A stretch of DNA of 64,000 nucleotides from an uncultured Clostridium sp. (GTDB lineage Bacteria; Bacillota; Clostridia; TANB77; CAG-508). Shown here piece after piece: positions 1-64,000 of this stretch. The first letter of the stretch is position 1, and the number at the start of each line of letters is the position of its first letter. Under the pieces are notes generated by a model. That model saw nothing but the letters and a program-made list of their open reading frames with translations. It did not search any database and was not told the origin of the DNA. Made by a program: the position numbers and the translations under genes. The stretch lies in assembly GCA_902491155.1 (NCBI GenBank), contig CABUGH010000006.1, positions 2,805 through 66,804 on the forward strand, in the 5' to 3' direction.

Positions 1-58
1 CTCCTTGCTCGTGCTCAATAACACAAATAAATTTTATTTTCCTGCTCTAATTTCAATT

Positions 59-87
59 GTGTTGTAAACACACTACAACACTTTTTT
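59..87 (+). terminator. Rho-independent terminator
   Basis: 8-bp stem GTGTTGTA (59-66) / TACAACAC (74-81) followed by T6 (82-87). A + frame ending ...LLARAQ* stops at nt 21, so this probably terminates a gene that ends just inside the window. Confidence 0.55.
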
Positions 88-491
88 AGCTGACTGCTTC
101 AAAAAGTGTTAGTTTGGCAGGGATACCCCACACCCCAAACCAAAAAAACTAAAGCATTTTTTAGGTTATTAAATAAAAATTTGCTAACTGCAATTTTTAT
201 TTAATTGAGCCCAAAAATATTTTTTTTGACTCACTCACGCACTTCATACTAATAGACTGTTAGGATTTATACGAAAGAACTTTATAGCATCGGCTCATTA
301 CACCTATCACTTTTTAAGAGTTTGAGGCATTATCTCTTGCATAAAAAAAAGGCACCTGTAATTTTTTTAATTACAAATATCTTTTCTATTAAATATTTAA
401 TTTTCTTTGCCCTCATGTTTTATTTTAAGCAAAATAAAACTGTAAGGTAATAAATTATGCCTACTCAAAAGAATAGGCACAAAATTTCTTA

Positions 492-734
492 TTATTTAAT
501 TAGCAATCCCAATCTAACAACTGGATTTTTCTCTGCCAAGAAAACCTTTTTTATTTTAATACTTTCAGGAATAACTTGTTCTATTTTTCTACCGTTCTTG
601 AGTGTTACGTCTTTGTGTACTGTACTTTTGCTTATTCCATACTTTTTTGCTGCTCCTCTTACTGTGTCTTTGGATTCTATTATATAATGTGCTAGTTCTA
701 CTGCACGTTCTTCTATTGATGATTTTTGCTCCAT
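492..734 (-). CDS. spoIIID: SpoIIID-family HTH transcriptional regulator (C-terminus divergent)
   Basis: 80 aa. IEERAVELAHYIIESKDTVRGAAKKYGISKSTVHKDVT closely matches the SpoIIID HTH signature (…TVR..AK.FGVSKSTVHKD.T). The C-terminal third is only loosely SpoIIID-like. Confidence 0.6.
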   Translation of the reverse strand: MEQKSSIEERAVELAHYIIESKDTVRGAAKKYGISKSTVHKDVTLKNGRKIEQVIPESIKIKKVFLAEKNPVVRLGLLIK

Positions 735-803
735 ACAGAAAAACCCCCTATGCGATACTTTTGTTTAATAGTATTCGCCTTTAGGTGGTTTTAGAACTTT
801 TAA

Positions 804-1215
804 TTATGTTCGATATTCATATCTATATCTCATTCCAATTGTAATTGTTTCTCTAAAAATAATATCTTGAAGTTTATACATATCTTTAGTTCTACAAGCT
901 ACTGTCATTCTATAAGCAGGCCTATTTTTCTTCATATAAATTGGTGTGAAAAATACATCTAATGCTCCATTTTTAAATAATAGTTCTTTAGTATAGCCAA
1001 ATATTTCTCCTCCACAATCATCTATATTTGTTTCCATTACTACGAAATCTTCATTAGGCTTCTCTGCTTCTCCTAAATATATTTTTAATACATTTGGAAT
1101 TTTTAATTCTTTTGTTCCTGCTCCCCAGCCAATTTTCTCTGTTGTCGTTGTTGATAAATATGTTTCCACTTATACCACTTGAGCAGTCAAAATATAATGT
1201 TTTGATTTTCTTGTT
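804..1215 (-). pseudogene. larC: larC (nickel-pincer cofactor nickel insertion, DUF111) with a large internal deletion
   Basis: The 121-aa ORF (804-1169) matches the LarC C-terminal domain (GWGAG…NVL…METNIDDCGGE…GALDVFFTPIYMKKNRP…RETITIGMRY). The N-terminal hallmark KTLYFDCSSGISGN lies immediately upstream (about 1170-1215) in another frame. About 200 aa of the middle is therefore missing. Confidence 0.6.
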
Positions 1216-1700
1216 CTCCTGAATGTAATTTTACAGCTACTTTTCCTGGTAATTCTAACCATATTTTTTCATACATTTTTACTACACTTTCTGGTGTTAT
1301 TTTTTAGTAAAATATACTTTTGCCACTTTTTTCTAGTTATTGCCTAATATGAATGTGTTGAGGACATACTGATTCACATCTTCCACATTTTATACATTCT
1401 GATGCAAATTTTATTGCCATGATGCTACAGAAATTTCTTGATTTGCTTTTTCAAATACTTCTTTTACTCTTTCTGGTGGATTTGCTAACATTCCGCCTTT
1501 TACTGGCTCCATTATTACTGGTTTCTATGTTTTCTTGCTGCTTCATAACATTCTTTTGATTTTTCCATGTTCTTTCATTTCTAAAATCCAATTCCACATA
1601 TCAAAATCATCAAAGAATTTTGTTCTTCCTTCTCCTAAATATGCAATCTCTATTCCTCCTTTTTTCTTCTCTTATATTATCACTTAGAGTTAAGTCAAAG
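1216..1700 (-). pseudogene. Mosaic of decayed ORF fragments (aldo/keto-reductase-like Fe-S oxidoreductase pieces and a DUF362-like piece)
   Basis: Minus-strand frames give MEPVKGGMLANPPERVKEVFEKANQEIS, a ferredoxin-type ECIKCGRCESVCPQHIHI motif, DFDMWNWILEMKEHGKIK and KVAVKLHSGEQENQN. These pieces are separated by stops and frame changes, and no ORF of 60 aa or more occurs on this strand. Confidence 0.4.
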
Positions 1701-1766
1701 TCAATGTTTTTTGCAATATCTATGGAAAAAAGACTAGTTTTTTTACTAATCTTTTTGTATTGTAAA

Positions 1767-2867
1767 TTATTGAAATTTTGTTATGTCATCAATTTTAGCT
1801 GCAAAATATGGGTTATCTTTTCCTTCTTCTTTTAAGAATATTGCAAATGTATTATCAATGGCAAATTCTCTGCTTTCACCTGGCATTAATGCTGTTTTGC
1901 TTACCATCATTCCAGCTTCGCTTTTTATTTTTCCACCTTTTTTATCTAAATCAAACTGTATTGTTTGTAATGCTTTTTCTATCATATAGCTTTCACCATT
2001 AGAAAAGAAAAATGGTTCATTTTCAACTTCTGTTATTTCCTTTTTCTCATTTATTTTTATGTTAGGAATTTTTAACAGTTCTTTTTCTTCTAATTCTTTA
2101 CTTCCATCATAGCTTGATTCTTGTTGTTGTATATTTTGATATATTTCACTAAATGTGTTTCCATTTGGATTTTTGCAAAGGATTACTTCATCTTCTTGTT
2201 TAGTTTTTAATTTTATTGCAAAATCATCTTTTGAATTATAATATAAAACCTCCACTTGATTTCTTAATTCTTCACTTTCATTATTTTTTCTTATTCCAAA
2301 ATATTTTACATTTTCGTAATTACCAAATTGTCCATTTTCTAATTCTTCAAATTCTTTTTCAAATTGAAATTCTTTTTTTAACATTGCATATAAAAAATAA
2401 TCTTCTTTGCTTTTTTTATCCCAATCAAATTGATCTAATATGTCACTTGTTTCATTAAATTTTTCCTTTATTGCTTTTTCTATTTCTTCTTTTAATTGTA
2501 CTGATGGTGTTCCTACTTTTTTATAATAGTATTGTTCTGCTATATCTTTTGTTGTAAATGTTTCTTCATTTAAATTTTTTACTATTTGTTTTTGTGGAGT
2601 AAATGTTATGTCTTGTTTAGCTAAATCATTTTTTAAGTCATTCCATATTAATTGAAATGTACCACACCATATTGTATTATTTTGTATCTCATCTTTTAAT
2701 GTTAATGCTGTTTTTATTTCATTGTTGCTATTAAATGTGTGTTCTTTTGAACTTTCTTTTCCTTCCTCACTTTGCTCTTTATTGTTTACCGCAAATACTA
2801 TTCCACAAATTATTATTGCTAATATTAATATTCCACCTACTATTTTTATTGTTTTTTTCATAAGCAT
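1767..2867 (-). CDS. Membrane-anchored serpin-like protein (distant)
   Basis: N-terminal TM segment (IVGGILILAIIICGIVFAV). The C-terminus, DKKGGKIKSEAGMMVSKTALMPGESREFAIDNTFAIFLKEEGKDNPYFAAKIDDI, follows the serpin hinge/RCL/F.vD.PF.F.I pattern. The N-terminal part is not classically serpin-like. Confidence 0.4.
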   Translation of the reverse strand: MLMKKTIKIVGGILILAIIICGIVFAVNNKEQSEEGKESSKEHTFNSNNEIKTALTLKDEIQNNTIWCGTFQLIWNDLKNDLAKQDITFTPQKQIVKNLNEETFTTKDIAEQYYYKKVGTPSVQLKEEIEKAIKEKFNETSDILDQFDWDKKSKEDYFLYAMLKKEFQFEKEFEELENGQFGNYENVKYFGIRKNNESEELRNQVEVLYYNSKDDFAIKLKTKQEDEVILCKNPNGNTFSEIYQNIQQQESSYDGSKELEEKELLKIPNIKINEKKEITEVENEPFFFSNGESYMIEKALQTIQFDLDKKGGKIKSEAGMMVSKTALMPGESREFAIDNTFAIFLKEEGKDNPYFAAKIDDITKFQ

Positions 2868-3175
2868 TCCACCTTTCTTTTATTTATATATGAAACATCT
2901 AATGTTATTATATTTTTTCTTAAATTAGTGTAAGATTCCTCTAACTCTTTTTTGATTGGAAAGTTTTTATATTCTTCTTCTATTTGGTTTATTTTTTATT
3001 TCCTCTTCTTACTAAATTTTACCTATATTCTAACATATTATGCAAAAAAAATAAAGTAATTTGTTTGAATTTACAAAAAATAGAGTAGTTTTTACAAGTA
3101 TTTTATACTTATATTAACCACTCTATTTTATATTCTATGAAAGTTCTCCAAACTTCCTAAAATATAAAAAATAAC

Positions 3176-3281
3176 CATGCACAGAAATTTTCAAAGCAAA
3201 TTTCGCGCGTGAACAAAGACGCGGACTTTATAAAATGTTCTAATAAATGCTAATGTTATTAATGTCCGCTTTTGCTCTAAT
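3176..3281. repeat. Dispersed intergenic repeat, copy A
   Basis: About 75% identical by eye to the reverse complement of 52036-52126. Shared blocks are gcaca.aaatt, caaatttc, acgaacaaagac and attaatgtccgcttttg. A shorter third copy is at 59950-59980. Confidence 0.6.
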
Positions 3282-3284
3282 ATG

Positions 3285-5282
3285 CTATACTCTTACTTTT
3301 TCATTAACTAACTCGCAAATTAAATTTGCTGTTTTTTCAACTCCAAGAACATCACTATTAATACAAATATCATAATTAGAGTGATTGCTCCATTCTTTTC
3401 CTGTATAATATTTATAATGGTTTGCTCTTAGCTTATCAATTCTTTTGATTTCTTTTTCAGCATTTTTTTGTTCTAGATTATAATATGTTGCTGCTCTATT
3501 TATTTTGTTTGGCATATCACTATAAATAAAGACTTTAAGAACATCGTCTCTATCTTGCAAAATGTAATCTGCACATCTTCCAACTATTACACATGCTTCT
3601 TTTTGTGCTACTTCTTTTATCATTTCAGATTCTTTTATAAATAATTCATCACTATTATTTATTCCAGAATAATATCCACTATTTAGGGCTGCTAAAGCAT
3701 CTCTTTTTTGTTCATTGTTTTCTATATATTCTTGTGATAATCCTGTTTCTTCTGCTATTTTTATTATAAATTCTTTATCATATACTTTAATGCCTAATTT
3801 TTCTGCAACTAGTTTACCAACATATCTTCCACCAGATGCATATTCTCTTGCTATTGTTATTACTACATGTTTATCCATTTTTGCTTCTACACTATTATTT
3901 TCTTTTAATTCTTTTTGTTCAACATTTCCTGCTTTTAAATTCTTTACTTCTTTTACTAATAATATTGATGCTAATATAAATGCTAATCCATCTGCAAATG
4001 GTCCTGCAAATAATACTCCTTTTAATCCGAAAAAGTGGCTAAATGTTATCATTGCTGGTATTAAAAATGCTATTTGTCTTGATATTGATAATATTGCACT
4101 TTTTATACTTTTTCCAATTGCTTGGAAGAATATTCCTGATGGTATTTGTATTCCGTTACATATACATAACATTAAATATGTTCTAAATGTTAAGCATGCA
4201 AATTCTATGTAATTTTCATCTCCGCTTCCAAATATTGCTATTAATTTATCTGGGATTGTTTGGAATAATATAAATGCAAATGTACTTATTATAACACTTG
4301 TTCCTAATACTATTTTTAAAGTTTTCTTAACTCTATCAAATTTTCCAGCACCATAGTTATATCCAAATATTGGTTGGGCTCCTGCTGCTATTCCTATTAT
4401 AATACTGTTTAATATTTGGCTTATTTTCATTACTATTCCTAATACTGTGATTGGTATTTCTGAACCAAATTTTGATTCCATGCCATATTTTCCAAGTAAA
4501 TTGTTTTCTGCCGCCATTACAAATACTATGCTCATTTGTGTAATAAAACTGCTTATTCCTAACATTGCAACATTTTTTACTATACTTGCTTTTATTTTTA
4601 ATGATTCTTTGCTTATTTTGATTGATTTGAATTTTTTAATATAAATTATATTTAATATAAATGTTGCTATTTGGCTTATCACTGTAGCTATTGCTGCACC
4701 TTCAACTCCCATTTTAAATACAAATATAAATATTGGATCTAATATTGTATTTAATATTGCTCCTGTAAGCATTGATGTCATTGAATATTTGGGACTACCA
4801 TCTGCTCTTATTATTGAGTTTAATGTTGTTCCTATCATTGAAAATGGTAATCCTATTGCTATTATTGAACCATATTTTATTGCATATTCTCTTAATGTTT
4901 CTGTGCATCCAAACATTGTTAATAATTGTGGTAAAAATATTAATGTTATGGCGCAAAATATTATTGATATTATTGATGATATTGCTACTGCATTTCCTAC
5001 ACCTTTTGCTGCTTCTTCTTTTTTCTTTTCTCCAAGTTTTAAACTTAAATAGGCTGATGCTCCATCACCAAACATTAATGATAATGCTAATCCTATCATT
5101 GTTAATGGGAACACTACATTTGTTGCCCCATTTCCTATGTATCCTACTCCCCAACCAATAAATATTTGGTCGATTATGTTATACAATGAGTTTACTAATA
5201 ATGATATTATACATGGTATTGAAAATTTTCTTATTAATTTTCCTATTTTTTCTGTTCCTAATATGTTTTCTTCTTTTTCCAT
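3285..5282 (-). CDS. MATE-family efflux transporter fused in frame to a cytidylate-kinase-like (PF13189-type) domain
   Basis: 665 aa. The first ~450 aa are a polytopic MATE-like domain (FSIPCIISLLVNSLYNIIDQIFIG…). The C-terminal ~200 aa, MDKHVVITIAREYASGGRYVGKLVAEKLGIKVYDKEFI…VIVGRCADYIL, are typical of cytidylate kinase-like family proteins. There is no stop between the two parts. Confidence 0.7.
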   Translation of the reverse strand: MEKEENILGTEKIGKLIRKFSIPCIISLLVNSLYNIIDQIFIGWGVGYIGNGATNVVFPLTMIGLALSLMFGDGASAYLSLKLGEKKKEEAAKGVGNAVAISSIISIIFCAITLIFLPQLLTMFGCTETLREYAIKYGSIIAIGLPFSMIGTTLNSIIRADGSPKYSMTSMLTGAILNTILDPIFIFVFKMGVEGAAIATVISQIATFILNIIYIKKFKSIKISKESLKIKASIVKNVAMLGISSFITQMSIVFVMAAENNLLGKYGMESKFGSEIPITVLGIVMKISQILNSIIIGIAAGAQPIFGYNYGAGKFDRVKKTLKIVLGTSVIISTFAFILFQTIPDKLIAIFGSGDENYIEFACLTFRTYLMLCICNGIQIPSGIFFQAIGKSIKSAILSISRQIAFLIPAMITFSHFFGLKGVLFAGPFADGLAFILASILLVKEVKNLKAGNVEQKELKENNSVEAKMDKHVVITIAREYASGGRYVGKLVAEKLGIKVYDKEFIIKIAEETGLSQEYIENNEQKRDALAALNSGYYSGINNSDELFIKESEMIKEVAQKEACVIVGRCADYILQDRDDVLKVFIYSDMPNKINRAATYYNLEQKNAEKEIKRIDKLRANHYKYYTGKEWSNHSNYDICINSDVLGVEKTANLICELVNEKVRV

Positions 5283-5440
5283 CTTTTCTCCTTCCTTATT
5301 TTTTTATATTTTGGCTTTAAAGTCACAAATGAGGTTGGAAAATTTTAAAATTTAAAATTTTCACAACCTTTAAATAATATAAATATTTAATTTTATAGCA
5401 ATATTGCGTGGCAACATCTATATATTATACACGACTTTTT

Positions 5441-6727
5441 TTAAAAAATCAAGAATTTTTTTATATTTTTTGCTGCTTCTCTTCCAGATCTTGCTGCCCA
5501 AGCTACCGTACCTTTTGTGCCTGCTAAATCTCCACCAGCAAAAATTTTAGTATCTGAAGTCTGATATTTTTCATCAACTAAAATATTTCCCCATTTATTT
5601 AAAGTTAGTCCTAAAGTCAATGTTTCATCTGATACAGTCCCACCAAGTGCCATAATTATATAATCCACATCAATACTATAATTACTGCCATCTATGTTTA
5701 CAGGTACTTCTCTTGTTTCTCCTTCTTTTTTTATTAGTTTTGTTTTTATTAATTCTACTTTTTCTACTTTTTCATTTCCTATAATTTTTACAATATTATT
5801 TTGGAATACAAATTTTACTCCTTCTTTTTTTGCTTCTTCTATTTCTTTTTTTTCTGCTGGCATCTGTTCTTCTGCTCTTCTATAAATGATTAATACTTCT
5901 TTAGCTCCTTTTCTTTGGATTGTTCTGGCACAGTCCATTGCTACATTTCCTCCGCCTATTACTGCTACTGTTTTTCCATTGTAATCTGGATGCATATCTT
6001 TTTCTAATAATTCATTTCCTCCATATACTCCTTTTAGATTTTCCCCTTCTACTCCCATTTTTGCAGATTTGTTTGCTCCTGTTGATAAAAATACTGCATC
6101 ATATTTTTGTTTAAGTTTTTCTAAATCTAAATTTTTTCCTAGTTCTTTTTTGTATTCTACTTTAATTCCTAGTTCTAATATATTGTTTATTGTTTTTTCT
6201 ACTACTTGGTTAGATAGTCTAAAGTCTGGTATTCCGTGTGCTAAAATTCCTCCAAGAGAATCATATTTTTCATAAATTGTAACTTTTATCCCTTCTTTAG
6301 CTAAAAACGCTGCACATGTTAACCCTGCTGGTCCTCCTCCTATTATTGCTACTTTTTTACATTTTAATATTTCTTTTTCTTGCTTGTTTTCTTCACTTGA
6401 ATATTTTTCATATATCTTTTTTAAGCTTAAGCCTTGTTCCATTGCTTTGTCAAATATGTAACTTTCTATTGTTCCTATATCTACTGGGCTTCCTTTTATT
6501 CCTCTTACACAACTTCCTTCACATTGCTTCATATGTGGGCATACTCTTCCACATATTCCTGGTAATACACTAGTTTTTGATATTGTAGCATATGCTTCTT
6601 CTATTTTTTCTTCTTTTGCTAGTTTTATAAATTCTGGTATATCATTTCCTAATGGGCATCCTTTGTTTGAACATGGTTTTATTTTGCAATTTAAACAGTA
6701 ATTCATTTTTTCTTGTATATCTTTCAT
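5441..6727 (-). CDS. GltD/NfnB-family NAD(P)H-dependent oxidoreductase (glutamate synthase small-chain-like)
   Basis: N-terminal Cys clusters (CLNCKIKPC…GCP, CGRVCPHMKQCEGSC). FAD/NAD Rossmann motifs IIGGGPAGLTCAAFL and VIGGGNVAMDCART. Confidence 0.75.
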   Translation of the reverse strand: MKDIQEKMNYCLNCKIKPCSNKGCPLGNDIPEFIKLAKEEKIEEAYATISKTSVLPGICGRVCPHMKQCEGSCVRGIKGSPVDIGTIESYIFDKAMEQGLSLKKIYEKYSSEENKQEKEILKCKKVAIIGGGPAGLTCAAFLAKEGIKVTIYEKYDSLGGILAHGIPDFRLSNQVVEKTINNILELGIKVEYKKELGKNLDLEKLKQKYDAVFLSTGANKSAKMGVEGENLKGVYGGNELLEKDMHPDYNGKTVAVIGGGNVAMDCARTIQRKGAKEVLIIYRRAEEQMPAEKKEIEEAKKEGVKFVFQNNIVKIIGNEKVEKVELIKTKLIKKEGETREVPVNIDGSNYSIDVDYIIMALGGTVSDETLTLGLTLNKWGNILVDEKYQTSDTKIFAGGDLAGTKGTVAWAARSGREAAKNIKKFLIF

Positions 6728-6765
6728 TTCTAGTTCCTTTCATTTTTTTTACTATTCTATATTTT

Positions 6766-7344
6766 TTATTCAGTATAGTCAATGTTTTTGACTACTTGGT
6801 TCACACGTTCAGTAACTAGCATTAGGTCTTTAATAAAGTCAATTTTTTTATTTTCATCACGTAGTAATGCTGCTGGATGCCAGGTGGGCATATATGTAAT
6901 TCCTTTTTTTTCAATCCATTTTCCTCTGGAAGCTGTAATTCCATATTCTTTGCCTAATATGTTTTTTAAGGCTACACTTCCTAAAAGTACTATTATTTTT
7001 GGTTTTACTAATACTACTTGATTACGTAAATAATCTAAGCATGCAGTAGCTTCATCCTCTTTTGGATTTCTATTTTGAGGTGGTCTACATTTTACTATAT
7101 TTGCAATATACACATTTTCTCTATTTATTCCGACCATTTTGAATGCCATATTCATCAGTTTTCCTGCTCTTCCTACAAATGGTTCTCCTAATCTATCTTC
7201 ATCTGCTCCTGGTCCTTCGCCTATAAACATTATTGTTGCATTTTTATTTCCTACTCCAAATACAATATTTTGTCTTGCTTTACACAAATTACATTTTTGA
7301 CAATTCTTTATTGAGTTTTCTAGTTCTTCCCATGTTTGGTACAT
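6766..7344 (-). CDS. udg: Uracil-DNA glycosylase, family 4
   Basis: CQKCNLC…VFGVGN…[26 protein letters not shown]…[10 protein letters not shown] are family-4 UDG signatures. Confidence 0.85.
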
Positions 7345-7365
7345 ATGAATTTTCTTTCCTTTCTA

Positions 7366-8217
7366 TTATTTCAAAGCAATTATTGCTGTTTCTAATCCTA
7401 ATTTTTCTTTTTCTACTCTATATGAATGTAGTTGGTCTGAATTGCAGACAGTGCAAATCTTACTGTCTATTATATTCTCTGGTTTCAGTCCTTCTTTTAT
7501 TAACATTGCTTTATTTAATTCTATTGTGTCTATATTCCATTTTTCATCTGTACCTTCTTTATATGGTTGTTTTTTTATTAATCTACTTATGTCTGTTTTA
7601 TTTTTAAATTCTTCTTCAAATAAGTCTTTTACATCTTGTTTAACTTCAAAATGGCATTTTCTAATACTTGGGCACATGCAACAAATTAGATTTTCTGGTT
7701 TTATACTTAATTCTTGCTTCATTTTTTTTACGGTTTTACTTGCTATTTGCTTATATGTTCCTTTCCATCCTGAGTGAATATTTGCTATTGTTTTTGTTTC
7801 TGGATCAAAAAATATTAATAGGATGCAATCTGCACTAGTAGTTGCTAATATTATATCTTTTTTCTGAGTTATTAGTCCATCTGTGTTTTCATATTTTTCT
7901 ACATATATATCTGGCTCGTTTTTTAGTATTTTTCTTGTTACTATTTTTATATTATTTGAATGTGTTTGTATTGGTCTTACTATATTATTTTTTTCTAAGT
8001 CTAAACTTGTACATAATTTGGTGTAATCATTTAGCATCTTTTCTTGATTACATTTTATTATTTTCTCTTTTTCCTTTTTGGTTCCTCTAAAATTAACATC
8101 TGTTCCAACAGAAAATGCATGTGTTATAATATCACTGTATTTTAACAACTTTTTAAATTGTATATATTCTGTTTTATCAGTTTTTGTGTATACTATATTT
8201 TCATTTGATAAATCCAC
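7366..8217 (-). CDS. pgeF: Peptidoglycan editing factor PgeF / YfiH laccase-domain protein
   Basis: QTHSNNI…DGLIT…ADCILLIFFDPETKTIANIHSGWKGT…CMCPSIRKCHFEV…HSYR match the DUF152/YfiH conserved His/Cys pattern. Confidence 0.8.
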   Translation of the reverse strand: MDLSNENIVYTKTDKTEYIQFKKLLKYSDIITHAFSVGTDVNFRGTKKEKEKIIKCNQEKMLNDYTKLCTSLDLEKNNIVRPIQTHSNNIKIVTRKILKNEPDIYVEKYENTDGLITQKKDIILATTSADCILLIFFDPETKTIANIHSGWKGTYKQIASKTVKKMKQELSIKPENLICCMCPSIRKCHFEVKQDVKDLFEEEFKNKTDISRLIKKQPYKEGTDEKWNIDTIELNKAMLIKEGLKPENIIDSKICTVCNSDQLHSYRVEKEKLGLETAIIALK

Positions 8218-8228
8218 TTTACACCTCT

Positions 8229-11200
8229 TTATTTCATTTTTCTTATTATATCGTCTTTGCTTAGATTTTCAATATATTCATATTTGTTTTGATTGTTTCT
8301 TGCATCAAAACCACATATTGAATGGTATTCACAATATTGGCATGGAGTGTTTCCTTTATGATTTGTTGGTTTTAGGTCTATTTTTCCTTGTAAAATTTCT
8401 TCTCCTATTTGTTTTATTATTCTTTTTATATATTTTTGCAAAATTTCGAATTCTTCTTTATTTACTCCATTTGTGTCTCTTTTACTAATTTCTCCTTTTG
8501 CACTGATTCCTGCTGGTAATATTTTTGATGTAACTCCCTCTTTTAAATTGTTGTCTTGCATTTTCATTACTTCTATATCTGCTAAAATTAATCCCTTCAT
8601 TTTAAATTGTTTTCGTATTTCTTCTTCTATTACTTCTTCTGTTTTTGCTTTTGGACTTACATTTTTTTCTATTAGATTAAAATACAATATTCCTGCTGGT
8701 AAAAAATCCTTTTCTTCACATATTGCATCTAAATATGTTAATAATTGTATTGATATTCCTGCATATACTTCATTTAAGTCTACATTTCTTGCAGATGATT
8801 TATAATCTATAATTCTTAAATAATTTCCATCTGCTGATTTAGCAACATCAACTCTATCTATTTTTCCTGTGATTTCTATTTTCTTTCCATTATCTAGTAT
8901 TATTTCTATTGGCTTGTTTTCTTCCCCTTTTCCAAATTCTACTTCTGTACCTTCTACATTGAAATCACTATATACTAGGCTTTCTATAATATATTTTAAT
9001 GCTTTTGTAATCATTTTTTCTAATCTTTGTATTAATATTTTATATTTTACAGTTGCTGTAAATTTGTATTTTCCATAGTCTAATTTCGTTTCAATTATTT
9101 GATTTACTATTTTTCGTATTTTTTCTTCTTCTCCTAATAATTCGTTTAGTTGTATATTTTCTTCTTTAACATTATTGAAGAATAAATCTATTACTTCATG
9201 CATAAATGAACCTGTATCAAAACTTTGTATTTTCAACTCTTCTTTTTCTTTTAGATTTAATCCATATTTTAAGAAGTATGAAAATGGGCATTTTTTATAT
9301 GTTTCTAGCCTTGATACACTTGTTTTTAATATATTTCCATATAACTTTTCTATTGTTTTATTTTCGATTTTTTTAGGAAGATTTGTGTACCTTATTCCCT
9401 CTAAATCTTTATTTAATTTTGTATTCCATTCTTTTTTTGATTGATAATATTTATATACTTCTTTCCATTCTGTTTCTAATTTATTTTCTTCTATTTTTGA
9501 TATTTTTTCAATTAACGTCTCATAAGTTGCCTTTTTGTTTGTAATTTCATAAATTGGATTTATTATGTCACTTTTTTCTTCTAATTTTGGAAACATTTTT
9601 TTTATTTTTGCTATATACATTGATGGCCTTAATGTTCCTCCTTCTGTGTCTGCTGAGCTGTATGATAAATATAGTTTTTTTTCTGCTGTTGTAAATGCTT
9701 TATAAATATTGAACTTGTCATCATATAAATTTTCTAATGTTCCTTTTGCTAATTCTATTCCTTGTTCTTTTAAATATTCTCTATCTTCATCTCCTAAGAA
9801 GCCTTCACTTTTATTTATACTTGGGTATACCCCATCATTTAGTCCTATTATAAATATTGTGTCAACTTTATGACTTCGTGACCTGTCTACATCACCTATT
9901 ATTACTTGGTCTTGTGTTCCTGGTATTTTTCCTAGACCGCTTGCCTTTAGACCTTGTTTTAATATGTTTGAATATTGATTTATTGTTAAATTTTCGTCTC
10001 TAAAGATTTTTACTATCTCATCAAAAATATTTATTAAAATTTCATAACTTTCTTTATATTCTTGCACTAAATCTGTTCTTTCGGTGTCTTGTAATTGTTG
10101 CATTTTGCTTATTATTTTTTCTTCTATTTTTTGTTCTTCTAAAAATTCATATATTGCTTTTGTAATTTCTTTTGCTGTTTTTTCTTTTCTGATTCTTTGT
10201 TTTAATTTTTCTATTGGCTCAATTATTTTTTTTCTTAATTCATTATAATGTTCTACTTCCTGTCTGTTATTTTCTAGTTCGTAATGAAAATCTTTTTTAA
10301 ATTTGCTTTGTTTTATTCCCCATTTTGTACAATAGTTTTCTAGTTTAAATATGTCTTCTTGTTCGATATCTAAAAATCCCATTTTTGCATATTGAAATAC
10401 GCTTTCTTTACTATAATTTCTTTGTAATATTTCAAATATTGATAAGATATATTGGATTATTATATTTTGACTTAGTTCTCTTTTTTCATCTATAAATACT
10501 GGTATATCATATTTATCAAAAATTACTTTTGCTAAATTTGAATAGTTTTGTATGTTTTTGGTGATTATTGCTATTTCACTATACTTTTTATTTTTTTCTT
10601 TTACTAATTCTGTAATTTCTTTAGCTATATTTTCTATTTCTGTATATTGATTTTTGGCTAAAAATAATGATATGTTTTCTACATTTTGTGGATATTTTGT
10701 GGATTTTATATCAAATAAATGTTTTTCTATGTATTCTAATTCTGGTGTTTTAAATCTATTTTGCCCTTCTAGTTTTATTGGTTTCTCTTCTTCTAAATTA
10801 TTTTTCTTTACTATATTTTCTAATTTTTCAAGTGTTATTTTATTTGCATAGAATATGTCTGTGTCTGGAGCTAATGCTTTTTCTATATTGTCAATAGTTA
10901 TTGTTATATTTACTTGTTTTGCGTATTTTATTAACTCTTTTATAACTTGATATTCTGAGTATGTAAATCCTGCAAATTCGTCTATATAAATTATACTGTT
11001 TTTTATCCATTCTATTTTTTCTATATTTTGTGCAAGTATTGCTAATTCATCCGCTTCGTCTATATATGATTGTTTTATTTGTTCATTATATTGTTCATAG
11101 ATATAATATATGTCTTGTAATTTAGTTTTTAAGTAGATATTTTCTGTGTTTTCTATTTGTTCTTTTAATCTTTCTACTGTTACCCCATGTTTTTTTAGCT

Positions 11201-11564
11201 CTGTTATACTTGATATTGCTATATCTATATTTTCTTCGGATTTTGATAGATATTTTAGTTTGCTTTTTTGAGTAGTTAGTATATGACTAATTAGCATTGT
11301 TTTTCCGCATTTGGTCATCCTATCATCTTTATTTCCTATTTCTTTTATTACTCTTTTTGCTAATCTGCTTAAATGTATTACTTCGGCTTGCAAAACCGCT
11401 TCTGTTTTTATAGTTTCCATTAATTTTCTTTCTGCTGTGAATGCGTTTTGCTCTGGTGTGATTATAAATACTTTTTCATTTTTATCTATATTTTTTGATA
11501 TTTCTTTATAGCAATATTCACTTTTTCCACTTCCTGCTCTTCCATATATTATTCTTAGTCCCAC
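8229..11564 (-). CDS. addB: Helicase-exonuclease AddAB subunit AddB (RexB)
   Basis: 1111 aa. N-terminal degenerate Walker A (IIYGRAGSGKSEY). C-terminal RecB-type nuclease domain with Fe-S cysteines (KKCPFSYF … TPCQYCEYHSICGF). Confidence 0.85.
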   Translation of the reverse strand: MGLRIIYGRAGSGKSEYCYKEISKNIDKNEKVFIITPEQNAFTAERKLMETIKTEAVLQAEVIHLSRLAKRVIKEIGNKDDRMTKCGKTMLISHILTTQKSKLKYLSKSEENIDIAISSITELKKHGVTVERLKEQIENTENIYLKTKLQDIYYIYEQYNEQIKQSYIDEADELAILAQNIEKIEWIKNSIIYIDEFAGFTYSEYQVIKELIKYAKQVNITITIDNIEKALAPDTDIFYANKITLEKLENIVKKNNLEEEKPIKLEGQNRFKTPELEYIEKHLFDIKSTKYPQNVENISLFLAKNQYTEIENIAKEITELVKEKNKKYSEIAIITKNIQNYSNLAKVIFDKYDIPVFIDEKRELSQNIIIQYILSIFEILQRNYSKESVFQYAKMGFLDIEQEDIFKLENYCTKWGIKQSKFKKDFHYELENNRQEVEHYNELRKKIIEPIEKLKQRIRKEKTAKEITKAIYEFLEEQKIEEKIISKMQQLQDTERTDLVQEYKESYEILINIFDEIVKIFRDENLTINQYSNILKQGLKASGLGKIPGTQDQVIIGDVDRSRSHKVDTIFIIGLNDGVYPSINKSEGFLGDEDREYLKEQGIELAKGTLENLYDDKFNIYKAFTTAEKKLYLSYSSADTEGGTLRPSMYIAKIKKMFPKLEEKSDIINPIYEITNKKATYETLIEKISKIEENKLETEWKEVYKYYQSKKEWNTKLNKDLEGIRYTNLPKKIENKTIEKLYGNILKTSVSRLETYKKCPFSYFLKYGLNLKEKEELKIQSFDTGSFMHEVIDLFFNNVKEENIQLNELLGEEEKIRKIVNQIIETKLDYGKYKFTATVKYKILIQRLEKMITKALKYIIESLVYSDFNVEGTEVEFGKGEENKPIEIILDNGKKIEITGKIDRVDVAKSADGNYLRIIDYKSSARNVDLNEVYAGISIQLLTYLDAICEEKDFLPAGILYFNLIEKNVSPKAKTEEVIEEEIRKQFKMKGLILADIEVMKMQDNNLKEGVTSKILPAGISAKGEISKRDTNGVNKEEFEILQKYIKRIIKQIGEEILQGKIDLKPTNHKGNTPCQYCEYHSICGFDARNNQNKYEYIENLSKDDIIRKMK

Positions 11565-11578
11565 TTTGTTCTCCTTTT

Positions 11579-12457
11579 TTATTTACTTTGTTCTTGTAAT
11601 TCTCTTCTCCAATAAAATAAGTATTGTTGTGCTAAACCTGCTAAGTTTCCAAATTTTTCGTGTGCTAGTTTTTCTATTTGTTTTTTATTGATTTTGCCTT
11701 CATCTCCATGTATATATAATTCATTCATTACTCTATTGACCCATACATCTATTGGGAAAACTTCAAATCTTTTTAATGTTGAAAATAGTAAAATGCAGTC
11801 AGCTACTTTTGGGCCTACTCCAGATAAACCTAAAAGTTCTTCTCTTACTTCTTGCGTATTTTGATTTTGTTCTAATTTTTTTAAATCTACTTTTCCATCT
11901 AATATCATATGTGTCGTTTCATATAGTCTAATATCTCTAAATCCTAAGCCTAACTCTCTGTATTTTTCTATGCTAACATCTTTTAACTCTTCTGGTGTTG
12001 GAAAGGTATAATATTTTTTGTTTTCAAATATTATTTCTTTTCCAAAATTTTCTGATAATCTTTGAATTATTTTTTGGATTCTTGGAATATTGTTGTTTGC
12101 TGATATTATAAATGATATTATTGTTTCCCATAAATTTTGATTTAATATTCTTATTCCTTGACCATATTTTATACTTTTTTCCATATTTTCATCTATATTA
12201 GATAATGTGTTTTGTATTTTTTTATAATCTCTTTTTAAATCAAAATATTCTATTGCTAGTTTTTCTAAATTGTCTTCTCCTTTTGATTCTAAAATATAGT
12301 CTTTTCCGTCTTGCTTTATTTTTATTACGTTTTTTCCTACTACTCCTGTGTATCCTTTTTCTTCATTTTCTTTCCACCTAAAGCATTGTCCACATGTGAA
12401 TATGTCTTTTAAATTAAAACATTCTGGTTCTTTTAGTGTATATTTTTGTTCTTGCAT
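11579..12457 (-). CDS. ogg: 8-oxoguanine DNA glycosylase / AP lyase (Ogg, HhH-GPD family)
   Basis: OGG N-domain motif FTCGQCFRW. HhH-GPD motif LLGLSGVGPKVADCILLF … FPIDVW. Confidence 0.8.
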   Translation of the reverse strand: MQEQKYTLKEPECFNLKDIFTCGQCFRWKENEEKGYTGVVGKNVIKIKQDGKDYILESKGEDNLEKLAIEYFDLKRDYKKIQNTLSNIDENMEKSIKYGQGIRILNQNLWETIISFIISANNNIPRIQKIIQRLSENFGKEIIFENKKYYTFPTPEELKDVSIEKYRELGLGFRDIRLYETTHMILDGKVDLKKLEQNQNTQEVREELLGLSGVGPKVADCILLFSTLKRFEVFPIDVWVNRVMNELYIHGDEGKINKKQIEKLAHEKFGNLAGLAQQYLFYWRRELQEQSK

Positions 12458-12478
12458 TTTTCTCTCATTCCTTTTATT

Positions 12479-13333
12479 TTATTTAAAACCTTTACCAAAA
12501 ACTTCTCTTGCATTAGCGATAACAATAAAACTATTGTTGTCTATGCTCATAGCAATGTCTTTAACTCTAGCTACATCTCCCCTAGATGCCGCACAAATTA
12601 ATATAAGTTTGTTTTTTCCTGTGTACATTCCTTTTCCAAAAAGACCTGTAGTTCCTCTTTTTATTTTGTTTCCAATTTCTTCTGCTATTTGTTCATTTTT
12701 GTTAGAAATTATTATTAATAATTTTGTAAAATATATTCCTTCAAAAACTATATCTATAAATTTTCCCATTAGATAGATACTTATTGCAGAATATAAACCT
12801 ATTTCTATCTCTCTAAAAAATATAACATTTAAGGCTACTATAACTGTATCTATTATAATAATTATATTGCTCATTCTTAAATTTGGCCTATAACTTCTTG
12901 CTATAAAACTTATTAAGTCTGATCCTCCAGTTGAACTGTTACTTTTTAATATTACTGCTGTTCCTAATCCTATTATTATCCCTCCATATATACATGCTAA
13001 AAATCTATCTGTTGTTAGTGGGGTTAATTTATCAAATAAATCTATAAAAATTGAAAAACTTACTGTTCCTAGTAATGATTTTACAAAAAAGCTTTTTCCT
13101 AGTCTGTGCCCTGCTAATAAAAATATTGGTATATTAAATGCAAGTATTGTTGTACCCATTGGTATTTTTAGTAAATAATATAGTATTGTTGCTATTCCTG
13201 CAAATCCTCCAGATGAAAGTTGGTTAGGTAATAGAAATAGGGAAGTTCCTATTGCCATTATTGCTGCTCCTAATAATGTTCCTCCCCCTTCTTTTATTGT
13301 TTTTACTATTTTATTTTTTTCTTTCAAAAACAT
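12479..13333 (-). CDS. YitT-family membrane protein (DUF2179 C-terminal domain)
   Basis: Polytopic N-terminus with SSGGFAGIATILYY. The C-terminus (GTTGLFGKGMYTG…LICAASRGDVARVKDIA…DNNSFIVIANAREVFGKGF) is typical of YitT/DUF2179. The start was chosen at MFLKEKN, which has a GGTGA RBS. The ORF track's longest ORF extends to 13411. Confidence 0.75.
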   Translation of the reverse strand: MFLKEKNKIVKTIKEGGGTLLGAAIMAIGTSLFLLPNQLSSGGFAGIATILYYLLKIPMGTTILAFNIPIFLLAGHRLGKSFFVKSLLGTVSFSIFIDLFDKLTPLTTDRFLACIYGGIIIGLGTAVILKSNSSTGGSDLISFIARSYRPNLRMSNIIIIIDTVIVALNVIFFREIEIGLYSAISIYLMGKFIDIVFEGIYFTKLLIIISNKNEQIAEEIGNKIKRGTTGLFGKGMYTGKNKLILICAASRGDVARVKDIAMSIDNNSFIVIANAREVFGKGFK

Positions 13334-13416
13334 AAAATCACCATTATTATTATTTGCTTTTTTGGTAATTTTATACATAGTGTTTTGGGGATGTTTTTGG
13401 GACAGACCCAAAAGTA

Positions 13417-14478
13417 CTATGCTTGTTCTTCTAAAAAATCCTTGTACAATTTTATTATCTCAAGTTTTAATTTTCCTTGCTTTATCTTTTTATCTTGTTT
13501 TACTATTAAGTCAACGTCATATATATCATGTAGTTTTTTTATATTTTCTTTTTTATGACCTATTACACTGTTTGCATCAGCAGGATTTACTGTTATTTCT
13601 ACTTCTTTTACTTTAGTATTTAATTTTTTTATTTTACTTACAATTGCATCATACCACATTGCAGTTTCTACCAATTGCCTAAATGCTGGATGATATGGTC
13701 CTACTATTACTTGACTTTCTTTGTTGTTTGGATCTGTTATTTCATCTGTATTTTGTAATCCTACTCTTATTACATCAATATTTTTATCATCAAACATTCT
13801 TACTAATTCTTTACAAATTTCTACTGCTTGTACTACCGTTAATGCCTTATATTTTTCACTTTTATAGTCTTTTTCTAGCTTTGTTCCTTTTAATACTAGT
13901 ACTGGATATATTCTAACCATCTTTGGTTTTAGTTTTATTAAATCTTTTGCAGTGTTTATTTCATCTTGTCTTGTACTTTCTGGTAGTCCTACCATCATTT
14001 GATGGCCTAAAACAAATCCTTTTTTTCTAATTAGTTTTGATGCTCTCTTTACATCTTCAAATGTATGTCCCCTTCCTGCTTTTTGTAGCACATATTCATT
14101 TGATGATTGTACTCCTAATTCTATTGTTTTTACTTTGTATTTTTTTAATCTTTTTAATATTTCTTTGTTTATATAATCTGGTCTTGTTGAGATCCTTATG
14201 CTTTTTACTTTTCCTTGTTTTACATATTCATATGCAAGTTCTAGCAATTCTTTTTGTTTTTTTTCTTCTATAGCTGTAAAGCTTCCGCCGAAAAATGCTA
14301 TTTCTTTTTCTCCTTTTATATCTTTTATTCCGTCTAAAAATTCGTCAATAATTTTTTTGGCATCTTCTTTTGTTATATTTTTCTTTTGACCACTTATTGA
14401 TTTTTGATTGCAAAATACACAGTCATTTGGACATCCTAAATGTGGTACAAATACTGGTATAACATATTTCTTTTTCAT
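13417..14478 (-). CDS. Radical SAM protein, ELP3-like family
   Basis: PHLGCPNDCVFCNQ (CxxxCxxC) and a TIM-barrel-like core. Placement immediately upstream of rnc matches my recollection of other Firmicutes, unverified here. Confidence 0.7.
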   Translation of the reverse strand: MKKKYVIPVFVPHLGCPNDCVFCNQKSISGQKKNITKEDAKKIIDEFLDGIKDIKGEKEIAFFGGSFTAIEEKKQKELLELAYEYVKQGKVKSIRISTRPDYINKEILKRLKKYKVKTIELGVQSSNEYVLQKAGRGHTFEDVKRASKLIRKKGFVLGHQMMVGLPESTRQDEINTAKDLIKLKPKMVRIYPVLVLKGTKLEKDYKSEKYKALTVVQAVEICKELVRMFDDKNIDVIRVGLQNTDEITDPNNKESQVIVGPYHPAFRQLVETAMWYDAIVSKIKKLNTKVKEVEITVNPADANSVIGHKKENIKKLHDIYDVDLIVKQDKKIKQGKLKLEIIKLYKDFLEEQA

Positions 14479-14494
14479 AGATACCTCCTTAAAT

Positions 14495-15175
14495 TTACAA
14501 ATTTTCTAATGCTTTTTTTGCTGCTGACATTTCGGCTAATTTTTTGCTTTTTCCTTTTCCTTTAGCTAATTCTTTTCCGTTTAATTCTACTTCAGCTTCA
14601 AATGTTTTGTTATGGTCTGGCCCTGTTTCTTTTATTATTTTATATGTGATTTTTACATTTCCATGTTCTTGTAATTTTTCTTGTAACATGGTTTTATAGT
14701 CTTTTTCCCCCACATGTTGTGTTGCTATTGCAATTTCGTCTTTTAAATTTTCTATAATGAATTTGCATGCTGGTTCTAATCCACCATCTAAATATATTGC
14801 TGCTATTACAGCCTCTACACTATCTGCTAATATTGCTGGCTTTTCATTTCCTTTAGACTGTTGCTCTGATTTTCCTATATATAGATATTCACTAAATTTG
14901 TGTTGTTTTGCTATTTTATATAAACTTGCTTCACATACCACTGTTGCTCTGACTTTAGTCATTTCTCCTTCTCTTAACTTTGAGTAATTTTTATATATAT
15001 ACTGACTTGATACAAATTCTAAAATACTGTCTCCTAAAAACTCTAATTTTTCGTTGCTTTCTATATTGTGGTCATATGCATATGATGTATGTGTTAATGC
15101 TGTTTTTAATAGTTCTAAATTTTTAAATTTGTATTGTATGTTTTTTTGCATTTTTTCTAATTCTTGATTATTCAT
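14495..15175 (-). CDS. rnc: Ribonuclease III
   Basis: RNase III signature NEKLEFLGDSILEFV and a C-terminal dsRBD (GPDHNKTFEAEVELNGK…GKGKSKKLAEMSAAKKAL). Confidence 0.9.
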   Translation of the reverse strand: MNNQELEKMQKNIQYKFKNLELLKTALTHTSYAYDHNIESNEKLEFLGDSILEFVSSQYIYKNYSKLREGEMTKVRATVVCEASLYKIAKQHKFSEYLYIGKSEQQSKGNEKPAILADSVEAVIAAIYLDGGLEPACKFIIENLKDEIAIATQHVGEKDYKTMLQEKLQEHGNVKITYKIIKETGPDHNKTFEAEVELNGKELAKGKGKSKKLAEMSAAKKALENL

Positions 15176-15312
15176 TTTTCTTCTCTTTTCTTTTTTTATT
15201 TCTTTTATATTATATACTATTTTACAGATTTTGCAAGTGATTTTTTCTAAAAAACTATGGACAAGTTATTATTATTATTATATAATATGTATGATGGAAA
15301 GGAGAGATTTTA

Positions 15313-16701
15313 ATGTCTAATAAAAATGGCTATTTTGACACAGATAATCGTCAATTAACTGATGTTTTTAGAGAATTGCAACAAACACGTTTACAATACG
15401 AATCTCAGAATGCTAAGAATGCTAAAAAGTCATATTCTTCTACTGCTAAAAATCATAATAATATAAAGCGTCAAAAATTTTCTAATAGCACCAATAAAAC
15501 TTTTCGCATTTCACTTATTTTTATACTTTTGGTTATAGCGGTAATTGTTGCTTTATTGGGATCAAATTCGATATCTGCCAAAGATCCTTCTATAGAGTTA
15601 TATTCTCCTTTATCGGAAATTGGTAAATCAAATGTTTCTATAGAGATTAATCGCCATCGTTTAAATGCTCATAATATTATTACTTCAAATGCTGCTTTAG
15701 AGACTGTTAAAGAGCAAGTTACTGAAGAACGTGATATTCCTTTTGAAACTTTATATACTGAAAGGAATCTATTGCCTAAGGGTGAAGAAGTTGTTTTACA
15801 GCAAGGTGTTAATGGTAAAAAAAATGTAACCCTTGTTCGTTCTTATGATAATGGTGAGTTAACTGCAGAAGATATTATTCAAGAAGAAAAAACTAAAGAT
15901 TATGTTCCTCAAATTGTTGATGTTGGAACCTCTGAATTTTTGGCTAAAATTAAGGCTCATTTGAAAGATACTTTATATTTAACTAAAGATACTGTTTTAC
16001 GTGATGGTATGTCAGATACTTCTAACCAAGTTGCTGAAATAAAAAATTATTTTGATGTTGTCCTTTTGGATTTACCTAGTGAAGATTGGTGTAAAGTTTC
16101 TTATGATGGTGTAGAAGGTTATTTGCCTACTAAAAACTTAACTTCTGCTGTTGTATCTCCTACTATGCCAGAAAAAAATCGTATTCAAAAAATAGTTATA
16201 AAGCTTGATAAAGATATGCCTTTAAATCAATCATCTGGTTTAACTTTGGCTGATTATAAAAAAATATTTACTGGTCTTCCAAGTGATACAAATAATATTT
16301 TTGCTGATAATTATGAGACTTTTTATAATATTGATACAAAATATAAAATTAATGGTATCTTTTTAGCATCTTTGGGTATTCATGAAAGTGCTTGGGGTAC
16401 TTCTCAAATTGCTAAAGAAAAGAAAAATCTATTTGGATATGGTTCTTATGATGCTACACCTTATGAATCTTCTTATTCTTTTGATAATTATAAAGATGGT
16501 ATTGAATTAGTCGCAAAAGTTATGGTTAAGTATTACATTAACCCTGTTGGTACAAACATTTACGATAATGAGAAAGCTTTGGCTACATATTATAATGGTC
16601 CTACTATTGCTGATGTCAATATTCGCTATGCTAGTGATGAAAATTGGCATGAAAAAGTATATAGTTATATGGAAATGTTATATAATCGTTTAGAAAAATA
16701 A
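15313..16701 (+). CDS. Cell-wall hydrolase: TM anchor + G5 domain + SH3-like + N-acetylglucosaminidase (GH73-type) domain
   Basis: G5-like block IPFETLYTERNLLPKGEEVVLQQGVNGKKNVTLVRSYDNGEL. SH3-like block WCKVSYDGVEGYLPTKNL. Glucosaminidase block INGIFLASLGIHESAWGTSQIAKEKKNLFGYG. Confidence 0.75.
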   Translation: MSNKNGYFDTDNRQLTDVFRELQQTRLQYESQNAKNAKKSYSSTAKNHNNIKRQKFSNSTNKTFRISLIFILLVIAVIVALLGSNSISAKDPSIELYSPLSEIGKSNVSIEINRHRLNAHNIITSNAALETVKEQVTEERDIPFETLYTERNLLPKGEEVVLQQGVNGKKNVTLVRSYDNGELTAEDIIQEEKTKDYVPQIVDVGTSEFLAKIKAHLKDTLYLTKDTVLRDGMSDTSNQVAEIKNYFDVVLLDLPSEDWCKVSYDGVEGYLPTKNLTSAVVSPTMPEKNRIQKIVIKLDKDMPLNQSSGLTLADYKKIFTGLPSDTNNIFADNYETFYNIDTKYKINGIFLASLGIHESAWGTSQIAKEKKNLFGYGSYDATPYESSYSFDNYKDGIELVAKVMVKYYINPVGTNIYDNEKALATYYNGPTIADVNIRYASDENWHEKVYSYMEMLYNRLEK

Positions 16702-16757
16702 TAATTTAAAATTCTAGGAATTTGCTTTCCTAGAATTTTAAAAATAGGAGGAATACA

Positions 16758-17603
16758 ATGAATTTTCCATTTAAAATTAGTGTTAAACATTCAAGAATCT
16801 TATTGGCAATATTAATTATATTGTTATTGCTTTGCATTTTTGCTTATTCTTATATTTTTTATGCTAGTTATTCAAGAAATGAATTTATTAATCAATCTTT
16901 AAAAATTTCAGAGCAAAATCAGCTCTCTGTTTTTAAGATTAGTAAAATTTTGTTGTATAGTAGTGCTAGTGCTATTAATAATCGTTCTGATAATTCTTTG
17001 GAAGATTTAAATATTTGTCAGTATACAGATATTGCTATTTATATTGATAATACTTCCTCTATTTCTGATTTAACAACGCAAAATACTGTTAAGGAAATGT
17101 GGATTGATAATATTAAGGTTACTCCAAAAAGTGAGCTAGGTTCTTGTGTTTTAAATTATAAAAATTTAAATAATTTTGGTAAATTTGAAAATTTACAACC
17201 TGCTTCTGACTCACGTATAGATTTTAATATTGTGAATACTAATGAACAAAATGAGTCTACTGATTATGAAACGCCAACTTTTTATACTGATTGTTCTAAT
17301 CCTATTTCTTTAGGGTATTTGAATTCTGGAATTGTTAAAAATTATTCTATTCATGACAATGTTAATTCTGTTGCTTTAAATGGAAAGATTTTGCAACAGT
17401 CTGGTGTTGATTTAGCTCAAATTAGTTATAATTTGACTTTTGATATTCATATTAAAAATTATGATGATGATTCTTTTGTTTATCATTCTAATATGGACGT
17501 AAATTTGGATACTGATAATAAGGATATCTATAATGGTTATTTATATCAAACTAAAAATAATAATTCTGATAATGAATATATTTTCTTTAAAGAAGTTCAA
17601 TAG
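16758..17603 (+). CDS. Hypothetical membrane-anchored protein
   Basis: 281 aa with AGGAGG 7 nt upstream and one N-terminal TM (ILLAILIILLLLCIFAYSYIFYA). No recognisable motif. Confidence 0.5.
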   Translation: MNFPFKISVKHSRILLAILIILLLLCIFAYSYIFYASYSRNEFINQSLKISEQNQLSVFKISKILLYSSASAINNRSDNSLEDLNICQYTDIAIYIDNTSSISDLTTQNTVKEMWIDNIKVTPKSELGSCVLNYKNLNNFGKFENLQPASDSRIDFNIVNTNEQNESTDYETPTFYTDCSNPISLGYLNSGIVKNYSIHDNVNSVALNGKILQQSGVDLAQISYNLTFDIHIKNYDDDSFVYHSNMDVNLDTDNKDIYNGYLYQTKNNNSDNEYIFFKEVQ

Positions 17604-17608
17604 ATTAA

Positions 17609-17647
17609 ACGAGAAAACATTGATGTCTCAATGTTTTCTCGTTTTTT
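17609..17647 (+). terminator. Rho-independent terminator
   Basis: 14-bp stem ACGAGAAAACATTG / CAATGTTTTCTCGT, 6-nt loop, then T5. Confidence 0.8.
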
Positions 17648-17912
17648 ACAAACCTAGATAAAAAATATGAAAATTCTAATTATGGTATTACTTTTTATAT
17701 CCTTCATCTTTATCATATCATAAATATTCATTAACAGATGATATGGTTGAATCTTTTAGTGATAATAATGGAAATGAAATTGTAGTTTCTGTGTTTAATA
17801 ATGATACTATTGAAAATATTATCGATTTTGAAAAAAATAAAGATATGCCTGATGGTACAAAAATTGTACTAGATATAAAAAATGAAGGATATGTTACATT
17901 AACTATAAAATA

Positions 17913-17963
17913 ATTATGTATATAACACTTAATAAGACAATGTTTATATTTATTGAAATTATA
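17913..17963. repeat. Partial duplicate of the small-toxin coding sequence (paired with 18119-18169)
   Basis: About 46 of 50 nt identical to 18119-18169. On the minus strand it reads MNFYIISININIVLLSVIYIIIL* but has no RBS, so it is probably a decayed copy. Confidence 0.6.
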
Positions 17964-17973
17964 TAAAAATTCA

Positions 17974-18003
17974 TTGACAAATAATTTAATTAGGGTGTAT
18001 AAT
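17974..18003 (+). promoter_or_regulatory. Near-consensus sigma-A promoter
   Basis: TTGACA (17974-17979), 18-nt spacer, TATAAT (17998-18003). Confidence 0.7.
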
Positions 18004-18009
18004 ATAGAT

Positions 18010-18098
18010 AGAAAATGAGAACACAAATAATGTGTGTTACCTAAAAAATTTTAAGTATACACCACTAGCTCTGCGAAAGCGTATGTGGTGTATTTTTT
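18010..18098 (+). ncRNA. Candidate small RNA (putative type I antitoxin)
   Basis: Bounded by the promoter above and a terminator. The terminator stem is TACACCAC (18058-65) / GTGGTGTA (18085-92) with an inner GC-GAAA-GC tetraloop, followed by T6 (18093-98). The only internal ORF is 9 codons with no RBS. The 3' ~50 nt are antisense to the 3' end of the convergent 35-aa ORF. Confidence 0.5.
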
Positions 18099-18204
18099 AT
18101 TGTTGCTTATTTGATAGTATTATGTATATAACACTTAATAAGGCAACGTTTATAGTTATTGAAATCATAAATCCTATTATTAAGAACATTAAAAAATCTA
18201 ACAT
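18097..18204 (-). CDS. 35-aa hydrophobic peptide, candidate type I toxin
   Basis: MLDFLMFLIIGFMISITINVALLSVIYIILSNKQQ*. Strong RBS GGAGGTGG 7 nt upstream of the ATG. One TM helix plus a polar tail. The stop codon abuts the shared hairpin. It is below the 60-aa cutoff of the ORF track. Confidence 0.5.
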   Translation of the reverse strand: MLDFLMFLIIGFMISITINVALLSVIYIILSNKQQ

Positions 18205-18371
18205 ATAAACACCACCTCCAATCTCTCAACTATTGTTGAGGAATTAAAGGTAACACCCACATCTGCTTTTATCTCACTTCCTCTGATAATATATTACAAT
18301 ATTTTTTTTGAAAGTAATAGCACATAGTAAAATTTTATAAATAATTATTTTTATATTTTTTAGTACCAAAA

Positions 18372-18415
18372 TATAAAAAAACGATAAAATGCTGAGATAC
18401 CAACGTTTTATCGTT
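18372..18415 (-). terminator. Terminator of the tRNA-Gly/tRNA-Cys transcript (bidirectional hairpin)
   Basis: 10-bp stem AACGATAAAA / TTTTATCGTT with T-runs on both sides. Confidence 0.65.
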
Positions 18416-18421
18416 TTTTAT

Positions 18422-18495
18422 TGGAGGCGACACCCGGAATCGAACCGGGGATCAGAGTTTTGCAGACTCGTGCCTTACCGCTTGGCTATATCGCC
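18422..18495 (-). tRNA. tRNA-Cys (GCA)
   Basis: The reverse complement GGCGATATAGCCAAGCGGTAAGGCACGAGTCTGCAAAACTCTGATCCCCGGTTCGATTCCGGGTGTCGCCTCCA folds as a cloverleaf. The anticodon loop is CTGCAAA. Confidence 0.9.
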
Positions 18496-18516
18496 ATATA
18501 TTATATTTATATAAAG

Positions 18517-18592
18517 TGGAGCGGGAAACGGGGCTCAAACCCGCGACCTCTGCCTTGGCAAGGCAGCGCTCTATCAACTGAGCTATTCCCGC
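18517..18592 (-). tRNA. tRNA-Gly (GCC)
   Basis: Reverse complement GCGGGAATAGCTCAGTTGATAGAGCGCTGCCTTGCCAAGGCAGAGGTCGCGGGTTTGAGCCCCGTTTCCCGCTCCA. The anticodon loop is TTGCCAA. Confidence 0.9.
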
Positions 18593-18620
18593 ATATATAC
18601 CTTTTCTTGGTACGTTTATT

Positions 18621-18649
18621 ATGATACCAAATTTTTTCTTTGTTGTCAA
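18621..18649 (-). promoter_or_regulatory. Sigma-A promoter for the tRNA-Gly/Cys operon
   Basis: Minus strand reads TTGACA (18649-18644), 17-nt spacer, TGgTATCAT (extended -10; hexamer at 18626-18621). Confidence 0.7.
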
Positions 18650-18669
18650 GGTATATATAAATGTTTTTT

Positions 18670-20157
18670 CTAATTTCCGATTGGTGTAAAATCATCAGTT
18701 GCAATTTTTACATTAGTATTAAAATCTAATACTTCTGTATCTAGCAAGTCTTTGTATTCCGAATATTTATTTTCATTGACTTCTGGATTTCCTTTTATTC
18801 CAACTAATATTAAGTTTTGATATTGAGTTTTGTCATCTGTTTTTACTGTATATATTTTTACATTATCAAATACTGCTTTATATGTTGCATATTCATATTT
18901 GGCAAACTTTGATTGTTCTCCTTCTAGTGATGATAATATATTTGTTATTACCATACCGTTTGAATTTAATCTTTCTTTAACTTTACACATTGCTTCATAT
19001 GTAGTTAATTCAAATGGTGCATTTAATCCTTTGAATGCATCTATTAAAATAGTATCATATTTTTCTTTACTATAATTTATGTAGCTTCTTCCATCTTGGT
19101 GATATATTTTCAAGTTTGTATTGTTTATATCTAAACCAAATTCTTGTGTTGCTAAATCTGTCATAGTATTATCTATTTCTACTACGTCTATTTGTTTTCC
19201 TACGTATTTTTCCAAATAATGCCTGGGATATGTGTATGCTGCTCCACCTATTATTAAAGTTTTGTTTGCATCTTTATTGTTATAGTCAAATAAATCATAG
19301 TATTTTAAGTATTGTGCACCCATCTCTCCCGTCTCTTGGTTTATGTATGATTCTAACCCTGTATCAACTTGTAGTGTTTTATATTCACCATTTTGGTTTT
19401 TTATATCTTTTACCCATATTCTACTATATTCCGAGTCGACATCTTTTATGATTTCTTTATGTTCTTTTTTGAATAAATTTTTTCCAAATATATATGCAAA
19501 TATTATTAATACTAATATTCCAACTATTTTGATAAAATATTTTTTATTTTTATTAGGATATAGTATAATTGATAAGAAATATAGTATTATGCTGCTACCT
19601 AAAATTATGTTTCTTACCCCTATATTTGGTATTAATATAAAACCCGCTATAAAAGTGCCTATGATACTTCCTATTGTTGATAAAGATGATATTTTTCCTG
19701 ATACTTTTCCTACTTCTTTTTCCTCATCATTTTTTAATCTTACAGCTATTGGTGATGCCGTCGCTAACATAAAACTTGGTATTCCAAATAAAAACATTGC
19801 TGATATGATTGCTACAGTGATTAAACTTGGTATTGTCTCAGCTAATTGGTTTACTATTATTGTTTCGAATATTGATATAAAACTAGTACTTATAGCTGAA
19901 ATTAATATAAATTGTGATAAATCTTTTAGATCTTTATTTTTATCTGCTATTTTTCCTCCTACCCAATATCCTAAACTCATGCTTATAAGCATGATACCTA
20001 TTATTGTTGTCCAAATGAGATTAGAGCTTCCCACATATGGAGATAATACTCTTGCAGCTACTAGCTCTAATACCATTCCCATTGCACCACATATAAAGAC
20101 AGTTAATTCTAGTTTATAATTTTTTATTTTTTTTATTTTTTCCATTCTTACCGCCAT
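18670..20157 (-). CDS. Fused membrane (MFS-like) / spermidine synthase-like aminopropyltransferase
   Basis: About 220 aa of polytopic N-terminus, then a methyltransferase-fold domain (LIIGGAAYTYPRHY…VVEIDNTMTDLA…ILIDAF) typical of fused MFS/spermidine synthase proteins. Confidence 0.7.
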   Translation of the reverse strand: MAVRMEKIKKIKNYKLELTVFICGAMGMVLELVAARVLSPYVGSSNLIWTTIIGIMLISMSLGYWVGGKIADKNKDLKDLSQFILISAISTSFISIFETIIVNQLAETIPSLITVAIISAMFLFGIPSFMLATASPIAVRLKNDEEKEVGKVSGKISSLSTIGSIIGTFIAGFILIPNIGVRNIILGSSIILYFLSIILYPNKNKKYFIKIVGILVLIIFAYIFGKNLFKKEHKEIIKDVDSEYSRIWVKDIKNQNGEYKTLQVDTGLESYINQETGEMGAQYLKYYDLFDYNNKDANKTLIIGGAAYTYPRHYLEKYVGKQIDVVEIDNTMTDLATQEFGLDINNTNLKIYHQDGRSYINYSKEKYDTILIDAFKGLNAPFELTTYEAMCKVKERLNSNGMVITNILSSLEGEQSKFAKYEYATYKAVFDNVKIYTVKTDDKTQYQNLILVGIKGNPEVNENKYSEYKDLLDTEVLDFNTNVKIATDDFTPIGN

Positions 20158-20176
20158 TCTAGTTTATATTTTTTAT

Positions 20177-22261
20177 TTAACTTTCTTGCATTTTTTTCTT
20201 TTTTGTCTTAGTAGTTTTTCGTGTATTCTTTTTGGATTTTTGGGTTGTAGTTTTTACATCTGCTGCATCTTCTGGATTCCATTTTTCACCAACTTTTGGT
20301 TTATTCCATGAAATGTAATTACATGATTTTGGATTATTTTCACATATATAATAATTTTTTCTTCTTTTTGTTTTTCTTACTTGTACTTTTGCTCCACATT
20401 TTGGACAAGGTACATCAATAGTTTCTACTATTGGTTTTATATTTCTACATTCAGGAAATCCTGGACATGCTAAAAACTTTCCATATCTTCCATATTTATA
20501 TACCATCATTCTTCCACATTTTTCACACTGTACATCAGATACTTCATCTACTAATTTTACATGCTCTAATTCTTTTTCTACTTTTTCTACTTCTTGTTCA
20601 AATGGTCCATAAAATTCACGAATCATTCTTTTCCACTCTTCTTTTCCTTCTGCTATTTCATCAAATTCGTTTTCTATTTTAGCTGTGAATTCTACATTTA
20701 TAACATCTGAAAAGTTTTCAATTAATAATTTGTTTACTATTTTTCCTAATTCTGTTGGTTGTAATTGTTTTTGTATTTTTTCAATATATCTTCTTTCTAA
20801 TATTGTTGTAATTGTAGGAGAATAGGTACTAGGTCTTCCTATTCCTTTTTCTTCTAGCATTTTTACTAGACTTGCTTCTGTATATCTTGCTGGTGGCTCT
20901 GTAAAACTTTGTTTTGGATTTATTTTTTCAAGTTTTACTTCTTGATTTTCTACTAATTCTGGCAATAATCCTTCTTCTTGTTCTTCTTTCCCATCTGTTC
21001 CTTCTACATATAATGTCATGAACCCCTTAAATTTTAAATTCTGTCCATTTGCTTTAAAATCATATTCATTTGCTTTTATATTTACTGCCATTGTGTCATA
21101 AACTGCTGGCTTCATTTGACTTGCCATAAAACGATTATATATTAATTTATATAACTTGTATTGATCTAATGTTAATTCATCTTTTATGCTGTCCGGATCT
21201 ATATTTATATATGTTGGTCTTATACCTTCATGGGCATCTTGCGCGTCTTTTCCTGTTTTATAATAACGATTTTCATAATATTTTTCTCCGTATTTAGCTA
21301 TTATTTGCTCTTTTGCTGCTGCTCTGGCTTCTTCTGAAATTCTTGTAGAATCTGTTCTCATATATGTTATTAATCCTACTGTTCCTTTTTCGGAAATTTT
21401 TACTCCCTCATACAAACCTTGTGCTACAGACATTGTCTTCTTTAATGTAAATCCTAGTTTTCTTGATGCTTCTTGTTGCATCGTACTTGTAGTAAAAGGT
21501 GGTGCAGGTGTTCTTTTTCTTTCACCTTTTTTTACTTCTGTTACAGTGTATTTGGCATTTTTTATATTTTCTAAAATCTTATTGGTTTCTTCTTGTGAAT
21601 GGATTTCTTGCTTTTTCCCATTTTGACCAAAATATCTTGCTTGGAATATTTTTTTGCTTTTTTCTTCTTTTAAGTCTGCATATATATTCCAGTACTCTTC
21701 TGGTATAAACTTTTCTATTTCTTCTTCTCTATCAACTATTAATTTTACTGCCACTGATTGAACTCTACCTGCTGAAAGTCCTCTTTTTACCTTTTTCCAT
21801 AAAACTGGACTTATTTTGTATCCCACTATTCTATCTAATACTCTTCTTGCTTGCTGTGCGTCAACTAAATTTATGTCTATATTTCTTGGTTCTTTTATAG
21901 CTTTTTGTACTGCTGTTTTTGTTATTTCATTAAATGTTACTCTTGTTATTTTTTTTGATTCATCATTTAGTATTGTTGCTAAGTGCCAAGCTATTGCTTC
22001 TCCTTCACGATCAGGGTCAGTTGCTAAATATACAGTTTTTGCTTGCTTTGCATCTTTTTTTAATGATTTTATTAGATCCCCTTTTCCTCTTATATTTATA
22101 TATTGTGGTTCAAAATCATGCTCTATATCTATTCCCATTTTTGATTTTGGTAAATCTCTGATATGTCCCATTGATGCTACTACTTTAGTGCTTCCACCTA
22201 AGAACTTTTTTATTGTATTTGCTTTTGCTGGAGATTCAACTATTATTAATCTATCTGCCAT
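20177..22261 (-). CDS. topA: DNA topoisomerase I
   Basis: TOPRIM start (LIIVESPAKANTIKKFLG), the catalytic region GLITYMRTDS, and C-terminal zinc ribbons (CEKCGRMMV…CPGFPEC; CPKCGAKV). Confidence 0.95.
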   Translation of the reverse strand: MADRLIIVESPAKANTIKKFLGGSTKVVASMGHIRDLPKSKMGIDIEHDFEPQYINIRGKGDLIKSLKKDAKQAKTVYLATDPDREGEAIAWHLATILNDESKKITRVTFNEITKTAVQKAIKEPRNIDINLVDAQQARRVLDRIVGYKISPVLWKKVKRGLSAGRVQSVAVKLIVDREEEIEKFIPEEYWNIYADLKEEKSKKIFQARYFGQNGKKQEIHSQEETNKILENIKNAKYTVTEVKKGERKRTPAPPFTTSTMQQEASRKLGFTLKKTMSVAQGLYEGVKISEKGTVGLITYMRTDSTRISEEARAAAKEQIIAKYGEKYYENRYYKTGKDAQDAHEGIRPTYINIDPDSIKDELTLDQYKLYKLIYNRFMASQMKPAVYDTMAVNIKANEYDFKANGQNLKFKGFMTLYVEGTDGKEEQEEGLLPELVENQEVKLEKINPKQSFTEPPARYTEASLVKMLEEKGIGRPSTYSPTITTILERRYIEKIQKQLQPTELGKIVNKLLIENFSDVINVEFTAKIENEFDEIAEGKEEWKRMIREFYGPFEQEVEKVEKELEHVKLVDEVSDVQCEKCGRMMVYKYGRYGKFLACPGFPECRNIKPIVETIDVPCPKCGAKVQVRKTKRRKNYYICENNPKSCNYISWNKPKVGEKWNPEDAADVKTTTQKSKKNTRKTTKTKKKKMQES

Positions 22262-22415
22262 TTTATTTTCATTCCTTCCAAATGCGTATTTGCATCTTTT
22301 TTTAATCTTACACTATTTTAGACTATCTTGATGGATTTTGCAAGCATTTTTTTTAGTATTTTTGAGATAAAATTAGCTACAGTATTATTTTTACTGTAAC
22401 TAATTCTTTAAATAT

Positions 22416-22751
22416 TTACATAATTTTTTGATTAGAGCAATCTGGTACTAAATCTTTTATTATTTCTTCCACTGCCATTGGAGTTACTTCCATTTCTTTA
22501 AATATTGATAGTAAATTTTCTATTTTATTTTCGTCTTGACTTATGTTTCTAACTTCTCTTGATTCAATTTTTATATTATCTGGTATATATTCTGTTTTTA
22601 CTACACTTATTCCAAATTTTGCATAACAATTATTTTGTTTTGAATCTTGATTATCAATTCTTTTATAATATTCTAGTTTTATTGGGTAGTGTATTCCTTC
22701 TTTTTCTAATTTTGATTTTTCGATAAATTTGCCTCCAAAAAATGTTCTCAT
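22416..22751 (-). CDS. Hypothetical protein
   Basis: 111 aa with ordinary composition for this genome and no recognised motif. Confidence 0.4.
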   Translation of the reverse strand: MRTFFGGKFIEKSKLEKEGIHYPIKLEYYKRIDNQDSKQNNCYAKFGISVVKTEYIPDNIKIESREVRNISQDENKIENLLSIFKEMEVTPMAVEEIIKDLVPDCSNQKIM

Positions 22752-22888
22752 TACAAATCCCCCTTAACTTACAGTTTTCTCAATGTCTTTTCTATCATAA
22801 CTCCTATAATAAATTATTTCAAGTGTTTTTTGGAAATTTTTACCTTTTTTCATTGACATTGTTTGTGTATTTTCGACACATATAAAAT

Positions 22889-24112
22889 TTAGTTGTTTTT
22901 GTTGTTATTTTTTAATTCTTTTATTTCCATCCTTCCTGCTCTTGTTATAAAGTTGTATCCATACTTTTCTTTTAACTCATCTACTACTTTATCTAACTTT
23001 TCTTGCCTTTTATCATCTTTTGGTTCAAATAATGATGTTTGTTGCATATCATTTTCTTGTAAATTTTCTACTCTTATTCCTATTAGCCTAATTTGTGTAT
23101 ATGGTTTATACATTTTTTTTAATATGTTTTTAGCTTTTTGATAAATTTCTTTTGTACTTGCGGTTGGATATTGTAATTTTTCTTGATGACTTGTGTCTAT
23201 AAAATCATTGGTACGTAATTGAACATTTACTACTTTTGCTTTCATTTTATATTTTCGTAATCTATATGTTACTTGTTCTGTTAATGCTAGTAAAATTTCT
23301 TCTAATTTTTCTAATTCTGTTATATTTTGTGGTAGTGTTGTTGAATTTCCTATACCTTTTGGTTTTTCTGCTAAATATTTTACTTCACTATTATCTATTC
23401 CATTTGCATATTCCCACATTTGCAATCCATGTTTTCCAAATTTTTTTGTTAGTGTTGATTTGTTTGTTTTTGCTAAATCTCCTATTTTTCTTATTTGCAT
23501 GTTTTGCAATTTTGGAACGGTTCTTCTTCCTAACATAAATAATTCAGATATTGATAATGGCCACATTTTTGTTGGTATTTCTTTTTGATATAGTGTATGT
23601 ATCTTATCTGGTTTTGTAAAATCTGAAGCCATTTTGGCTAATAATTTATTGTTTGCTACTCCTATATTTACTGTAAATCCTAGTTCTTTTTTTACTCTTA
23701 AATGTATTTCTTGTGCTACTTCAATTAATGTTCTTTTCATTAAGTAATTTGTCATGTCTAAAAAGCATTCATCTATACTAAATCTTTCTATTTTATCTGT
23801 ATATTCTGATAGTAATTTAAATAATTGATCTGAATATTTTTTGTATACTTTATAATCTGATTTATATATTTTTATATTTGGACATTTAATTCTTGCTTGA
23901 TATATCGTTTCTGCTGTTTTTATTCCAAATTCTTTTGCTTTTGGACTTTTGGCTAGCACTATTCCTGAACGTTTACTTTCATCTCCCCCAATGATTGCTG
24001 GAATTTCTCTTATGTCTATTTTACTTCCATTTTTTATCATTTCTACAGCTGTCCAACTTAAGAATGCATTATTTACATCAACATGTAAAATTTGCCTTTC
24101 CATTAATATCAC
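22889..24112 (-). CDS. dinB: Y-family DNA polymerase (Pol IV-like)
   Basis: ILHVDVNNAFLSW…RFSIDECFLDMT…NKLLAKMASDF.KP are the ImpB/MucB/SamB family motifs. Confidence 0.85.
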   Translation of the reverse strand: MILMERQILHVDVNNAFLSWTAVEMIKNGSKIDIREIPAIIGGDESKRSGIVLAKSPKAKEFGIKTAETIYQARIKCPNIKIYKSDYKVYKKYSDQLFKLLSEYTDKIERFSIDECFLDMTNYLMKRTLIEVAQEIHLRVKKELGFTVNIGVANNKLLAKMASDFTKPDKIHTLYQKEIPTKMWPLSISELFMLGRRTVPKLQNMQIRKIGDLAKTNKSTLTKKFGKHGLQMWEYANGIDNSEVKYLAEKPKGIGNSTTLPQNITELEKLEEILLALTEQVTYRLRKYKMKAKVVNVQLRTNDFIDTSHQEKLQYPTASTKEIYQKAKNILKKMYKPYTQIRLIGIRVENLQENDMQQTSLFEPKDDKRQEKLDKVVDELKEKYGYNFITRAGRMEIKELKNNNKNN

Positions 24113-24206
24113 CTGTTGTAATTATAGAACTTTTGTTTGTATTTGTCAAGACTTTTTATAAAAATAATAAAGATATATTTTTTACATATATCTCTATCAA
24201 TATAAA

Positions 24207-24950
24207 CTATTGAATTTTTCTTTTTTGAATTCTGTACGTTATTTTAGAAATCAAATTATTTGGAGTTATTTTTGAAAAAAATCTAGCTAGTTTTATATCA
24301 GTTCCAGGTACAATATAGAATTTGTTTTTTTCTAATTTACTTATTGCATATTCTGCTATTTTCATGCTATTTGCTTCTCTTAGATGAAATTTTACATTTG
24401 CAACTTTATTAAAATTTGTATTTACTGGACCAGGGCAAAGTATTGAAATCTTTACATTTGATTTTTCTTGTTTTAATTCTTCTCTTATGCTTTCACTTAA
24501 TCTTACCACATATGATTTTGTTGCGTAATATGTGCTCATAAGTGGACCTGGCATAAAACCTGCAATAGATGAAACATTTAATATTTTACCGCTATTTTTG
24601 TTTTTAAAATTAATCAAATATAATTTTGTTAGAATATGATATGCAATCACATTTGTTTGTATCATTTTTATTTCTTTTTCTAAACTTGTTTTTGTAAAAT
24701 CTCCACAATCACCGAATCCTGCATTATTTACTAATAAATCTATATCTTGGACTTGTTCATATACTTTTTTGCAATTTTCTTCAATTGACAAATCTGTTAC
24801 TATGATTTCTGCTTTTTTTAGTTCTTTAGCTACTTTTTTTAACTTTTCTTCATTTCTTGCTACTAGAACTACTTCGTATCCTTTTTTATCTAAAACTTTA
24901 GCTATATCTCTTCCTATTCCTGAAGACGCCCCTGTTACAAGTGCTTTCAT
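24207..24950 (-). CDS. SDR-family short-chain dehydrogenase/reductase
   Basis: TGASSGIGR cofactor motif, NNAG, and the YxxxK catalytic motif (YYATKSYV). Confidence 0.85.
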   Translation of the reverse strand: MKALVTGASSGIGRDIAKVLDKKGYEVVLVARNEEKLKKVAKELKKAEIIVTDLSIEENCKKVYEQVQDIDLLVNNAGFGDCGDFTKTSLEKEIKMIQTNVIAYHILTKLYLINFKNKNSGKILNVSSIAGFMPGPLMSTYYATKSYVVRLSESIREELKQEKSNVKISILCPGPVNTNFNKVANVKFHLREANSMKIAEYAISKLEKNKFYIVPGTDIKLARFFSKITPNNLISKITYRIQKRKIQ

Positions 24951-24976
24951 ATTCGATTCCTCCTATTTATTTTCTT

Positions 24977-25042
24977 GGTGATTTGGGGACGGAGCAAAAA
25001 TCATTAAAGCTTTAATGATTTTTGCTCCGTCCCCAAATCACC
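24977..25042. repeat. 66-nt perfect palindrome (33-bp arms)
   Basis: GGTGATTTGGGGACGGAGCAAAAATCATTAAAG | CTTTAATGATTTTTGCTCCGTCCCCAAATCACC. Every position from 24977 to 25042 pairs about the 25009/25010 axis. No T-run follows on either strand. Confidence 0.9.
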
Positions 25043-25050
25043 CCAAACAT

Positions 25051-25587
25051 CTATTTTGACATTATTTTTCCTACTGCATGTACTATTTGGGTTGATTTTT
25101 TATTTGCTATTTCTTTACCTATTGCTTTTCCACCTACTGTTAGTGCTGATACCAATGCACTTAGCAAGAATTGCAAGTTAAAATTCAAGCTAAATTGATT
25201 TGTTATTTTGACTGCTATTAATGCACTTATTGCTCCGCTTAATACACCACAAATATCCCCAATAACATCTGCACATATGTTGGCCACCTTTGATGCATTT
25301 TTTATTAATTTTATTGAATTTTTTGATCCTTTGATTTTTTTGGTTGCTTTTGCGTGAAACTCTTCTTCGTTAGCTACAGTAACTGCTACACCAATTATAT
25401 CGAACAAAATACCTATTGCTATTACTAATATTAATATTAAGCATGCTGGTATTAAACTTAGATTTGATACTCCATTTGTTGATACATAAGAAAATATGAT
25501 TGACAATATAAATGTCATTGTAAATACTTGAATGAACCATTTTAATGTTGAGTTTTCCGAGTGTTCCTCTTTTTTATTTTTTTCCAT
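25051..25587 (-). CDS. Small 4-TM membrane protein, OapA-like (OLE-associated protein A candidate)
   Basis: 178 aa with four predicted TM segments and internally repeated motifs LFDIIGVAV and ADVIGDICGV (DxxxD). It lies directly downstream of, and co-oriented with, the large ORF-free structured region. The identification is from remembered OapA properties, not an alignment. Confidence 0.45.
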   Translation of the reverse strand: MEKNKKEEHSENSTLKWFIQVFTMTFILSIIFSYVSTNGVSNLSLIPACLILILVIAIGILFDIIGVAVTVANEEEFHAKATKKIKGSKNSIKLIKNASKVANICADVIGDICGVLSGAISALIAVKITNQFSLNFNLQFLLSALVSALTVGGKAIGKEIANKKSTQIVHAVGKIMSK

Positions 25588-25599
25588 TATTATTTTGCT

Positions 25600-26205
25600 C
25601 CTTTTAAATGTTTTTTATTTGCATTTGTTTTTGATAGTTTTTGATGGTAAAAGTCTAAGTAAATTTTACAGTTTAGGTCTGGTTGAATTTCTCTACCTCC
25701 CGCTTGACATTACTGTCTTAGCCGTTTCCGTTTAAGGGATGCATCTATTTTTACATAGACACCAGATCGCCACTTAAATCTGTACCTTAATCCCTAGACT
25801 TTCATGCTAGTGATAGCAAACATCCTAGAAGTTTTCCTTAACATACAAACCTGTTTTACTAGTCTTTTTTGCAAATATGGTTTCATAATATTGATTATTT
25901 ATGTTTGGCCAAAACGTAAATATCATTTAGAAAATTAATCCCCACACATTCACTCGAGACAGGCTACTCTATGTATTTTGTGTCTTGGCACTCACCATAG
26001 GTTATACTTAAATTCTTCTATTTAAGCCTCCGCGAAAATAGGGAGTCTTATGTATGCCGTTACATAATACCCTAGATTCTTTACTCCCTATACTCACACA
26101 AAACTGGCATTTCGCGCAAATACAAGAAACTTCAACGATGTGCCCTTTAGTGGATTTTTAGCCCCACCCTCGTAGAACATTGTATGACTAGAATAATGCA
26201 CCATC
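25600..26205 (-). ncRNA. Large structured noncoding RNA candidate (OLE-RNA-like by context)
   Basis: About 600 nt with no ORF of 60 aa or more across most of its length on either strand (one + ORF overlaps only the 25600-25735 edge). G+C is about 35-40% against about 25% in flanking DNA. The minus sense has about 2:1 G over C (counted on five 60-nt lines). Nested hairpins include TAGGGAGT/ACTCCCTA (26039-46 / 26083-90) enclosing TTATGTA/TACATAA, and CTTAAAT/ATTTAAG (26007-13 / 26020-26). It has its own promoter upstream. Confidence 0.45.
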
Positions 26206-26212
26206 GATTAAT

Positions 26213-26241
26213 AGTATAACATTTTTTCAAAATTATTCCAA
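26213..26241 (-). promoter_or_regulatory. Sigma-A promoter with extended -10
   Basis: Minus strand reads TTGGAA (26241-26236), 17-nt spacer, TGtTATACT (hexamer at 26218-26213). Confidence 0.6.
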
Positions 26242-26293
26242 ATTTTGTTTTTATTTATTTTTGTCTTTAATTTTTTAGTTTTGCTAATTTTTT

Positions 26294-26431
26294 CTAGTTT
26301 TCTTTGCTTTTCTCGTCTTTTTGGCTTTTTTCTTCATTTTTCTCAATTTTACCATTTTGTATCATTTTATTTATTGAGTCTAATATATCGTCTGAATTTT
26401 CATCAAAATCGTCTTTTACAAGATTAAACAT
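26294..26431 (-). CDS. Possible 45-aa acidic small protein
   Basis: MFNLVKDDFDENSDDILDSINKMIQNGKIEKNEEKSQKDEKSKEN* with AGGAAGTG about 10 nt upstream. It is below the ORF-track cutoff and could be spurious. Confidence 0.25.
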   Translation of the reverse strand: MFNLVKDDFDENSDDILDSINKMIQNGKIEKNEEKSQKDEKSKEN

Positions 26432-26459
26432 TTTTAGTTCACTTCCTTTTATGAGTTAT

Positions 26460-27131
26460 TTATAAAAATTTTTTTATTTCCTTAAAGATTTCCTCATGAA
26501 TATCATCTATTGTACGAATTCTATTATCTTTTATACATTTTATTTCATACCAATTATACTTTTTTGAAACTTTTAATGCTTCATTATAGGCATCTTTTAA
26601 ATGTTCCAAGTTTCTTTCGTGAATATCTTTCTTTTCTTCATTTGTAAATTTGTTTTTTCTGTTTTTCATTAGCTTAATTGCATATTCTGTTGGCATATTC
26701 AAAAATATTATTTGTGTAGGAACTGGTAATCCATACAAATTAAACTCAAAGTCCCATAGCCAGTCTAAAAATTTTTTTCTTTCTTCTGCATCTTCTATTT
26801 TTCCTGCTTGATGTACCATATTTGAAGTAGTATATCTATCTGCTAATATAATTCCTCCATTATTATAATATTTTTCGTATTCTCTCTTAAACGTTACGTA
26901 TCTATCAGCTGCATAAAATGTTGAGGCTATATACGGACTTATTTCTTTAGGATTTTCTGCTAATTCTCCACTTAAATAGATTTTTACTAGTTCTGAACTA
27001 TTACTTTCATAATTAGGAAAACTTACACTTTTATATTCTATTTTTTCTTTTTCAAATCTCCTTTTTAATTCTTCTAATTGAGTTTGCTTTCCACTCGAAT
27101 CAGTTCCTTCAATTACAAATAATTTTCCCAT
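26460..27131 (-). CDS. tmk: Thymidylate (dTMP) kinase
   Basis: P-loop FVIEGTDSSGKQTQ and the ADRY..S..VHQ motif. Length is 223 aa. Confidence 0.8.
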   Translation of the reverse strand: MGKLFVIEGTDSSGKQTQLEELKRRFEKEKIEYKSVSFPNYESNSSELVKIYLSGELAENPKEISPYIASTFYAADRYVTFKREYEKYYNNGGIILADRYTTSNMVHQAGKIEDAEERKKFLDWLWDFEFNLYGLPVPTQIIFLNMPTEYAIKLMKNRKNKFTNEEKKDIHERNLEHLKDAYNEALKVSKKYNWYEIKCIKDNRIRTIDDIHEEIFKEIKKFL

Positions 27132-27305
27132 ATAAAACTCTCCTTATCATGTGTTAATTTTTTATTTCTATCTGTTCGCTATTTTTTTTATTATATTTGT
27201 AGTATAATTATTGCACTAAAAAAATTATACTATATAAAATTTAAAAGTCAATTAAATTTTATAAATTTTAGATTTAATATTATTTTATAATGAAAGGATG
27301 ATATT

Positions 27306-28499
27306 ATGAATTATATAAAAAAATTTTCTGAATATTCAGCTAATCCTAATAATCCAAATTGGGAAAATATAATTTCTCGTTCTAAACCTTTATATCAAAG
27401 AAACACAGATTTAAGGGATATTTTTGAACGTGATTACACTCGTGTAATTCATTCGACTGCATATAGACGCTTAAAGCATAAAACTCAAGTATTTTTTTCT
27501 CCTGATAATGACCATATTTGTACAAGAATTGAGCATGTGACTCATGTTGCTTCTATTAGTCATACCATTGCACAATATTTAGGGTTAAATACAAATCTAA
27601 CACATGCTATCGCTGTTGCTCATGACTTAGGCCATAGTCCCTTTGGCCATTCTGGGGAAAGGATTTTGTCTACAATCTCTATGCGTGATTTAGGTATTAC
27701 TTTTTGGCATGAAAAAAATGGTTTGGATTTTGTTGATTCTATTGAATTATTAGAGGATTCTAATAATTGTAAACAAAACATGAATTTAACTTATGGTGTT
27801 AGAGATGGTATTATTTCTCATTGTGGTGAAATTGATGAAAATTCACTTAAACCTAGAACTAATTTTATCGATTTAAAGGATTATACTATGCTAAATCAGT
27901 TTGCTCCTTATACTTGGGAAGGCTGTGTAGTTAAGATTTCAGATAAAATTTCTTATGTATGTCGTGATATTGAAGATGCAATGACTCTTGGAATCTTAGA
28001 TACTCATTCTACTGAATTGTATGATTTACTTGATTTAAAAAATATTAATAACACTAATGTTATTAATAGTCTTATTTATGATTTATGTATGAATTCTTCT
28101 CCTGAAAAAGGATTATGTTTTTCAGATAAATCACTTGATTTACTAAATAATTTAAAAGCATTTAATTATAAAAACATTTATTTTTGTGATAGAATTCAAC
28201 CTTCAATTAGATATTTTAATGTTGTTTTAAATGAAATTTATGATGTTTTAAAATCTTATTTTTCTAGTGATTTACAATCAAGTTTAGAAAAACTTTGTAA
28301 AGTTTATCCTAAACTTGGAAATAGCTTTACTGGTTTTGTTAACATGTATTATGATTTTGGTAATAAATCTTTTTGCAAAAATAATATTCTTTTTTCTTCT
28401 GGCAATTTAAGAGATTTTTGCCAATGTATTTTATATTATATTTCTGGCATGACAGACCATTTTGCTATTGAGGTATATCAAGAAATTATTGGTTTTTAA
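27306..28499 (+). CDS. dGTPase-like HD-domain triphosphohydrolase
   Basis: FERDYTRVIHSTAYRRLKHKTQVF…HICTRIEHVTHVASI…AHDLGHSPFGHSGE is the classic Dgt-family N-terminus. Confidence 0.8.
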   Translation: MNYIKKFSEYSANPNNPNWENIISRSKPLYQRNTDLRDIFERDYTRVIHSTAYRRLKHKTQVFFSPDNDHICTRIEHVTHVASISHTIAQYLGLNTNLTHAIAVAHDLGHSPFGHSGERILSTISMRDLGITFWHEKNGLDFVDSIELLEDSNNCKQNMNLTYGVRDGIISHCGEIDENSLKPRTNFIDLKDYTMLNQFAPYTWEGCVVKISDKISYVCRDIEDAMTLGILDTHSTELYDLLDLKNINNTNVINSLIYDLCMNSSPEKGLCFSDKSLDLLNNLKAFNYKNIYFCDRIQPSIRYFNVVLNEIYDVLKSYFSSDLQSSLEKLCKVYPKLGNSFTGFVNMYYDFGNKSFCKNNILFSSGNLRDFCQCILYYISGMTDHFAIEVYQEIIGF

Positions 28500-28507
28500 T
28501 TTTATAA

Positions 28508-28540
28508 AAAGAAAATTGCTAAAATGCAATTTTCTTTTTC
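28508..28540. terminator. Bidirectional terminator between convergent genes
   Basis: 9-bp stem GAAAATTGC / GCAATTTTC flanked by an A-run on one side and a T-run on the other. Confidence 0.65.
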
Positions 28541-28586
28541 TTTCCCTTATTATATATTTTTATTATCTATCTATCTTTTTATTTTA

Positions 28587-29861
28587 TTAATTTTTACTTT
28601 TTTCCATCCATTCTTTTCCATCAACAATTCTTGAAACCATCATAGATGAAACCGTATCTCCTACAACATTTAAAGCTGTTGCTGGCGCATCAATAATTGT
28701 AGCAATCATTGTTAAAATTGGTAATGCTGCTACTGGGTATCCCATCATTGTTATAATTAACATTTCTGAAATTGTTCCTCCCCCTATTGGAACTGCTGTA
28801 ACTAACAAGTTTGCCAATAAAGCAATACCTAGTACACCCATTATATCTCCTGTGGTTGCTAAACTTGTTCCAAATAAACATACTAAAAACATTATTTTAA
28901 ATACTGATCCTATTATAGATCCATCTTTATGGAAACTTGTTCCTAATGGTATTGTTGTTTCTGCAATATCTTCTGGTACTCCCATTTTTTTGCTGCATTC
29001 AATATTTACTGGTATTGATGCCGCACTAGAACATGTTGCTAGTGCTGTTAGTGTTGATGGTATTGCATTTTTCCAAAATGCTTTTATTCCCCTTGTTCCA
29101 CCTGCTATCCATGCATATATTGTATACATTATAAAGTAAAAAGCTACTGCTACTATGGTATAAACAATGAATGTTTTTAAATACCCTACTGCAATAGATG
29201 CTCCAAAGCTTCCTACAAATGCTGCAAAATAACATCCTAAGCCTATTGGTGCATAATACATTATTATTTTTACTATATTTTGTATTACTTCATTTGCTGA
29301 CTGTACAAATTCTTTTACTGGTTTTCCTTTTTCTCCAGCCATATTTATTGCAACACCAAATAATATTGAAAAAACTAATACTGCTATTATGTTATCTTTT
29401 GAAAGCAATTTTGAAAAATCATTTACTGTTAGTAAATTAACTGTTCTTTCTGCTATTGTTGGTTCTTTTTCTTCTTCAACATCTGTACTTGCATTTTCTA
29501 CTTCTGTATCTTCTTCTAATGATTGCTTTATGTTTTCTCCATCTTCTGGATTTACTAATTTAACAAAATATGTACTTGCAAAACCTATAAACACTGCTAT
29601 TATAGATGTTATTAAAAATACAATTATTATTGTTATCATGATTTTTCCTAGTCTTTTAGGTGTTTTCATTTTTGTAATTGATGTGGTGATTGTTAAAAAG
29701 ATTAAAGGGACTATTATAACCAGTAATAGATTTAAAAATATGTCTCCTAAGGGTTTTAGAATTGCTGCTTTTTCTTGAAATATAATTCCAATGATAGCGC
29801 CAACAATTATTGCAGCTAAAAGTATTATTGTTGACTTGTAATTTGATAAAAATTTTTTCAT
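28587..29861 (-). CDS. Dicarboxylate/amino acid:cation symporter (DAACS family)
   Basis: 424 aa, polytopic, with DAACS blocks (YYAPIGLGCYFA, TCSSAASIPV, IPLGTSFHKDGS, DAPATALNVVGD). Confidence 0.8.
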   Translation of the reverse strand: MKKFLSNYKSTIILLAAIIVGAIIGIIFQEKAAILKPLGDIFLNLLLVIIVPLIFLTITTSITKMKTPKRLGKIMITIIIVFLITSIIAVFIGFASTYFVKLVNPEDGENIKQSLEEDTEVENASTDVEEEKEPTIAERTVNLLTVNDFSKLLSKDNIIAVLVFSILFGVAINMAGEKGKPVKEFVQSANEVIQNIVKIIMYYAPIGLGCYFAAFVGSFGASIAVGYLKTFIVYTIVAVAFYFIMYTIYAWIAGGTRGIKAFWKNAIPSTLTALATCSSAASIPVNIECSKKMGVPEDIAETTIPLGTSFHKDGSIIGSVFKIMFLVCLFGTSLATTGDIMGVLGIALLANLLVTAVPIGGGTISEMLIITMMGYPVAALPILTMIATIIDAPATALNVVGDTVSSMMVSRIVDGKEWMEKSKN

Positions 29862-30065
29862 AATACTACCTCTTTTCTTAAGAAAGGCAACTAGAAATAT
29901 AATTATATCTCTAGAATTTTTTTTATTATATAGTAATTATATTTTATTTGCAAGTATTTTATGAAATATTTAATGGTGTTTTTTGAGTCCGTCCACAAAA
30001 GCATCTTTGACAATAACTTTTTTATTATGTATAATAATATAATAAAAAGAAAGGATATCTGCAAA

Positions 30066-31004
30066 ATGAATACTTTATTGCAAAAAGAAAGATATAAACA
30101 CTTAAATAGCTATTTAAAAAATAAATTTGGTGAAAGGACTTTAAAAATATGTATTGATGGTAACTTTACTTGTCCAAACCGTGATGGAACCATTGGTAGA
30201 ACTGGGTGTGTTTTTTGTAGTGAACGTGGTTCTGGTGACCATATTTTACGTGGTAATATACAAAATAGTGTTGATTCTATAAATTCACAGGTTACTAATT
30301 TTTTTTCAAGTTATAAAGCTAATCGTGCAAATAAATTTATTGCTTATTTTCAAAACTTTACTAATACTTATGACACGATTTCTAATTTAAAACTCAAATA
30401 TGATTCTGCTTTAATTGATGACAGAATTGTTGGACTTGCTATTTCTACTCGACCTGATTGTATTAATGAAGATGTTGCTAAATTGTTAAAAAGTTATACA
30501 GATAAATATTATGTTTGTGTTGAATTAGGTTTGCAAACTTCAAATAATGTTACAGGTGATTTGATTGCTAGAGGATATGTTTCTAGTGATTTTTCGGCTG
30601 CTGTTTCTCTTTTAAATAAATATGGAATCGATGTAGTTGCACATATTATGGTCGGATTACCAAATGAAACCGAAGATGATATTAAGAACACTGTTAATTT
30701 TCTAAATTCTAATAATATACAAGGTATAAAAATTCATTCAACTTATGTTGTTAAAAATACTATTTTGGCTGATTGGTATTATTCTGGCAAATACAAACCA
30801 ATTTCTTTGGATTTTTATTTAGAGAATTTAGCATATATTATTACTCATATTTCTCCTGATATTGTTATTCATCGTATTTCTGGTGATGCTCCTAAAGATT
30901 TACTTGTTGCTCCAGAATGGAATTTGCATAAAAAGTGGATTCTTAATGGTTTCAATAAATTAATGGTTGAACGTGATTTGTATCAAGGTTTATTTTTTAA
31001 ATAA
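30066..31004 (+). CDS. TIGR01212-family radical SAM protein
   Basis: RYKHLNSYLKNKFGERTLKICIDGNFTCPNRDG…GCVFCSERGSGD. The start was chosen at MNTLLQ, which has an AAAGGA RBS. The ORF track's ATG at 29961 adds an unlikely 35 aa. Confidence 0.8.
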   Translation: MNTLLQKERYKHLNSYLKNKFGERTLKICIDGNFTCPNRDGTIGRTGCVFCSERGSGDHILRGNIQNSVDSINSQVTNFFSSYKANRANKFIAYFQNFTNTYDTISNLKLKYDSALIDDRIVGLAISTRPDCINEDVAKLLKSYTDKYYVCVELGLQTSNNVTGDLIARGYVSSDFSAAVSLLNKYGIDVVAHIMVGLPNETEDDIKNTVNFLNSNNIQGIKIHSTYVVKNTILADWYYSGKYKPISLDFYLENLAYIITHISPDIVIHRISGDAPKDLLVAPEWNLHKKWILNGFNKLMVERDLYQGLFFK

Positions 31005-31167
31005 AAATTTTTGTCCAATATGATTTTGACTTAGAGAGAATTTTGGAAATTGTAGAGCTTCTTAATACTCAAGACTTGATGAAGTTTCTTACTTTTGAAA
31101 ATTCTGCTGAAGACTTGCTCTAATTTTTTTGTTAACGGATTCTTAGTTGTTGCTACAAAAAGGGAAC

Positions 31168-31914
31168 TTATTTAAAGTTCCCTTTTTTTTGAATTATATC
31201 TTCTTTTTGTTCTTCTATTTGTTCCTTAATTTTTCTGGTTTTTTCTTTAATTTTTATTTTTACAGCTTGAATTTTTGGATATGCATTTATTAATCTTCTA
31301 TGTAAAGCAGATTTTTTTTGCAATATCTCTCTAACTTTTCTAGTAATTTCTTCTGTATTATCCATTTTTTCTCCAAGTTGTTTTGTTGTTGTTTTTATGC
31401 TATTGTTAATAATTCCTGATAAGATGTTATCTGTTACAAATATTGCTAATATTGTCCAAAATGCAATATTCAACCATGTTGTAGTTAATTTTTCTAGTTG
31501 TCCTATTAAAAACGGATTTGATATGTACATTATAAACATTCCTAAAATTCCAAATGCTATTAAATTGCTAAGACAAATTCTTCCGTTTATATTAAATTTT
31601 TTGTTGCTGTAGTCCCACCATCTTGCATGATATATTTTTTCCATAAAATAACTTGTTAAATATTCCAATATTCCACACACTACTACTGCCATTACAAATA
31701 ATACTATTGGATCTTGTGTATATTTATTTAAAAAAAATGTTATTAGTAAGGCCCCTACTCCATATATTGGGCAATATGGTCCGATTAGAAATCCTCTATC
31801 TATAAATCTCTTGTATTGAATTAATTTGCATATGACTTCCATGCACCATCCTATCACCGCATATATTATAAATAATAAAAAATATATCTTTATATCTATT
31901 CCATATATTTGCAA
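31168..31914 (-). CDS. Membrane protein, putative ABC-transporter type IV family (PF06541-like)
   Basis: YAVIGWCMEVI…RGFLIGPYCPIYGVGALL is the hallmark of that family. It has a charged coiled C-terminal tail. Confidence 0.6.
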   Translation of the reverse strand: MQIYGIDIKIYFLLFIIYAVIGWCMEVICKLIQYKRFIDRGFLIGPYCPIYGVGALLITFFLNKYTQDPIVLFVMAVVVCGILEYLTSYFMEKIYHARWWDYSNKKFNINGRICLSNLIAFGILGMFIMYISNPFLIGQLEKLTTTWLNIAFWTILAIFVTDNILSGIINNSIKTTTKQLGEKMDNTEEITRKVREILQKKSALHRRLINAYPKIQAVKIKIKEKTRKIKEQIEEQKEDIIQKKGNFK

Positions 31915-32021
31915 TTTTTATCCTCCTTTTTGCTTGTCCTTTTCCTTGATATATTATATGTGTTTTTTTTGTTTTTTGTCAAGTATTATTATACATTATT
32001 TTGTTGTAATCCATTACACTA

Positions 32022-32059
32022 CAGCTAAAAGACTACCTAATCTGGTAGTCTTTTAGCTG
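32022..32059. terminator. Strong hairpin downstream of the GGDEF gene
   Basis: 16-bp perfect stem CAGCTAAAAGACTACC / GGTAGTCTTTTAGCTG with a 6-nt loop. A T-rich tract follows on the + side only. Confidence 0.55.
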
Positions 32060-32070
32060 TTTATTTTGAT

Positions 32071-32931
32071 TTAACTTAGCGACTTTCTTTTTTTGTATGC
32101 TCTTTTATATTCATACATTTCCTTGTCTGCTTCTTTTATTGCATCCTCTATTGTTTCATAATTTAACTGTGCTATTTTAGGGTCATAAATTGCTACACCA
32201 TATGATATATATGGCATTTTTTCACTTCTTTTTTCTTTGTAATTATCCATAAATTTGCTTGTAATTTCTTTGGCATCATCTACAGATTTTTCCATAATGA
32301 CTGAAAATTCATCTCCACCTATCCGGAACGTTTTTCCATATTCCGCATAGTGTTGTTTTATTATGTTTGCTACTTTATATAATATTATGTCTCCCTGTTT
32401 ATGCCCATATGTGTCATTTATATATTTGAAGTCATTTACATCAAATATTATTATGGCACACTTTTTCTTAATATTTTTTGTAGTATTAAGAAATGATTTT
32501 TGATTAAATACTTTTGTTAATTCATCAATATTTTCGCCTATTTCTTTATAATACATATAAACAAATATAGAAAAAATTGATATTAAAAGCCATAATATTT
32601 CCATTTTCCTGTTTAGTATTAGAATCGCTTCCCATATTACTAAAAATATCATTATTGCACATAGCTCAACCTTTTTGTAACCTTTGTTAGTTATTAAAAC
32701 AAATATGTTGAAAAAGATCACTAGTGTTATAAACAAAGAAAATTTTATTAATTTTGTAACAATCGTTTCTTCTTTGACCCACTCTGTCATTATAGCTATA
32801 ATTGCTATTAGGCATAATAATATTACTTTCTTCCGGATTTTCTTTTCAAAATCGTCATTTGTCGCTACCATTACTATTAGCATGATAAACAAAGTTATTG
32901 ATAAAAAAGTTATTATTGTATAATATTCCAT
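32071..32931 (-). CDS. Membrane-bound diguanylate cyclase (GGDEF)
   Basis: About 4-5 N-terminal TM helices, then FDVNDFKYINDTYGHKQGD…RIGGDEFSVI. Confidence 0.85.
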   Translation of the reverse strand: MEYYTIITFLSITLFIMLIVMVATNDDFEKKIRKKVILLCLIAIIAIMTEWVKEETIVTKLIKFSLFITLVIFFNIFVLITNKGYKKVELCAIMIFLVIWEAILILNRKMEILWLLISIFSIFVYMYYKEIGENIDELTKVFNQKSFLNTTKNIKKKCAIIIFDVNDFKYINDTYGHKQGDIILYKVANIIKQHYAEYGKTFRIGGDEFSVIMEKSVDDAKEITSKFMDNYKEKRSEKMPYISYGVAIYDPKIAQLNYETIEDAIKEADKEMYEYKRAYKKRKSLS

Positions 32932-33124
32932 TTTGCTCCTCCTATTCTGAATTTTTATCTACTTGTTAATCAAAATAAACTTTTTGGTTCTTTATGTTCT
33001 TATTATATCATCTTTTTTTCTTGATTTCAAGGCTTTTTTAATATACTTTTACATTTTTTTCCATTTCTTTTATCTTAACTTTTTTAAAATAACTCTGATA
33101 TCTTACTATATATAATTGATTTTA

Positions 33125-34263
33125 TTATATGAATATGCAATAATTTTTCCAATACTTGAATATAATCCCTATACTTACTGTAGCAAGTAATAGGGACTTT
33201 TGATATTTATATAAAAACTGCGTACATTTTTTATTTTTTTGTTTGTCTAAAAATTTTTTTAAATTTCTCATATTCATTGCCTCATAATCGGTTCTAAAGC
33301 CGAATTTATCATGCAATGCATCTGTTAAATCCGTTCTAATATAATTTGGAATATAATTATCATGGCCTTCTAATTTTACCTCCATATTTCTCAATGTTTC
33401 TATAATATCTGGGGCAGTATATGCTTCTTCTAGATTTTTTTCTAAATATCTGTAAAGCACTAGTGCTAGATAACAAGTAGTGAAGTGGGCTTTTATCATT
33501 TCATCTCTTGTATGATATACTGGTCTTGATTTAAAATCCGTTTTCATAATTCTAAAACTTTCTTCAATTTTCCATATTCTATGATTTACTTTTATGATAT
33601 CTTCGACTGAATCTTCAAGATTTGTGCAAACTGCATAAAGTCCATCGTATCTTGCTTCTTCGTCTATTATACTTTGATTTATTTCATAAATACTTTTATC
33701 TGCTAATTCTCCATCAGTTGTTATGTTCGTTGTTTTTATAAATCTTTTGGGATCGTTTTGTTTTGCTTTTTTTTAATTTTTCTGGGTTGCTTTCTATTAT
33801 TTTCATTGCTCTATGAATTTTTGCTATAATTCCAATGTTTTTAATTTAGATGCTGGATAAATTATTCTTGACTATACTAATTTTGATACAATGTCATTTA
33901 AATCAAATTTGAATTGATATTTCTGTGTTATTGAATCACATATATCATTTATTTTTAATTTATAATAAATATCTTGTAAAAACAAATACCCAACATTAAA
34001 TGAATTTTGTACATTTTTTTCAATTATTTTATTTGGATTTTTTCTTATAATTACTGGCAATGATTCTTCTTTATGTTTTTTATTTAATTCTGATACATAA
34101 TTTTTTAACCATTCTAACGGATCCTCTTCACCTGATCTTTGTCTAATTTTATCAATGTTCCAAGATTTTCATAAATGCAAGTTGTTCTTTTATTATTTTT
34201 ATAGATGTCTTTTATTATTGCGTATTGAATTGTGTTTTTTGTTTTTATTATTCTAATTCTCAT
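33125..34263 (-). mobile_element. Decayed IS1634/IS4-like transposase (pseudogene)
   Basis: N-terminal piece MRIRIIKTKNTIQYAIIKDIYKNNKRTTCIYENLG and C-terminal piece KSRPVYHTRDEMIKAHFTTCYLALVLYRYLE lie in different frames with stops between them. The total span is far shorter than an intact ~1.7-kb gene. Confidence 0.55.
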
Positions 34264-34419
34264 TTGTGTATTACCTCCAAAAATTATATCGACATTATAA
34301 CACATACGAAAAATGTACGCGATACATTTGTGAAAAATTTGACAAAAAAATAAAGCATTATCAATGCTTATAAGATTTTGAATTATTCAAAAGTGTTTAA
34401 GACCCGAACTGATATATCT

Positions 34420-34495
34420 TGGTTGCGGGGGGTAGACTCGAACTACCGACCTTTGGGTTATGAGCCCAACGAGCTGCCAACTGCTCCACCCCGCG
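34420..34495 (-). tRNA. Initiator tRNA-fMet (CAT)
   Basis: Reverse complement CGCGGGGTGGAGCAGTTGGCAGCTCGTTGGGCTCATAACCCAAAGGTCGGTAGTTCGAGTCTACCCCCCGCAACCA. It has the C1:A72 mismatch and three G-C pairs in the anticodon stem, both typical of initiator tRNA. Confidence 0.9.
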
Positions 34496-34509
34496 ATGTA
34501 ACAAGTATT

Positions 34510-34538
34510 ATTATAAGACTAAACTATGTTTTTGTCAA
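34510..34538 (-). promoter_or_regulatory. Consensus sigma-A promoter for tRNA-fMet
   Basis: Minus strand reads TTGACA (34538-34533), 17-nt spacer, TATAAT (34515-34510). Confidence 0.75.
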
Positions 34539-34625
34539 TAGATTTTGAGAATTTATCCAAAAATTGTATATAAAAATTTTTTTATATTATATTATATGGT
34601 AAATTCTCAAAAATATAACTATATA

Positions 34626-35984
34626 TTATCTTATTTTTTCTTGAGTTTCCCAAATATCAGATAAATATATATTTTTTAAACCGTCTTGACTTTTTCCTAA
34701 AGGCACTGAACTTAATTTCACATTTCCCATTTTTAAGCCTTTTTCAATTAATTCGAAATATGCTCTATCTTCTTCTTCAGTTCCTCTCATATTTAGCCCT
34801 TTTAATACAATATCGCCAATTTCTGCATTTCTTATTCCATTTTTTAGTGTTCTTATGTATTTTGGAATTTGATTATCGTTATCTTTAATAGAAAATCTAT
34901 CGCAAACCTCTTTTGCTCTTTTAAAATCTTTACTACAAATCAAATTATTTACAACTGTTCTTATTGACTGTTCCAAATCTCCTCCACACAATTCTTGCAT
35001 TTGTTTAATTGTTACTTTAGGATTTTCTATATGGTATTTTTCTGGTTGTTCCATTAAAACTGTTCTTATTTGTATTAATATTTGTTTTTTTTCTTGTTCC
35101 TCTGTTAATGAAAATCTAGTTTTTGGTTTTTTTTCTATTCTTTTTTTAGCTTCTTTATCAATAATTTTATTTGCTATTTCAGTATCTAATGTGCCATTGG
35201 CTATCTCTGTAATAATAAAAGCTATATCTGTAGGTACATCATTTCTAATTCTATCAAAAACCATCTTCTGATTTATTTTCAATATTTTATTTCCAATTCT
35301 ACTTTTTACAGCTCCTACATAAATTTGATTACTTTGTTGCATTTTTGTTGTTAGCTTTTTTTCCAAAATTTTTAATCCTTGTAAATCTTCTGTTTGCAAT
35401 TGAGCAATATCAATAGCATCTGTTAATTTTTTTACTATTGTTTTTTTAGTTCTATTAATATAAAAATCAATTTTATCTGTTGTATTTAGATTTAATTTTT
35501 CTAATTCTTCTGATTGAATTAAAGAATGTAATTTTTCTGACTGTTCAATAGTTAATTGATAATTTTCTATTTTCTTTATTTTAGTTAATATTACATTAGC
35601 TCCTTTTCTTCTTTCTTTTTTAGAAAGATTTTTCATACCTTTTACTATTTCTTCAATTTCTGTTATTACTGAATTAATCAATTCAATTTCTTGGTTTGTT
35701 AATTCTTTTGGTGTTTTAACCTCTACTTTATCGACTTTAAAAAATAGTCTTTTATATTGTTCTCTCATTTGTTGCATTTTTGAATGAGCTTGTTTATTTT
35801 TATTATCAATTATTTCTCTAGCACTATAAGTTTTTATAGGTTTAGACTTGTTTGTTTTTTCTAATTCCAATTTATATTGCATAATCTCTTCAATTGGTAT
35901 ATCTAATTCAAAAGACATCAATTCTAAATCAAATCCATTCTGTATAAGTTTTTTAATTTCTTCTATTTCGCTATGTTTTATCAT
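34626..35984 (-). CDS. Hypothetical protein; its N-terminal ~45 aa are paralogous to the ORF at 38714-39610
   Basis: 452 aa from the MIKHSEIEE start, which has a GAGGAAA RBS. EEIKKLIQNGFDLELMSFELDIPIEEI aligns with EEIIRLIYNGFDIELLSFELDIPIEKL of the other ORF. The rest is charged and helical with no recognised motif. Confidence 0.6.
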   Translation of the reverse strand: MIKHSEIEEIKKLIQNGFDLELMSFELDIPIEEIMQYKLELEKTNKSKPIKTYSAREIIDNKNKQAHSKMQQMREQYKRLFFKVDKVEVKTPKELTNQEIELINSVITEIEEIVKGMKNLSKKERRKGANVILTKIKKIENYQLTIEQSEKLHSLIQSEELEKLNLNTTDKIDFYINRTKKTIVKKLTDAIDIAQLQTEDLQGLKILEKKLTTKMQQSNQIYVGAVKSRIGNKILKINQKMVFDRIRNDVPTDIAFIITEIANGTLDTEIANKIIDKEAKKRIEKKPKTRFSLTEEQEKKQILIQIRTVLMEQPEKYHIENPKVTIKQMQELCGGDLEQSIRTVVNNLICSKDFKRAKEVCDRFSIKDNDNQIPKYIRTLKNGIRNAEIGDIVLKGLNMRGTEEEDRAYFELIEKGLKMGNVKLSSVPLGKSQDGLKNIYLSDIWETQEKIR

Positions 35985-36120
35985 ATTATCACATTTCCTC
36001 ACTTTTTTGATTTCTTATTTTCATTATGTGTTTTAGAATATATCTTTTGTGAATATCGTAAATTTATTGAAATTATAGCATAACTCAATTGTTTTTTCAA
36101 TAAGTTTTATATTATTTGAA

Positions 36121-36148
36121 AATGGGAGCATTTTCTTATGCTCCCATT
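36121..36148 (-). terminator. Hairpin after the SSB-like gene
   Basis: 11-bp stem AATGGGAGCAT / ATGCTCCCATT with a 6-nt loop. The T-tract is weak. Confidence 0.5.
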
Positions 36149-36180
36149 CTTTCTCTTTAGACAATTTCTCTACTATCAGA

Positions 36181-36921
36181 TTATCCTTCTAATCTCAAAT
36201 CTTCAACTCTCTGCATTCGCATTACTGAAATCTCATAAGCGATTCTGTGTTCTACTGCATCTGAATCTGCCGAATATCTTTTAAAATATTCTCTGCTTTG
36301 GATTCTGCCATAGAGTTTTACTCGATTTCCTGTTTCAAATTCACTTACCCATTGAGCAACTCGTCCCCATGCAATACATGGAATATAATCCGATTTTCCA
36401 TACGGCCTGTTTACTGCAATGAGCAAATCAGTTATCTGTCTACCTAAAGGTGTTTTTCTGTATACTGGTGGTTTGCAAAGGTGTCCATCAAGATAAATTA
36501 AATTGGCATTTGTTGTTTCTTCAAGTTCATCTTCATCCTCATAGATGTTAATTGCCGTTACAAATAAGAATAATTCTAAATGTTTACGACCATCTTCTCC
36601 TTCTTTGTTATGTGATCTGAACTGTCCTGCTACTTCTACCCACTTACCTTTGAGTGAATTTTTCATTCTTTCTCGTTCTATTAGTAAATCAGATACAATT
36701 ATTGGAACTAAATCTTCTGTTCCACTTAATCTTTCTACTCTGATTCTTGTTCGGTAGAATTTTTCCCACTGTACTTCATGACTGTATTCGAATTCTGCCT
36801 CAATTTTGCCACTAACAAATACTTTGTTAAACTCACTAAAAAGTTTTTCGGTAGTTGAGTTTTCCTCCTGTCTTGTTATTACATTGTTTTCCCGTCTTGC
36901 TACTGCCGTTTCATCTGACAT
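36181..36921 (-). CDS. ssb: Single-stranded DNA-binding protein with two tandem OB folds
   Basis: The second module, NLIYLDGHLCKPPVYRKTPLGRQITDLLIAVNRPYGKSDYIPCIAWGRVAQWV…GNRVKLYGRIQSREY, tracks the SsbA pattern N.v.L.GrL..dP..R.T..G…l.laVnR…D.i.c..Wgr.Ae. The first module has the same architecture. G+C is higher than in neighbouring DNA. Confidence 0.65.
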   Translation of the reverse strand: MSDETAVARRENNVITRQEENSTTEKLFSEFNKVFVSGKIEAEFEYSHEVQWEKFYRTRIRVERLSGTEDLVPIIVSDLLIERERMKNSLKGKWVEVAGQFRSHNKEGEDGRKHLELFLFVTAINIYEDEDELEETTNANLIYLDGHLCKPPVYRKTPLGRQITDLLIAVNRPYGKSDYIPCIAWGRVAQWVSEFETGNRVKLYGRIQSREYFKRYSADSDAVEHRIAYEISVMRMQRVEDLRLEG

Positions 36922-37156
36922 ATGTACTTTCCTCCTGATTATTTTTTTTGCTTATAGTACATTCGGTAGAAAAATCATTCTAAATTGCTTACATACAGAA
37001 ATTATGTGTATGTGTTTGAATTAAGAAATAAATTCTTCCTCTTTATATATATAAACAATATAGTTATTATATCACTATTTTATATTTTTGTAAAGTTATG
37101 TAAATAGCAAACAACTCCACCGATACATCTAGTGAAGTTTTTGCTCAATACCAAGA

Positions 37157-38515
37157 TTACAAGTCGGTAAAGTCTGAGAAACTTTCAATTTCACTTTCAA
37201 ACATAATAATTTTCTGCAACTCTGAAAGGAAAGTCAAAAGTTTTACTTTTTTACCACTTTCATATTTCTGCACAAAATCATTGACAAATTTTGAAAATTT
37301 CATACGAACTGTCATGGTTTGTTCAATAGGAATGTTAGCTTCTACAAAAATAATATCAAAAGCCATTCTTCCTTTTTTGACAGCTGTACTTGCGATTTCA
37401 ACAATTTGTTTCTGTTCTTTTACAGACATATTGTTTAATCCCATTGCTCCTAAAACATAACGAACTCTTTCCTCAACAGGCTGTGTTTTATCGACACTTG
37501 CTAATGTTTCCTCAAACTCTTTAATTTCTGGCATACATTCCATTTTTACTCTTGGTTTAGGAAAGACTGTTTCATTGAATTTGTCAGTTTTTTCTTCAAA
37601 ATTTGTTGTTGTCTTTTCCACGTCCTGTTTGCTAGAGTTTTCTTCTGTAGAATATTCTTCTACTTCCTTAAAAGAATACTCTTTATACTTTTTAGTTACA
37701 TTCAGAAATGACAGCATTGTTGCTGAATATTCTTTCAGTTTTTCGGAAACCTGTTGTCTAGACCAAATTTTGTCCCACTGTGTATAAAAAACATTTTTAT
37801 TTTTTAGAGCTTTTTCTAATTCTTTCCATGTAATCTTATCAACTTCTGCTGATACTATTATCAAACTTTTAAAGAATTCTTTCCTTTTGTCCATTTCCAA
37901 CCATTTTGCTACTAATTCAGCAAAATGTTCAAAAGAGTTAGATTTTTTTGCAATTTCTTCTAATTTTGGAATATTTATAGTTGGCTCTGACTTTGTCTCT
38001 TTCTTGGGTTCTAACTTTTTGGTGGCTGGTCTGCCTCTCTTCTTTTTTGGCTGTTCCGTCTGTTCAGAGTTTTCATTCTCTGCATTTGTCGGTTCAGACT
38101 GTTCGAAGTTTTCGCTCTCTACATTTGTCTGTTCAGGCTGTTCGGAGTTTTCACTCTCTACATTTGTCTGTTCAAGCTGTTCGGAGTTTTCACTCTCTAC
38201 ATTTGTCTGTTCAATTTTCTCGGAACTTTCTACTCCTACATTTCTCTGTTTAGAGTCATTTTCTGCTTCAACCTGTAAGTCTTCATCTTCTTTGTACTCT
38301 TTCAAGTTCTTACCGTAGTTCAGTTCAATAACTTCACAATGGTTTATTGCATCGATGATAGCCATAGGAGGCTCCCGAAAAACAATCTCCAGTTTTGCTT
38401 CTTTTCCTCTTACTACAATACTACTTGTAGGATTAAAGTCCTGAAAGAATGCTCTAATCAAATGTTCTGCATTCTTTTCTTGTTTAAACTTTACCTTTAC
38501 CCAAAACTTACTCAT
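37157..38515 (-). CDS. Hypothetical protein with acidic 13-aa tandem repeats and an AT-hook-like KKRGRPATKK
   Basis: 452 aa from MSKFWVKV, which has a perfect AAAGGAGAA RBS. Repeats of the form EQTNVESENSEQ(L/P) precede the RGRP core motif. No other motif was recognised. Confidence 0.6.
   Translation of the reverse strand: MSKFWVKVKFKQEKNAEHLIRAFFQDFNPTSSIVVRGKEAKLEIVFREPPMAIIDAINHCEVIELNYGKNLKEYKEDEDLQVEAENDSKQRNVGVESSEKIEQTNVESENSEQLEQTNVESENSEQPEQTNVESENFEQSEPTNAENENSEQTEQPKKKRGRPATKKLEPKKETKSEPTINIPKLEEIAKKSNSFEHFAELVAKWLEMDKRKEFFKSLIIVSAEVDKITWKELEKALKNKNVFYTQWDKIWSRQQVSEKLKEYSATMLSFLNVTKKYKEYSFKEVEEYSTEENSSKQDVEKTTTNFEEKTDKFNETVFPKPRVKMECMPEIKEFEETLASVDKTQPVEERVRYVLGAMGLNNMSVKEQKQIVEIASTAVKKGRMAFDIIFVEANIPIEQTMTVRMKFSKFVNDFVQKYESGKKVKLLTFLSELQKIIMFESEIESFSDFTDL
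38053..38247. repeat. 39-bp tandem repeat x5 (in frame, inside the CDS)
   Basis: Units at 38053, 38092, 38131, 38170 and 38209. The central three are nearly identical (gttcaRgctgttcggagttttcactctctacatttgtct) and the outer two are degenerate. Confidence 0.85.
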
Positions 38516-38653
38516 CGTGTTTCTCCTTTCATTGTTAAAAGTTTTTAATAGGTACAAATGTATCTTGGTATTTCCATGATCTTTCAATATTTAGCAAATT
38601 AAACAATTGCCAAAATATAATAAATACACTGGAAATCTTCCAATACAGCTAAT

Positions 38654-38682
38654 ATTATACTATAAATTTACATAATTTGCAA
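38654..38682 (-). promoter_or_regulatory. Sigma-A promoter for the repeat-protein/SSB module
   Basis: Minus strand reads TTGCAA (38682-38677), 17-nt spacer, TATAAT (38659-38654). Confidence 0.65.
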
Positions 38683-38713
38683 CCACTAATAAAAAATAAC
38701 TATATAAATATAG

Positions 38714-39610
38714 TTATCTTTCTTCTCTATCAATAATTGTTTTTAATCTATTTTTATTTTTTTCATTTTTAGGGTTTATTTCAATAATATCTCTTAACTG
38801 TTTTATGACTTCTTGTTCATCTCTTTCTTCTTTGGCTATAGATATTAACTGTTCTCTAATTTCAATACTGTTTGGAAATTTGTCAAGTGCCTCGTATGCC
38901 CATAATTTTGCATCTTCTAAATTTCCTATTTTTTTCTCAATATGTACTAATTGTCTATATGCCATATAACTGCTTGTTTCTTCAGCTAATGCTATAAGTT
39001 CTTCTCTTGCTTTATCTATTTTTCCTGACCTAAAATAGGCAAATGCTATTAGATTTCTTTTTTCTTGTTCTTTTTGTGGGTTAGCAATAATTTCAGTTTT
39101 ATATCTATTTATTGTTTCTTCATAATCTGGTTTTACATATTCTTCATGTACTTCATTTTCATATTGTTCCTCTTCAGTTATAGGCTCTTTTATATTTTGT
39201 TTTTCTTTTTTTCTAATATTACTACTTTTTCTTTTTGGTATTTGGACATTTAGTTCTTCCAATACCTCATCTATGCCACTTGAAAATCCTAGCTTTTTCC
39301 TTTCATTTTCTATTTCTAGCAAATCTTCTTTATTAACAATTGTTTTATTTGCATATGCTCTTAATTTTAATAATATATTTTTTTCTATAATGTTACTATC
39401 TGTCGTTTCTATAAAATTATTTAATTTATCTATTGCCTCCGTAATTTTTCCATTTTTAATTGATTCCTTTGCAAATTGTCGAAGTTCTAATCTTTTTTTA
39501 TATTCTTGCAATTTTTCAATTGGAATATCTAGTTCAAAAGATAATAGCTCTATATCAAATCCATTATAAATTAGCCTTATTATCTCTTCTGTTTCGTTTA
39601 GTCCTATCAT
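38714..39610 (-). CDS. TPR-like protein sharing its N-terminal domain with the ORF at 34626-35984
   Basis: 298 aa with a shared N-domain. The C-terminal ~110 aa are TPR-like (AFAYFRSGKIDKAREEL…GNLEDAKLWAYEALDKFPNS…). Confidence 0.6.
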   Translation of the reverse strand: MIGLNETEEIIRLIYNGFDIELLSFELDIPIEKLQEYKKRLELRQFAKESIKNGKITEAIDKLNNFIETTDSNIIEKNILLKLRAYANKTIVNKEDLLEIENERKKLGFSSGIDEVLEELNVQIPKRKSSNIRKKEKQNIKEPITEEEQYENEVHEEYVKPDYEETINRYKTEIIANPQKEQEKRNLIAFAYFRSGKIDKAREELIALAEETSSYMAYRQLVHIEKKIGNLEDAKLWAYEALDKFPNSIEIREQLISIAKEERDEQEVIKQLRDIIEINPKNEKNKNRLKTIIDREER

Positions 39611-39811
39611 AATATTTTATTCTCCATTCTAAATTGATTATATTCTTATTATCTTCCGTATTTATGGGGTTAATCATTGGCTTAATAATTATTGTTCTTC
39701 ATTATAGCATAATTTTAATGGAATTTCCATAATTTTTTCTTGTTTTTATAAACATTATAGTGTTTATAATATGACATCCAAATTATTATATAATAAAAAA
39801 AGTGATTAATT

Positions 39812-40072
39812 ATGAGTTTGCATAAAAAATATGAAAATAACTTGAATGTTATTTCTGATAATTTTAAAAAAATTAGAACAAATAAAAATATTTCTTTATC
39901 TTCTTTATCAAACAAGCTAATGCTAATGGGAGTTGATATTTCAAAACAGTCTTTATGTAGAATAGAACAAAATAAAAGGTCTGTTAGAGATTATGAATTA
40001 TCATGTATAGCTTTAGCATTAGAAATATCAACTGATGAACTACTAAAAAAATTTACTGATAGCATAAAATAA
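39812..40072 (+). CDS. XRE-family HTH transcriptional regulator
   Basis: NFKKIRTNKNISLSSLSNKL…ISKQSLCRIEQNKRSVRDYELSCIALALEISTDELL is an HTH_3 pattern. It is divergent from the TPR gene. Confidence 0.75.
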   Translation: MSLHKKYENNLNVISDNFKKIRTNKNISLSSLSNKLMLMGVDISKQSLCRIEQNKRSVRDYELSCIALALEISTDELLKKFTDSIK

Positions 40073-40188
40073 AAGACTGATAGTCTATTTGTATTACTAT
40101 TAGTCTTTATTTTTTTGATTTAGTATCTAAAATATATATGAATTCATTATATAATTAAATATATCATTAAATCATTTAATGTCAATAT

Positions 40189-40539
40189 CTATTTTATTAA
40201 TTCATTAAAATCAGAAAACATTGCAATGAGAACATCTTTGATTATTTTTAACTGTTTTTCATCACATTTTTGAATTATATTTTCAATTATCTCTTTATCA
40301 GAATAATTATTTTCTTCCACATTACCTCCAAATAATAAGTCATCTGCATGTATATTCATGGATTTGCAAAATTGATATAAAGTGTGAATCATATATTCTG
40401 CAATAGCCTCATCTGTATCAATACTTTTTTGGTATAAAACATCTTGTGGCTCATCATTTTCTACAGATAAATTTAGTATCTTTTTCTTTTCGTCAATATT
40501 TTTTTGCAATTCTATTAAACTTTTCATATTTTCCTCCAT
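40189..40539 (-). CDS. Hypothetical protein (weak Spo0E-like N-terminus; the C-terminus resembles the tail of an HTH_3 domain)
   Basis: LIELQKNIDEKKKIL…VLYQKSIDTDEAIAEY loosely fits Spo0E-like phosphatases. FCKSMNIHADDLLFG resembles the end of an XRE HTH. Confidence 0.3.
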   Translation of the reverse strand: MEENMKSLIELQKNIDEKKKILNLSVENDEPQDVLYQKSIDTDEAIAEYMIHTLYQFCKSMNIHADDLLFGGNVEENNYSDKEIIENIIQKCDEKQLKIIKDVLIAMFSDFNELIK

Positions 40540-40584
40540 TCTCTTATATTAATTTACTTATAATCGCACAGTGAAATACTATCA

Positions 40585-40806
40585 TTGACTCCTCTTACAG
40601 ATAAACAAAAATGTGATATTGTTATGGAATTTGATTCACTATTAAGAGAATCATGCCTATTTGAACTAATAAGAACATTGACTTTTAATGAAAATTTGGT
40701 GTTCTTTTTGTTTTACCTAAAAGATTATAAAAATATAGAAGTAGCAACACTTCTGAATAATAGTGAAAGAACAATATTAAATAGAAGAAAATCTATAGAA
40801 AATTAA
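40585..40806 (+). CDS. Sigma-70 region-4-like fragment (TTG start)
   Basis: LTFNENLVFFLFYLKDYKNIEVATLLNNSERTILNRRKSIEN resembles region 4.2 of ECF-type or phage-type sigma factors. At 73 aa it is too short to be a full sigma factor. Confidence 0.35.
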   Translation: MTPLTDKQKCDIVMEFDSLLRESCLFELIRTLTFNENLVFFLFYLKDYKNIEVATLLNNSERTILNRRKSIEN

Positions 40807-40834
40807 ATTAAGAAAATGAAAGGAGAATTATAAA

Positions 40835-41484
40835 ATGAGTAATATTTTTAATAACTATACTTTAAGCAATGAAGAAATATAAAAAATTATTGAGGACTTT
40901 AGACCAGATATTAAAAAAGCCTCTAAAATAAATGGAAAAATTTAAGTATAGAAGAACAAATAGCAGTAACTAATATTTTATTATCTGAATATAATGGAAT
41001 CGCATATTTAACATTATTCGTTTTAGGAGTCAGAGCAAGTGAGCTATCAGGATTTTTATGGAAAGATTTAGATGATGTAGTAAATGGAATTAGTATATAT
41101 GATGATGACTTAAATAGAGTAAGGTCAGAAAGAAAATATACTGAATTAAAGTCAGAGGCTAGTGAAAGAATTGTACCAGTTATGCCAATATTAAAAATAG
41201 CATTAGAAAATTACAAAGCTGAAATAATGAAATAATTAGGAATTACAGACGAGCTGTTAGACAATGAAAGTATGTTTAAGACTAAAAATGAAAATAATAT
41301 AACAGCAGATTATTTAAGACATAGATTGCACTATGTTCTAAAAAATATGGTTTTGAAAAACAAAAAACAACAAGAAAATATATCTACTAAAATTGAAAAC
41401 CAAAATACTAATATTATTTCAACAACAAATGCAGTTAAAAAATACAAATTAAAACGTAGGACAATAAAAAAATTAGCAGTATAG
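40835..41484 (+). pseudogene. Decayed tyrosine recombinase/integrase
   Basis: Good RBS (AAAGGAGAA) and ATG at 40835, but a stop occurs after 15 codons. A later frame gives LFVLGVRASELSGFLWKDL (catalytic Arg box), and another gives ITADYLRHRLHYVL (degenerate HxxR box). Multiple stops and frame changes are present. Confidence 0.6.
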
Positions 41485-41660
41485 TGGTCTTGTCAGATAA
41501 TACAAAAGAGTGTATTAGAAGAGCAATTAAACAAGTAAAGTGATGCTCTCTATATAGGTTTATTATAAATGGTTGTGGGAACAAATTAGGGCAAAATTAG
41601 GGCAGAATTAAAAGTACACCACTAAAAGCTACTGATTTCAGGCACTTGAGAATTAATGCC

Positions 41661-41712
41661 CGTTGGGCTCATAACCCAAAGGTCGGTAGTTCGAGTCTAC
41701 CCCCCGCAACCA
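41661..41712 (+). repeat. 52-nt exact copy of the 3' two-thirds of tRNA-fMet (att-like remnant)
   Basis: CGTTGGGCTCATAACCCAAAGGTCGGTAGTTCGAGTCTACCCCCCGCAACCA equals the anticodon stem through CCA of the gene at 34420-34495, but on the opposite strand. Confidence 0.9.
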
Positions 41713-41716
41713 AATA

Positions 41717-42400
41717 TTATTTTTTTACTATTATTTTTTCCTTTATCTCATTATATTTACTTTCTCCTATGCCATTAACGTTTTTTAGATCTTCTATATT
41801 TTTAAAGTTACCGTTATCTTTTCTGTATTGAATAATTTTATTAGCTGTTGATGGGCCTATTCCCGACAATGTTTCTAATTCTTCTTGTGTTGCTTTGTTT
41901 ATGTCTAATTTTTCTTCTTTCTCTTTTTTTGTATCTTCAATTGTATTTTCTGTTTCCAATCCGCTGTTTTTAGTAATATATTCTTCGCTAATTTTATTTA
42001 TATCTTTTTCATTATTTTCAGTTTGTGTAGGAATTCTTATTTTCATTCCATCTTCTAATTTGTATGCTAAATTTATATTAATTATATCTGCTTCTTCTTT
42101 TAACCCTCCTGCTTGTTCTATTGCGTCAGATATTCTACTTCCTTCTTCTAGTTCATATACACCTTCTTTTTTTATTGCTCCTGCTATATATATTATGATT
42201 TTTTCTGTATCATTTTCTTCGCTTTTATCTTCTGATATGTTGTTTTCTTTGCTTTGTATTGTTTCGTCTTCATATGGAATTATTGCATTTTGGTTATTTT
42301 CTGGTGTTTCTCTTCCATATACATAATATATTATTGCACCTAATAATACCACTAATATTGCTATTATTATTATTTTGGTTTTTTTATTTAATTCTTTCAT
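41717..42400 (-). CDS. comEA: ComEA-family DNA-binding competence protein
   Basis: N-terminal TM, an SLBB-like block (IYIAGAIKKEGVYELEEGSRISDAIEQAGG) and a C-terminal HhH pair (INKATQEELETLSGIGPSTANKII…LKNVNGIGESKY). Confidence 0.85.
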   Translation of the reverse strand: MKELNKKTKIIIIAILVVLLGAIIYYVYGRETPENNQNAIIPYEDETIQSKENNISEDKSEENDTEKIIIYIAGAIKKEGVYELEEGSRISDAIEQAGGLKEEADIININLAYKLEDGMKIRIPTQTENNEKDINKISEEYITKNSGLETENTIEDTKKEKEEKLDINKATQEELETLSGIGPSTANKIIQYRKDNGNFKNIEDLKNVNGIGESKYNEIKEKIIVKK

Positions 42401-42556
42401 TTTTTATCATCCTTTCCTACTATTTTTTATTTTATTTAATTATTTTTGCTCTTTCTCAGAATCAATAAAAAACATATTTTTTATTGATGTTTTTTATTGA
42501 AAAAAAGCATAAAATGATATATATTATATTAAAATGTTTTATAAAGGAGTTTTGAC

Positions 42557-43813
42557 GTGAATTTTAAAAAATTTTATATGGGCTTTTTCTTGTTTGTTAT
42601 ACTTATTTGTAGCTTTTTTACACAAGCTAATGCTGTTGTGGATATTCCTACCATAAATTCTGGATCTGTAGTGTTACTTGAAAATTCCACTTCGAAAGTT
42701 TTATTTGAAAAAGATATGAACAAAAAATTAGAGCCTGCTAGTATTACTAAAATAATGACTGCTATTTTAGCTATTGAAAATTGTAATTTGAATGATATTG
42801 TAACTGTTCCTTATGAGGCAATTTCTAATATTCCTTCTGGATATAGTGTTGCTCCACTTCAAGCAGATGAGCAAATTAGTGTGGATCAATTACTTAGAGT
42901 TCTTATGGTTCATTCTGCAAATGATGCAGCAAATGCTTTGGCATTTCATATTGATGGTTCTGTCTCTGCTTTTGCTGAAAGAATGAATGCTAAGTTGCAA
43001 GCTTTAGGATTAGCAGACTCTCATTTTACTAATCCAAGTGGACAGCATGATGACAATCATTATTCTACTGCGCATGATATTGCTATTTTAATGCAATACT
43101 GTATGAAAAATACAACATTTAAGACTTATGCCAGCTTAAAATCTTGTCATCTTTTTGCTACAAATAAATCTGCAGAACGTGATTTTGAAAATACAAATCC
43201 CATGTTAAATACTAGCAGCTCATATTATTATAAACCTTTAGTTACTACAAAGACTGGATTTACATCTCAAGCTATGTTTTGCTTAGCTTCTTTTGCTAGC
43301 TATAATAATTTAGATTTAATTTGTGTTATTTTACATGCTGATACTTCAGACATTCGCTTTAATGAGACAAAAAACTTATTTGATTATGGATTTCAAAATT
43401 TTGCTTTTAAAAACATTGCTAATAAAGGTGATTCTGTAACTGAAATTTCGGTTCAAAATGCCACAGAAGAAACTAAAAGTCTTAAATTAGTTTTGGCTGA
43501 TGATATTAATACATTAGTAGATACTTCTAAGCCTTTTGATAATGTTTCTCCTCAAATAACTTTGAAGGATTTACCTTCTGCTCCTGTTGCACAGGGAAAT
43601 GTTTTAGGTACTGCAACTTATGTTATTGATGATAAATCATATGTTGTTAATTTGCTAGCTTCACATGATGTACAATTGTCTACTTCACGTACTTATTTTT
43701 TACAAATTATTTTATTAGTTATTGTAGTAATTGTACTAATACTTCTTTTATTTTTTTGGAATACTGGAAAGAAAAAAGAAGAACTTCCTGAATCTAAAAT
43801 TAATCTGATTTAA
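42557..43813 (+). CDS. D-alanyl-D-alanine carboxypeptidase (PBP5/DacB-like), GTG start
   Basis: SITK (SxxK), HSANDAA (SxN) and TKTGFT (KTG), with a signal peptide and a C-terminal TM anchor. Confidence 0.85.
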   Translation: MNFKKFYMGFFLFVILICSFFTQANAVVDIPTINSGSVVLLENSTSKVLFEKDMNKKLEPASITKIMTAILAIENCNLNDIVTVPYEAISNIPSGYSVAPLQADEQISVDQLLRVLMVHSANDAANALAFHIDGSVSAFAERMNAKLQALGLADSHFTNPSGQHDDNHYSTAHDIAILMQYCMKNTTFKTYASLKSCHLFATNKSAERDFENTNPMLNTSSSYYYKPLVTTKTGFTSQAMFCLASFASYNNLDLICVILHADTSDIRFNETKNLFDYGFQNFAFKNIANKGDSVTEISVQNATEETKSLKLVLADDINTLVDTSKPFDNVSPQITLKDLPSAPVAQGNVLGTATYVIDDKSYVVNLLASHDVQLSTSRTYFLQIILLVIVVIVLILLLFFWNTGKKKEELPESKINLI

Positions 43814-43866
43814 ATTTAAAATATTTTATGCCCTATCTTTCACTAGATAGGGCATATTTTTAATGT

Positions 43867-45324
43867 TTATTCATTAAAATCTTTTCCTATTACTATTGTC
43901 AAGTGAACTTTACTGCTTAAATTCTTTTTATTTGATATGCTCCCTACTCCCAACAAATTTTTTATTTCTTTTACTTTGTCTGTTTCTAATTCTTTTTTAT
44001 TTGTGATGATTGTTTTTGATATTGATGTAGTTTTTCCTGTTTTAGTAACATCATATCCATTTTCTTTTAATAATTCTACTGCTTTTGTTAGTTTATTACT
44101 ATCTCCACTTCCATTTAATACTTCGATTTCTATATCTGAATTTTGTAATGTTTTACTTGATGAACTTGTATTTGTAGAATTACTTATTGTGTTGCTTTTC
44201 AATGTGTTTTTGCTTGTATTTTCTGTACTACCTTCTTCTAACTCATTTTGTTCTCCTTCATAAAATAAGTTTTGTATAAGTGTCTTTGTTTCTTTCTGAT
44301 CTGCTTCAAAAAACCACCATTGTTGTTTTGCTTTTTCTGGTAATTCTTTATTTGTTCCTGGTATTGTTTCTGTTGATAAATTTTCTGTATTAAATTCTAC
44401 TGCATAAGGTATATAATCTTTTATATATGAAAAATCTACATTTGTTTCTAAATATTTATTTGCTATATCTAATATTTGTCCTATTTTAAATACATTTCCA
44501 GGTTTTAGTGTTTGTTGCATTACAGCCATTAAAAATTCTCTTTGTGTTCTCATTCTTCCTGTATCATTGTCTCCATATTCTTCTGGATATGATGTGTTGT
44601 TATTGTTTTTTCTGAATCTTAACAATTGTTCTGCTTTTTCTCCGTTTATTTTTTGTTCTCCTGCTTTTAAATTTATATGTAGCTTTTGTGTTGGGTCATC
44701 ATATTTCATATCTATTGGTACATTAAATTCTACTTCTCCTATTGCATCTACTAATTTTATTAGTGCTTCTGTTTTTACTACTGCATAATATTTAATATCC
44801 AATCCTGTTAATGTGTTTACCGCTTCTAATGTTTTTTCTGCTCCTCCATAACTGTATAGACTATTTATTTTGTCTGATGGTGTCGCTTTTAATTTGTTTT
44901 TTCCTATGTATGTATCTCTTGGTATTGATAGCAAATTTGCTTTTTGTGTATTTGGATTATATGATGCTATCATTATTGTATCTGTTGGTGCATTGTCCCC
45001 TAAGTCTGTACTTACTCCTAATATTAATACTTTTAGTTCTGGTAAATTCTTTTTTGTATTTTCATCATGACCTACTACTGTTGCCAGCATTCCTGTCATT
45101 CCACCACCATTTTTATGTGTTTTATATGCAAACCACACTCCTAAACCTATTATTATGGCTAATATGCTAAATAGTACTATTTTTTTCCATAACTTCATTT
45201 TCTTTTTTGGTTTTTTATTTATTTTTTTGCTTTCTTGCTTTCCATGTTTATCTATATTTTTTTTATTTTCTTTTTTATTTTTTATTTCTTTATTCTTTTT
45301 CATTTGATCTTCATTTTTTTTCAC
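43867..45324 (-). CDS. LytR-CpsA-Psr (LCP) family protein with a LytR_C domain
   Basis: Lys-rich N-terminus plus TM. LILGVSTDLG…TDTIMIASYNP…LLSIPRDTYIG. C-terminal IEVLNGSGDSNKLTKAVELLKENGYDV. Confidence 0.85.
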   Translation of the reverse strand: MKKNEDQMKKNKEIKNKKENKKNIDKHGKQESKKINKKPKKKMKLWKKIVLFSILAIIIGLGVWFAYKTHKNGGGMTGMLATVVGHDENTKKNLPELKVLILGVSTDLGDNAPTDTIMIASYNPNTQKANLLSIPRDTYIGKNKLKATPSDKINSLYSYGGAEKTLEAVNTLTGLDIKYYAVVKTEALIKLVDAIGEVEFNVPIDMKYDDPTQKLHINLKAGEQKINGEKAEQLLRFRKNNNNTSYPEEYGDNDTGRMRTQREFLMAVMQQTLKPGNVFKIGQILDIANKYLETNVDFSYIKDYIPYAVEFNTENLSTETIPGTNKELPEKAKQQWWFFEADQKETKTLIQNLFYEGEQNELEEGSTENTSKNTLKSNTISNSTNTSSSSKTLQNSDIEIEVLNGSGDSNKLTKAVELLKENGYDVTKTGKTTSISKTIITNKKELETDKVKEIKNLLGVGSISNKKNLSSKVHLTIVIGKDFNE

Positions 45325-45509
45325 GTTTTTGCCTCCTCTTTTTTATGTTATTAGTATAGCAAAATTATTTTAAAAAGGCAATATTTATTATTTGTTTTTT
45401 GTAAAAATATATTGTATATAAAAATTTGCATTATGTAAATTTTAGTGGTATAATAATTGTATATACTTTGAAACTGATGGGTTTTATTTTATTTACAGGA
45501 GGACATATT

Positions 45510-45728
45510 ATGCAAATAACAGCAACAGAAAAATTTTATGAAATTAGCTTTTTAGGAAAGGAGAGTTTTGATAATTTTTTGAGATTTATTGATTATAATT
45601 ATCATGCATTTAATATTATATCTCAACCTCAAAAAAATTCTGTTAAGATTCTTATTGATTACAATTTTGATGTTGATAACTTTATTGCTCTTTTAGGTGA
45701 TCTTGTAATGAGAGCAATGATAGACTAA
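45510..45728 (+). CDS. Hypothetical small protein (72 aa)
   Basis: AGGAGG 7 nt upstream of the ATG at 45510. The ORF track's start at 45426 lacks an RBS. Confidence 0.4.
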   Translation: MQITATEKFYEISFLGKESFDNFLRFIDYNYHAFNIISQPQKNSVKILIDYNFDVDNFIALLGDLVMRAMID

Positions 45729-45735
45729 ACTCATC

Positions 45736-45765
45736 TAGGCCTGTGAGCAATTGCTCGCAGGCCTA
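45736..45765. terminator. Palindromic hairpin between convergent genes
   Basis: TAGGCCTGTGAGCAA / TTGCTCGCAGGCCTA, 15 bp with one G-U pair. Confidence 0.6.
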
Positions 45766-45768
45766 TAA

Positions 45769-46329
45769 TTATTTGACTAATAGTTCTATAACATTTTTGT
45801 TATACATCTCTTTTGCTATATATGATTCTTCTATTTTTGTGTGTATTTTATTTTGTGGATTTATTTGTCCTATAAAATTTATTATCATTAATGCTACATA
45901 TATTATTAATAATCCTCTTATTATTCCATATATTGCTCCCCCCAGTTCATTACATTGTTTTAGTATTGGTAGCTTTGCAATAATATCGGCTAGTGCTGTT
46001 ACAAATCTTAGTACAATTTTTATTAAAATATATAAGATTAGCATTACTCCTGCTCTAATAATATTATAAGTTAATTCTTTTGCAACTTCTGGTACCATTT
46101 TATCTGATATTTCATTTGTTTTTGCTTTTTCTATTATATGCTGCTCTATATTTTCATCTATATTTGTTTTATTTATTACTAAATTTGTTATTGGTCTATA
46201 TAATATTAATGCAACTACTATTGCTATAATTCCAGCACATAAGCCTATGCCTAATTTTACTAAACCTTTTTTATATCCTAAAAATATTGATAATGCCATT
46301 ATGGCTATAATTGTAATATCTGCTAACAT
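45769..46329 (-). CDS. cvpA: CvpA-family membrane protein
   Basis: 186 aa with four TM segments. The start DITIIAIMALSIFLGYKKGLVK is typical of CvpA. Confidence 0.65.
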   Translation of the reverse strand: MLADITIIAIMALSIFLGYKKGLVKLGIGLCAGIIAIVVALILYRPITNLVINKTNIDENIEQHIIEKAKTNEISDKMVPEVAKELTYNIIRAGVMLILYILIKIVLRFVTALADIIAKLPILKQCNELGGAIYGIIRGLLIIYVALMIINFIGQINPQNKIHTKIEESYIAKEMYNKNVIELLVK

Positions 46330-46341
46330 ATTTTTCTCCTT

Positions 46342-47523
46342 TTATAAATTTATAATTTCTATTTTATCTCTATAAATTATTCCTGCCATATTACTTGATA
46401 GAGCTACATTTGTTATTTCTTGTGTTGCTTTATATCTTTTTACTAGCCATCCACCTGTATTTATAAATTCTATTTCTGTTCCTAGATTTAATGCTATTAT
46501 GTTCTCACATGTGTATATCTCTTTAGTTACTGCTTTTGCTGTGTATATTGATGTGTTTTTATTTTCTGTGTTTATTATTGTTACAACTGAATCTGCTGAA
46601 AACAGATCTGATGTTTTTTCTTCTATTTCTGCTACATTATTTGTTAATTCTATTGTTTGAAATGTTGTTTTTTTGTTTTCGTTGTTAAATAATTCTTCTT
46701 TATTTCCATCTAATGTAAATTCTGTTATTTTGTCTTTTGACATGCATGTTAATTTTTCCTTGTCTTGGTATTTTATATTTGTTATTAATTCGTTGTTTTC
46801 AAATTCATATGTTGCTACTTTTGAATTTTTTGAATCTGTTTTTGCTTTTTCTACTGAAAATACTTCTATTTGAGATTTTATATTTATTCCGGATGTATCT
46901 ATTTCTGCGATTGCTAAATATTTGTTATCATCTGTCATTGCAAAGTCTGATACTCTCATTGTTGATATAAATTTATTAAATAACGGTTCTCCTTTTTCGT
47001 CATATACCGCTATTATTGTTTTATAACTTGTGTCTACTAATTTTATTGCTACATATCCATTCTTACTTATACTTACTTGTGCTATATTTCCTTCTACTGT
47101 TTTTTCCCATGCTATATCTTTATCTGTGACATAATATATTTTTTTTCCCTTATTTTCTGCTATTGCTAGATACCTATTATTTGAAGCAAATATTGGGTTT
47201 GAAATTTCTACTTGTAGACTTTTTTCTTCTTTTGCAGTACTTCCATATATTTTAAATTCGTTTTTACTTAGAACACCTATGTATTGATTATATGCATACA
47301 CTTGTGGATTATCCTCTTCTTTTATATCGATCGTTGCTAGTTTATCTTGATTGACTTCTTTTCTTAAAATTTGTGTATCAAACCATTCTCTGAAATTTTC
47401 ATTCTTTATATATCTTATTCCTATTGTTATTATTGCTATTACTACTATAGCTATTATTATAATTATTGCTATTCTTTTTTTGTTTATTTTTTTGGTCTCT
47501 GGTTCTTTCCAAAAATTTTTCAA
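46342..47523 (-). CDS. Membrane-anchored repeat protein (DUF5711-like)
   Basis: N-terminal TM, then beta-rich repeats (…NRYLAIAE…, …NKYLAIAE…). The family name is from memory only. Confidence 0.4.
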   Translation of the reverse strand: MKNFWKEPETKKINKKRIAIIIIIAIVVIAIITIGIRYIKNENFREWFDTQILRKEVNQDKLATIDIKEEDNPQVYAYNQYIGVLSKNEFKIYGSTAKEEKSLQVEISNPIFASNNRYLAIAENKGKKIYYVTDKDIAWEKTVEGNIAQVSISKNGYVAIKLVDTSYKTIIAVYDEKGEPLFNKFISTMRVSDFAMTDDNKYLAIAEIDTSGINIKSQIEVFSVEKAKTDSKNSKVATYEFENNELITNIKYQDKEKLTCMSKDKITEFTLDGNKEELFNNENKKTTFQTIELTNNVAEIEEKTSDLFSADSVVTIINTENKNTSIYTAKAVTKEIYTCENIIALNLGTEIEFINTGGWLVKRYKATQEITNVALSSNMAGIIYRDKIEIINL

Positions 47524-47610
47524 TTTTTTATTTTCCTCCTATTATTTTTATTTTTCTTTTGATGTTTTTATTTTACTATAAAATATTAAAAATGGCAATG
47601 TTTTTATTAT

Positions 47611-48648
47611 TCATTTATTGTGTTTTTGAGTTTTTAGCCCTATCAGTATTATTTGTAGGATTCCTATATATCCAAATATTGGATATATAAATTTTATAAG
47701 AGCTGAAAATCCTATTTTTGAAATCGGAATTGAACTTATGCATATTAAATATAAGATTACTTTTTTGTTTTTTGTTTTTTTTACATTTTGTAGTAATCCT
47801 GCTATTAAAGATATCGCTGTTGTTAGTATTGATGTTAATATAACAATTCCATATAGCATTTTAAATTTTGGCAAATGTTTTATTATAACATATGATACTG
47901 GCATTTCTAGCATTTTTATATTTATATCTATTTTTAACATTGAGATAAATATTGAGATTGCTAATGTCAAAACTATAGTTGATATAATTATGCTTATTTG
48001 TGATATTTCTTTTTGTTTTATTATTTTGTTTAAGCTTATTAATACTGGTATCAATAAAATGCTATTATAACTAGAATATATTATACCACTTACTAGCCAA
48101 CTGCTGTTTTTTATTGTTTCTATTTCTTTTATTTTGTTTACAATGTTTATTGAAGTTGCTGTATAAATTCCTATTATTGCTATAAAGATTATTAATATTG
48201 GAACTATTAATTCACTGACATTTACTATCCCTTTTGTTTCTTTTAGCATTATTATTATGCAAATAACTGCTAATATTGAGCTGCCAATTATTTGCGGTAT
48301 TTCTACAGTTTCTGATAAATACCCTCCAAATCCTGCTATCATTATATAAAATGTTATTAAAATGAATATATTTATTATTGCATTTATTATTTCCAAAACT
48401 TTTTCGTTTTTTAAATTCTTAGGTATTATACTTACTAAAAATTCTTTATATGTTGTTACATTGTTTTTCTTTATTATTGTTATTGTTTTATATATTATTA
48501 TTCCCAATATTATGCTTGAGATTATAATACCATATATTCCTCTTATTCCATAAGAAAAGAAAAACAAATAAATTTCTTGACCTGATGCAAATCCTGCTCC
48601 TATCAATGCTCCTATTATAACTAATGCTATTTTTATATAACTTCTCAT
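47611..48648 (-). CDS. YkvI-family membrane protein
   Basis: IALVIIGALIGAGFASGQEIYLFF is the YkvI-family N-terminal signature. About 10 TM segments. Confidence 0.65.
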   Translation of the reverse strand: MRSYIKIALVIIGALIGAGFASGQEIYLFFFSYGIRGIYGIIISSIILGIIIYKTITIIKKNNVTTYKEFLVSIIPKNLKNEKVLEIINAIINIFILITFYIMIAGFGGYLSETVEIPQIIGSSILAVICIIIMLKETKGIVNVSELIVPILIIFIAIIGIYTATSINIVNKIKEIETIKNSSWLVSGIIYSSYNSILLIPVLISLNKIIKQKEISQISIIISTIVLTLAISIFISMLKIDINIKMLEMPVSYVIIKHLPKFKMLYGIVILTSILTTAISLIAGLLQNVKKTKNKKVILYLICISSIPISKIGFSALIKFIYPIFGYIGILQIILIGLKTQKHNK

Positions 48649-48692
48649 AAAAAAGACCCCATTTAATTATATGAGGTCTTTTTTATTAAATT

Positions 48693-50249
48693 CTATTTTT
48701 TTCTTCTTCTTATTTGCCAAACTATGATTCCTGCTACTATTATTACTAAAGGTATTGCAAATATTATCGTTAATATTATTCTGTTTTCTGTTTCTGTTGC
48801 TGTATATGTTACTGTTCCTGTGCTTTTTCTTGCAGTTATGTCATCTTCTCTATCTACTAAATATGATATTGAATTTAATGCTAAATCTTTATTTTGTCTA
48901 TATTGTATAACTGGAGTCTGTGTGCTTGATGTTAACGGCATGTCTGATATGAAATAATTTTCTCCATATATTATTAATTTTGATGTTTTTGCTTTTTCTC
49001 CTGTTTCTTCATTTGCTTCTGTTATTGTTTTTGTCATCATTTCTCCTACTGTATATGATCCTACTTCATCGTCATCTTCTGCTTCATCCTGACTGTTTGT
49101 GAAGTTTGTTCTAAAATAGCTCTTTTCACTTGTTTTTAATAATTCTGTTTTTTCTACATTTAATTCTGTTAATTTATCTGAATCCATTGTATTTATCTTT
49201 GTTGCATCTATAAATATTACACCTTCTGCATTTACTAATTTCTTAGTAACATCTGTACTTTGAATGTTTGGTAATATTAAATCTGGTTGATTTGATAGCA
49301 TTCTATCTGAATCCGCTTCTCTAATTATTCCTAAACTAAATGGATTTATTCCATACATTGCTAATATTTTGTTTACATTTGGTGTTTCTATATTTTGTGC
49401 TGTTGCTGCTTGGAACCATAATATATTTTTACCTGAATTTATATAATCTATTATTGCATTTGTTGCTATTTCATCAAAATCTTTTGATGGCATTGTTATT
49501 ACTAATGTATCACAATCATCTGGTATTTTTCCTGTTGTTAATACATCAACTGTTTCTACATCATAAATTTCATTTTCTAAGTATGCATTTAAATATTGCA
49601 TTCCACTACTTAATGATAATTTTGAATATCCAGATAAGAAGTATACTTTTGGTACTGTGTCTGTTGTAACTGTTTGAATTGTTGCTGTTAATTTTTCTTC
49701 TGCTATACTTATGCTTTCATATGTTGTTGAATCATATGTTACTAAATCTTGTGATGATAATATTTTATATTTTTCTCCACATTCTGCTATTATTGCTGTT
49801 GTTCCACTTTCTATTCCATATTTTTGTACTAGGTCTGGTCTATCATTTGCTTTTACTGCTTCTACTTTTATATGGTTATTTACTTTGCTATATTGTTTTG
49901 CTAAATCTAGTGTTGAGTCATCATCACTATATTCTACAAAATATAAAGTTACATCTTTTTCAATGTTTTTTACTTTGTCTTTACTTGCTTGTGTTAATGT
50001 AAATAATTTTTCTTTGCTAAAATCTAATGGTGTTAGTGATGCTTTTTGCAATCCTATATTTACTCCGAAAAATATTGCTAGTATTATTAATACTAATAAT
50101 GTTGTTTTTGTTCCATTTATTAACCATTTTTTCTTTATTGTCTCTATAAATTTATTTGGCTTTTTTTCTTTATTTTTCTTTTCTTTGTTTTTTACTGTTT
50201 TACTATTTGGATTTTCTATTTTTTTCTCTTTTTTATCACTTTTTTTCAA
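48693..50249 (-). CDS. GldG-like ABC-transporter auxiliary protein (ABC_transp_aux)
   Basis: N- and C-terminal TM anchors around a large extracytoplasmic domain. It sits immediately downstream of an ABC-2 permease and an ATPase, as in gldAFG-type operons. Confidence 0.6.
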   Translation of the reverse strand: MKKSDKKEKKIENPNSKTVKNKEKKNKEKKPNKFIETIKKKWLINGTKTTLLVLIILAIFFGVNIGLQKASLTPLDFSKEKLFTLTQASKDKVKNIEKDVTLYFVEYSDDDSTLDLAKQYSKVNNHIKVEAVKANDRPDLVQKYGIESGTTAIIAECGEKYKILSSQDLVTYDSTTYESISIAEEKLTATIQTVTTDTVPKVYFLSGYSKLSLSSGMQYLNAYLENEIYDVETVDVLTTGKIPDDCDTLVITMPSKDFDEIATNAIIDYINSGKNILWFQAATAQNIETPNVNKILAMYGINPFSLGIIREADSDRMLSNQPDLILPNIQSTDVTKKLVNAEGVIFIDATKINTMDSDKLTELNVEKTELLKTSEKSYFRTNFTNSQDEAEDDDEVGSYTVGEMMTKTITEANEETGEKAKTSKLIIYGENYFISDMPLTSSTQTPVIQYRQNKDLALNSISYLVDREDDITARKSTGTVTYTATETENRIILTIIFAIPLVIIVAGIIVWQIRRRKK

Positions 50250-50262
50250 AACCTTTACCTCC

Positions 50263-50949
50263 CTATTTTACACTTTTTCTTCTTTGCATAAATGTTATTG
50301 TTAAAACGATGCTTGTTATTGCTGAAGTTACAAATGTTATTGTGTCTGCTATATCAATTTCTCCTTGTGTATATTTGTATAACATATTTACAAATGATAA
50401 TCCACTTAAATTTTGATTAAAATCTGGTAATACCCATGTTATTAAGAAAAATGCTATTGATATAATCGCTGCTATTATTTGGTTTTCTGTGATACTTGAT
50501 GCTAATATTCCAAATGCTATGTATGTCATACAGAATAGTAGAAATCCTAACATTGTTACTAATGCTGTTTGTATGTGTGGTGTTCCAAAATGGCATGTAA
50601 TTGCAAAGTACATAAAACTTATTAATTCTGTTATTATTACAACTATTGCTGCTGCTATAAATTTTCCTAATACTATTTTTGTTATGCTAAGTGGTGATGT
50701 TAATAATAACTGTTCTGTTCCTGATTTTCTTTCTTCTGAAAAAGATCTCATTGTTAATAGTGGTATTATTACTGCTAATACTATTATTGTTGGTAATGAA
50801 TAATATATTCGTTCTAAGTTTACACTTCCTGCTCCTATAACACTAAAATAAAATGATATACTTAATGCTATTAAAAATACTCCTATAAATACATATCCCA
50901 TAGGTGTGGTAAAATATGATTTTAATTCTTTTTTTATTACTGCCCACAT
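50263..50949 (-). CDS. ABC-2 type transporter permease (GldF-like)
   Basis: 228 aa with six TM segments. The start IKKELKSYFTTPMGYVFIGVFL is typical of ABC-2 permeases. Confidence 0.7.
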   Translation of the reverse strand: MWAVIKKELKSYFTTPMGYVFIGVFLIALSISFYFSVIGAGSVNLERIYYSLPTIIVLAVIIPLLTMRSFSEERKSGTEQLLLTSPLSITKIVLGKFIAAAIVVIITELISFMYFAITCHFGTPHIQTALVTMLGFLLFCMTYIAFGILASSITENQIIAAIISIAFFLITWVLPDFNQNLSGLSFVNMLYKYTQGEIDIADTITFVTSAITSIVLTITFMQRRKSVK

Positions 50950-50952
50950 GAT

Positions 50953-51891
50953 TTAGTTACCCCCTTCTATTAGTTTCATAAATGCATCTTCTAGTGTTGC
51001 ATCTGCTTTTTTCATTTCAAATATTGTTATATTTTCTTTTGCAAATTCTTGAAATAATATTTTTCTTAAATCTGTATCATTAGTTGATTCAATTAAATAT
51101 TGTTTTGTTTTATCATCATTTTCTTTTATAAATTCTATTTTTGTTATTTCTTTTATATTTTTTGCTACTTTTTCTATTTTGCTTTCTGTATCTTCTACTG
51201 TAACATAAATATCATTTTTATTTGTTACTTTGTTTTCTAGGTTTTCTGGTGTATCTACAGCTATTATTTTTCCTTTATTTATTATTATTACTTTTTGGCA
51301 TATCTGACTTACTTCTGATAATATGTGTGAGCTTAATATTATTGTGTGTGTTTTTCCTAAACTCTTTATCAAATTTCTTATTTCTGTTATTTGCTTTGGA
51401 TCTAATCCTACTGTTGGTTCATCTAGTATTAGTATTTTTGGTTCTCCTACTAGTGCCCCTGCCATACTTACTCTTTGTTTATATCCTCTTGATAAATTTC
51501 TTGTTAATTTTTTTTCTACATCTTTTAGTCCTGTTTCTTCTATTATTTTTTCTACTTGTTCTTTTCTGGTTTTTCTATCTACTTTTTTGATCTCTGCCAT
51601 ATATGTTACAAATTCTTTTACTGTCATATCTGTGTATATTGGCACTCCCTCTGGCATATACCCAATTTCTTTTTTTGCTTTTCTTGGCTTTTTTTCAATA
51701 TCAAATCCATCTATTACTATAGTTCCTTCTGTTGGTTCTATAAAACCTGTTATCATATTCATTGTTGTACTTTTTCCTGCTCCATTCGGACCTAATAGAC
51801 CTATGATTTCTCCATCTTTAATTGTGAAGCTGATATTGTCTACGGCTACAACTTTTCCGTATTTTTTTGTGACGTTTTTTACTTCAATCAC
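50953..51891 (-). CDS. ABC transporter ATP-binding protein
   Basis: Walker A GPNGAGKST, signature LSRGYKQR, Walker B ILILDEP. Confidence 0.9.
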   Translation of the reverse strand: MIEVKNVTKKYGKVVAVDNISFTIKDGEIIGLLGPNGAGKSTTMNMITGFIEPTEGTIVIDGFDIEKKPRKAKKEIGYMPEGVPIYTDMTVKEFVTYMAEIKKVDRKTRKEQVEKIIEETGLKDVEKKLTRNLSRGYKQRVSMAGALVGEPKILILDEPTVGLDPKQITEIRNLIKSLGKTHTIILSSHILSEVSQICQKVIIINKGKIIAVDTPENLENKVTNKNDIYVTVEDTESKIEKVAKNIKEITKIEFIKENDDKTKQYLIESTNDTDLRKILFQEFAKENITIFEMKKADATLEDAFMKLIEGGN

Positions 51892-52035
51892 GAGAAATTC
51901 CTCCTTACATTTTATTTTTATTAGACTCTAGTCTTGTTTTCTTTTACTATGATATCATTTTGTTTTTTTGTTGTAAAGTTTTTCACAAGAATTTCACATT
52001 ACGGAAATACAATTTTTAGAACATTTTGACAAAAA

Positions 52036-52126
52036 AAACAAAAGCGGACATTAATATCATTAATACTTTTCATATGTCTTTGTTCGTGTATGAAATTTGT
52101 TTTAGCAAATTTATGTGCTTTGTTCT
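52036..52126. repeat. Dispersed intergenic repeat, copy B (inverted relative to copy A)
   Basis: See 3176-3281. Contains caaaagcggacattaat … gtctttgttcg … gaaatttg … aaatttatgtgc. Confidence 0.6.
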
Positions 52127-52136
52127 TTTTAATATG

Positions 52137-52167
52137 AAAAAACTCTCTTTTGTTAAGAGAGTTTTTT
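52137..52167. terminator. Bidirectional terminator overlapping the stop codon of the surface-protein gene
   Basis: 11-13-bp stem AAAACTCTCTT / AAGAGAGTTTT, 5-nt loop, with A/T runs on both sides. Confidence 0.7.
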
Positions 52168-54223
52168 CAATTTTATTTTAACTATAATTGCATTTACTAC
52201 TATTACAAATATTAATATTATATATTTAAATTCTTTTCCTGCAAAAGGTAACCTTTTAATTTTTGTTGTATAATCTTTTTTATCATTGCCATTAATTTTT
52301 TCCTCATCTGATTTTTGATTATTATTTTTTTCATTATTTTTATTGTTTTCGTCATTTTTTGTTGTTGTATTTAAGTAATCACTACTGTAAAATGAAACTT
52401 CTGTCCAGTTAGAAGAATTATAGCCTATTAATAATTTGCCATCTTCTATGGATGCACTTTCTGCTTCTCCTGCAAGAATCTGATTTGATATGTATAATGT
52501 CTTTTCATGTTCTCCATTCATATTATAAACAAATAATACATTGCTGTATTTTTCTCTATTGTTATATTTTTTTTGATATGTGCTTTCTCTTCCTGTCTCA
52601 AAGCATATCCAATAGATTTTTCCATTATAATATGTTATATCTTGTTTTGTTAGATTATTGGTTTTTAGTGTAAATATTTTTGTACTATTTTTTAAATCTT
52701 CATCTATCTCATAAACGTCATTTCCAGATATTCCTATGAAGTTGTGATTATCATTATTATATGTTAATGCATAATAGTATTTGTCTGTTTCTGTGTTTAT
52801 AACATCTTCTAATTCATAATTATCAGATATTTTAAATGATGTTATATAACTTTTTTTGTCCTTCTGATAAGAAATATAGCACCTATCATTCTTATTGTTA
52901 TAAGCCATATTATTAGCATGTCCAAAGCAATAATCATCTACTGTATTTAATATTTCATATGTGTTTTTGTCAACTATATTTATTTTTGTGTTTTTTTCTT
53001 CTGTTTCCATCTGAGCAAATATTAAATATTTATCTGTTGTTACCATACCTTGAATACTGCAGTTTGCTATGTCCTGGTTTCTTTTGTATTTCTTTTCTAA
53101 TCTTATGTCTATTGGTGTAATATTCCACTCGTCAAATTTGCTCCAATCTTCTTTTTCTTCTGTGCGTATTGGATACATATCATCTTCTTGATTTTTAGCT
53201 GTGTTTTTTTGTATATTTCCATTTTTGTAAATTAATATTCCACTTGTCCAATCAATGCCTCCTCCTGTTGTGTTTGCAATGTTATTTGTGATATTTGCAT
53301 TCTCTAATATTAATTTACCATCTACTCTGACGCCTCCTCCTGCATTTTGTGTTGCTTTATTTTGAGTTATTGTTCCTCCTGAAATTTTTCCTTCTTCTTT
53401 TATCATTATGCCTCCGCCATATGTTAGTGCTATGTTATTGCTTATATTGGTCTCATCTCCTAAAACTGTAATATTGCCATAAGAATATATTCCTCCTCCA
53501 CTTCCTTTTGTTGCTTTGTTCTCATTTATTTTAGTATTATTTACTTGTATTTCACTTTCTGTATTTGCTACATATGCTCCTCCTCCATAGCTTCCTTCAT
53601 TTTTTTCAATCTTGCTGTTTTCTATTAATGTTTTTGATGTGTTTATATATATTCCTCCTCCATATTGATCAGAAACATTGTTTTGTATTGTTCCTCCGCA
53701 TTATATTTGCTGTTGTATTTGTTAGTGAAATTCCTCCTCCATTTTCTGTTGAATGATTGTTTTGGATATTTATATTATTATTAATTATTAATTCTCCTTT
53801 TTCACTATTTATTAATGGCTTATTTGAGGTTACTTTTTCTTTATTTCCATCAAATGTTATGTTGCCTTTCATTTCATCATTACCTAATATCAATATTCCT
53901 TTATTTTCTAATAAACTCTCTTTGAATTCTTGCTTTCTTTGTATTACTACATTGTTTGTTGTTATTATAAGTATTTTTTGATTTTCTTTAATTGTTATTG
54001 TAGAATCTGCTTCCCAGTTTTCACTTTTATTTGTCTCTATTACTATTTTTTTAGTTGTATTATTTGTTGATTCTATCTCTTCTTTTAGTTTTTCCCAACT
54101 GTTTACTATTTTTATATTTCCTTCATTATTATCTCGGCTGTATACTATATTAATATTTGAGCACATTAGCACTAATATTATTTGAATATATATTAGTTTT
54201 TTTAATATTTGTAATATTTTCAT
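52153..54223 (-). pseudogene. Cell-surface protein with beta-helix (GGG[IA]-type, PMP-like) repeats and an LPxAG-like C-terminal anchor, interrupted by one frameshift
   Basis: The signal peptide ORF (53669-54223) ends …GGGISLTNTTANIMRRNNTKQCF*. A second frame is open from 53700 (CGGTIQNNVSDQYGGGIYIN…GGGAYV…GGGIYS…GGGIMIKEEG…) down to 52153, so the two frames overlap at 53669-53700. The C-terminus RLPFAGKEF is followed by a hydrophobic stretch and KLKK. Confidence 0.6.
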
Positions 54224-54358
54224 TTTCTTCTCCTTTCGTTGTTGTGTTTACATTTATTATATCATATTCTAATAATGAATTGTGTTACAACTATGTTTCA
54301 ATACTATTACACACAAATTACATTTTTGTTTAAATTTTGATTTTTTTATTTTTTAATA

Positions 54359-54387
54359 TTGACATTGCTCGCTTTTTGTGTTAATAT
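54359..54387 (+). promoter_or_regulatory. Sigma-A promoter for tRNA-Arg
   Basis: TTGACA (54359-64), 17-nt spacer, TAATAT (54382-87). Confidence 0.7.
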
Positions 54388-54406
54388 ATGTATTGTTCTA
54401 AGTTAT

Positions 54407-54483
54407 GGGTCAATAGCTCAGTTGGATAGAGCACACGCCTTCTAAGCGTGGGGTCGGGGGTTCGAACCCCTCTTGGCCCACCA
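54407..54483 (+). tRNA. tRNA-Arg (TCT)
   Basis: GGGTCAATAGCTCAGTTGGATAGAGCACACGCCTTCTAAGCGTGGGGTCGGGGGTTCGAACCCCTCTTGGCCCACCA. The anticodon loop is CTTCTAA and the acceptor stem has 7 bp. Confidence 0.9.
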
Positions 54484-54521
54484 ATAACAAATCTGTTCGA
54501 ATTAATAGAATAGATTGATAC

Positions 54522-54553
54522 AAATATCATTCAGAGATGGATGATATTTTTTT
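54522..54553 (+). terminator. Terminator after tRNA-Arg
   Basis: 9-bp stem AAATATCAT / ATGATATTT with a 10-nt loop and a T-run. Confidence 0.6.
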
Positions 54554-55010
54554 ATTGCAAAAATGTCATTCAAGAAAGAATGGTGTCTGTAATGAAGATA
54601 ATTAAACAAGAAATACAATTTTAGGAAAGATTAAATTATCAGAATTAGAAACGTATTTGAAAAGGATTTAATGGCGTTCATTCTATAAATTTTATTTTAG
54701 GAATATATTTGACATTTTATAATTATCTGTGTGTAAATATAGGAAATGAATAACCGCAGTGAATGCGGTTAACACTACATAAAAGTATAACAACACATTC
54801 GCATATTGGCATAGTGGAATGTGCTGTTATTTTTCTTCCTTATTTATAATTGAATTTACATATTTTATGTATAAAATCGTTAATAAGGTTACGTTTACTG
54901 TTGCTGATACCATTAAGGCATATATAAAAAAGTAGATTTGAGCTAAAGTCTTAACTCAAATCTATTTTTTTATATGAGACTTTTTTACACCCCCTTTTTA
55001 TATTTTAATT

Positions 55011-55928
55011 TTATAATTTATCTATATATTTCTTTTTTATTACATAAGATGAATGTACGTAAATTCCTAATGTAACACTTACATTTGAGTGACCTAAAAT
55101 TTCACTTAATGATTTTACATCCATTCCTACTCTTACGCATTTTGTTGCAAATGTGTGTCTTAGACAATGAAATTTTTTATATTTTATATTACACCTTCTT
55201 AAAAGTCTCCTATATGTGTATCTATATCCTAAAGGTTCAATTAGTCTATCTTCTCTTCCTGTTAATATAAAAGCTTCTTTTGAATATTTTTTTGATAACT
55301 CTCTTAAATTTTCATATAATATTTTAGCTAATGGTATTTCTCTAATTGATTTTTTGGTTTTTGGACTTGTTAAAATTATTTTAGTATCATTTTTATTAAC
55401 ATATATTCTTTGTACAGTGTGTGTTACTTTTATTGATTTATTTTCAAAGTCAATGTCGCGCCATCTTAGTGCACATATTTCTCCTATTCTCATTCCAGAA
55501 TACATACTTATTAATATTCCTATTTCGTTTAATCGATTTGATTTTAGAATATAATTTTCTATTTTCCTTCTTTCTTTTTCATTAAATACTTCTACTTCTT
55601 CTTCTGTTGCTAATGGTGTTGATATTAAATCTAATTTGAAGTCCATATCATATTTTCTTTCTGCATATTTTAATACTGATTTTAATACTATTGTTATATC
55701 TTTAATTGTTTTATTTGATAATTTTTTTTGCAACCTTTCTATATATCTATTTATGTCTTCATTTCTTAAATCTTGTAGCCTTTTTCCTCCAAAATCTTTT
55801 TTTATGTATCTATTGATTTTAAAACTGTAATTTGAATATGTTGATTCTTTAATCCTTAGCTTTTTATATGATAGCCATTCATCACATATTTGGTCAAATT
55901 TTTCTTTTTCTACGTTTAATTGTTTCAT
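55011..55928 (-). CDS. Tyrosine-type site-specific recombinase/integrase
   Basis: SGMRIGEICALRWRDI (Arg box), HCLRHTFATKC and LGHSNVSVTLGIYVH (H-x-x-R … H … Y). 305 aa. Confidence 0.85.
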   Translation of the reverse strand: MKQLNVEKEKFDQICDEWLSYKKLRIKESTYSNYSFKINRYIKKDFGGKRLQDLRNEDINRYIERLQKKLSNKTIKDITIVLKSVLKYAERKYDMDFKLDLISTPLATEEEVEVFNEKERRKIENYILKSNRLNEIGILISMYSGMRIGEICALRWRDIDFENKSIKVTHTVQRIYVNKNDTKIILTSPKTKKSIREIPLAKILYENLRELSKKYSKEAFILTGREDRLIEPLGYRYTYRRLLRRCNIKYKKFHCLRHTFATKCVRVGMDVKSLSEILGHSNVSVTLGIYVHSSYVIKKKYIDKL

Positions 55929-56251
55929 TTTTTACCACTCCTATTTTTTTATTGATAAATATATCATATTGTTACCAATTGGAACAAAGTTATAGTTAGT
56001 TTTGTTTTTAGGTAAATTTATTTTTTTCATTTTTACATTGTGTTATATTTTATTGTTTAAACTCGTGAATATTATTTTAGTTTTTTGTAATACTAATAGT
56101 GTTATGTTTTATTATATATTTTTGTCGATTTTAGTCGAATTTTGAACTGATTCAGTTTTATTTTACCAATTGGAAATTTTCATATTTTTAGTTTGTTCTA
56201 TATTTATTTATTAATTGTTATACTTATTTATATCATATGGAGGTGCTCATT

Positions 56252-56590
56252 ATGGGATCAGATGTCAAATATACCATAGATTCTGCTATCGGTAAGGTTT
56301 TTAAATCTTATCGCAAAAAGCAAAATTTAACTCAAGATCAAATAGCAGAAAAGCTTGATATCTCTGAAAAATATATTTCTCGATTAGAAAATGGTAATAG
56401 TGGTGTTAAATTAGAAACTTTAATAAATTATATGAATATTTTAGGTATTGCACCTAATGTTGTTTTTAAGGATTTAATGACAAATAAAAATGTGGTTTTT
56501 CAAATAAATTTATCTCAAAAAATTAGTGAATTGTCTGATGATAGGCAACATTTTATTGATAAAATAGTTGATGATTTAAAAGTTTTATAA
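56252..56590 (+). CDS. XRE-family HTH regulator
   Basis: FKSYRKKQNLTQDQIAEKLDISEKYISRLENGNSGVKLETLINYMNILGI. GGAGGTG RBS lies upstream of the ATG at 56252. Confidence 0.8.
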   Translation: MGSDVKYTIDSAIGKVFKSYRKKQNLTQDQIAEKLDISEKYISRLENGNSGVKLETLINYMNILGIAPNVVFKDLMTNKNVVFQINLSQKISELSDDRQHFIDKIVDDLKVL

Positions 56591-56645
56591 TCACATAAAA
56601 AATCAGTATGTAAAAATATACTGATTTTTTATTTATTTCATATAA

Positions 56646-58082
56646 TTATTCTTTCCAAAATGCTTCATATGTTTTATATGCTGAATAAATATCATATTTG
56701 CTTGTTACTTCATATGGAGCATGCATTGAAAGTACTGGTACTCCGCAATCTATTACATCTACTCCTTTATTTGCCAAAATATATGCTATTGTGCCTCCTC
56801 CTCCAATGTCAACTTTTCCTAATTCTGAAACTTGATATTTTATTTCATTTTTCTCTAGTATATTACGAACCCATGCTACATATTCTGCGTTTGCATCTGA
56901 TGCTCCTGATTTTCCTCTTGCTCCTGTGTATTTATTTAATGTTATTCCTCTTCCTAAGTATCCTGCATTTGCTGTATCTGATACATATGCATAAATTGGG
57001 TCAAATCCTGCATCTACATCTGAAGATAACATTTTTGAGAAGCAAAACACTTTATCTAATAAATTAGGTTTGTTTATTCCTAATTTATTTAATATTTCTG
57101 ATATAAAGAAATCAAACATATGTGATTCCATTCCTGTATTTCCCATACTTCCTATTTCCTCTTTGTCTGATAAAATGCATACTGCTGTATTTTTTACGTT
57201 TTGCAAATTCATCATTGCTGCTAATGATGTGTATGCACATACTTTATCATCTTGCCCATAACCTGCTACCATACTTTCATCAAATCCTAGTGATCTTGCT
57301 TTAAATGCTGGTACTAATTCTAGTTCTGCACTTAATAAATCTGATTCGTTTATTCCGTATTTTTGGTTTAATAAATTTAAAATATTTAATTTTACTTTTT
57401 CACTTACATTACATTGTTTTTTATTGTTTTCTCCTTCTTCTTTTTTACAACATGTGAATGGTATGCTTCCTATTAAAAGTTTTAAATCTTCTCCTTCTAC
57501 TCCATTTTTTAGTTTTTTCTCCATTTGGTCTTGGGCTAAATGTGGTAATAAGTCTGTTATTGTAAATATTGGATCTGCTTCTTTTTCTCCTATTTCAATT
57601 TCAATTTTTTCTCCATTTGTTTTAACAATTACTCCATGTATGCTTAATGGTATTGTGGTCCATTGATATTTTTTTATTCCTCCATAATAATGTGTTTTAA
57701 AATATGCTAGTCCACCATCTTCACATAATGGGTTTGGTTTTAAGTCCAGTCTTGGTGAATCAACATGTGATCCTATAATATGCATTCCATTTTCTTCTAT
57801 ATTGTTTTCCCCTATTACTGCTAAATACATACTTTTTCCTCTGTTTATGAAATATACTTTGTCTCCTGGTTCTAATGTTTGTTTATTTATTATATCTGTA
57901 TATCCATTTTCGTCTGCTAATTTTTTAGCATTTTTTATAAATTCTCTTTCTATTTTAGATTTGTTTAAGAATTCCATGTAGTTACTTGATATTTTGTAAA
58001 TTTCTTCTTTTTGCCCTTCCTTTAGACTTTTCCATCCTTCTTCCTTTTTGTTAAAAAGTTTTTCTTTTAGTTCTTCTCCCAT
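56646..58082 (-). CDS. M18-family aminopeptidase
   Basis: IGSHVDSPRLDLKPNP, DKEEIGS and a C-terminal SMHAPYE. 478 aa. Confidence 0.75.
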   Translation of the reverse strand: MGEELKEKLFNKKEEGWKSLKEGQKEEIYKISSNYMEFLNKSKIEREFIKNAKKLADENGYTDIINKQTLEPGDKVYFINRGKSMYLAVIGENNIEENGMHIIGSHVDSPRLDLKPNPLCEDGGLAYFKTHYYGGIKKYQWTTIPLSIHGVIVKTNGEKIEIEIGEKEADPIFTITDLLPHLAQDQMEKKLKNGVEGEDLKLLIGSIPFTCCKKEEGENNKKQCNVSEKVKLNILNLLNQKYGINESDLLSAELELVPAFKARSLGFDESMVAGYGQDDKVCAYTSLAAMMNLQNVKNTAVCILSDKEEIGSMGNTGMESHMFDFFISEILNKLGINKPNLLDKVFCFSKMLSSDVDAGFDPIYAYVSDTANAGYLGRGITLNKYTGARGKSGASDANAEYVAWVRNILEKNEIKYQVSELGKVDIGGGGTIAYILANKGVDVIDCGVPVLSMHAPYEVTSKYDIYSAYKTYEAFWKE

Positions 58083-58252
58083 ATTTTTTCCTCACTTTCT
58101 GTTTTATATTATGGCTTATAGAACTTTGATATATATCATGTCCTCCACCGTTTTTTCTTCTTAATCAGTATACTACTTTTTTATTTTTTTGTCTATAATT
58201 TGTATATAGTATTTATTTTATGCTTATAATATTAAAAATATGTAATTAGGAT

Positions 58253-59803
58253 GTGATTTATTTGAAATCTTTGTGGCTTAATAATATTGAATGTAAAACT
58301 GTTCCTTTAAATATTCCTGATATTTCTTGTGATGTTTGCATTATTGGTGGTGGAATTTTTGGTGTTTCTTGTGCATATTATTTGTCTAAAATTGGATTTA
58401 AGGTTATTCTCTTAGAAAAAGATAAGATTGCTAGTAAAACAACTGGTCATACTACCGGAAAAATAACAAGTCAACATGGACTTTTTTATAAACATTTAAT
58501 TGATGATTATGGATATAATTTTGCTAGATTATATCTGCAATCCAATGAAGAGGCTATTCAAAATATTAAAAATATTATTGATGCTGAAAAAATTTCTTGT
58601 GATTTTTCTTTTCAAAATAATTATATTTATGCAACTACAAAACAAGAACTATTAGATGTAAAATCTGAGATTAATGCTGTTCGTTCTTTAAATTTTCCTT
58701 GTGAATTTGCAACTAAAGTTGGCTTGCCTTTTGATACTCTTGGTAGTATATGTTTTAAGAACCAGGCTCAATTTAATCCTGTAAAATATGTTTATGGCCT
58801 TTGTAATTCTTTTGGTAATTTTGTGAAAATTTTTAATAATACTACTGTTACTGATATTTGTAGAGATGGTAATAATTATATTTGCTTTGCTTCTAATTCT
58901 CCTGTTGATTATTTTTATAAGTATGATAAAAAATCTACTAATTATAAAATAAAATCAAAATATGTTATTATGGCTTCTCATTATCCTTTTATAAAATTCC
59001 CTGGTTTTTATTTTACTAAAATGTATCAATCAACTTCTTATGTTATTGCAATTGACCCTAAAAAAACATTGTTTAATGGTATGTTTTTGAGTGCTGGTAC
59101 TCCTTCTCTTTCGTTTAGAACTGCTAAATATGGTAATAAAAACTTGCTTTTAATTGCTGGCTCTGATCATAAAACTGGTTCTTATTGCACAGATGCTTCT
59201 TCTTATAAGGTTTTGGAAGATGTTGCATATAATTATTATCCTAATTGTGAAATATTGTATCGTTGGAATACTCGTGATTGTATCTCTTTAGATAAAATTC
59301 CATATGTTGGTTTATTTTCTAATTCTATGCCTAATCTATATATTGGTACTGGGTTTAAAAAATGGGGTATGACATTATCTAATGTTGCTTCAAATATTAT
59401 TGTTGATATGATTACTAACAAACACAATTCTTATTGTTCTTTGTATTCTTCTGATCGTTTTAATCCTATAAAAAATAAAGATGAATTTAAAAATGTGTTA
59501 GTTCAATCTGCAAAATCTTTAGTAATAGATAAAATAAAGAAAGTAGATCTTGATTTCAGTTCTATTCCTTTAAACTCTGGTGGAATTATTGAAATTAATA
59601 ATCAAAAAGTTGGGATTTTTCGTGACTATAATGATAATATTTTTGCTCTTAAACCTTTTTGTACTCATTTAGGTTGTTTGCTTTCTTGGAATGATGTTGA
59701 TAAATCTTGGGATTGTCCTTGTCATGGATCTCGCTTTAATTTTGATGGTAAAAATCTGTATGATCCAGCATTTAAAGATTTGGAAATTTATAATTTAGAT
59801 TAA
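58253..59803 (+). CDS. FAD-dependent oxidoreductase with a C-terminal Rieske [2Fe-2S] domain
   Basis: CIIGGGIFGVSCAYYL dinucleotide-binding motif. Rieske motif CTHLGCLLSW…CPCHGSRF. Confidence 0.8.
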   Translation: MIYLKSLWLNNIECKTVPLNIPDISCDVCIIGGGIFGVSCAYYLSKIGFKVILLEKDKIASKTTGHTTGKITSQHGLFYKHLIDDYGYNFARLYLQSNEEAIQNIKNIIDAEKISCDFSFQNNYIYATTKQELLDVKSEINAVRSLNFPCEFATKVGLPFDTLGSICFKNQAQFNPVKYVYGLCNSFGNFVKIFNNTTVTDICRDGNNYICFASNSPVDYFYKYDKKSTNYKIKSKYVIMASHYPFIKFPGFYFTKMYQSTSYVIAIDPKKTLFNGMFLSAGTPSLSFRTAKYGNKNLLLIAGSDHKTGSYCTDASSYKVLEDVAYNYYPNCEILYRWNTRDCISLDKIPYVGLFSNSMPNLYIGTGFKKWGMTLSNVASNIIVDMITNKHNSYCSLYSSDRFNPIKNKDEFKNVLVQSAKSLVIDKIKKVDLDFSSIPLNSGGIIEINNQKVGIFRDYNDNIFALKPFCTHLGCLLSWNDVDKSWDCPCHGSRFNFDGKNLYDPAFKDLEIYNLD

Positions 59804-60026
59804 TTTTTTTAGTTTCGTGTTTTTTATTGACTTGCATGCATTTTTTTGCTACAATGCTAATAATATTCATATATTTATATGTTTATTTTTTGTTTATCGA
59901 ACTAGATTTCTTCTGTAAAAGTTATCTAGTTCTATTTTTATATTAAAAGCTAATAATTAATACCCACTTTTGCTCTAAAAATAGAGACTAATTAAAATAG
60001 CCTCTATTTTTACAATTCTCTATTTT

Positions 60027-62525
60027 CTACTTATTCAATTCTGGATTATCATTTAATATTTTTTCAACAATATTGTCATCTAATGCAAATGGTACAACAT
60101 ATCCTTCTAAAGAATTTACTTTTTCTTTTAAAACTTCATTCTCTTGGTTTACGTATATTTTTGATTTTCCTTTTCCATTTTTAGCTTCTTGTACTAAATT
60201 TGATACTGGTGAATTTCCGTCAAATGCTATTACTATAGCCTTTCTCCTTTCAAATATTTCGTAATTAAAGCTTTTATAAATTCCTAATTCTTCACTTTCT
60301 GTAGAAATTCTAACTCCTGTAATTTCTTTGTCTTCTAATTTTTCTTTTACTTCTTCATTTACCATTTTAGGTATAATTGCATCTATTTCAAATTTCTTTT
60401 GATATTTTTTTGACGCATCTACTATTGCTTTTTCATAACCCTCTAATTTGTGTCCTATTACAAAATATACCTTTTGTGTATCTAACTGTTTTATTAAATT
60501 TTCTATTATTTTTTTTCCTTTTTCGTTTATATTTGTTGTTCTTCCTTTTTTATTAAAACTTCCTCCTGCTATGATGACTGGAATTTTATTACTTGGTAAT
60601 TCTTTTATTTTATATTTTAATACTTTTTCTGATTCTACTGTACTTGTGATTCTTAAATCTCCTTCTTCATCTTTTATTTTTTCTAATTCTTTATCTTCTT
60701 GTTCTAAAATTGCTTCTCTTATACTTCTTCCATTTAGGAATTTTTTAAATCTTTCTGATTTCTCTTTAAAATATATATCATTTTCTTGTATTAAATTGTC
60801 TTCAACTTCTCTCATTTGCTTAAATTCGCTATCTGTTACACCTAATAAATTTCTTAGTGCAAGTTGTTCGTCAAATGTGTTTGTTCCATAAAATCCATTT
60901 CCATCTGTTCCTTGTACACATTTTACTCCATTTTTTAAGAATCTTTTTATTGGATGATTTTCCAATGTACTTAGGTTATTTAATCGTATATTTGATGTTA
61001 ATTGAAATTCTATAATAGTATTTGTTTGTTTCATTTTATCCATTAATGCCTTTCCTTCTTCTGTATTCGGATCTTTTGAATATAATCCATGTCCTATTCT
61101 TATTCTTGGCATTTCTTGTTCTGGTCTTAATGATTGTTCTACACATTTTATTGACTTTTCCACATTATCTTTTAAACTGTCATTTTCTCCAGCATGTATT
61201 CTTACTGTAAAACCTTTGTCATAATATGCAATATCTTGTACTATTTGCTTTATTGCTGGCTTTAAATCTTCTATATCATTTATTTCTTCTCCTATAAAGT
61301 CGCTTCCAACAACATATGGATCTTTTGCTACTGCTTTTAGAACACATAAGTTTTCTCTTAAATATTTGTCACTTGTTGTTTGATCTTTTATTATTGTTAA
61401 TACTATTCTTCTTATTCCTGCTAAGAATCTTATTTTTACACCTGTTTCTTCCTCTATTTTTGGTAATATTTCATGAATTTCTTCTAATAATTTTATTGCT
61501 GGCATACCTAATTTTACTAGGTCTGTGTCTGTTATTTCTACATATTTTATTCCTTGTTTTTGATATTCTCTTGCAATCCATAATAATTTATCTTGTCTTA
61601 TTACATTGTTTTTATATGGACTTTCTGAATTATTGTCTTGCAACATCTTTATAACTATTTCTTTTATATCTTTTTCTGGTATTTTGTTTATCATTTCTTC
61701 TGTTAATTCAATTTTGTTTTTTGATGGAGTTCCTTTTGCAAATACATATCTATATATATAACATTTTTCTAAGTTTGTAAAAACTGCTTGACCATCTTTT
61801 AATATTGATAAGCTTACTCTTATTTTTTCTATATTTTTTTCTGCATCTTCTAAGTTGTTTAATATAAAATCCGCAAAGTTTATAAATGTATTGTCATCTA
61901 TTTTTCTTGTTAAATATTTTCCTGTTAATTGTGAATTTTCAAATTGTTTTTCAACTTCTTTTCTTTGTTTTATAATTTTTTCTTCTTGCTTTTTTGACAT
62001 CTTTAAATTTAATTTTTTAATGTAATATAGTGGATATTGTATTTGATGCTTTATTCCTAATGCTATTAAACAGTCTGGTGTTAATATTGCATTCATATGT
62101 GTGTGTAAATCTGTTCTAAATTTACTTTGTTTTAATATATATGTTTTTACAAATGTTTTACCTATTGGTAATTTATATTTTTTTGTTTGTGACATTAGTG
62201 TTTTGCTTATTGCTGGTATTTGTGCTTTTATTTCTATTTTGTTGTTATATATATTGGCAACTTTAATTCCACCTAGTCTAAATATGTATACTTCTTTGTT
62301 TTCCTCGTTTATCATTGCTTGTATTTTGCCTTTTATTATTTTCATGTCATTTTCATTTTTTTCTGTCTCTAAATGGCATATTTTTGCTAAATTTGTTATT
62401 AATGTTCCTTTTTTATGGTTTGGGGTTTCTAATATATATGTAATTTCATCTTGTGATGTTTGATATAAATTTACAATAATATCTTTTTCTTTATCCAAAT
62501 AAAATTTGTTGAATAATTTTTTCAT
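60027..62525 (-). CDS. Adenosine-deaminase-fold (amidohydrolase) protein with an unknown N-terminal domain and a C-terminal SLOG/LOG-like Rossmann domain
   Basis: 832 aa. ADA-type motifs are DLHTHMNA (HxH), VRIHAGEN (HAGE), IGHGLY, FQLTSNIRLN and VQGTDGNGF. The C-terminal ~190 aa (KIPVIIAGGSFNKKGR…VYFVIGHKLEGYEKAI…IVIAFDGNSPVSNLVQEA) resemble LOG/SLOG Rossmann modules. Confidence 0.6.
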   Translation of the reverse strand: MKKLFNKFYLDKEKDIIVNLYQTSQDEITYILETPNHKKGTLITNLAKICHLETEKNENDMKIIKGKIQAMINEENKEVYIFRLGGIKVANIYNNKIEIKAQIPAISKTLMSQTKKYKLPIGKTFVKTYILKQSKFRTDLHTHMNAILTPDCLIALGIKHQIQYPLYYIKKLNLKMSKKQEEKIIKQRKEVEKQFENSQLTGKYLTRKIDDNTFINFADFILNNLEDAEKNIEKIRVSLSILKDGQAVFTNLEKCYIYRYVFAKGTPSKNKIELTEEMINKIPEKDIKEIVIKMLQDNNSESPYKNNVIRQDKLLWIAREYQKQGIKYVEITDTDLVKLGMPAIKLLEEIHEILPKIEEETGVKIRFLAGIRRIVLTIIKDQTTSDKYLRENLCVLKAVAKDPYVVGSDFIGEEINDIEDLKPAIKQIVQDIAYYDKGFTVRIHAGENDSLKDNVEKSIKCVEQSLRPEQEMPRIRIGHGLYSKDPNTEEGKALMDKMKQTNTIIEFQLTSNIRLNNLSTLENHPIKRFLKNGVKCVQGTDGNGFYGTNTFDEQLALRNLLGVTDSEFKQMREVEDNLIQENDIYFKEKSERFKKFLNGRSIREAILEQEDKELEKIKDEEGDLRITSTVESEKVLKYKIKELPSNKIPVIIAGGSFNKKGRTTNINEKGKKIIENLIKQLDTQKVYFVIGHKLEGYEKAIVDASKKYQKKFEIDAIIPKMVNEEVKEKLEDKEITGVRISTESEELGIYKSFNYEIFERRKAIVIAFDGNSPVSNLVQEAKNGKGKSKIYVNQENEVLKEKVNSLEGYVVPFALDDNIVEKILNDNPELNK

Positions 62526-62656
62526 TTATGGTTCCTCCCTAAACTATTTTTACTACGTTTTTTACAATGGTTATATTTTATTTTATCATAAATTTAGTTT
62601 TAAATCAATATTTATGTAAATTTTATTTGCAAATAAAGGTGTAGGTTTAAAATAGA

Positions 62657-63022
62657 TATGTCACACGAAAATTGAAAATAAAATATTGAAAGAGAGCACG
62701 AAAAATGATATTGTTTAAGTGAACGAAAGATAAACATATCGGAGGTGCTCTCTTATTGGTAATAATATCACAAATAAATTAAAATATAAAGAGTCTGTAG
62801 TAAAATTTTCATATAAATATGGAGTAACAAAAGCAGCAATAAAATTTTGTGAATGTAGAAGGACTATTTATAGATGGAGAAAAAGAATATAATAATTTTC
62901 CAATGAGACCATTAAGATGGTTAAGCCCCAATGAATTCATAAAACAATATAAAAGTCAATGAGAATCACTTCTAACAGTATAAAGTGTTCAAAGTATATA
63001 TTTTTCAAAAAAGTGTGACATA
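62657..63022. mobile_element. Internally deleted IS relic (IS481/IS3-like) with short terminal inverted repeats
   Basis: ATATGTCACAC at 62656-62666 pairs with GTGTGACATAT at 63013-63023. Inside are an HTH fragment YGVTKAAIKFCECRRTIYRWRKR and a transposase C-terminal-like fragment RPLRWLSPNEFIKQYK, in different frames. Confidence 0.5.
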
Positions 63023-63080
63023 TGATTGAGTAGCCTATAGTATTTTCCTAGAATTTTATTCAATTCTCTTGAAAGTTTAT

Positions 63081-63149
63081 TGTAATTGATCTATTCTATT
63101 GTTGTAGATAATCAATTACTAACTGTGAATCAATTACACTGTAATTGAT
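63081..63149. promoter_or_regulatory. Four copies of a 10-bp motif (TGTAATTGAT / ATCAATTACA) arranged as two inverted pairs; candidate operator array
   Basis: Copies at 63081-90, 63111-19, 63129-38 and 63140-49. The last pair forms a 21-bp palindrome overlapping a putative -35 (TTGATT), with TACAAT downstream. Confidence 0.5.
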
Positions 63150-63203
63150 TTTACGTGTCAATAGCTTACAATAAAATAATTTAAAAAATTGGGAGATAAA
63201 AAT

Positions 63204-64000
63204 ATGAAAGTTAATTTTAGAATTGAATCATCTTCTTTTTGCTATGTATTTAATAAATACAAAATAGAAGAAATTAAAGGAACAAAATATATATTACCTG
63301 AAAAAAATGCTACAAAAAGAACTATTAGCGTAACGGAAAATATTGATGAACTACTTATTGAAATTCTAAATATTGGTAAAAAAGTTTTCTATAAAGAACC
63401 TATTGAATATATTGAATTACTTAACTTCTATTCTAAATATGGCTCTTTCGGTTTCATGATAGATTTAGCAATAAGCAAATATTTTATATTTGAAGATAAA
63501 GTTGCAGTAAGAGATCCATTCTATATAAATAATAAAAAAAATGTTGATTTTATGAATGTAGATGAGTATTTAAAGTTCTTCTTACCTAAATTAAATAAAC
63601 GAGATATAAATTCTTTAATAAAGAAATGCAAAGATATTGCAACTGATATTAAAAAAGAAAGTTATTTAACATCTATTATAAATGAATATTTAATTTACAA
63701 TGAGAACTACGCAGAGTCTGTTGAATTAGTTTTAAATTATGCTAGGTCATTATATAAAACTTTATCTTATACATTAGATAATAAGAATGTAACAATGGAT
63801 TTACCTTTCTTAAATGCAAATCATATAACATTTAATATAATAGAATTATATTTTAATAATAGTTTTGGAATTACAATAAATTATTTAAAGCAAGCTATTG
63901 ATATAGCTTATTCAATGCAAATGGCTCAAGATGTTAGATTGCTTAAAGTTTGTAATTTCTGTAATAAGGCTTTTATTGCTAATAATCCAAAAGCTGAATA
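63204..64000 (+). CDS. Hypothetical protein, 3'-truncated by the window edge
   Basis: GGGAG RBS 8 nt upstream of the ATG. I translated it by hand to nt 64000 and found no stop. It ends …RLLKVCNFCNKAFIANNPKAE, possibly the start of a zinc ribbon. It is absent from the ORF track, presumably because no stop codon lies in the window. Confidence 0.6.
   Translation, partial: MKVNFRIESSSFCYVFNKYKIEEIKGTKYILPEKNATKRTISVTENIDELLIEILNIGKKVFYKEPIEYIELLNFYSKYGSFGFMIDLAISKYFIFEDKVAVRDPFYINNKKNVDFMNVDEYLKFFLPKLNKRDINSLIKKCKDIATDIKKESYLTSIINEYLIYNENYAESVELVLNYARSLYKTLSYTLDNKNVTMDLPFLNANHITFNIIELYFNNSFGITINYLKQAIDIAYSMQMAQDVRLLKVCNFCNKAFIANNPKAE

Follow-up and report, generated by a model that had tools for sequence, protein, structure and literature searches.

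The window (the whole stretch of DNA analysed, 64 000 nucleotides) holds a pair of small convergent genes beside two minus-strand tRNA genes, tRNA-Cys (18422-18495) and tRNA-Gly (18517-18592). Their features are collected in Table 1, where the names toxin and antitoxin anticipate the interpretation proposed below. The minus-strand open reading frame picked out in a first-pass annotation was recovered as MLDFLMFLIIGFMISITINVALLSVIYIILSNKQQ* (35 aa), with the SD sequence GGAGGTGG 7 nt 5' of the ATG. The plus-strand promoter that it named is likewise present, and is the sole perfect match (12/12) in 17400-18800 and one of five in the window. The hairpin downstream runs directly into T6 (18093-18098) and abuts the stop codon (18097-18099). 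U-tracts had been described for this hairpin in both senses; the tract is directly adjacent in the sRNA sense, whereas a spacer of ~10 nt intervenes in the toxin sense. The overlap of ~50 nt originally drawn between the two RNAs was replaced by one of ~95 nt, with the toxin mRNA more likely ending after a second hairpin and a U-rich tail.

Table 1. Coordinates of the predicted cassette and of remnant copies within the window
Feature	Position	Strand	Remarks
Toxin ORF, 35 aa	18097..18204	-	Single hydrophobic helix and short polar tail SNKQQ
Toxin promoter (putative)	18291..18319	-	-10 TAATAT at 18296-18291; from alignment with L001-L010 and family alignment
Toxin 5'UTR, ~80 nt	18205..18284	-	From predicted folds
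5' panhandle arm	~18282-18272	-	In toxin 5'UTR
Anti-SD ACCUUUAAUU	18251-18242	-	In toxin 5'UTR
Inner hairpin CUCAAC-AAUA-GUUGAG	18240-18225	-	Four pairs with changes on both sides
SD GGAGGUGG	18219-18212	-	In toxin 5'UTR
Toxin 3'UTR	18008..18096	-	Fully complementary to sRNA; 3' end inferred
Hairpin H1	18093-18057	-	In toxin 3'UTR
AGGUAACACACA	18043-18032	-	3'UTR partner of 5'UTR GUGUUACCU
Hairpin H2	18038-18020	-	In toxin 3'UTR
U-rich tail CUCAUUUUCUAU	18019-18008	-	3' panhandle arm and likely terminator tail
Antitoxin sRNA promoter TTGACA-18-TATAAT	17974..18003	+	12/12 match; conserved in family
Predicted antitoxin sRNA, ~90-95 nt	18008..18105	+	Start near 18010
sRNA 5' single strand AUAGAAAAUGAG		+
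sRNA SL1	18020-18038	+
sRNA weak middle hairpin		+
sRNA terminator hairpin and U6	18057-18093	+
Dead fragment of second toxin gene	17913..17963	-	~Codons 12-28; abuts sRNA promoter
Second sRNA gene, subtype B, orphan/decaying	54709..54841	+	From alignment to intact B cassettes
Truncated B-type toxin remnant	54827..54937	-	Homology to intact genes from ~codon 7

The peptide and its relatives

The predicted product is a small (<~60 aa) hydrophobic TM peptide with a polar C-terminus, and its hydrophobic core spans residues 4-30. It is uncalled in the source contig, as had been expected of so short a frame, but routine annotation does not miss it everywhere, since 344 blocks of the public collection have a gene call for exactly this peptide. 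Relatives were gathered with an IUPAC DNA pattern, exact-sequence lookup and an exhaustive HMMER search, and the survey of related genomes proposed at the outset returned 63 loci in genomes of uncultured gut Clostridia, with more in metagenome contigs, each a cassette of ~330 bp. Reading frame, SD (GAGGTGGTG) and ATG are conserved in the 55 unique cassettes from the 63 genome loci, and also in 13 clusters (50% identity) found independently by HMMER. At least three toxin subtypes can be told apart, and all keep the frame, the SD and the start codon. L8, S15 and N19 are invariant, and (G/A)11-x3-S15-x3-N19 forms one face of the helix as a conserved helix-packing motif. The tail differs between subtypes, KYVNSKIDKE with three Lys in subtype B and one Lys in A-type peptides.

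Length variants of 34, 35 or 37 aa correspond to whole-codon indels. The pN/pS ratio is 0.32 in subtype A and 0.65 in subtype B, with codon position 2 varying least, although pN/pS and nucleotide conservation are biased over codons 18-29, where the genome scan demanded a 32-nt pattern. Loss of the frame together with equal synonymous and nonsynonymous change, named in advance as grounds for rejecting the toxin-antitoxin reading, was thus not what we found: the frame is kept and pN/pS is below 1. Conservation across the family makes a chance origin of the cassette unlikely.

Several cassette copies can occur per genome, and tandem cassettes are found in relatives (e.g. L001, 2290-2660 beside 2850-3240), as are copies beside integrase and TnpV genes. 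In 24 of 42 loci the A-type cassette, which is nearly invariant, lies ~220 nt beyond the tRNA-Gly-tRNA-Cys pair, and in four metagenomes one subtype is found within the fatty-acid synthesis operon, where accB and fabZ flank it. The sequence AATTATTTGT occurs at both ends of A-type cassettes, a possible target-site duplication, and is absent in B-type cassettes. The DNA pattern search of viral contigs gave no match, and tblastn with the peptide as query found nothing in the phage and plasmid collections, a search in which the low-complexity filter may hide hydrophobic peptides.

Decay is visible in the window itself. The direct repeat reported earlier (17913-17963 versus 18119-18169) is 51 nt long and 47/51 identical (92%), and the toxin-gene fragment at 17913-17963 is devoid of an SD, a start or an sRNA of its own. 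A second sRNA gene retains its TTGACA -35, while its TATAAT -10 has been destroyed through a 3-nt deletion; a covariance model built from A-type sequences only still matches 54739-54841 (41.2 bits, E = 2.5e-5). The accompanying B-type remnant has lost its promoter, 5'UTR, SD and start, and in their place stands the 3' end of a tyrosine integrase gene (55011-55928), terminator included. Among relatives, all 62 intact toxins with enough flank have kept the antisense promoter; the one apparent exception, L004, is explained by a stretch of Ns at an assembly gap. The reverse case, an sRNA promoter left intact beside a broken toxin, is found at L016, L022 and L029, and the two patterns together are indirect support for a toxic peptide that the RNA would neutralise.

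The putative antisense RNA gene and the predicted structure of the toxin mRNA

Evidence for a plus-strand RNA gene comes from its promoter, its fold and its terminator. The antisense promoter TTGACA-N17/18-TATAAT shows no mismatch in 49 of 59 unique cassettes and a single one in the other 10, and the end of its -10 lies 91-99 nt from the toxin stop across unique cassettes. The same promoter is present in divergent members found without the DNA pattern, at 50-70% peptide identity, and cassette conservation drops sharply just beyond the antisense -35. The predicted sRNA scores 113.9 bits against a covariance model built from relatives, and its single-sequence fold has z = -2.45. A mixed A+B sRNA alignment (MAFFT, RNAalifold) returned zero pairs with misaligned arms, and was replaced by a covariance-model alignment. 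Both sRNA hairpins carry compensatory changes. Two analyses gave covariation scores of 0.319 (0.095 in shuffles) and 0.514 (0.144 in shuffles), the latter with 12 of 15 pairs altered on both sides; in its controls none of 500 shuffles reached the observed values and slid controls stayed at or below 0.108. Watson-Crick covariation cannot tell which strand carries the structure, and by folding energy the sRNA sense is the more stable in just 11 of 36 comparisons. The 8 nt after the hairpin at 18057-18093 contain, family-wide, a mean of 5.7 U in the sRNA sense versus 2.8 in the toxin sense, and because the U-tract is directly adjacent in the sRNA sense only, we assign this hairpin as the sRNA terminator. 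These sequence features point to an antisense RNA gene that has a promoter and a terminator of its own and whose product would be complementary to the toxin mRNA.

The opposing promoter is weak. The pattern TTGnnn-N16-18-TAnnnT followed by ATAGRAA is present in 48 of 59 unique cassettes. At the -35 position, 18319-18314, the window reads TATTAC, where relatives have TTGTTT at 17-nt spacing, a departure from the consensus of the family that may leave this copy with poor expression. The mRNA predicted from this promoter is highly structured, its full-length fold having z = -8.9 against dinucleotide shuffles. A 5'-3' panhandle (columns 25-34 with 310-319) appears in 51-53 of 55 independent folds, with 4 pairs altered on both sides, and the combined covariation of panhandle and 5'UTR hairpin is 0.211 against 0.109 in shuffles, a value that none of 500 shuffles equalled. 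Of 32 independent A-type MFE folds, 29-30 contain an anti-SD:SD helix, and 21 of 23 B-type mRNAs switch to an anti-SD:SD hairpin once the 3'UTR is masked. In every state modelled, pairing of the SD predominates (P(unpaired) 0.15-0.30), so that, as far as folds can tell, toxin translation would be held down by SD-sequestering mRNA structure. Binding of the sRNA shifts the modelled SD in the closing direction, by a modest amount.

Relationship to known type I systems and proposed mechanism

The convergent 3'-overlap layout of Gram-positive type I systems is described in T1TAdb (PMC8594479). The first-pass annotation had likened the locus to Bacillus systems of this kind, and every sequence-level prediction of that layout which was tested against relatives held. 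The likeness to txpA/RatA and bsrG/SR4 is one of architecture and does not extend to sequence, where neither a Hol_Tox nor an Rfam antitoxin match was obtained. Four family peptides gave no match to Hol_Tox (Pfam PF16935) at E up to 10, against E = 1.8e-8 for the BsrG control, and hhalign of the family profile with BsrG returned a probability of 0.2%. Homology to BsrG had been considered on a resemblance between LNTVLL and INVALL, and was ruled out by these two tests. Searches of Pfam and NCBIfam at E up to 10 gave only a chance-level Myc_target_1 match. Fst/Ldr and the other Pfam-curated type I toxin families were not recovered as profile matches; the APxxxG motif of Fst with its helix-kinking Pro is missing, and Pro is absent from the whole family peptide alignment. 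With Rfam 15, cmscan found only tRNAs and chance-level matches, both in 16500-19500 at E up to 10 and in 54300-55100 at E up to 1, and the whole window at gathering score contained no antitoxin family; Rfam holds 13 families of type I antitoxin RNAs (PMC8594479). A literature search with the peptide strings found no paper.

The closest parallel is bsrG/SR4 of the B. subtilis prophage SPbeta. Both encode a short hydrophobic peptide (BsrG 38 aa, the present family 35-37 aa) on an mRNA of similar size (~294 nt for bsrG, ~275 nt predicted in the Clostridia cassette), both are faced by a convergent antisense RNA whose sequence complements the 3' end of the mRNA, and in both the antitoxin promoter is the stronger one. 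In bsrG the mRNA 5' end pairs with the 3' region in a long helix (P1, nt 1-35 with 232-262), which experiments found to open on SR4 binding while the helix around the SD lengthens from 4 to 8 bp (PMC3834814); both the long helix and an SD helix reinforced once the sRNA occupies the 3' region are predicted in the cassette. The marks of the TxpA/BsrG type, namely a 3'-overlapping antisense RNA, a 5'-3' helix and a reinforced SD helix, are in this way found in silico. The cassette departs from bsrG/SR4 in having a peptide with no detectable sequence relationship to BsrG, an A-type tail with one Lys where BsrG ends in KKK, and an sRNA of ~95 nt wholly within the overlap, unlike SR4 (~180 nt, with a non-complementary SL1). 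It is carried by uncultured gut Clostridia, for the most part outside recognisable prophage. With txpA/RatA (the B. subtilis skin element; Enterococcus) it shares convergent genes, an overlap of RNA 3' ends and a single-TM toxin, but its sRNA has no Rfam match and its peptide is shorter and outside Hol_Tox.

Type I toxin tails are typically charged, and the single-Lys A-type tail is weaker in this respect. In hok/Sok (the fbi element) and aapA1/IsoA1, the two ends of the full-length toxin mRNA pair with each other; the antisense RNA targets the 5' part, and it is 3' processing that activates the mRNA. The cassette mRNA has a comparable, covarying 5'-3' panhandle, whereas its antisense RNA would cover the 3' partner of the lock itself. 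The C. difficile modules CD2517.1-RCd8, CD2907.1-RCd9, CD0956.2-RCd10 and related ones resemble the cassette in coming from Clostridia, in having convergent overlapping genes and in encoding TM peptides, there of 34-59 aa, with several copies per genome, some of them in mobile regions (PMC6563280). The toxins of that species have lysine-rich tails, SigB promoters and CRISPR/prophage linkage, which were not seen in the present family, where the A-type tail has one Lys and the B-type tail three.

The locus is thus probably a type I toxin-antitoxin cassette, carried on the chromosome, that belongs to a family not described before and not represented in the libraries searched. A weak minus-strand promoter would give a structured mRNA for the single-helix membrane peptide, and a consensus plus-strand promoter a convergent sRNA perfectly complementary to the whole toxin 3'UTR. 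As modelled on bsrG/SR4, the sRNA in excess would pair with this 3'UTR, and the long duplex could be cut by RNase III, for which the window has a gene at 14495-15175. The same pairing would free the mRNA 5' end from the 3'UTR and let the anti-SD close on the SD, so that translation would be blocked as well. A drop in sRNA would then allow the peptide to be made and to insert in the membrane, where it would probably self-associate via its small-xxx-Ser-xxx-Asn face, with growth arrest or envelope damage as the expected outcome. This scheme, including transcription itself, cleavage by RNase III, toxicity and the structural switch, is inferred, the switch from a modelled effect of the sRNA on the SD that is modest.

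Other readings of the same data were weighed. The peptide could instead be harmless, a small membrane protein that serves the cell, for instance as subunit or regulator of a membrane complex, and whose expression is merely tuned by the antisense RNA. The near-invariance of the A-type copy at its tRNA-Gly-Cys site, the weakly charged tail, the placement between accB and fabZ and a 108-nt CDS that is identical across ten contigs with differing flanks all fit such a protein. We nevertheless consider it unlikely: decayed, truncated and tandem copies would not be expected of an essential micro-protein, a consensus-strength antisense promoter faces a weak sense promoter, and the SD is doubly sequestered. 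Moreover, the intact ORF never occurs without the antisense promoter and is often the part lost first, and the predicted RNA switch is that of bsrG/SR4.

The sRNA and the peptide could each be doubted in turn. That no discrete plus-strand sRNA exists, with the hairpins belonging to the peptide mRNA alone as its 3'UTR and terminators, and the promoter match a by-product of AT-richness, would agree with hairpins that fold equally well in the toxin sense and with an excess of promoter-like matches in the 1.4-kb region (20 found, 11 expected). Such a by-product would hardly recur at 12/12 in most cassettes at a constant distance from the stop, persist in distant members and at broken-toxin loci that retain promoter and RNA gene, mark the exact limit of cassette conservation and be matched by a U-tract after hairpin 1 in the plus sense only, which makes this explanation quite improbable. 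An untranslated ORF within a non-coding RNA pair, or within a structured repeat spread near tRNA genes, would account for the strong RNA structure across the whole unit and for a very short peptide with no protein family match, yet we give it scarcely any credence, as three subtypes keep the frame, ATG and SD spacing, indels comprise whole codons, pN/pS is below 1 and the helix-packing motif is conserved.

Possible origin and wider significance

A tentative and rather doubtful proposal is that the antitoxin gene is an inverted duplicate of the toxin promoter and 5'UTR, so that the sRNA mimics the mRNA 5' end and the cassette is self-contained and spreading. Over their first ~40 nt the two RNAs can be aligned in all subtypes and their changes go together (z = 3-10), and at one locus, L083, the promoter in front of the sRNA is of the toxin type. 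Were this origin true, the sRNA would compete with the mRNA 5' end for the same 3'UTR partner, in a three-way switch between 5'UTR:3'UTR, 5'UTR anti-SD:SD and SD:CDS pairing, and a 330-bp cassette would spread without a transposase to tRNA-proximal sites and even inside the essential fab operon.

Experimentally validated type I modules of Clostridia were limited to C. difficile, according to a 2019 review (PMC6563280). The carriers of the present family are all uncultured, low-GC Clostridia from the gut of humans and animals, and the family is invisible to Pfam, NCBIfam, PHROGs and Rfam. Its dozens of natural variants with compensatory changes map the structures of the toxin mRNA and the antitoxin by comparison, with no need of experiments. 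A combined peptide and sRNA model could be used for the annotation of gut metagenomes, and the cassette is a candidate for a compact RNA-controlled kill switch in anaerobic Firmicutes. The natural variants also suggest that dual control of the bsrG/SR4 type, by decay and by remote closure of the SD, is more general than one Bacillus family.

Elements of the cassette and their conservation

The candidate type I toxin-antitoxin locus that the first-pass annotation had read from sequence alone is a cassette of ~330 bp, in which the gene of a 35-aa predicted membrane peptide ("toxin") faces the gene of an antisense sRNA ("antitoxin"). The ORF, its Shine-Dalgarno sequence (SD), a partial duplicate of the ORF, and the sRNA promoter and terminator are all present as claimed (see table), as is the tRNA adjacency: tRNA-Cys and tRNA-Gly lie upstream on the strand of the ORF, with their own terminator standing in between. 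The expectation that the peptide would be missed by routine annotation was partly right: the ORF is uncalled in a 136-kb JGI metagenome contig equal to the window (sample 3300029587), whereas the identical peptide is called as a gene in 344 blocks of a public collection.

Principal features of the window
Feature	Position	Strand	Details
RNase III gene	14495-15175	minus	Ribonucleas_3_3 E = 1.4e-39, dsrm domain; 3 kb from cassette
281-aa ORF	16758-17603		
Terminator hairpin after 281-aa ORF	17607-17647		41-nt repeat
56-aa ORF	17743-17913		no Pfam match
Partial toxin duplicate	17913-17963		51 nt, 92% identical to mid-ORF codons at 18119-18169
sRNA promoter	17974-18003	plus	TTGACA-18-TATAAT, 12/12
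sRNA model match, main cassette	18008-18105		113.9 bits
Second hairpin, toxin sense	18038-18020	minus	followed by U-rich tail
sRNA terminator hairpin	18057-18093	plus	straight into T6 (18093-18098), touching toxin stop codon
35-aa ORF	18204-18097	minus	ATG to TAA; MLDFLMFLIIGFMISITINVALLSVIYIILSNKQQ
Toxin SD	18219-18212	minus	GGAGGTGG, 7 nt 5' of ATG
Toxin promoter	18291-18319	minus	-35 TATTAC vs family consensus TTGTTT
Terminator hairpin after tRNA-Cys	18376-18416		41-nt repeat, inverted relative to 17607-17647, 80% complementary
tRNA-Cys/Gly terminator	18376-18419		
178-aa ORF	25051-25587		just downstream of OLE RNA; no Pfam match
OLE RNA, full length	25628-26220	minus	Rfam RF01071, 342.7 bits, E = 5e-97
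tRNA-Arg	54407-54483	plus	
sRNA model match, B-type copy	54739-54841		41.2 bits, E = 2.5e-5
Tyrosine integrase gene	55011-55928	minus	Phage_integrase E = 1.8e-26

Conservation of the peptide frame in relatives, on which the earlier reading had been made to depend, was found: 55 unique cassettes and the divergent clusters preserve the reading frame, the ATG and its distance from the SD, and ORFs differ in length by whole codons. The pooled ratio pN/pS comes to 0.32 in subtype A (17 unique CDS; 35 aa, the window type, with variants including MVNFLRFLILGF...NKEQ) and to 0.65 in subtype B (20 unique CDS; 37 aa, MGFILFLIYALMVSSTINVALLTILYIKYVNSKIDKE), and codon position 2 is the least variable; these figures are biased, as 32 nt of the CDS were prescribed by the scan pattern. 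A third subtype is represented by MVDFLLFLIIGFMISVTINVALLTIIFVIWTNKE. L8, S15 and N19 are invariant and position 11 is small (G or A), so that G/A11, S15 and N19 share one face of the helix (i, i+4, i+8). In membrane helix packing, small-xxx-small motifs and a membrane-buried Asn favour self-association. Searches of Pfam, NCBIfam, PHROGs and PDB gave the peptide no match; no source names the family's protein clusters, and a literature search for the peptide strings found no paper.

TTGACA-N17/18-TATAAT opposite the toxin is perfect in 49 of 59 unique cassettes and carries one mismatch in the other 10, the distance between the end of its -10 and the toxin stop is always 91-99 nt, and conservation drops off immediately beyond its -35. 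The toxin promoter is the weaker one (TTGTTT or TTGATT-17-TAATAT or TATACT). In the AT-rich window (GC ~27%), the 12/12 promoter is the sole perfect match within 17400-18800 and one of five in 64 kb. The stop-side hairpin had been described as having U-tracts in both orientations, which holds for the plus sense (a mean of 5.7 U in 8 nt) but not for the toxin sense (2.8 in 8, no direct U-run). Because a U-run adjoins this hairpin only in the plus sense, and a U-rich tail follows the second hairpin in the toxin sense, the toxin mRNA would span the whole sRNA gene, and the two RNAs would overlap by ~95 nt rather than the ~50 nt first proposed.

With a covariance model trained on 16 A-type sRNAs, two places in the window, and no others, score as significant; in the relative loci the model matches 52 places. 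In the model-fitted alignment, 97.7% of cells pair and covariation is 0.319 versus 0.095 in shuffles (reached by 0/500). A more diverse 17-sequence set, which includes members from a protein search independent of the DNA pattern, has 12 of 15 pairs changed on both sides and scores 0.514 versus 0.144, with slid controls at most 0.108. Alignments of this kind are drawn towards the model. The strand of the structure is told neither by Watson-Crick covariation nor by folding energies; it was assigned from the promoter and the U-tract. Rfam holds no family for the sRNA. At the level of sequence, the antisense gene is real. An extra weak model match (30.4 bits, E = 0.003) at 5478-5568 (minus) of the relative locus L030, ~700 nt from its main cassette, may be another diverged or tandem copy.

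Predicted mRNA structure and comparison with known systems

The predicted 278-nt toxin transcript folds at -86 kcal/mol (z = -8.9). Its first ~10 nt (AGGAAAUGAG) and last ~10 nt (CUCAUUUUCU) form a panhandle in 51-53 of 55 independent single-sequence folds, and the 5'UTR has an anti-SD (ACCUUUAAUU in A-type, CCACUGCACU in B-type mRNAs) that closes on the SD across a short inner hairpin in 29-30 of 32 A-type folds. The SD-to-AUG spacer is 100% paired with the invariant CDS stretch AUAAACGUUGCCUUAUU, a pairing that is uninformative because nothing varies there. In the alignment of 55 sequences, 97.8% of cells pair. Both partners have changed in eight pairs, of which four belong to the panhandle and four to the inner hairpin, and covariation is 0.211 versus 0.109 in shuffles (reached by 0/500; slid controls at most 0.056). 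The 5'UTR segment that includes the anti-SD has a predicted alternative partner in the 3'UTR (GUGUUACCU with AGGUAACAC in A, GUUGCCACUGCA with UGUAGUGGUAAC in B), and the resulting long 5'-3' duplex is the minimum free energy structure of 22-23 of 23 free B-type mRNAs. When the 3'UTR is masked, which mimics bound sRNA, the anti-SD:SD hairpin takes over in 21 of the 23, and modelled SD accessibility falls modestly (A, 0.30 to 0.18; B, 0.24 to 0.15). Since the sRNA is complementary to the 3'UTR stretch with which the 5'UTR pairs, the toxin 5'UTR and the 5' half of the sRNA are alike: they can be aligned in every subtype (z = 3-10) and vary in concert. In the relative contig L083 (540-719), which ends soon after, the sRNA is preceded by a toxin-type promoter region (TTCGCTTGCAA...TATAGT) and not TTGACA-17-TATAAT, as would be expected if the sRNA gene had arisen as an inverted duplicate of the toxin 5' region.

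The cassette resembles the Gram-positive 3'-overlap type I systems, and bsrG/SR4 most of all. In bsrG mRNA, structure probing placed nt 1-35 opposite nt 232-262 in helix P1; when SR4 binds at the 3' end, P1 opens and the SD helix, lengthened by a new stem-loop, grows from 4 bp to 8 bp. SR4 also triggers RNase III-dependent decay, and the antitoxin promoter is the stronger of the two (PMC3834814). The same arrangement of 5'-3' pairing versus SD helix, probed in bsrG/SR4, is predicted here, and the toxin mRNA as modelled is a locked structure like that of bsrG. Membership of the peptides in the BsrG family was rejected: BsrG (sequence from PMC4342826) matches Pfam PF16935 Hol_Tox (E = 1.8e-8), whereas the family peptides do not at E up to 10, and the family profile scores a 0.2% probability against the BsrG sequence. 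The Fst-type Pro/Gly motif was not found in the peptide alignment. Clostridioides difficile modules share the type I class and the convergent layout; they are described with lysine-rich tails and prophage, CRISPR and SigB links, which were not seen in the cassette family. Its A-type tail has one Lys and its B-type tail three.

Distribution and genomic setting

The 108-nt CDS is identical in ten contigs compared, where the ~330-nt block around it, from the -35 of the minus-strand promoter to that of the plus-strand promoter, is conserved between different flanks. An IUPAC pattern from the ORF core has three matches in the window, 63 loci in species-representative genomes and none among viral contigs; all 63 lie in MAGs from the gut of human, rabbit, goat, chicken and mouse, whose titles read uncultured Clostridia, Clostridium or Eubacteriales. 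When 1.84 billion representatives were searched exhaustively with HMMER, only 13 clusters were returned, all of the peptide family, several of them mis-called with N-terminal extensions that are the translated conserved SD (..SEVVFM = GAGGTGGTGTTTATG). The family is small and taxonomically narrow.

In 24 of 42 loci the A-type cassette follows tRNA-Gly-tRNA-Cys at a distance of ~220 nt and shares their strand, with varying genes further out; B-type cassettes occupy varied sites, often near tRNAs. Some genomes have two or more cassettes, and tandem arrays occur. In the relative contig L001, a MVDFLLFLIIGFMISVTINVALLTIIFVIWTNKE-subtype cassette (2290-2660) and then an A-type cassette (2850-3240) follow tRNA-Cys, each with its own antisense promoter and both with the upstream segment AATTATTTGTAAAATTTTACTATGTTCGCTTG. 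The most divergent subtype (50% identity; MIDYILFLFIGFLFSITLNITFISIILVILANKEK) is found in four separate metagenomes (L075-L078, about 1380-1730) within the fab operon, where accB and fabZ flank it, in operon orientation, with all cassette elements intact and its antisense -35 24 nt from the fabZ SD. One further copy adjoins a TnpV gene.

Within the window, the two 41-nt repeats bracket the cassette and the 56-aa ORF and may be a chance likeness of two AT-rich terminators. The 178-aa ORF beside the OLE (Ornate Large Extremophilic) RNA could encode the OLE-associated membrane protein.

Decay of the cassette and its interpretation

The antisense promoter is present beside 62 of 62 intact toxins with enough flank, one apparent exception being an assembly gap. 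Where toxins are broken, the antisense promoter is kept (L016, L022, L029) or both genes are lost. The window holds all decay stages: the intact A cassette with its drifted toxin -35, the abutting toxin fragment and a broken B copy at 54.7-54.9 kb, between tRNA-Arg and the integrase gene. In this copy the integrase gene 3' end and terminator replace the toxin promoter, 5'UTR, SD and first ~6 codons, and the sRNA -10 has a 3-nt deletion; 54407-55928 resembles the margin of an integrated element that interrupted a B-type cassette or recombined inside it. The toxin is lost first and the antitoxin is never the only gene lost, the order that a toxic product predicts, which is indirect evidence. The main rival, a non-toxic micro-protein under antisense regulation, we consider unlikely.

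In the main cassette the first transcribed bases of the toxin gene (AGAGGAAGUGAG) also differ from the family consensus (AUAGGAAAUGAG), while the sRNA promoter is still perfect; judged from these bases and the -35, toxin expression may be attenuated in this genome. The RNase III gene in the window is relevant since RNase III cleaves toxin mRNA/antitoxin duplexes in bsrG/SR4. The analysis establishes the sequence elements with their conservation and covariation, the predicted folds and the genomic behaviour; from these we infer that both RNAs are transcribed, where the mRNA ends, that RNase III cleaves it, that the SD is switched, and that the peptide enters the membrane and is toxic. The type I toxin-antitoxin reading is supported, and the locus probably represents a new type I toxin-antitoxin family whose cassettes have an RNA control architecture like that of bsrG/SR4.

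Follow-up and report, generated by a model that had tools for sequence, protein, structure and literature searches.

A 563-nt RNA upstream of a 178-aa membrane protein gene is very probably a trimmed OLE RNA with its oapA partner

Does a stretch of DNA that is free of open reading frames, comparatively rich in GC and set directly before a gene for a small membrane protein encode a large structured RNA, and if so, of which class? This question was raised by a locus on the minus strand of a 64,000-nt stretch of DNA, which was analysed as a whole and is called the window here. A sequence-only reading had proposed that an OLE (ornate, large, extremophilic) RNA is followed at this place by oapA, and both decisive tests of that proposal, the OLE covariance model and the homology of the 178-aa protein, turned out positive. 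We thus hold it to be very probable that 26205-25643 (-) is an OLE RNA gene and 25587-25051 the oapA gene for its membrane partner, the RNA being of a trimmed form. In the order of the minus strand, the locus comprises:

27131-26460 (-): tmk-like gene
26431-26294 (-): ORF of 45 aa, followed by a 706-nt ORF-free stretch
26241-26213 (-): predicted ole promoter of sigma-70 type, from a consensus scan and from its position, which is kept in relatives
26205-25643 (-): RNA of 563 nt assigned to OLE, bounded by a terminal helix; the Rfam match is slightly wider (25628-26220)
25603-25598 (-): AAGGAG at 10 nt from the ATG of oapA, a putative ribosome-binding site
25587-25051 (-): ORF of 178 aa, assigned to oapA by homology to OLE-adjacent ORFs, encoding a membrane protein of ~20 kDa
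25042-24977 (no strand): perfect 66-nt palindrome with 33-bp arms and no spacer, just past the oapA stop and before the SDR gene
24950-24207 (-): SDR gene
thereafter (-): dinB-type polymerase gene

The composition of the region had been part of the argument for an RNA, and this part stood only in places. Between the start of oapA (25587) and the 45-aa ORF, ORFs of at least 60 aa are indeed absent from both strands along the 706 nt, with the exception of a plus-strand ORF (25532-25735) that clips the edge. The gap between tmk and oapA had been put at about 600 nt; it measures 872 nt and also contains the 45-aa ORF. The enrichment in GC was borne out, with 35.8% at 25628-26220 vs. 26.6% in the whole window, and 36% GC is attained by only 0.4% of all 593-nt windows (sd 3.0%). 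An excess of G over C of roughly 2:1 in the minus sense had to be corrected to 1.44:1. This value is not distinctive, given that the ratio is 1.31 in the whole window and 1.87 in tmk, and that 1.44 is matched or exceeded in 46% of windows of this size. The skew reflects the background composition of the strand and is no property of the RNA.

Elsewhere in the window, the second most GC-rich stretch (37851-38475, up to 41% GC) lies within a 476-aa ORF (37157-38587, minus strand). Neither this ORF nor its neighbours of 458 aa (34626-36002) and 140 aa (33125-33547) matched a Pfam family.

The RNA and its conserved fold

To classify the RNA, the whole window was scanned with the 4227 families of Rfam. 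RF01071, the OLE family, matches 25628-26220 (-) over its full length (model positions 1-616 of 616, untruncated) with 342.7 bits and an E-value of 5.2e-97, the gathering score of this family being 50. Apart from tRNAs, OLE is the sole match in the window. The sequence-only reading had named ROOL, GOLLD, raiA and RNase P, besides OLE, as models to be run over the region by cmsearch; each of these four is without a match at the OLE stretch, and OLE alone was found. Its fallback idea of an unclassified large structured RNA is not needed, since the match to RF01071 is full length.

The ends of the RNA are set by a terminal helix between 5'-GAUGGU (26205-26200) and ACCAUC-3' (25648-25643), in which an AU pair is changed to GC in two species (columns 4/695). 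Independently of Rfam, we folded a clade alignment that consists of the window copy and 16 orthologues of related species (17 sequences in total). For this clade alone, RNAalifold predicted 153 pairs, 41 of which show compensatory changes, the terminal helix included; these are counts, to which no R-scape significance value is attached. Stem names were transferred to the alignment from published OLE models (PMC9723947, PMC7936274, PMC12286853). By these names, the window copy keeps the P4a hairpin, the J4a/5 core, P5, P6, P8, P9, P10-P12, P14 and P14.1. The elements that matter most for what follows are:

26148-26136 (-): J4a/5 core AAAGGGCACAUCG, an exact match to the Rfam consensus
26027-26006 (-): shortened P7, an 8-bp hairpin GCUUAAAU-AGAAGA-AUUUAAGU of about 24 nt, from the Rfam alignment and clade covariation
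25910-25907 (-): palindromic loop L9.3, GGCC, present in the window copy and in most clade members
25760-25743 (-): variant P13, a 6-bp AU-rich hairpin GUCUAU-GUAAAA-AUAGAU without a GNRA tetraloop, from clade comparison
25717-25706 (-): tip of P14.1, GACA-GUAA-UGUC, with a GNRA tetraloop; CAGUAAUG is conserved across the clade

The J4a/5 core is among the most conserved stretches of OLE. In the systems studied so far it is part of the k-turn that forms the OapC site (PMC9723947, PMC12286853), while the GGCC of L9.3 is the kissing-loop contact of the OLE homodimer (PMC12286853) and the GNRA tetraloop of P14.1 acts as a weak secondary OapB site (PMC7936274).

Three perfect hairpins had been pointed out in the region, all of which exist in the sequence. 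Two of them belong to the conserved fold, namely 26048-54/26061-67, which is the tip of P6, and 26007-13/26020-26, which is the shortened P7. The third one, 26039-46/26083-90, lies outside of it: its arms belong to the 3' strands of P5 and P6, and the hairpin is supported neither by Rfam nor by the clade alignment. A variable base beside this hairpin covaries with its partner in P5 and is paired in 17/17 sequences; if the same base is set against the 3' strand of P6, pairing fails in 6/17 sequences, as judged by eye.

Two readings that would leave the locus without an OLE RNA were weighed against these results. According to one of them, a different class of large RNA, be it ROOL, GOLLD, raiA, RNase P or an unclassified one, merely resembles OLE. 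We consider the probability of this negligible and count the reading as refuted: a permissive Rfam scan of 24900-26500 with E-values of up to 1 placed only OLE on the RNA stretch and no second family, and all remaining sub-threshold matches lie on the 66-nt palindrome, far under their gathering scores. Just as minute is the chance that a protein-coding gene has decayed here or that the region is plain intergenic DNA, its GC content and hairpins being incidental. Such an origin would fit the G-over-C skew, which is the same as that of the flanking coding DNA, as well as the one hairpin outside the conserved structure. However, decayed or plain intergenic DNA is at odds with a full-model covariance match at E 5e-97, with compensatory changes at 41 base pairs and with long identical RNA stretches in species whose flanking proteins are only ~70% identical, and this reading is counted as refuted as well. 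The OLE assignment is the one retained, and in itself it is not an extraordinary one. The RNA is an ordinary member of an already catalogued family, a known RNA beside a known partner gene, in a form that has already been described. Its nearest loci come from Clostridium sp. CAG:780 and from MAGs that bear the titles uncultured Clostridium sp. or Clostridia bacterium, which may indirectly fit the anaerobic or extremophilic Bacillota expected as hosts of OLE. An exact 51-mer taken from its P9 region had no match among the species-representative genomes of GTDB.

The membrane protein encoded downstream

Scanned with Pfam and NCBIfam, the 178-aa protein matched no family at E 0.01 or better, the match to the CNNM family PF01595 being sub-threshold (E 0.012, 15.8 bits). 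Since OapA is without a curated model, its membership was tested by synteny-anchored homology. A search with the core motif AAAGGGCACATCGNTGAAGTT in species-representative genomes gave at least 120 OLE loci from Bacillota, and 101 of the listed loci had room for a downstream gene. Among the matches listed, the first ORF past the OLE core is homologous to the 178-aa protein in 99 of 101 other genomes, with E-values from 1e-28 to 1e-94 and identities from 34% to 80%; the genera among these listed homologues include Lederbergia, Virgibacillus, Paenibacillus, Alicyclobacillus, Alkaliphilus and Caloramator. Compared with OapA of Bacillaceae, the protein of the window is only 36-45% identical.

The identification as OapA, already suggested by the sequence-only reading, is upheld by this homology and by the invariance of the DxxxD motif. 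Both motifs that had been noticed, FDIIGV and ADVIGDICGV, are present in the protein. In an alignment of 94 sequences, D63, D107, G110, D111, G118, K154 and K158 are invariant, and the window protein has all 13 residues that are conserved in at least 95% of the sequences. DxxxD corresponds to D107-V-I-G-D111, with both aspartates invariant in 94/94 sequences. This motif is described as a hallmark of OapA that is absent from CNNM domains (PMC11332333).

The AlphaFold2 model, of moderate confidence (pLDDT 72), comprises four long helices at residues 8-38, 45-80, 98-132 and 137-163; a simple hydropathy scan gave only three strong peaks. With Foldseek, the best matches in the PDB were the archaeal CNNM protein MtCorB (7m1t/7m1u) and the membrane domain of bacterial CorC (7cff/7cfg), with probabilities of 0.93-1.00 and TM scores of 0.41-0.55, yet with weak E-values of 0.02-0.6. 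A sequence search of the PDB gave LolE at chance level only (E 0.11) and hence no sequence relative with a solved structure. As far as the model goes, the predicted fold best matches the membrane domains of CNNM/CorB Mg2+ transporters, and the same relationship to CNNM proteins was reported for OapA of Halalkalibacterium halodurans (PMC11332333). The protein would thus be similar to the CNNM transporters MpfA, CorB and CorC in its fold match and its four long hydrophobic helices, but it differs from CNNM domains in the invariant DxxxD and from MpfA in the lack of CBS and CorC_HlyC domains.

Two observations on individual loci of this survey should be mentioned. In one record titled Pseudomonas sp. 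ISL-84 (JAGGRA010000014.1), the core motif of OLE is accompanied by an OapA resembling those of Bacillaceae (E 3e-41). This record probably represents a contaminated or mislabelled assembly, and the rare OLE matches outside Bacillota are described in the literature as resembling artefacts of assembly or transfer. In two related MAGs (L040:5916-6408 and L081:922-1415, in OLE orientation), oapA lies in two pieces in two frames, which suggests a frameshift, caused by a sequencing error or marking a pseudogene.

A trimmed form without the canonical P13

Compared to full-length OLE, as represented by the models from H. halodurans and Clostridium acetobutylicum (Rfam RF01071), the RNA of the window matches the full model and keeps P9 with its GGCC loop, the J4a/5 core, P14/P14.1 and the terminal helix, and oapA follows directly downstream. 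It differs from this form as follows: P7 is reduced to an 8-bp hairpin, P13 has neither a GNRA tetraloop nor a fixed geometry, so that the primary OapB site is missing, and the RNA is AU-rich, with 36% GC vs. a median of 48% in other loci.

The reduction of P7 is seen in the Rfam alignment as a deletion of ~32 model positions. The anchors J6/7 and J7/8 are spaced by 31 nt in the window copy, the median of other OLE loci being 60. Most close relatives share this trait with a spacing of 27-36 nt, and the pairs of the shortened stem are maintained through compensatory changes in the clade. The same holds for the stem of the variant P13, which is preserved via compensatory changes too. The GNRA tetraloop at its end, in contrast, is found in 0/18 clade loci vs. 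83/89 other OLE loci, and the length of the P13 segment, fixed in 76/89 of the other loci, ranges between 37 and 59 nt within the clade. In full-length OLE, it is this tetraloop of P13, together with a bulge of a single nucleotide, that forms the primary OapB site (PMC7936274).

A trimmed OLE of this kind was described as variant 1 by Fernando and Breaker (2024). Variant 1 has a shortened P7, P8 and P9, and its P13 ends without the nucleotides to which OapB binds; it is found in uncultured gut Clostridia with small genomes and is commonest in TANB77, an uncultured gut order that is largely without OapB and OapC (PMC11332333). The clade of the window may belong to TANB77 as well, although the paper on this order makes no mention of CAG-780. 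The window copy resembles this variant in its shortened P7, in a P13 tip that lacks the nucleotides for OapB binding and in its setting, which is low-GC host DNA (26.6%) with closest relatives among uncultured MAGs labelled Clostridium or Clostridia. However, the spacing is reduced neither at P8 (36 nt vs. a median of 37.5) nor at P9 (86 nt vs. a median of 88). Since P8 and P9 are not shortened here, the fit to variant 1, judged by sequence comparison, is a partial one. The missing P13 site suggests a particle that makes no canonical use of OapB, and the particle here probably works without OapB at that site.

Promoter, transcription unit and neighbourhood

Directly before the RNA, an extended -10 promoter had been read as TTGGAA-17-TGtTATACT, and exactly this sequence is present at 26241-26213: the -35 element TTGGAA at 26241-26236 is followed by a 17-nt spacer and the extended -10 element TGtTATACT at 26221-26213. 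The predicted start at ~26205 coincides with the first conserved nucleotides, GAUGGUGCA. As for promoter-like sites in general, 9 were found in the region vs. 8.7 expected from shuffles. A TTGnAA-17-TATAAT arrangement occurs at equal distance from the OLE core in 16/16 related species, with the -10 element ending 63-65 nt upstream, and the DNA upstream of the promoter cannot be aligned among these species. Because its position is kept in 16/16 related species, the predicted promoter is real in the comparative sense. Here the clade differs from H. halodurans, where ole lies inside a long polycistronic transcript (PMC12265935).

The oapA gene starts 55 nt past the conserved 3' end of ole and has the same orientation. 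A terminator scan of 24800-26600 gave 0 sites, hence none was detected between the two genes. Since no terminator-like site separates them and oapA is preceded by an AAGGAG site, we infer that ole and oapA are likely to form one transcription unit which is read from the ole promoter. Among close relatives, the distance from the 3' end of ole to oapA ranges from ~10 to ~270 nt.

The 66-nt palindrome past oapA folds with a dG of -56.9 kcal/mol (z -11.8) and is without a U-tract. No second copy occurs in the window, while four strain-level contigs carry an identical one. The palindrome may mark the 3' end of the ole-oapA transcript or stabilise it. Sub-threshold Rfam matches on the palindrome, to microRNA precursors and the like, were dismissed as generic matches to a long hairpin. 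Likewise, the core GGGGACRG was rejected as a repeated element of the window, being confined there to the two arms of the palindrome. In related species, GC-rich palindromes with a GGGGAC(G/A)G core occur at differing positions around ole-oapA, either past oapA or between both genes (loci L005, L056, L016, L007 and L008), including a 125-nt hairpin with this core in L005. They hint that such intergenic palindromes form a family found throughout the clade. In one metagenome contig (L124, 3537-3608), which is a fold-back chimera, the hinge lies exactly at the palindrome.

A transcription unit of this kind invites another explanation, namely that the RNA acts purely in cis, as a long structured 5' leader which regulates oapA in the manner of a riboswitch or attenuator, and is no component of a stand-alone particle. 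A promoter immediately upstream of the RNA, the shared orientation of RNA and oapA without a terminator between them, and the hairpin-plus-U-run elements that some relatives carry in the spacer (L005, L008, L064, L076) are all what such a leader would call for. We nevertheless regard it as quite improbable. An architecture of 560-600 nt is kept across Bacillota in spite of quite different transcript contexts and spacer lengths, the latter being ~10 to ~270 nt in the close relatives. Furthermore, the RNA of H. halodurans is an abundant discrete species that binds OapA, OapB and OapC and is localised at the membrane (PMC12265935), and OLE RNA alone assembles into an ordered homodimer (PMC12286853). 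An OLE RNA that serves in a particle is thus the preferred reading for the window as well.

The neighbourhood of the locus departs from that of other OLE genes, which usually comprises ispA, dxs, xseAB and others (PMC12265935), whereas tmk, an SDR gene, dinB and topA are the neighbours here; the usual ones are absent around this locus in the window. Many species-level relatives share the order tmk - ole - oapA - SDR - dinB - DUF6514 - topA, their proteins being ~60-85% identical. Further upstream, an HD-domain gene, a dicarboxylate symporter gene, a radical-SAM gene, a CmpB-like gene and a GGDEF gene follow. The exact OapA sequence was found in 238 index blocks of public metagenome assemblies. 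Of the metagenome contigs inspected, 4/4 share the arrangement of tmk, 45-aa ORF, oapA and HD gene with the window, and 3/4 run on into SDR, dinB, DUF6514 and topA.

Two of these neighbours deserve a comment of their own. The tmk-like protein (26460-27131, minus strand) matches the Pfam family Thymidylate_kin (E 7e-18), but falls under both NCBIfam equivalog cut-offs for dTMP kinase (94 vs. 193 bits and 65 vs. 83 bits); since it also gave a weak match to deoxynucleoside kinases, its exact substrate is uncertain. The 45-aa ORF (26294-26431, minus strand) has a good ribosome-binding site, begins with MFNLVKDDFDENSDDILDSINKM and ends in a tail rich in K and E. It matches no Pfam or NCBIfam family, and over its first ~25 residues the identity is 75-92% in most of the related species that have the ORF. 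In the four relatives with a placeable tmk (L090, L007, L040, L064), it lies directly upstream of tmk, and in L064 it is even fused to tmk in frame. In the window it lies downstream of tmk, so that the small gene has changed sides relative to these relatives.

What does this copy mean for OLE biology? Among the bacterial RNAs to which the field has yet to assign a biochemical role, OLE is one of the largest and best conserved, and for this reason its correct annotation matters for the genome record. In H. halodurans and C. acetobutylicum, OLE RNA forms a homodimer and a CNNM-like four-helix OapA takes the RNA to the membrane (PMC12265935, PMC12286853, PMC11332333); the OLE particle has roles under stress by alcohols, cold, excess Mg2+ and poor carbon sources (PMC12265935, PMC12286853, PMC10898510). 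By homology with these studied systems, the RNA of the window would fold and dimerise, dimers of OapA would bind it and hold it at the membrane, and the resulting particle may aid the adaptation to stresses such as these.

As a single record the copy adds little, given that any Rfam-based pipeline finds OLE here and the trimmed form is known from gut Clostridia. It is of modest value as part of a natural deletion series, in which P7 and the OapB site of P13 are dispensable. What is kept comprises the J4a/5 core, the GGCC loop of P9.3, P14.1 and the DxxxD of OapA. In addition, the ole gene of this clade has its own conserved promoter and is set among genes of DNA metabolism. It is conceivable, and we put it forward tentatively, that OLE of this widespread lineage of uncultured gut Clostridia is a naturally minimised particle. 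Its RNA would be transcribed from a promoter of its own and form the 5' portion of the oapA mRNA, and the particle would do without OapB docking at P13. The trimmed RNA itself is already published; new in this case would be just two points, the transcription unit and the independence from OapB. If true, the RNA core and OapA alone would carry the essential activity, and the lineage would provide a compact natural system for working out the function of OLE.

Follow-up and report, generated by a model that had tools for sequence, protein, structure and literature searches.

Deaminases that convert ATP or dATP to ITP or dITP act as immune effectors or signal makers in the RADAR, Cad1 and Kongming systems, and in each of these the deaminase depends on partners. 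In classical adenosine deaminases (ADAs), two aspartates hold the ribose 5'-OH and the N7 of adenosine. Nucleotide-binding modules of the SLOG superfamily, which was reportedly defined, together with LSDAT, by Burroughs et al. in 2015, include the LSDAT module that gates the channels TRPM2 and TRPM4. Kongming (KomABC) consists of an ADA gene in an operon with HAM1-like and SIR2 genes, and its anti-phage ADA-fold deaminase, KomA, yields an ITP or dITP-class product (bioRxiv 10.1101/2024.12.20.629578). In ThsA of the Thoeris system, a SLOG domain binds cyclic ADPR isomers, and the enzyme is thereby switched on (PMC9503650). Here, we describe a protein in which an ADA-fold deaminase core is joined on one chain to a C-terminal SLOG domain, an architecture (referred to as ADA-SLOG) that is widespread and unstudied. 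The family formed by the three-domain module is large, with 161 clusters (50% identity, E<1e-30) from genomes of 24-73% GC; its members are currently annotated only as 'adenosine deaminase', and no description of the fusion was found in the literature searched, which did not include Burroughs et al. 2015.

The window, that is, the whole stretch of 64,000 nucleotides analysed here, comes from an uncultured Clostridium sp., and its ADA-SLOG gene is an intact open reading frame of 832 codons plus stop (Table 1). The ATG start is preceded, at a distance of 8 nt, by the Shine-Dalgarno sequence GGGAGG (62534-62539 region), a good ribosome-binding site, and the downstream neighbour is a convergent DAO-Rieske gene. 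A preliminary description had proposed a three-part protein, made up of an N-terminal domain, an ADA core and a SLOG C-terminal domain; this division stands, and all the motifs quoted in it are present in the protein and could be assigned to positions. The AF2 model of the full-length, 832-aa protein has a pLDDT of 91.9 and a pTM of 0.92, and in this model the three domains come together as a single compact body.

Table 1. Features of the ADA-SLOG gene and protein; nucleotide positions are those of the window.
Feature	Residues (aa)	Position	Strand	Remark
Complete ORF		60027..62525	-	stop codon 60027-60029; monocistronic
Divergent intergenic region, 680 bp		62526..63206	.	ORF promoter region and degraded IS-transposase fragment
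N-terminal family-specific domain	1-135	62121..62525	-	~8 beta strands, 2 helices
ADA-fold (beta/alpha)8 metallo-hydrolase core	136-600	60726..62120	-	Pfam PF00962; Foldseek; motif alignment
DLHTHMNA	139-146			HxH 141/143
RIHAGEN	442-448			HAGE 444-447
IGHGLY	477-482			GHG 478-480
TSN	510-512			SN 511-512
GTDGNG	539-544			TDG 540-542
Helical linker, deaminase to SLOG	601-645	60591..60725	-	least conserved segment
SLOG-superfamily (LSDAT/TRPM-MHR-like) Rossmannoid domain	646-832	60030..60590	-	Foldseek; Pfam in relatives
IIAGGS	651-656			C-terminal domain
VIGHKLEGYE	689-698			C-terminal domain
FDGNSPVSNLVQEA	768-781			C-terminal domain

The core belongs to the PF00962 superfamily by both profile and fold: the Pfam A_deaminase profile (PF00962) scores 76 bits over aa 317-572 (E=3.6e-21; cut-off 27 bits), and Foldseek puts ADA1, ADAL and bacterial Add at the head of its list for the (beta/alpha)8 core (E 3e-11, TM(target) 0.68-0.77). 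The metal-binding and catalytic residues of the superfamily are all in place, with H141/H143, H444/E447, H479 and D541 aligning to Add and showing little or no variation among 50 relatives, and the catalytic motifs are intact in all 50 of these diverse proteins. Add and ADAL (also referred to as MAPDA, an N6-methyl-AMP deaminase) are the closest matches to the core in sequence as well as in fold and have the same metal and catalytic residues; the ADA-SLOG protein differs from them in being 2.4 times longer, in carrying two extra domains and a large helical insertion (~170 aa, at aa ~150-325), and in having replaced both of the aspartates that contact adenosine. A profile alignment to Salmonella Add (6n9m), from which the correspondence of the motifs was set, bears out the change from DD to DG that had been noted in an otherwise intact deaminase centre: the second Asp of the DD pair is Gly542 (TDG), and the Asp two residues after HxH is Asn145 (HMN(145)A). 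In place of the classical Asp pair, the family consensus at the adenosine-contacting sites is HxH-x-[S/A/N] and TDG. Read against the structures of ADA and ADAL, the replacement of both aspartates throughout the family suggests that the substrate is a phosphorylated or otherwise different adenine compound. Judged from sequence, the 832-aa protein is probably active as a deaminase on an adenine nucleotide, and this would probably be a phosphorylated one (AMP, ATP/dATP, or a member of the ADP-ribose/NAD class). By equivalog score, the window protein is not an Add orthologue: the NCBIfam 'add' equivalogs (TIGR01430 / PRK09358) give 57 bits, against a cut-off of 216.55, and all eight models fall far under their cut-offs. 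In Pfam, NCBIfam and PADLOC scans of the three segments, no part other than the ADA core could be recognised.

The C-terminal domain has the three-layer Rossmannoid fold of the SLOG superfamily. In a Foldseek comparison of its AlphaFold model with the PDB, the best structural matches are the MHR1/2 regions of TRPM4, TRPM8, TRPM2 and TRPM3, found together with LOG proteins (5its, 7w2i and 5zbl; E ~4e-4) and Moco-carrier proteins (2iz5-7, 6y01), with E values of ~1e-4 to 1e-3 and a probability of 1.0. The top matches include PDB entries of ATP-bound TRPM4 and ADPR-bound TRPM2, and a comparison with a viral library gave DprA-like matches. The Pfam family LSDAT_prok (PF18171) is matched in 7 of 50 family members (best E 4e-5), which, together with the fold matches, confirms the assignment to SLOG. 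The window protein's own C-terminal domain has no Pfam match, LSDAT_prok included; its profile found nothing significant among PDB sequences (sub-threshold TRPM2 and LOG only, E ~0.75), and a search of 5.8 billion proteins returned same-family fragments only and no other architectures. The PGGxGTxxE motif of LOG is absent from the window protein, which has FDGNSPVSNLVQEA at that place, and in the family consensus, GGGxVVxDxIQ, the acidic residue is out of register with it. The domain thus does not look like a catalytically intact LOG, and a binding or regulatory module is likelier than a nucleosidase, in agreement with the earlier reading of this domain as a sensor. Degenerate glycine loops are seen in the window's clade (IGHKxxGYEK and FDGNSPVSNLVQEA, as against TGGTxxGVEK and GGGxVVxDxIQ in the family consensus), so that ligand binding by the SLOG domain may be altered or lost.

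The N-terminal domain, modelled with a pLDDT of 80-93, is conserved across the family and ends in a conserved helix/loop motif (family consensus LTxFExR ... PxxR); within the window's clade it is the most conserved of the domains (dN 0.04-0.13). Its 135 aa match nothing in Pfam or among PDB sequences, and a Pfam scan of 30 family N-terminal domains was also empty, as expected from the earlier remark that the first ~130 aa have no recognisable relatives. When the N- and C-terminal domains were modelled joined end to end, with full-length homologues as alignment rows, the Foldseek list was dominated by the SLOG domain. The linker between deaminase and SLOG domain, around which the model places helices H565-597 and H602-617, is 29-76% identical within the window's clade, compared with 54-81% for the domains.

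Set beside the described systems, the protein resembles Cad1 in having a Rossmann-like nucleotide-sensor domain and an ADA-fold deaminase on one polypeptide; the PADLOC CARF_ADA model matches main-clade members through their ADA part (E down to 4e-18), and Cad1 structures appear in the Foldseek list of the core from rank 34 onward. In contrast to Cad1, which has an N-terminal CARF domain, the sensor is here a C-terminal SLOG/LSDAT domain accompanied by an extra N-terminal domain, and no CARF domain was detected in the window protein by Pfam or PADLOC. A type III CRISPR locus belongs to Cad1, whereas none lies near the ADA-SLOG gene, and cas10 is absent from every annotated neighbourhood. The family profile finds ordinary bacterial Add at E 2e-21 but Cad1 at no better than 1.5e-5, and on these grounds a special evolutionary tie to Cad1 was rejected. 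RdrB and KomA are likewise ADA-fold deaminases, in anti-phage systems to which ITP or dITP-class products belong, but these systems have obligatory partners, namely the RdrA ATPase in RADAR and KomB (HAM1) plus KomC (SIR2) in Kongming; in the window and the conspecific loci, the gene has neither an adjacent large ATPase nor a HAM1 or SIR2 neighbour. The 50 best fold matches of the core do not include RdrB, and PADLOC gave no match to the window protein with any model, CARF_ADA and RdrB included. The likeness to ThsA (SIR2-SLOG) lies in the combination of an enzyme effector and a C-terminal SLOG sensor on a single chain, although the effector in ThsA is a SIR2 NADase and its SLOG domain is YpsA-like, as opposed to ADA and LSDAT-like here. 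No TIR/ThsB gene adjoins the gene in the window, the conspecific loci or the other annotated loci, and none is found in the top 25 families of the relatives' 142 neighbouring genes, several of which have no Pfam match at all. TRPM MHR1/2 (LSDAT) and LSDAT_prok, lastly, are non-catalytic nucleotide-binding modules that resemble the C-terminal domain in fold, and a NUDIX domain, as in TRPM2, also occurs in some ADA-SLOG family members; the SLOG domain is however fused to a deaminase here and to a channel in TRPM, and that of the window protein is sub-Pfam with changed glycine loops.

The reading that we favour, at roughly even odds (a probability of about 0.5), is that the ADA-SLOG gene product is a self-contained, single-chain, ligand-regulated adenine-nucleotide deaminase. 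In this model, the ADA core would convert a phosphorylated adenine nucleotide to its hypoxanthine analogue, the SLOG domain would bind a nucleotide-type ligand and gate or tune the deaminase through the long helical linker, and the N-terminal domain would act as an additional regulatory or assembly module. The family has no conserved operon partner, with 126 different Pfam families represented among 142 neighbouring genes, and no cyclase, TIR, Cas10, RdrA or KomBC partner is found near the ADA-SLOG gene. Main-clade genes have a ~150-aa downstream partner, which is absent from the window. Since the family keeps no partner gene that could make a signal, the ligand would have to be a metabolite of the cell or of an infection, not a purpose-made second messenger. 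The closer relation of the family profile to housekeeping Add than to Cad1 counts against this reading.

The gene is fixed and chromosomal in the window's lineage, where six of six conspecific contigs carry it; at least 10 related species have orthologues (55-83% identity), whose core-region surroundings (pheST to ffh-rpsP-trmD, and tadA) are in part syntenic, and purifying selection acts on all three domains (dN/dS ~0.07-0.25 in the window's clade). The gene had been placed in an accessory context, a view that these observations contradict. Nor is it the cargo of a tRNA-Arg-integrated island, since conspecifics keep the same gene order, and no attR repeat for such an island was found at 54.3-64 kb. 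The IS relic reported upstream of the gene is indeed there, as a degraded, stop-riddled transposase helix-turn-helix fragment at ~62700-62950 on the plus strand; the upstream gene in loci L001-L003, considered as a transposase in common with this relic, is instead an HtrA-like protease with a PDZ domain. Three different queries of phage, plasmid and IMG/VR collections gave no family member. A fixed, syntenic place on the chromosome of this lineage, with no copies in phages or plasmids, suits an immune enzyme no better than a physiological one; an anti-phage role is unproven. For the window's lineage, a built-in nucleotide-pool switch, serving stress- or infection-triggered arrest or adenylate homeostasis, is favoured over a mobile defence cassette.

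The same conservation, synteny and selection, together with the absence from mobile-element collections and the lack of a PADLOC match, also support a distinctly possible alternative, namely a housekeeping allosteric AMP/adenine-nucleotide deaminase, analogous to eukaryotic AMP deaminase or AMP nucleosidase. Such an enzyme would balance adenylate charge and feed IMP/GMP synthesis in a gut Clostridium with a small genome, with the SLOG and N-terminal domains as feedback sites for ATP, GTP or ADPR, and would have no role in conflict. It is opposed by the far too low 'add' equivalog score and by the gene neighbourhoods, as purine salvage or transport genes never adjoin the ADA-SLOG gene in the window or in the annotated loci of conspecifics and relatives; the universal synteny with purine-metabolism genes that the preliminary description had named as evidence against a sensor-deaminase was thus not seen in the loci examined. 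Further points against a purely housekeeping enzyme are that LSDAT_prok relatives of the C-terminal domain have been described from conflict systems and that some distant family members lie in defence or mobile contexts. Conflict-type contexts are confined to such distant members, each a single lineage: one adjoins cas9-cas1-cas2 and a resolvase, one adjoins ToxN and a DNA methylase, one lies in an integrase-rich island, and one copy of the module is embedded in an ORF of at least 4284 aa with a signal-like start and a Fic motif, a giant toxin-like protein. These contexts are signals that the module may be used in conflict settings in other lineages. A wider reading, and a less probable one, extends the favoured reading to the whole family: ADA-SLOG proteins would then form an uncharacterised, widespread class of single-protein nucleotide-gated deaminase effectors, in which an ADP-ribose- or ATP-type ligand on the LSDAT-like SLOG domain switches on bulk deamination of ATP/dATP or NAD/ADPR. 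They would act as stand-alone immune or stress effectors and as giant secreted toxin cargo, and their sensor (LSDAT, sometimes NUDIX) would have an ancestry in common with animal TRPM2-type channels.

It is unlikely that the enzyme instead deaminates NAD+, ADPR or a cyclic ADPR-type signal, which it would process, quench or generate with the SLOG domain as a substrate-recruiting site, the bulk adenylate pool not being its target. Several observations do point this way: the ADPR-binding MHR1/2 of TRPM2 is among the nearest structural relatives of the C-terminal domain, ADA-SLOG-NUDIX fusions in two family members mirror the LSDAT and NUDT9H pair of TRPM2, and the glycine in place of the N7-contacting Asp opens the pocket. 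In addition, pncB and nadE are divergent neighbours of the gene in one subclade (70-84% identity), and the divergent operon next to the gene in the window's own species includes a NUDIX gene, three genes upstream. The linkage to NAD genes, seen in a single lineage, may however reflect mere synteny, NUDIX domains take a wide range of substrates, none of the annotated loci has a TIR, ART or sirtuin gene near the gene, and we know of no ADA-fold enzyme with NAD/ADPR-type specificity. A bifunctional purine-salvage enzyme, combining the deaminase with an active LOG-type nucleotide N-glycosidase (the dull alternative of the preliminary description), is very improbable, as the LOG proteins among the structural matches are outweighed by the missing LOG motif, by best fold matches to non-catalytic TRPM LSDAT domains, by Pfam matches of relatives to LSDAT_prok and not to LOG/Lysine_decarbox, and by the absence of purine-gene synteny.

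If the ADA-SLOG protein is a ligand-regulated deaminase, the presence of ADA and a TRPM-like SLOG domain on one chain would extend the deaminase-effector principle to a different sensor class. Metabolites of the ADPR or ATP type might act on such a protein directly, and it would offer a tractable system, in bacteria, for studying how LSDAT modules recognise their ligands. If its role is metabolic, no regulated enzyme of the AMP-deaminase-like kind would have been described in bacteria before it.

The ADA-SLOG open reading frame (N-domain, adenosine deaminase (ADA) core and C-terminal SLOG domain) is a real gene, with the same GC content (25%) as the remainder of the window, and all the motifs quoted in the preliminary description are found in it in the order given there. 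A_deaminase is the sole Pfam family detected (76 bits at aa 317-572, cut-off 27), the NCBIfam 'add' equivalogs stay far under threshold (57 versus 216 bits), and PADLOC has no match for the protein. A full-length AlphaFold2 model, made from an alignment of 50 diverse relatives (pLDDT 91.9, pTM 0.92), was compared with known structures by Foldseek: ADA1, ADAL, bacterial Add and adenine deaminase lead (E about 3e-11), Cad1 is first seen at rank 34, and RdrB is not among the top 50. In a second model, the N-domain and C-domain were joined end to end, using alignment rows from full-length homologues (pLDDT 88). Its matches are SLOG-superfamily members throughout, comprising the N-terminal MHR1/2 regions of TRPM4, TRPM8, TRPM2 and TRPM3, LOG and molybdenum-cofactor carrier proteins (probability 1.0 each), with the TRPM 'LSDAT' branch ranking first. 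Independently of the fold search, Pfam LSDAT_prok is matched by seven of 50 family members. The window protein belongs to both the ADA and SLOG superfamilies; membership of the LSDAT branch is supported by fold and relatives, its own sequence being sub-threshold. For the N-domain, sequence searches found nothing in Pfam or among PDB sequences.

The active site was read from the family alignment (50 relatives) and a profile alignment to Salmonella Add (6n9m). TDLHTH, HAGE, RIGHG, SN and the metal-binding Asp are kept in all 50 relatives. The residue two after HxH, which is Asp in Add ('HLDG'), is Asn145 in the window protein and Ser or Ala in relatives, and the previously noted change of the second Asp of 'TDD' to Gly is confirmed by alignment to Add (Gly542) and holds family-wide. 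In ADA, the two aspartates touch the ribose 5'-OH and the purine N7, and ADAL/MAPDA, whose substrates are AMP derivatives, has Asn at the first of these positions. Since both adenosine-contacting aspartates are replaced, the substrate would be a phosphorylated or otherwise non-adenosine compound. The ADA-SLOG protein may be an adenine-nucleotide deaminase regulated by a ligand, a reading to which we give a probability of about 0.5.

Coordinates of the features discussed (L numbers denote loci carrying relatives or conspecific copies; aa, positions in the window protein)
Feature	Position	Strand	Remarks
ADA-SLOG ORF	60027-62525	-	832 aa; ATG start; GGGAGG ribosome-binding site 8 nt upstream
N-domain	aa 1-135		beta-rich (AlphaFold2)
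ADA barrel	aa 136-600		large helical insertion (AlphaFold2)
Linker between ADA barrel and C-domain			long, helical (AlphaFold2)
C-domain	aa 646-832		beta-alpha-beta (AlphaFold2)
tRNA-Arg(TCT)	54407-54483		
Tyrosine integrase	55011-55928		305 aa; after tRNA-Arg
XRE regulator	56237-56590		after integrase
DAO-type FAD oxidoreductase with C-terminal Rieske [2Fe-2S] fusion	58253-59803	+	between ADA gene and M18 aminopeptidase
Decayed IS fragment	~62700-62950	+	stop-interrupted frame; in ADA promoter region
Divergent upstream gene	63207-64000 and beyond; L070:1089-2878	+	316 aa in conspecific contigs
ADA-SLOG and pncB (NAPRTase), divergently adjoining	L048:4674-7704; L055:5953-7278; L056:1268-4264; L060:789-2126	-	
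Type II CRISPR cas9-cas1-cas2, right downstream of ADA-SLOG	L029:10113-14574; also L030, L037		resolvase upstream; one lineage
~150-aa downstream gene	L014:10504-10965; L016:5795-6268; L017:3314-3760; L018:3104-3562; L019:10501-10959; L031:1752-2198	+	
~150-aa downstream gene	L063:11188-11652	+	20 nt from ADA-SLOG stop codon
Giant ORF	L043:3-12857 (contig Ga0214917_10001093)	+	at least 4284 aa; signal-peptide-like start

The gene is monocistronic, and the DAO-Rieske gene converges on its downstream end; the latter is missing at the matching position in a 78%-identity relative (L006) and is two separate ORFs in one conspecific contig (L074). A 680-bp intergenic region divides the ADA-SLOG gene from the divergent upstream gene, which has no match in Pfam, PHROG or PADLOC and, past the window edge in conspecific contigs, is followed by DUF7695 and a 148-aa NUDIX gene in one operon. 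An AT-rich inverted repeat (CAATTACAGTGTAATTG) lies right before its start. The upstream IS relic described earlier was recovered as a degraded transposase helix-turn-helix fragment, whose frame ('...KYGVTKAAIKFCECRRTIYRWRKR...') resembles that of IS3/IS481-type transposases. The tRNA-Arg, integrase and XRE genes have a typical integration-site layout, unchanged across conspecific contigs; an island at this tRNA enclosing the ADA gene was considered and rejected, no attR repeat having been found up to 64000.

Within this lineage of uncultured low-GC gut Clostridia, the gene occupies the same position on all six distinct conspecific contigs, which were retrieved via the neighbouring M18 peptidase; in one (L072), two intact transposase genes are inserted adjoining it on its downstream side. 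The order ADA, M18 peptidase, XRE, integrase is common to the window and the 78%-identity species, two species of 72-73% identity have the gene flanked by pheST and ylxM-ffh-rpsP-rimM-trmD, and three others keep tadA at most 5 kb upstream (immediately beside the gene in L002 and L067, some 5 kb off in L069). The accessory context proposed in the preliminary description therefore stands as regards the IS remnant but not as regards accessory status, given the constant place and the partial synteny between species. Universal synteny with purine-metabolism genes, suggested there as a test, was not seen: none adjoins the ADA-SLOG gene in the lineage loci examined. A fixed, syntenic, chromosomal gene in the window clade would fit a physiological (homeostatic) regulator equally well as an immune or toxic role.

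When 1.84 billion cluster representatives were searched exhaustively with HMMER, 849 clusters passed E<1e-3 and 161 passed E<1e-30. Many of the proteins have 750-1000 aa, about 30% identity and all three domains. Family loci range from 24% to 73% GC, and the three-domain module is therefore old and widespread. Three different queries against mobile-element collections (50,697 phage records, 72,556 plasmids and IMG/VR) turned up no member. Around distant members (52 metagenomic loci and six from exact look-ups), 142 genes lie at most two positions away from the ADA-SLOG gene; they represent 126 different Pfam families, none dominant, which suggests that the enzyme acts autonomously. Recurrent neighbours include DNA methylases and resolvases; a methylase and ToxN lie downstream in one lineage, and one lineage sits inside an integrase- and HTH-rich island. 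Directly downstream of main-clade genes in nine low-GC loci, overlapping or abutting the stop codon, is a gene for a ~150-aa protein with the motif YNPDNIFKN and a C-terminal amphipathic KWYQKIFxKI..FKK, which matches nothing in Pfam, PHROG or PADLOC and was not found in the window. In those loci, its paralogues come after further unannotated genes of about 300 aa, and several cassettes may have it in common as a partner, adaptor or immunity protein. The giant metagenomic ORF of L043 has the whole module embedded at aa 2541-3268, where it scores 654 bits against the family profile. A Fic motif, HPFFDGNGR, comes after it at about aa 3845, and the ORF resembles a giant secreted toxin with multiple effectors. 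These distant contexts and the giant fusion speak for an activity that can do harm and that is used in conflicts; a purely homeostatic regulator is somewhat less likely than not.

An activity directed at NAD or ADPR, for its part, is improbable, albeit with two pointers in its favour. Two family members, P0393 (aa 727-883) and P0400, carry a C-terminal NUDIX domain, the same LSDAT and NUDIX pairing as in the TRPM2 channel. NAPRTase and NAD synthetase recur among the neighbours, NAPRTase (pncB) in divergent arrangement within one high-GC subclade (70-84% mutual identity); this could point to NAD metabolism or reflect nothing more than synteny within the lineage. The NAD-synthetase (nadE-type) genes counted number two and probably come from the pncB subclade.

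The glycine-rich loops of the SLOG family consensus (PIxITGAS, YFVTGGTxxGVEK, IAIGGGxVVxDxIQ and LMxGxGAS) nowhere reproduce the LOG catalytic motif PGGxGTxxE, in line with the original proposal of a sensor rather than a nucleosidase, as is the top rank of the TRPM LSDAT fold. In the window clade, the loops are altered further (IIAGGS, YFVIGHKxxGYEK and IAFDGNSPVSNLxQEA), and the altered residues are conserved inside the clade; the window copy shows a degenerate sensor pocket, together with core-like genomics. dN/dS is about 0.07-0.25, alike in the N, ADA and SLOG domains, and only the linker is under more relaxed selection. Selection thus acts on all three domains, and no partner gene is obligatory. 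Because selection on the C-domain resembles that on the others and the LOG motif is missing, this domain is probably functional in some way other than LOG-type hydrolysis. The absence of that motif all but rules out a bifunctional salvage enzyme whose LOG domain is active. By sequence and predicted fold, the protein is an ADA-fold enzyme with its catalytic residues in place, permanently joined to a SLOG domain of non-LOG type and to a novel N-domain.

Cad1 and ThsA have a similar layout, with sensor and enzyme on one chain. The ADA-SLOG protein and its loci, however, lack the CARF domain and Cas10 of Cad1, the TIR partner of ThsA (Thoeris; PMC9503650), the RdrA of RADAR and the KomB and KomC of Kongming (bioRxiv 10.1101/2024.12.20.629578), and the protein is therefore a member of none of these systems. 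Full-text literature searches for SLOG with adenosine deaminase, Cad1 or deaminase returned only reviews naming both separately, and an earlier in-silico mention is possible. Both the domain architecture and the family's size deserve attention and lend themselves to direct testing.
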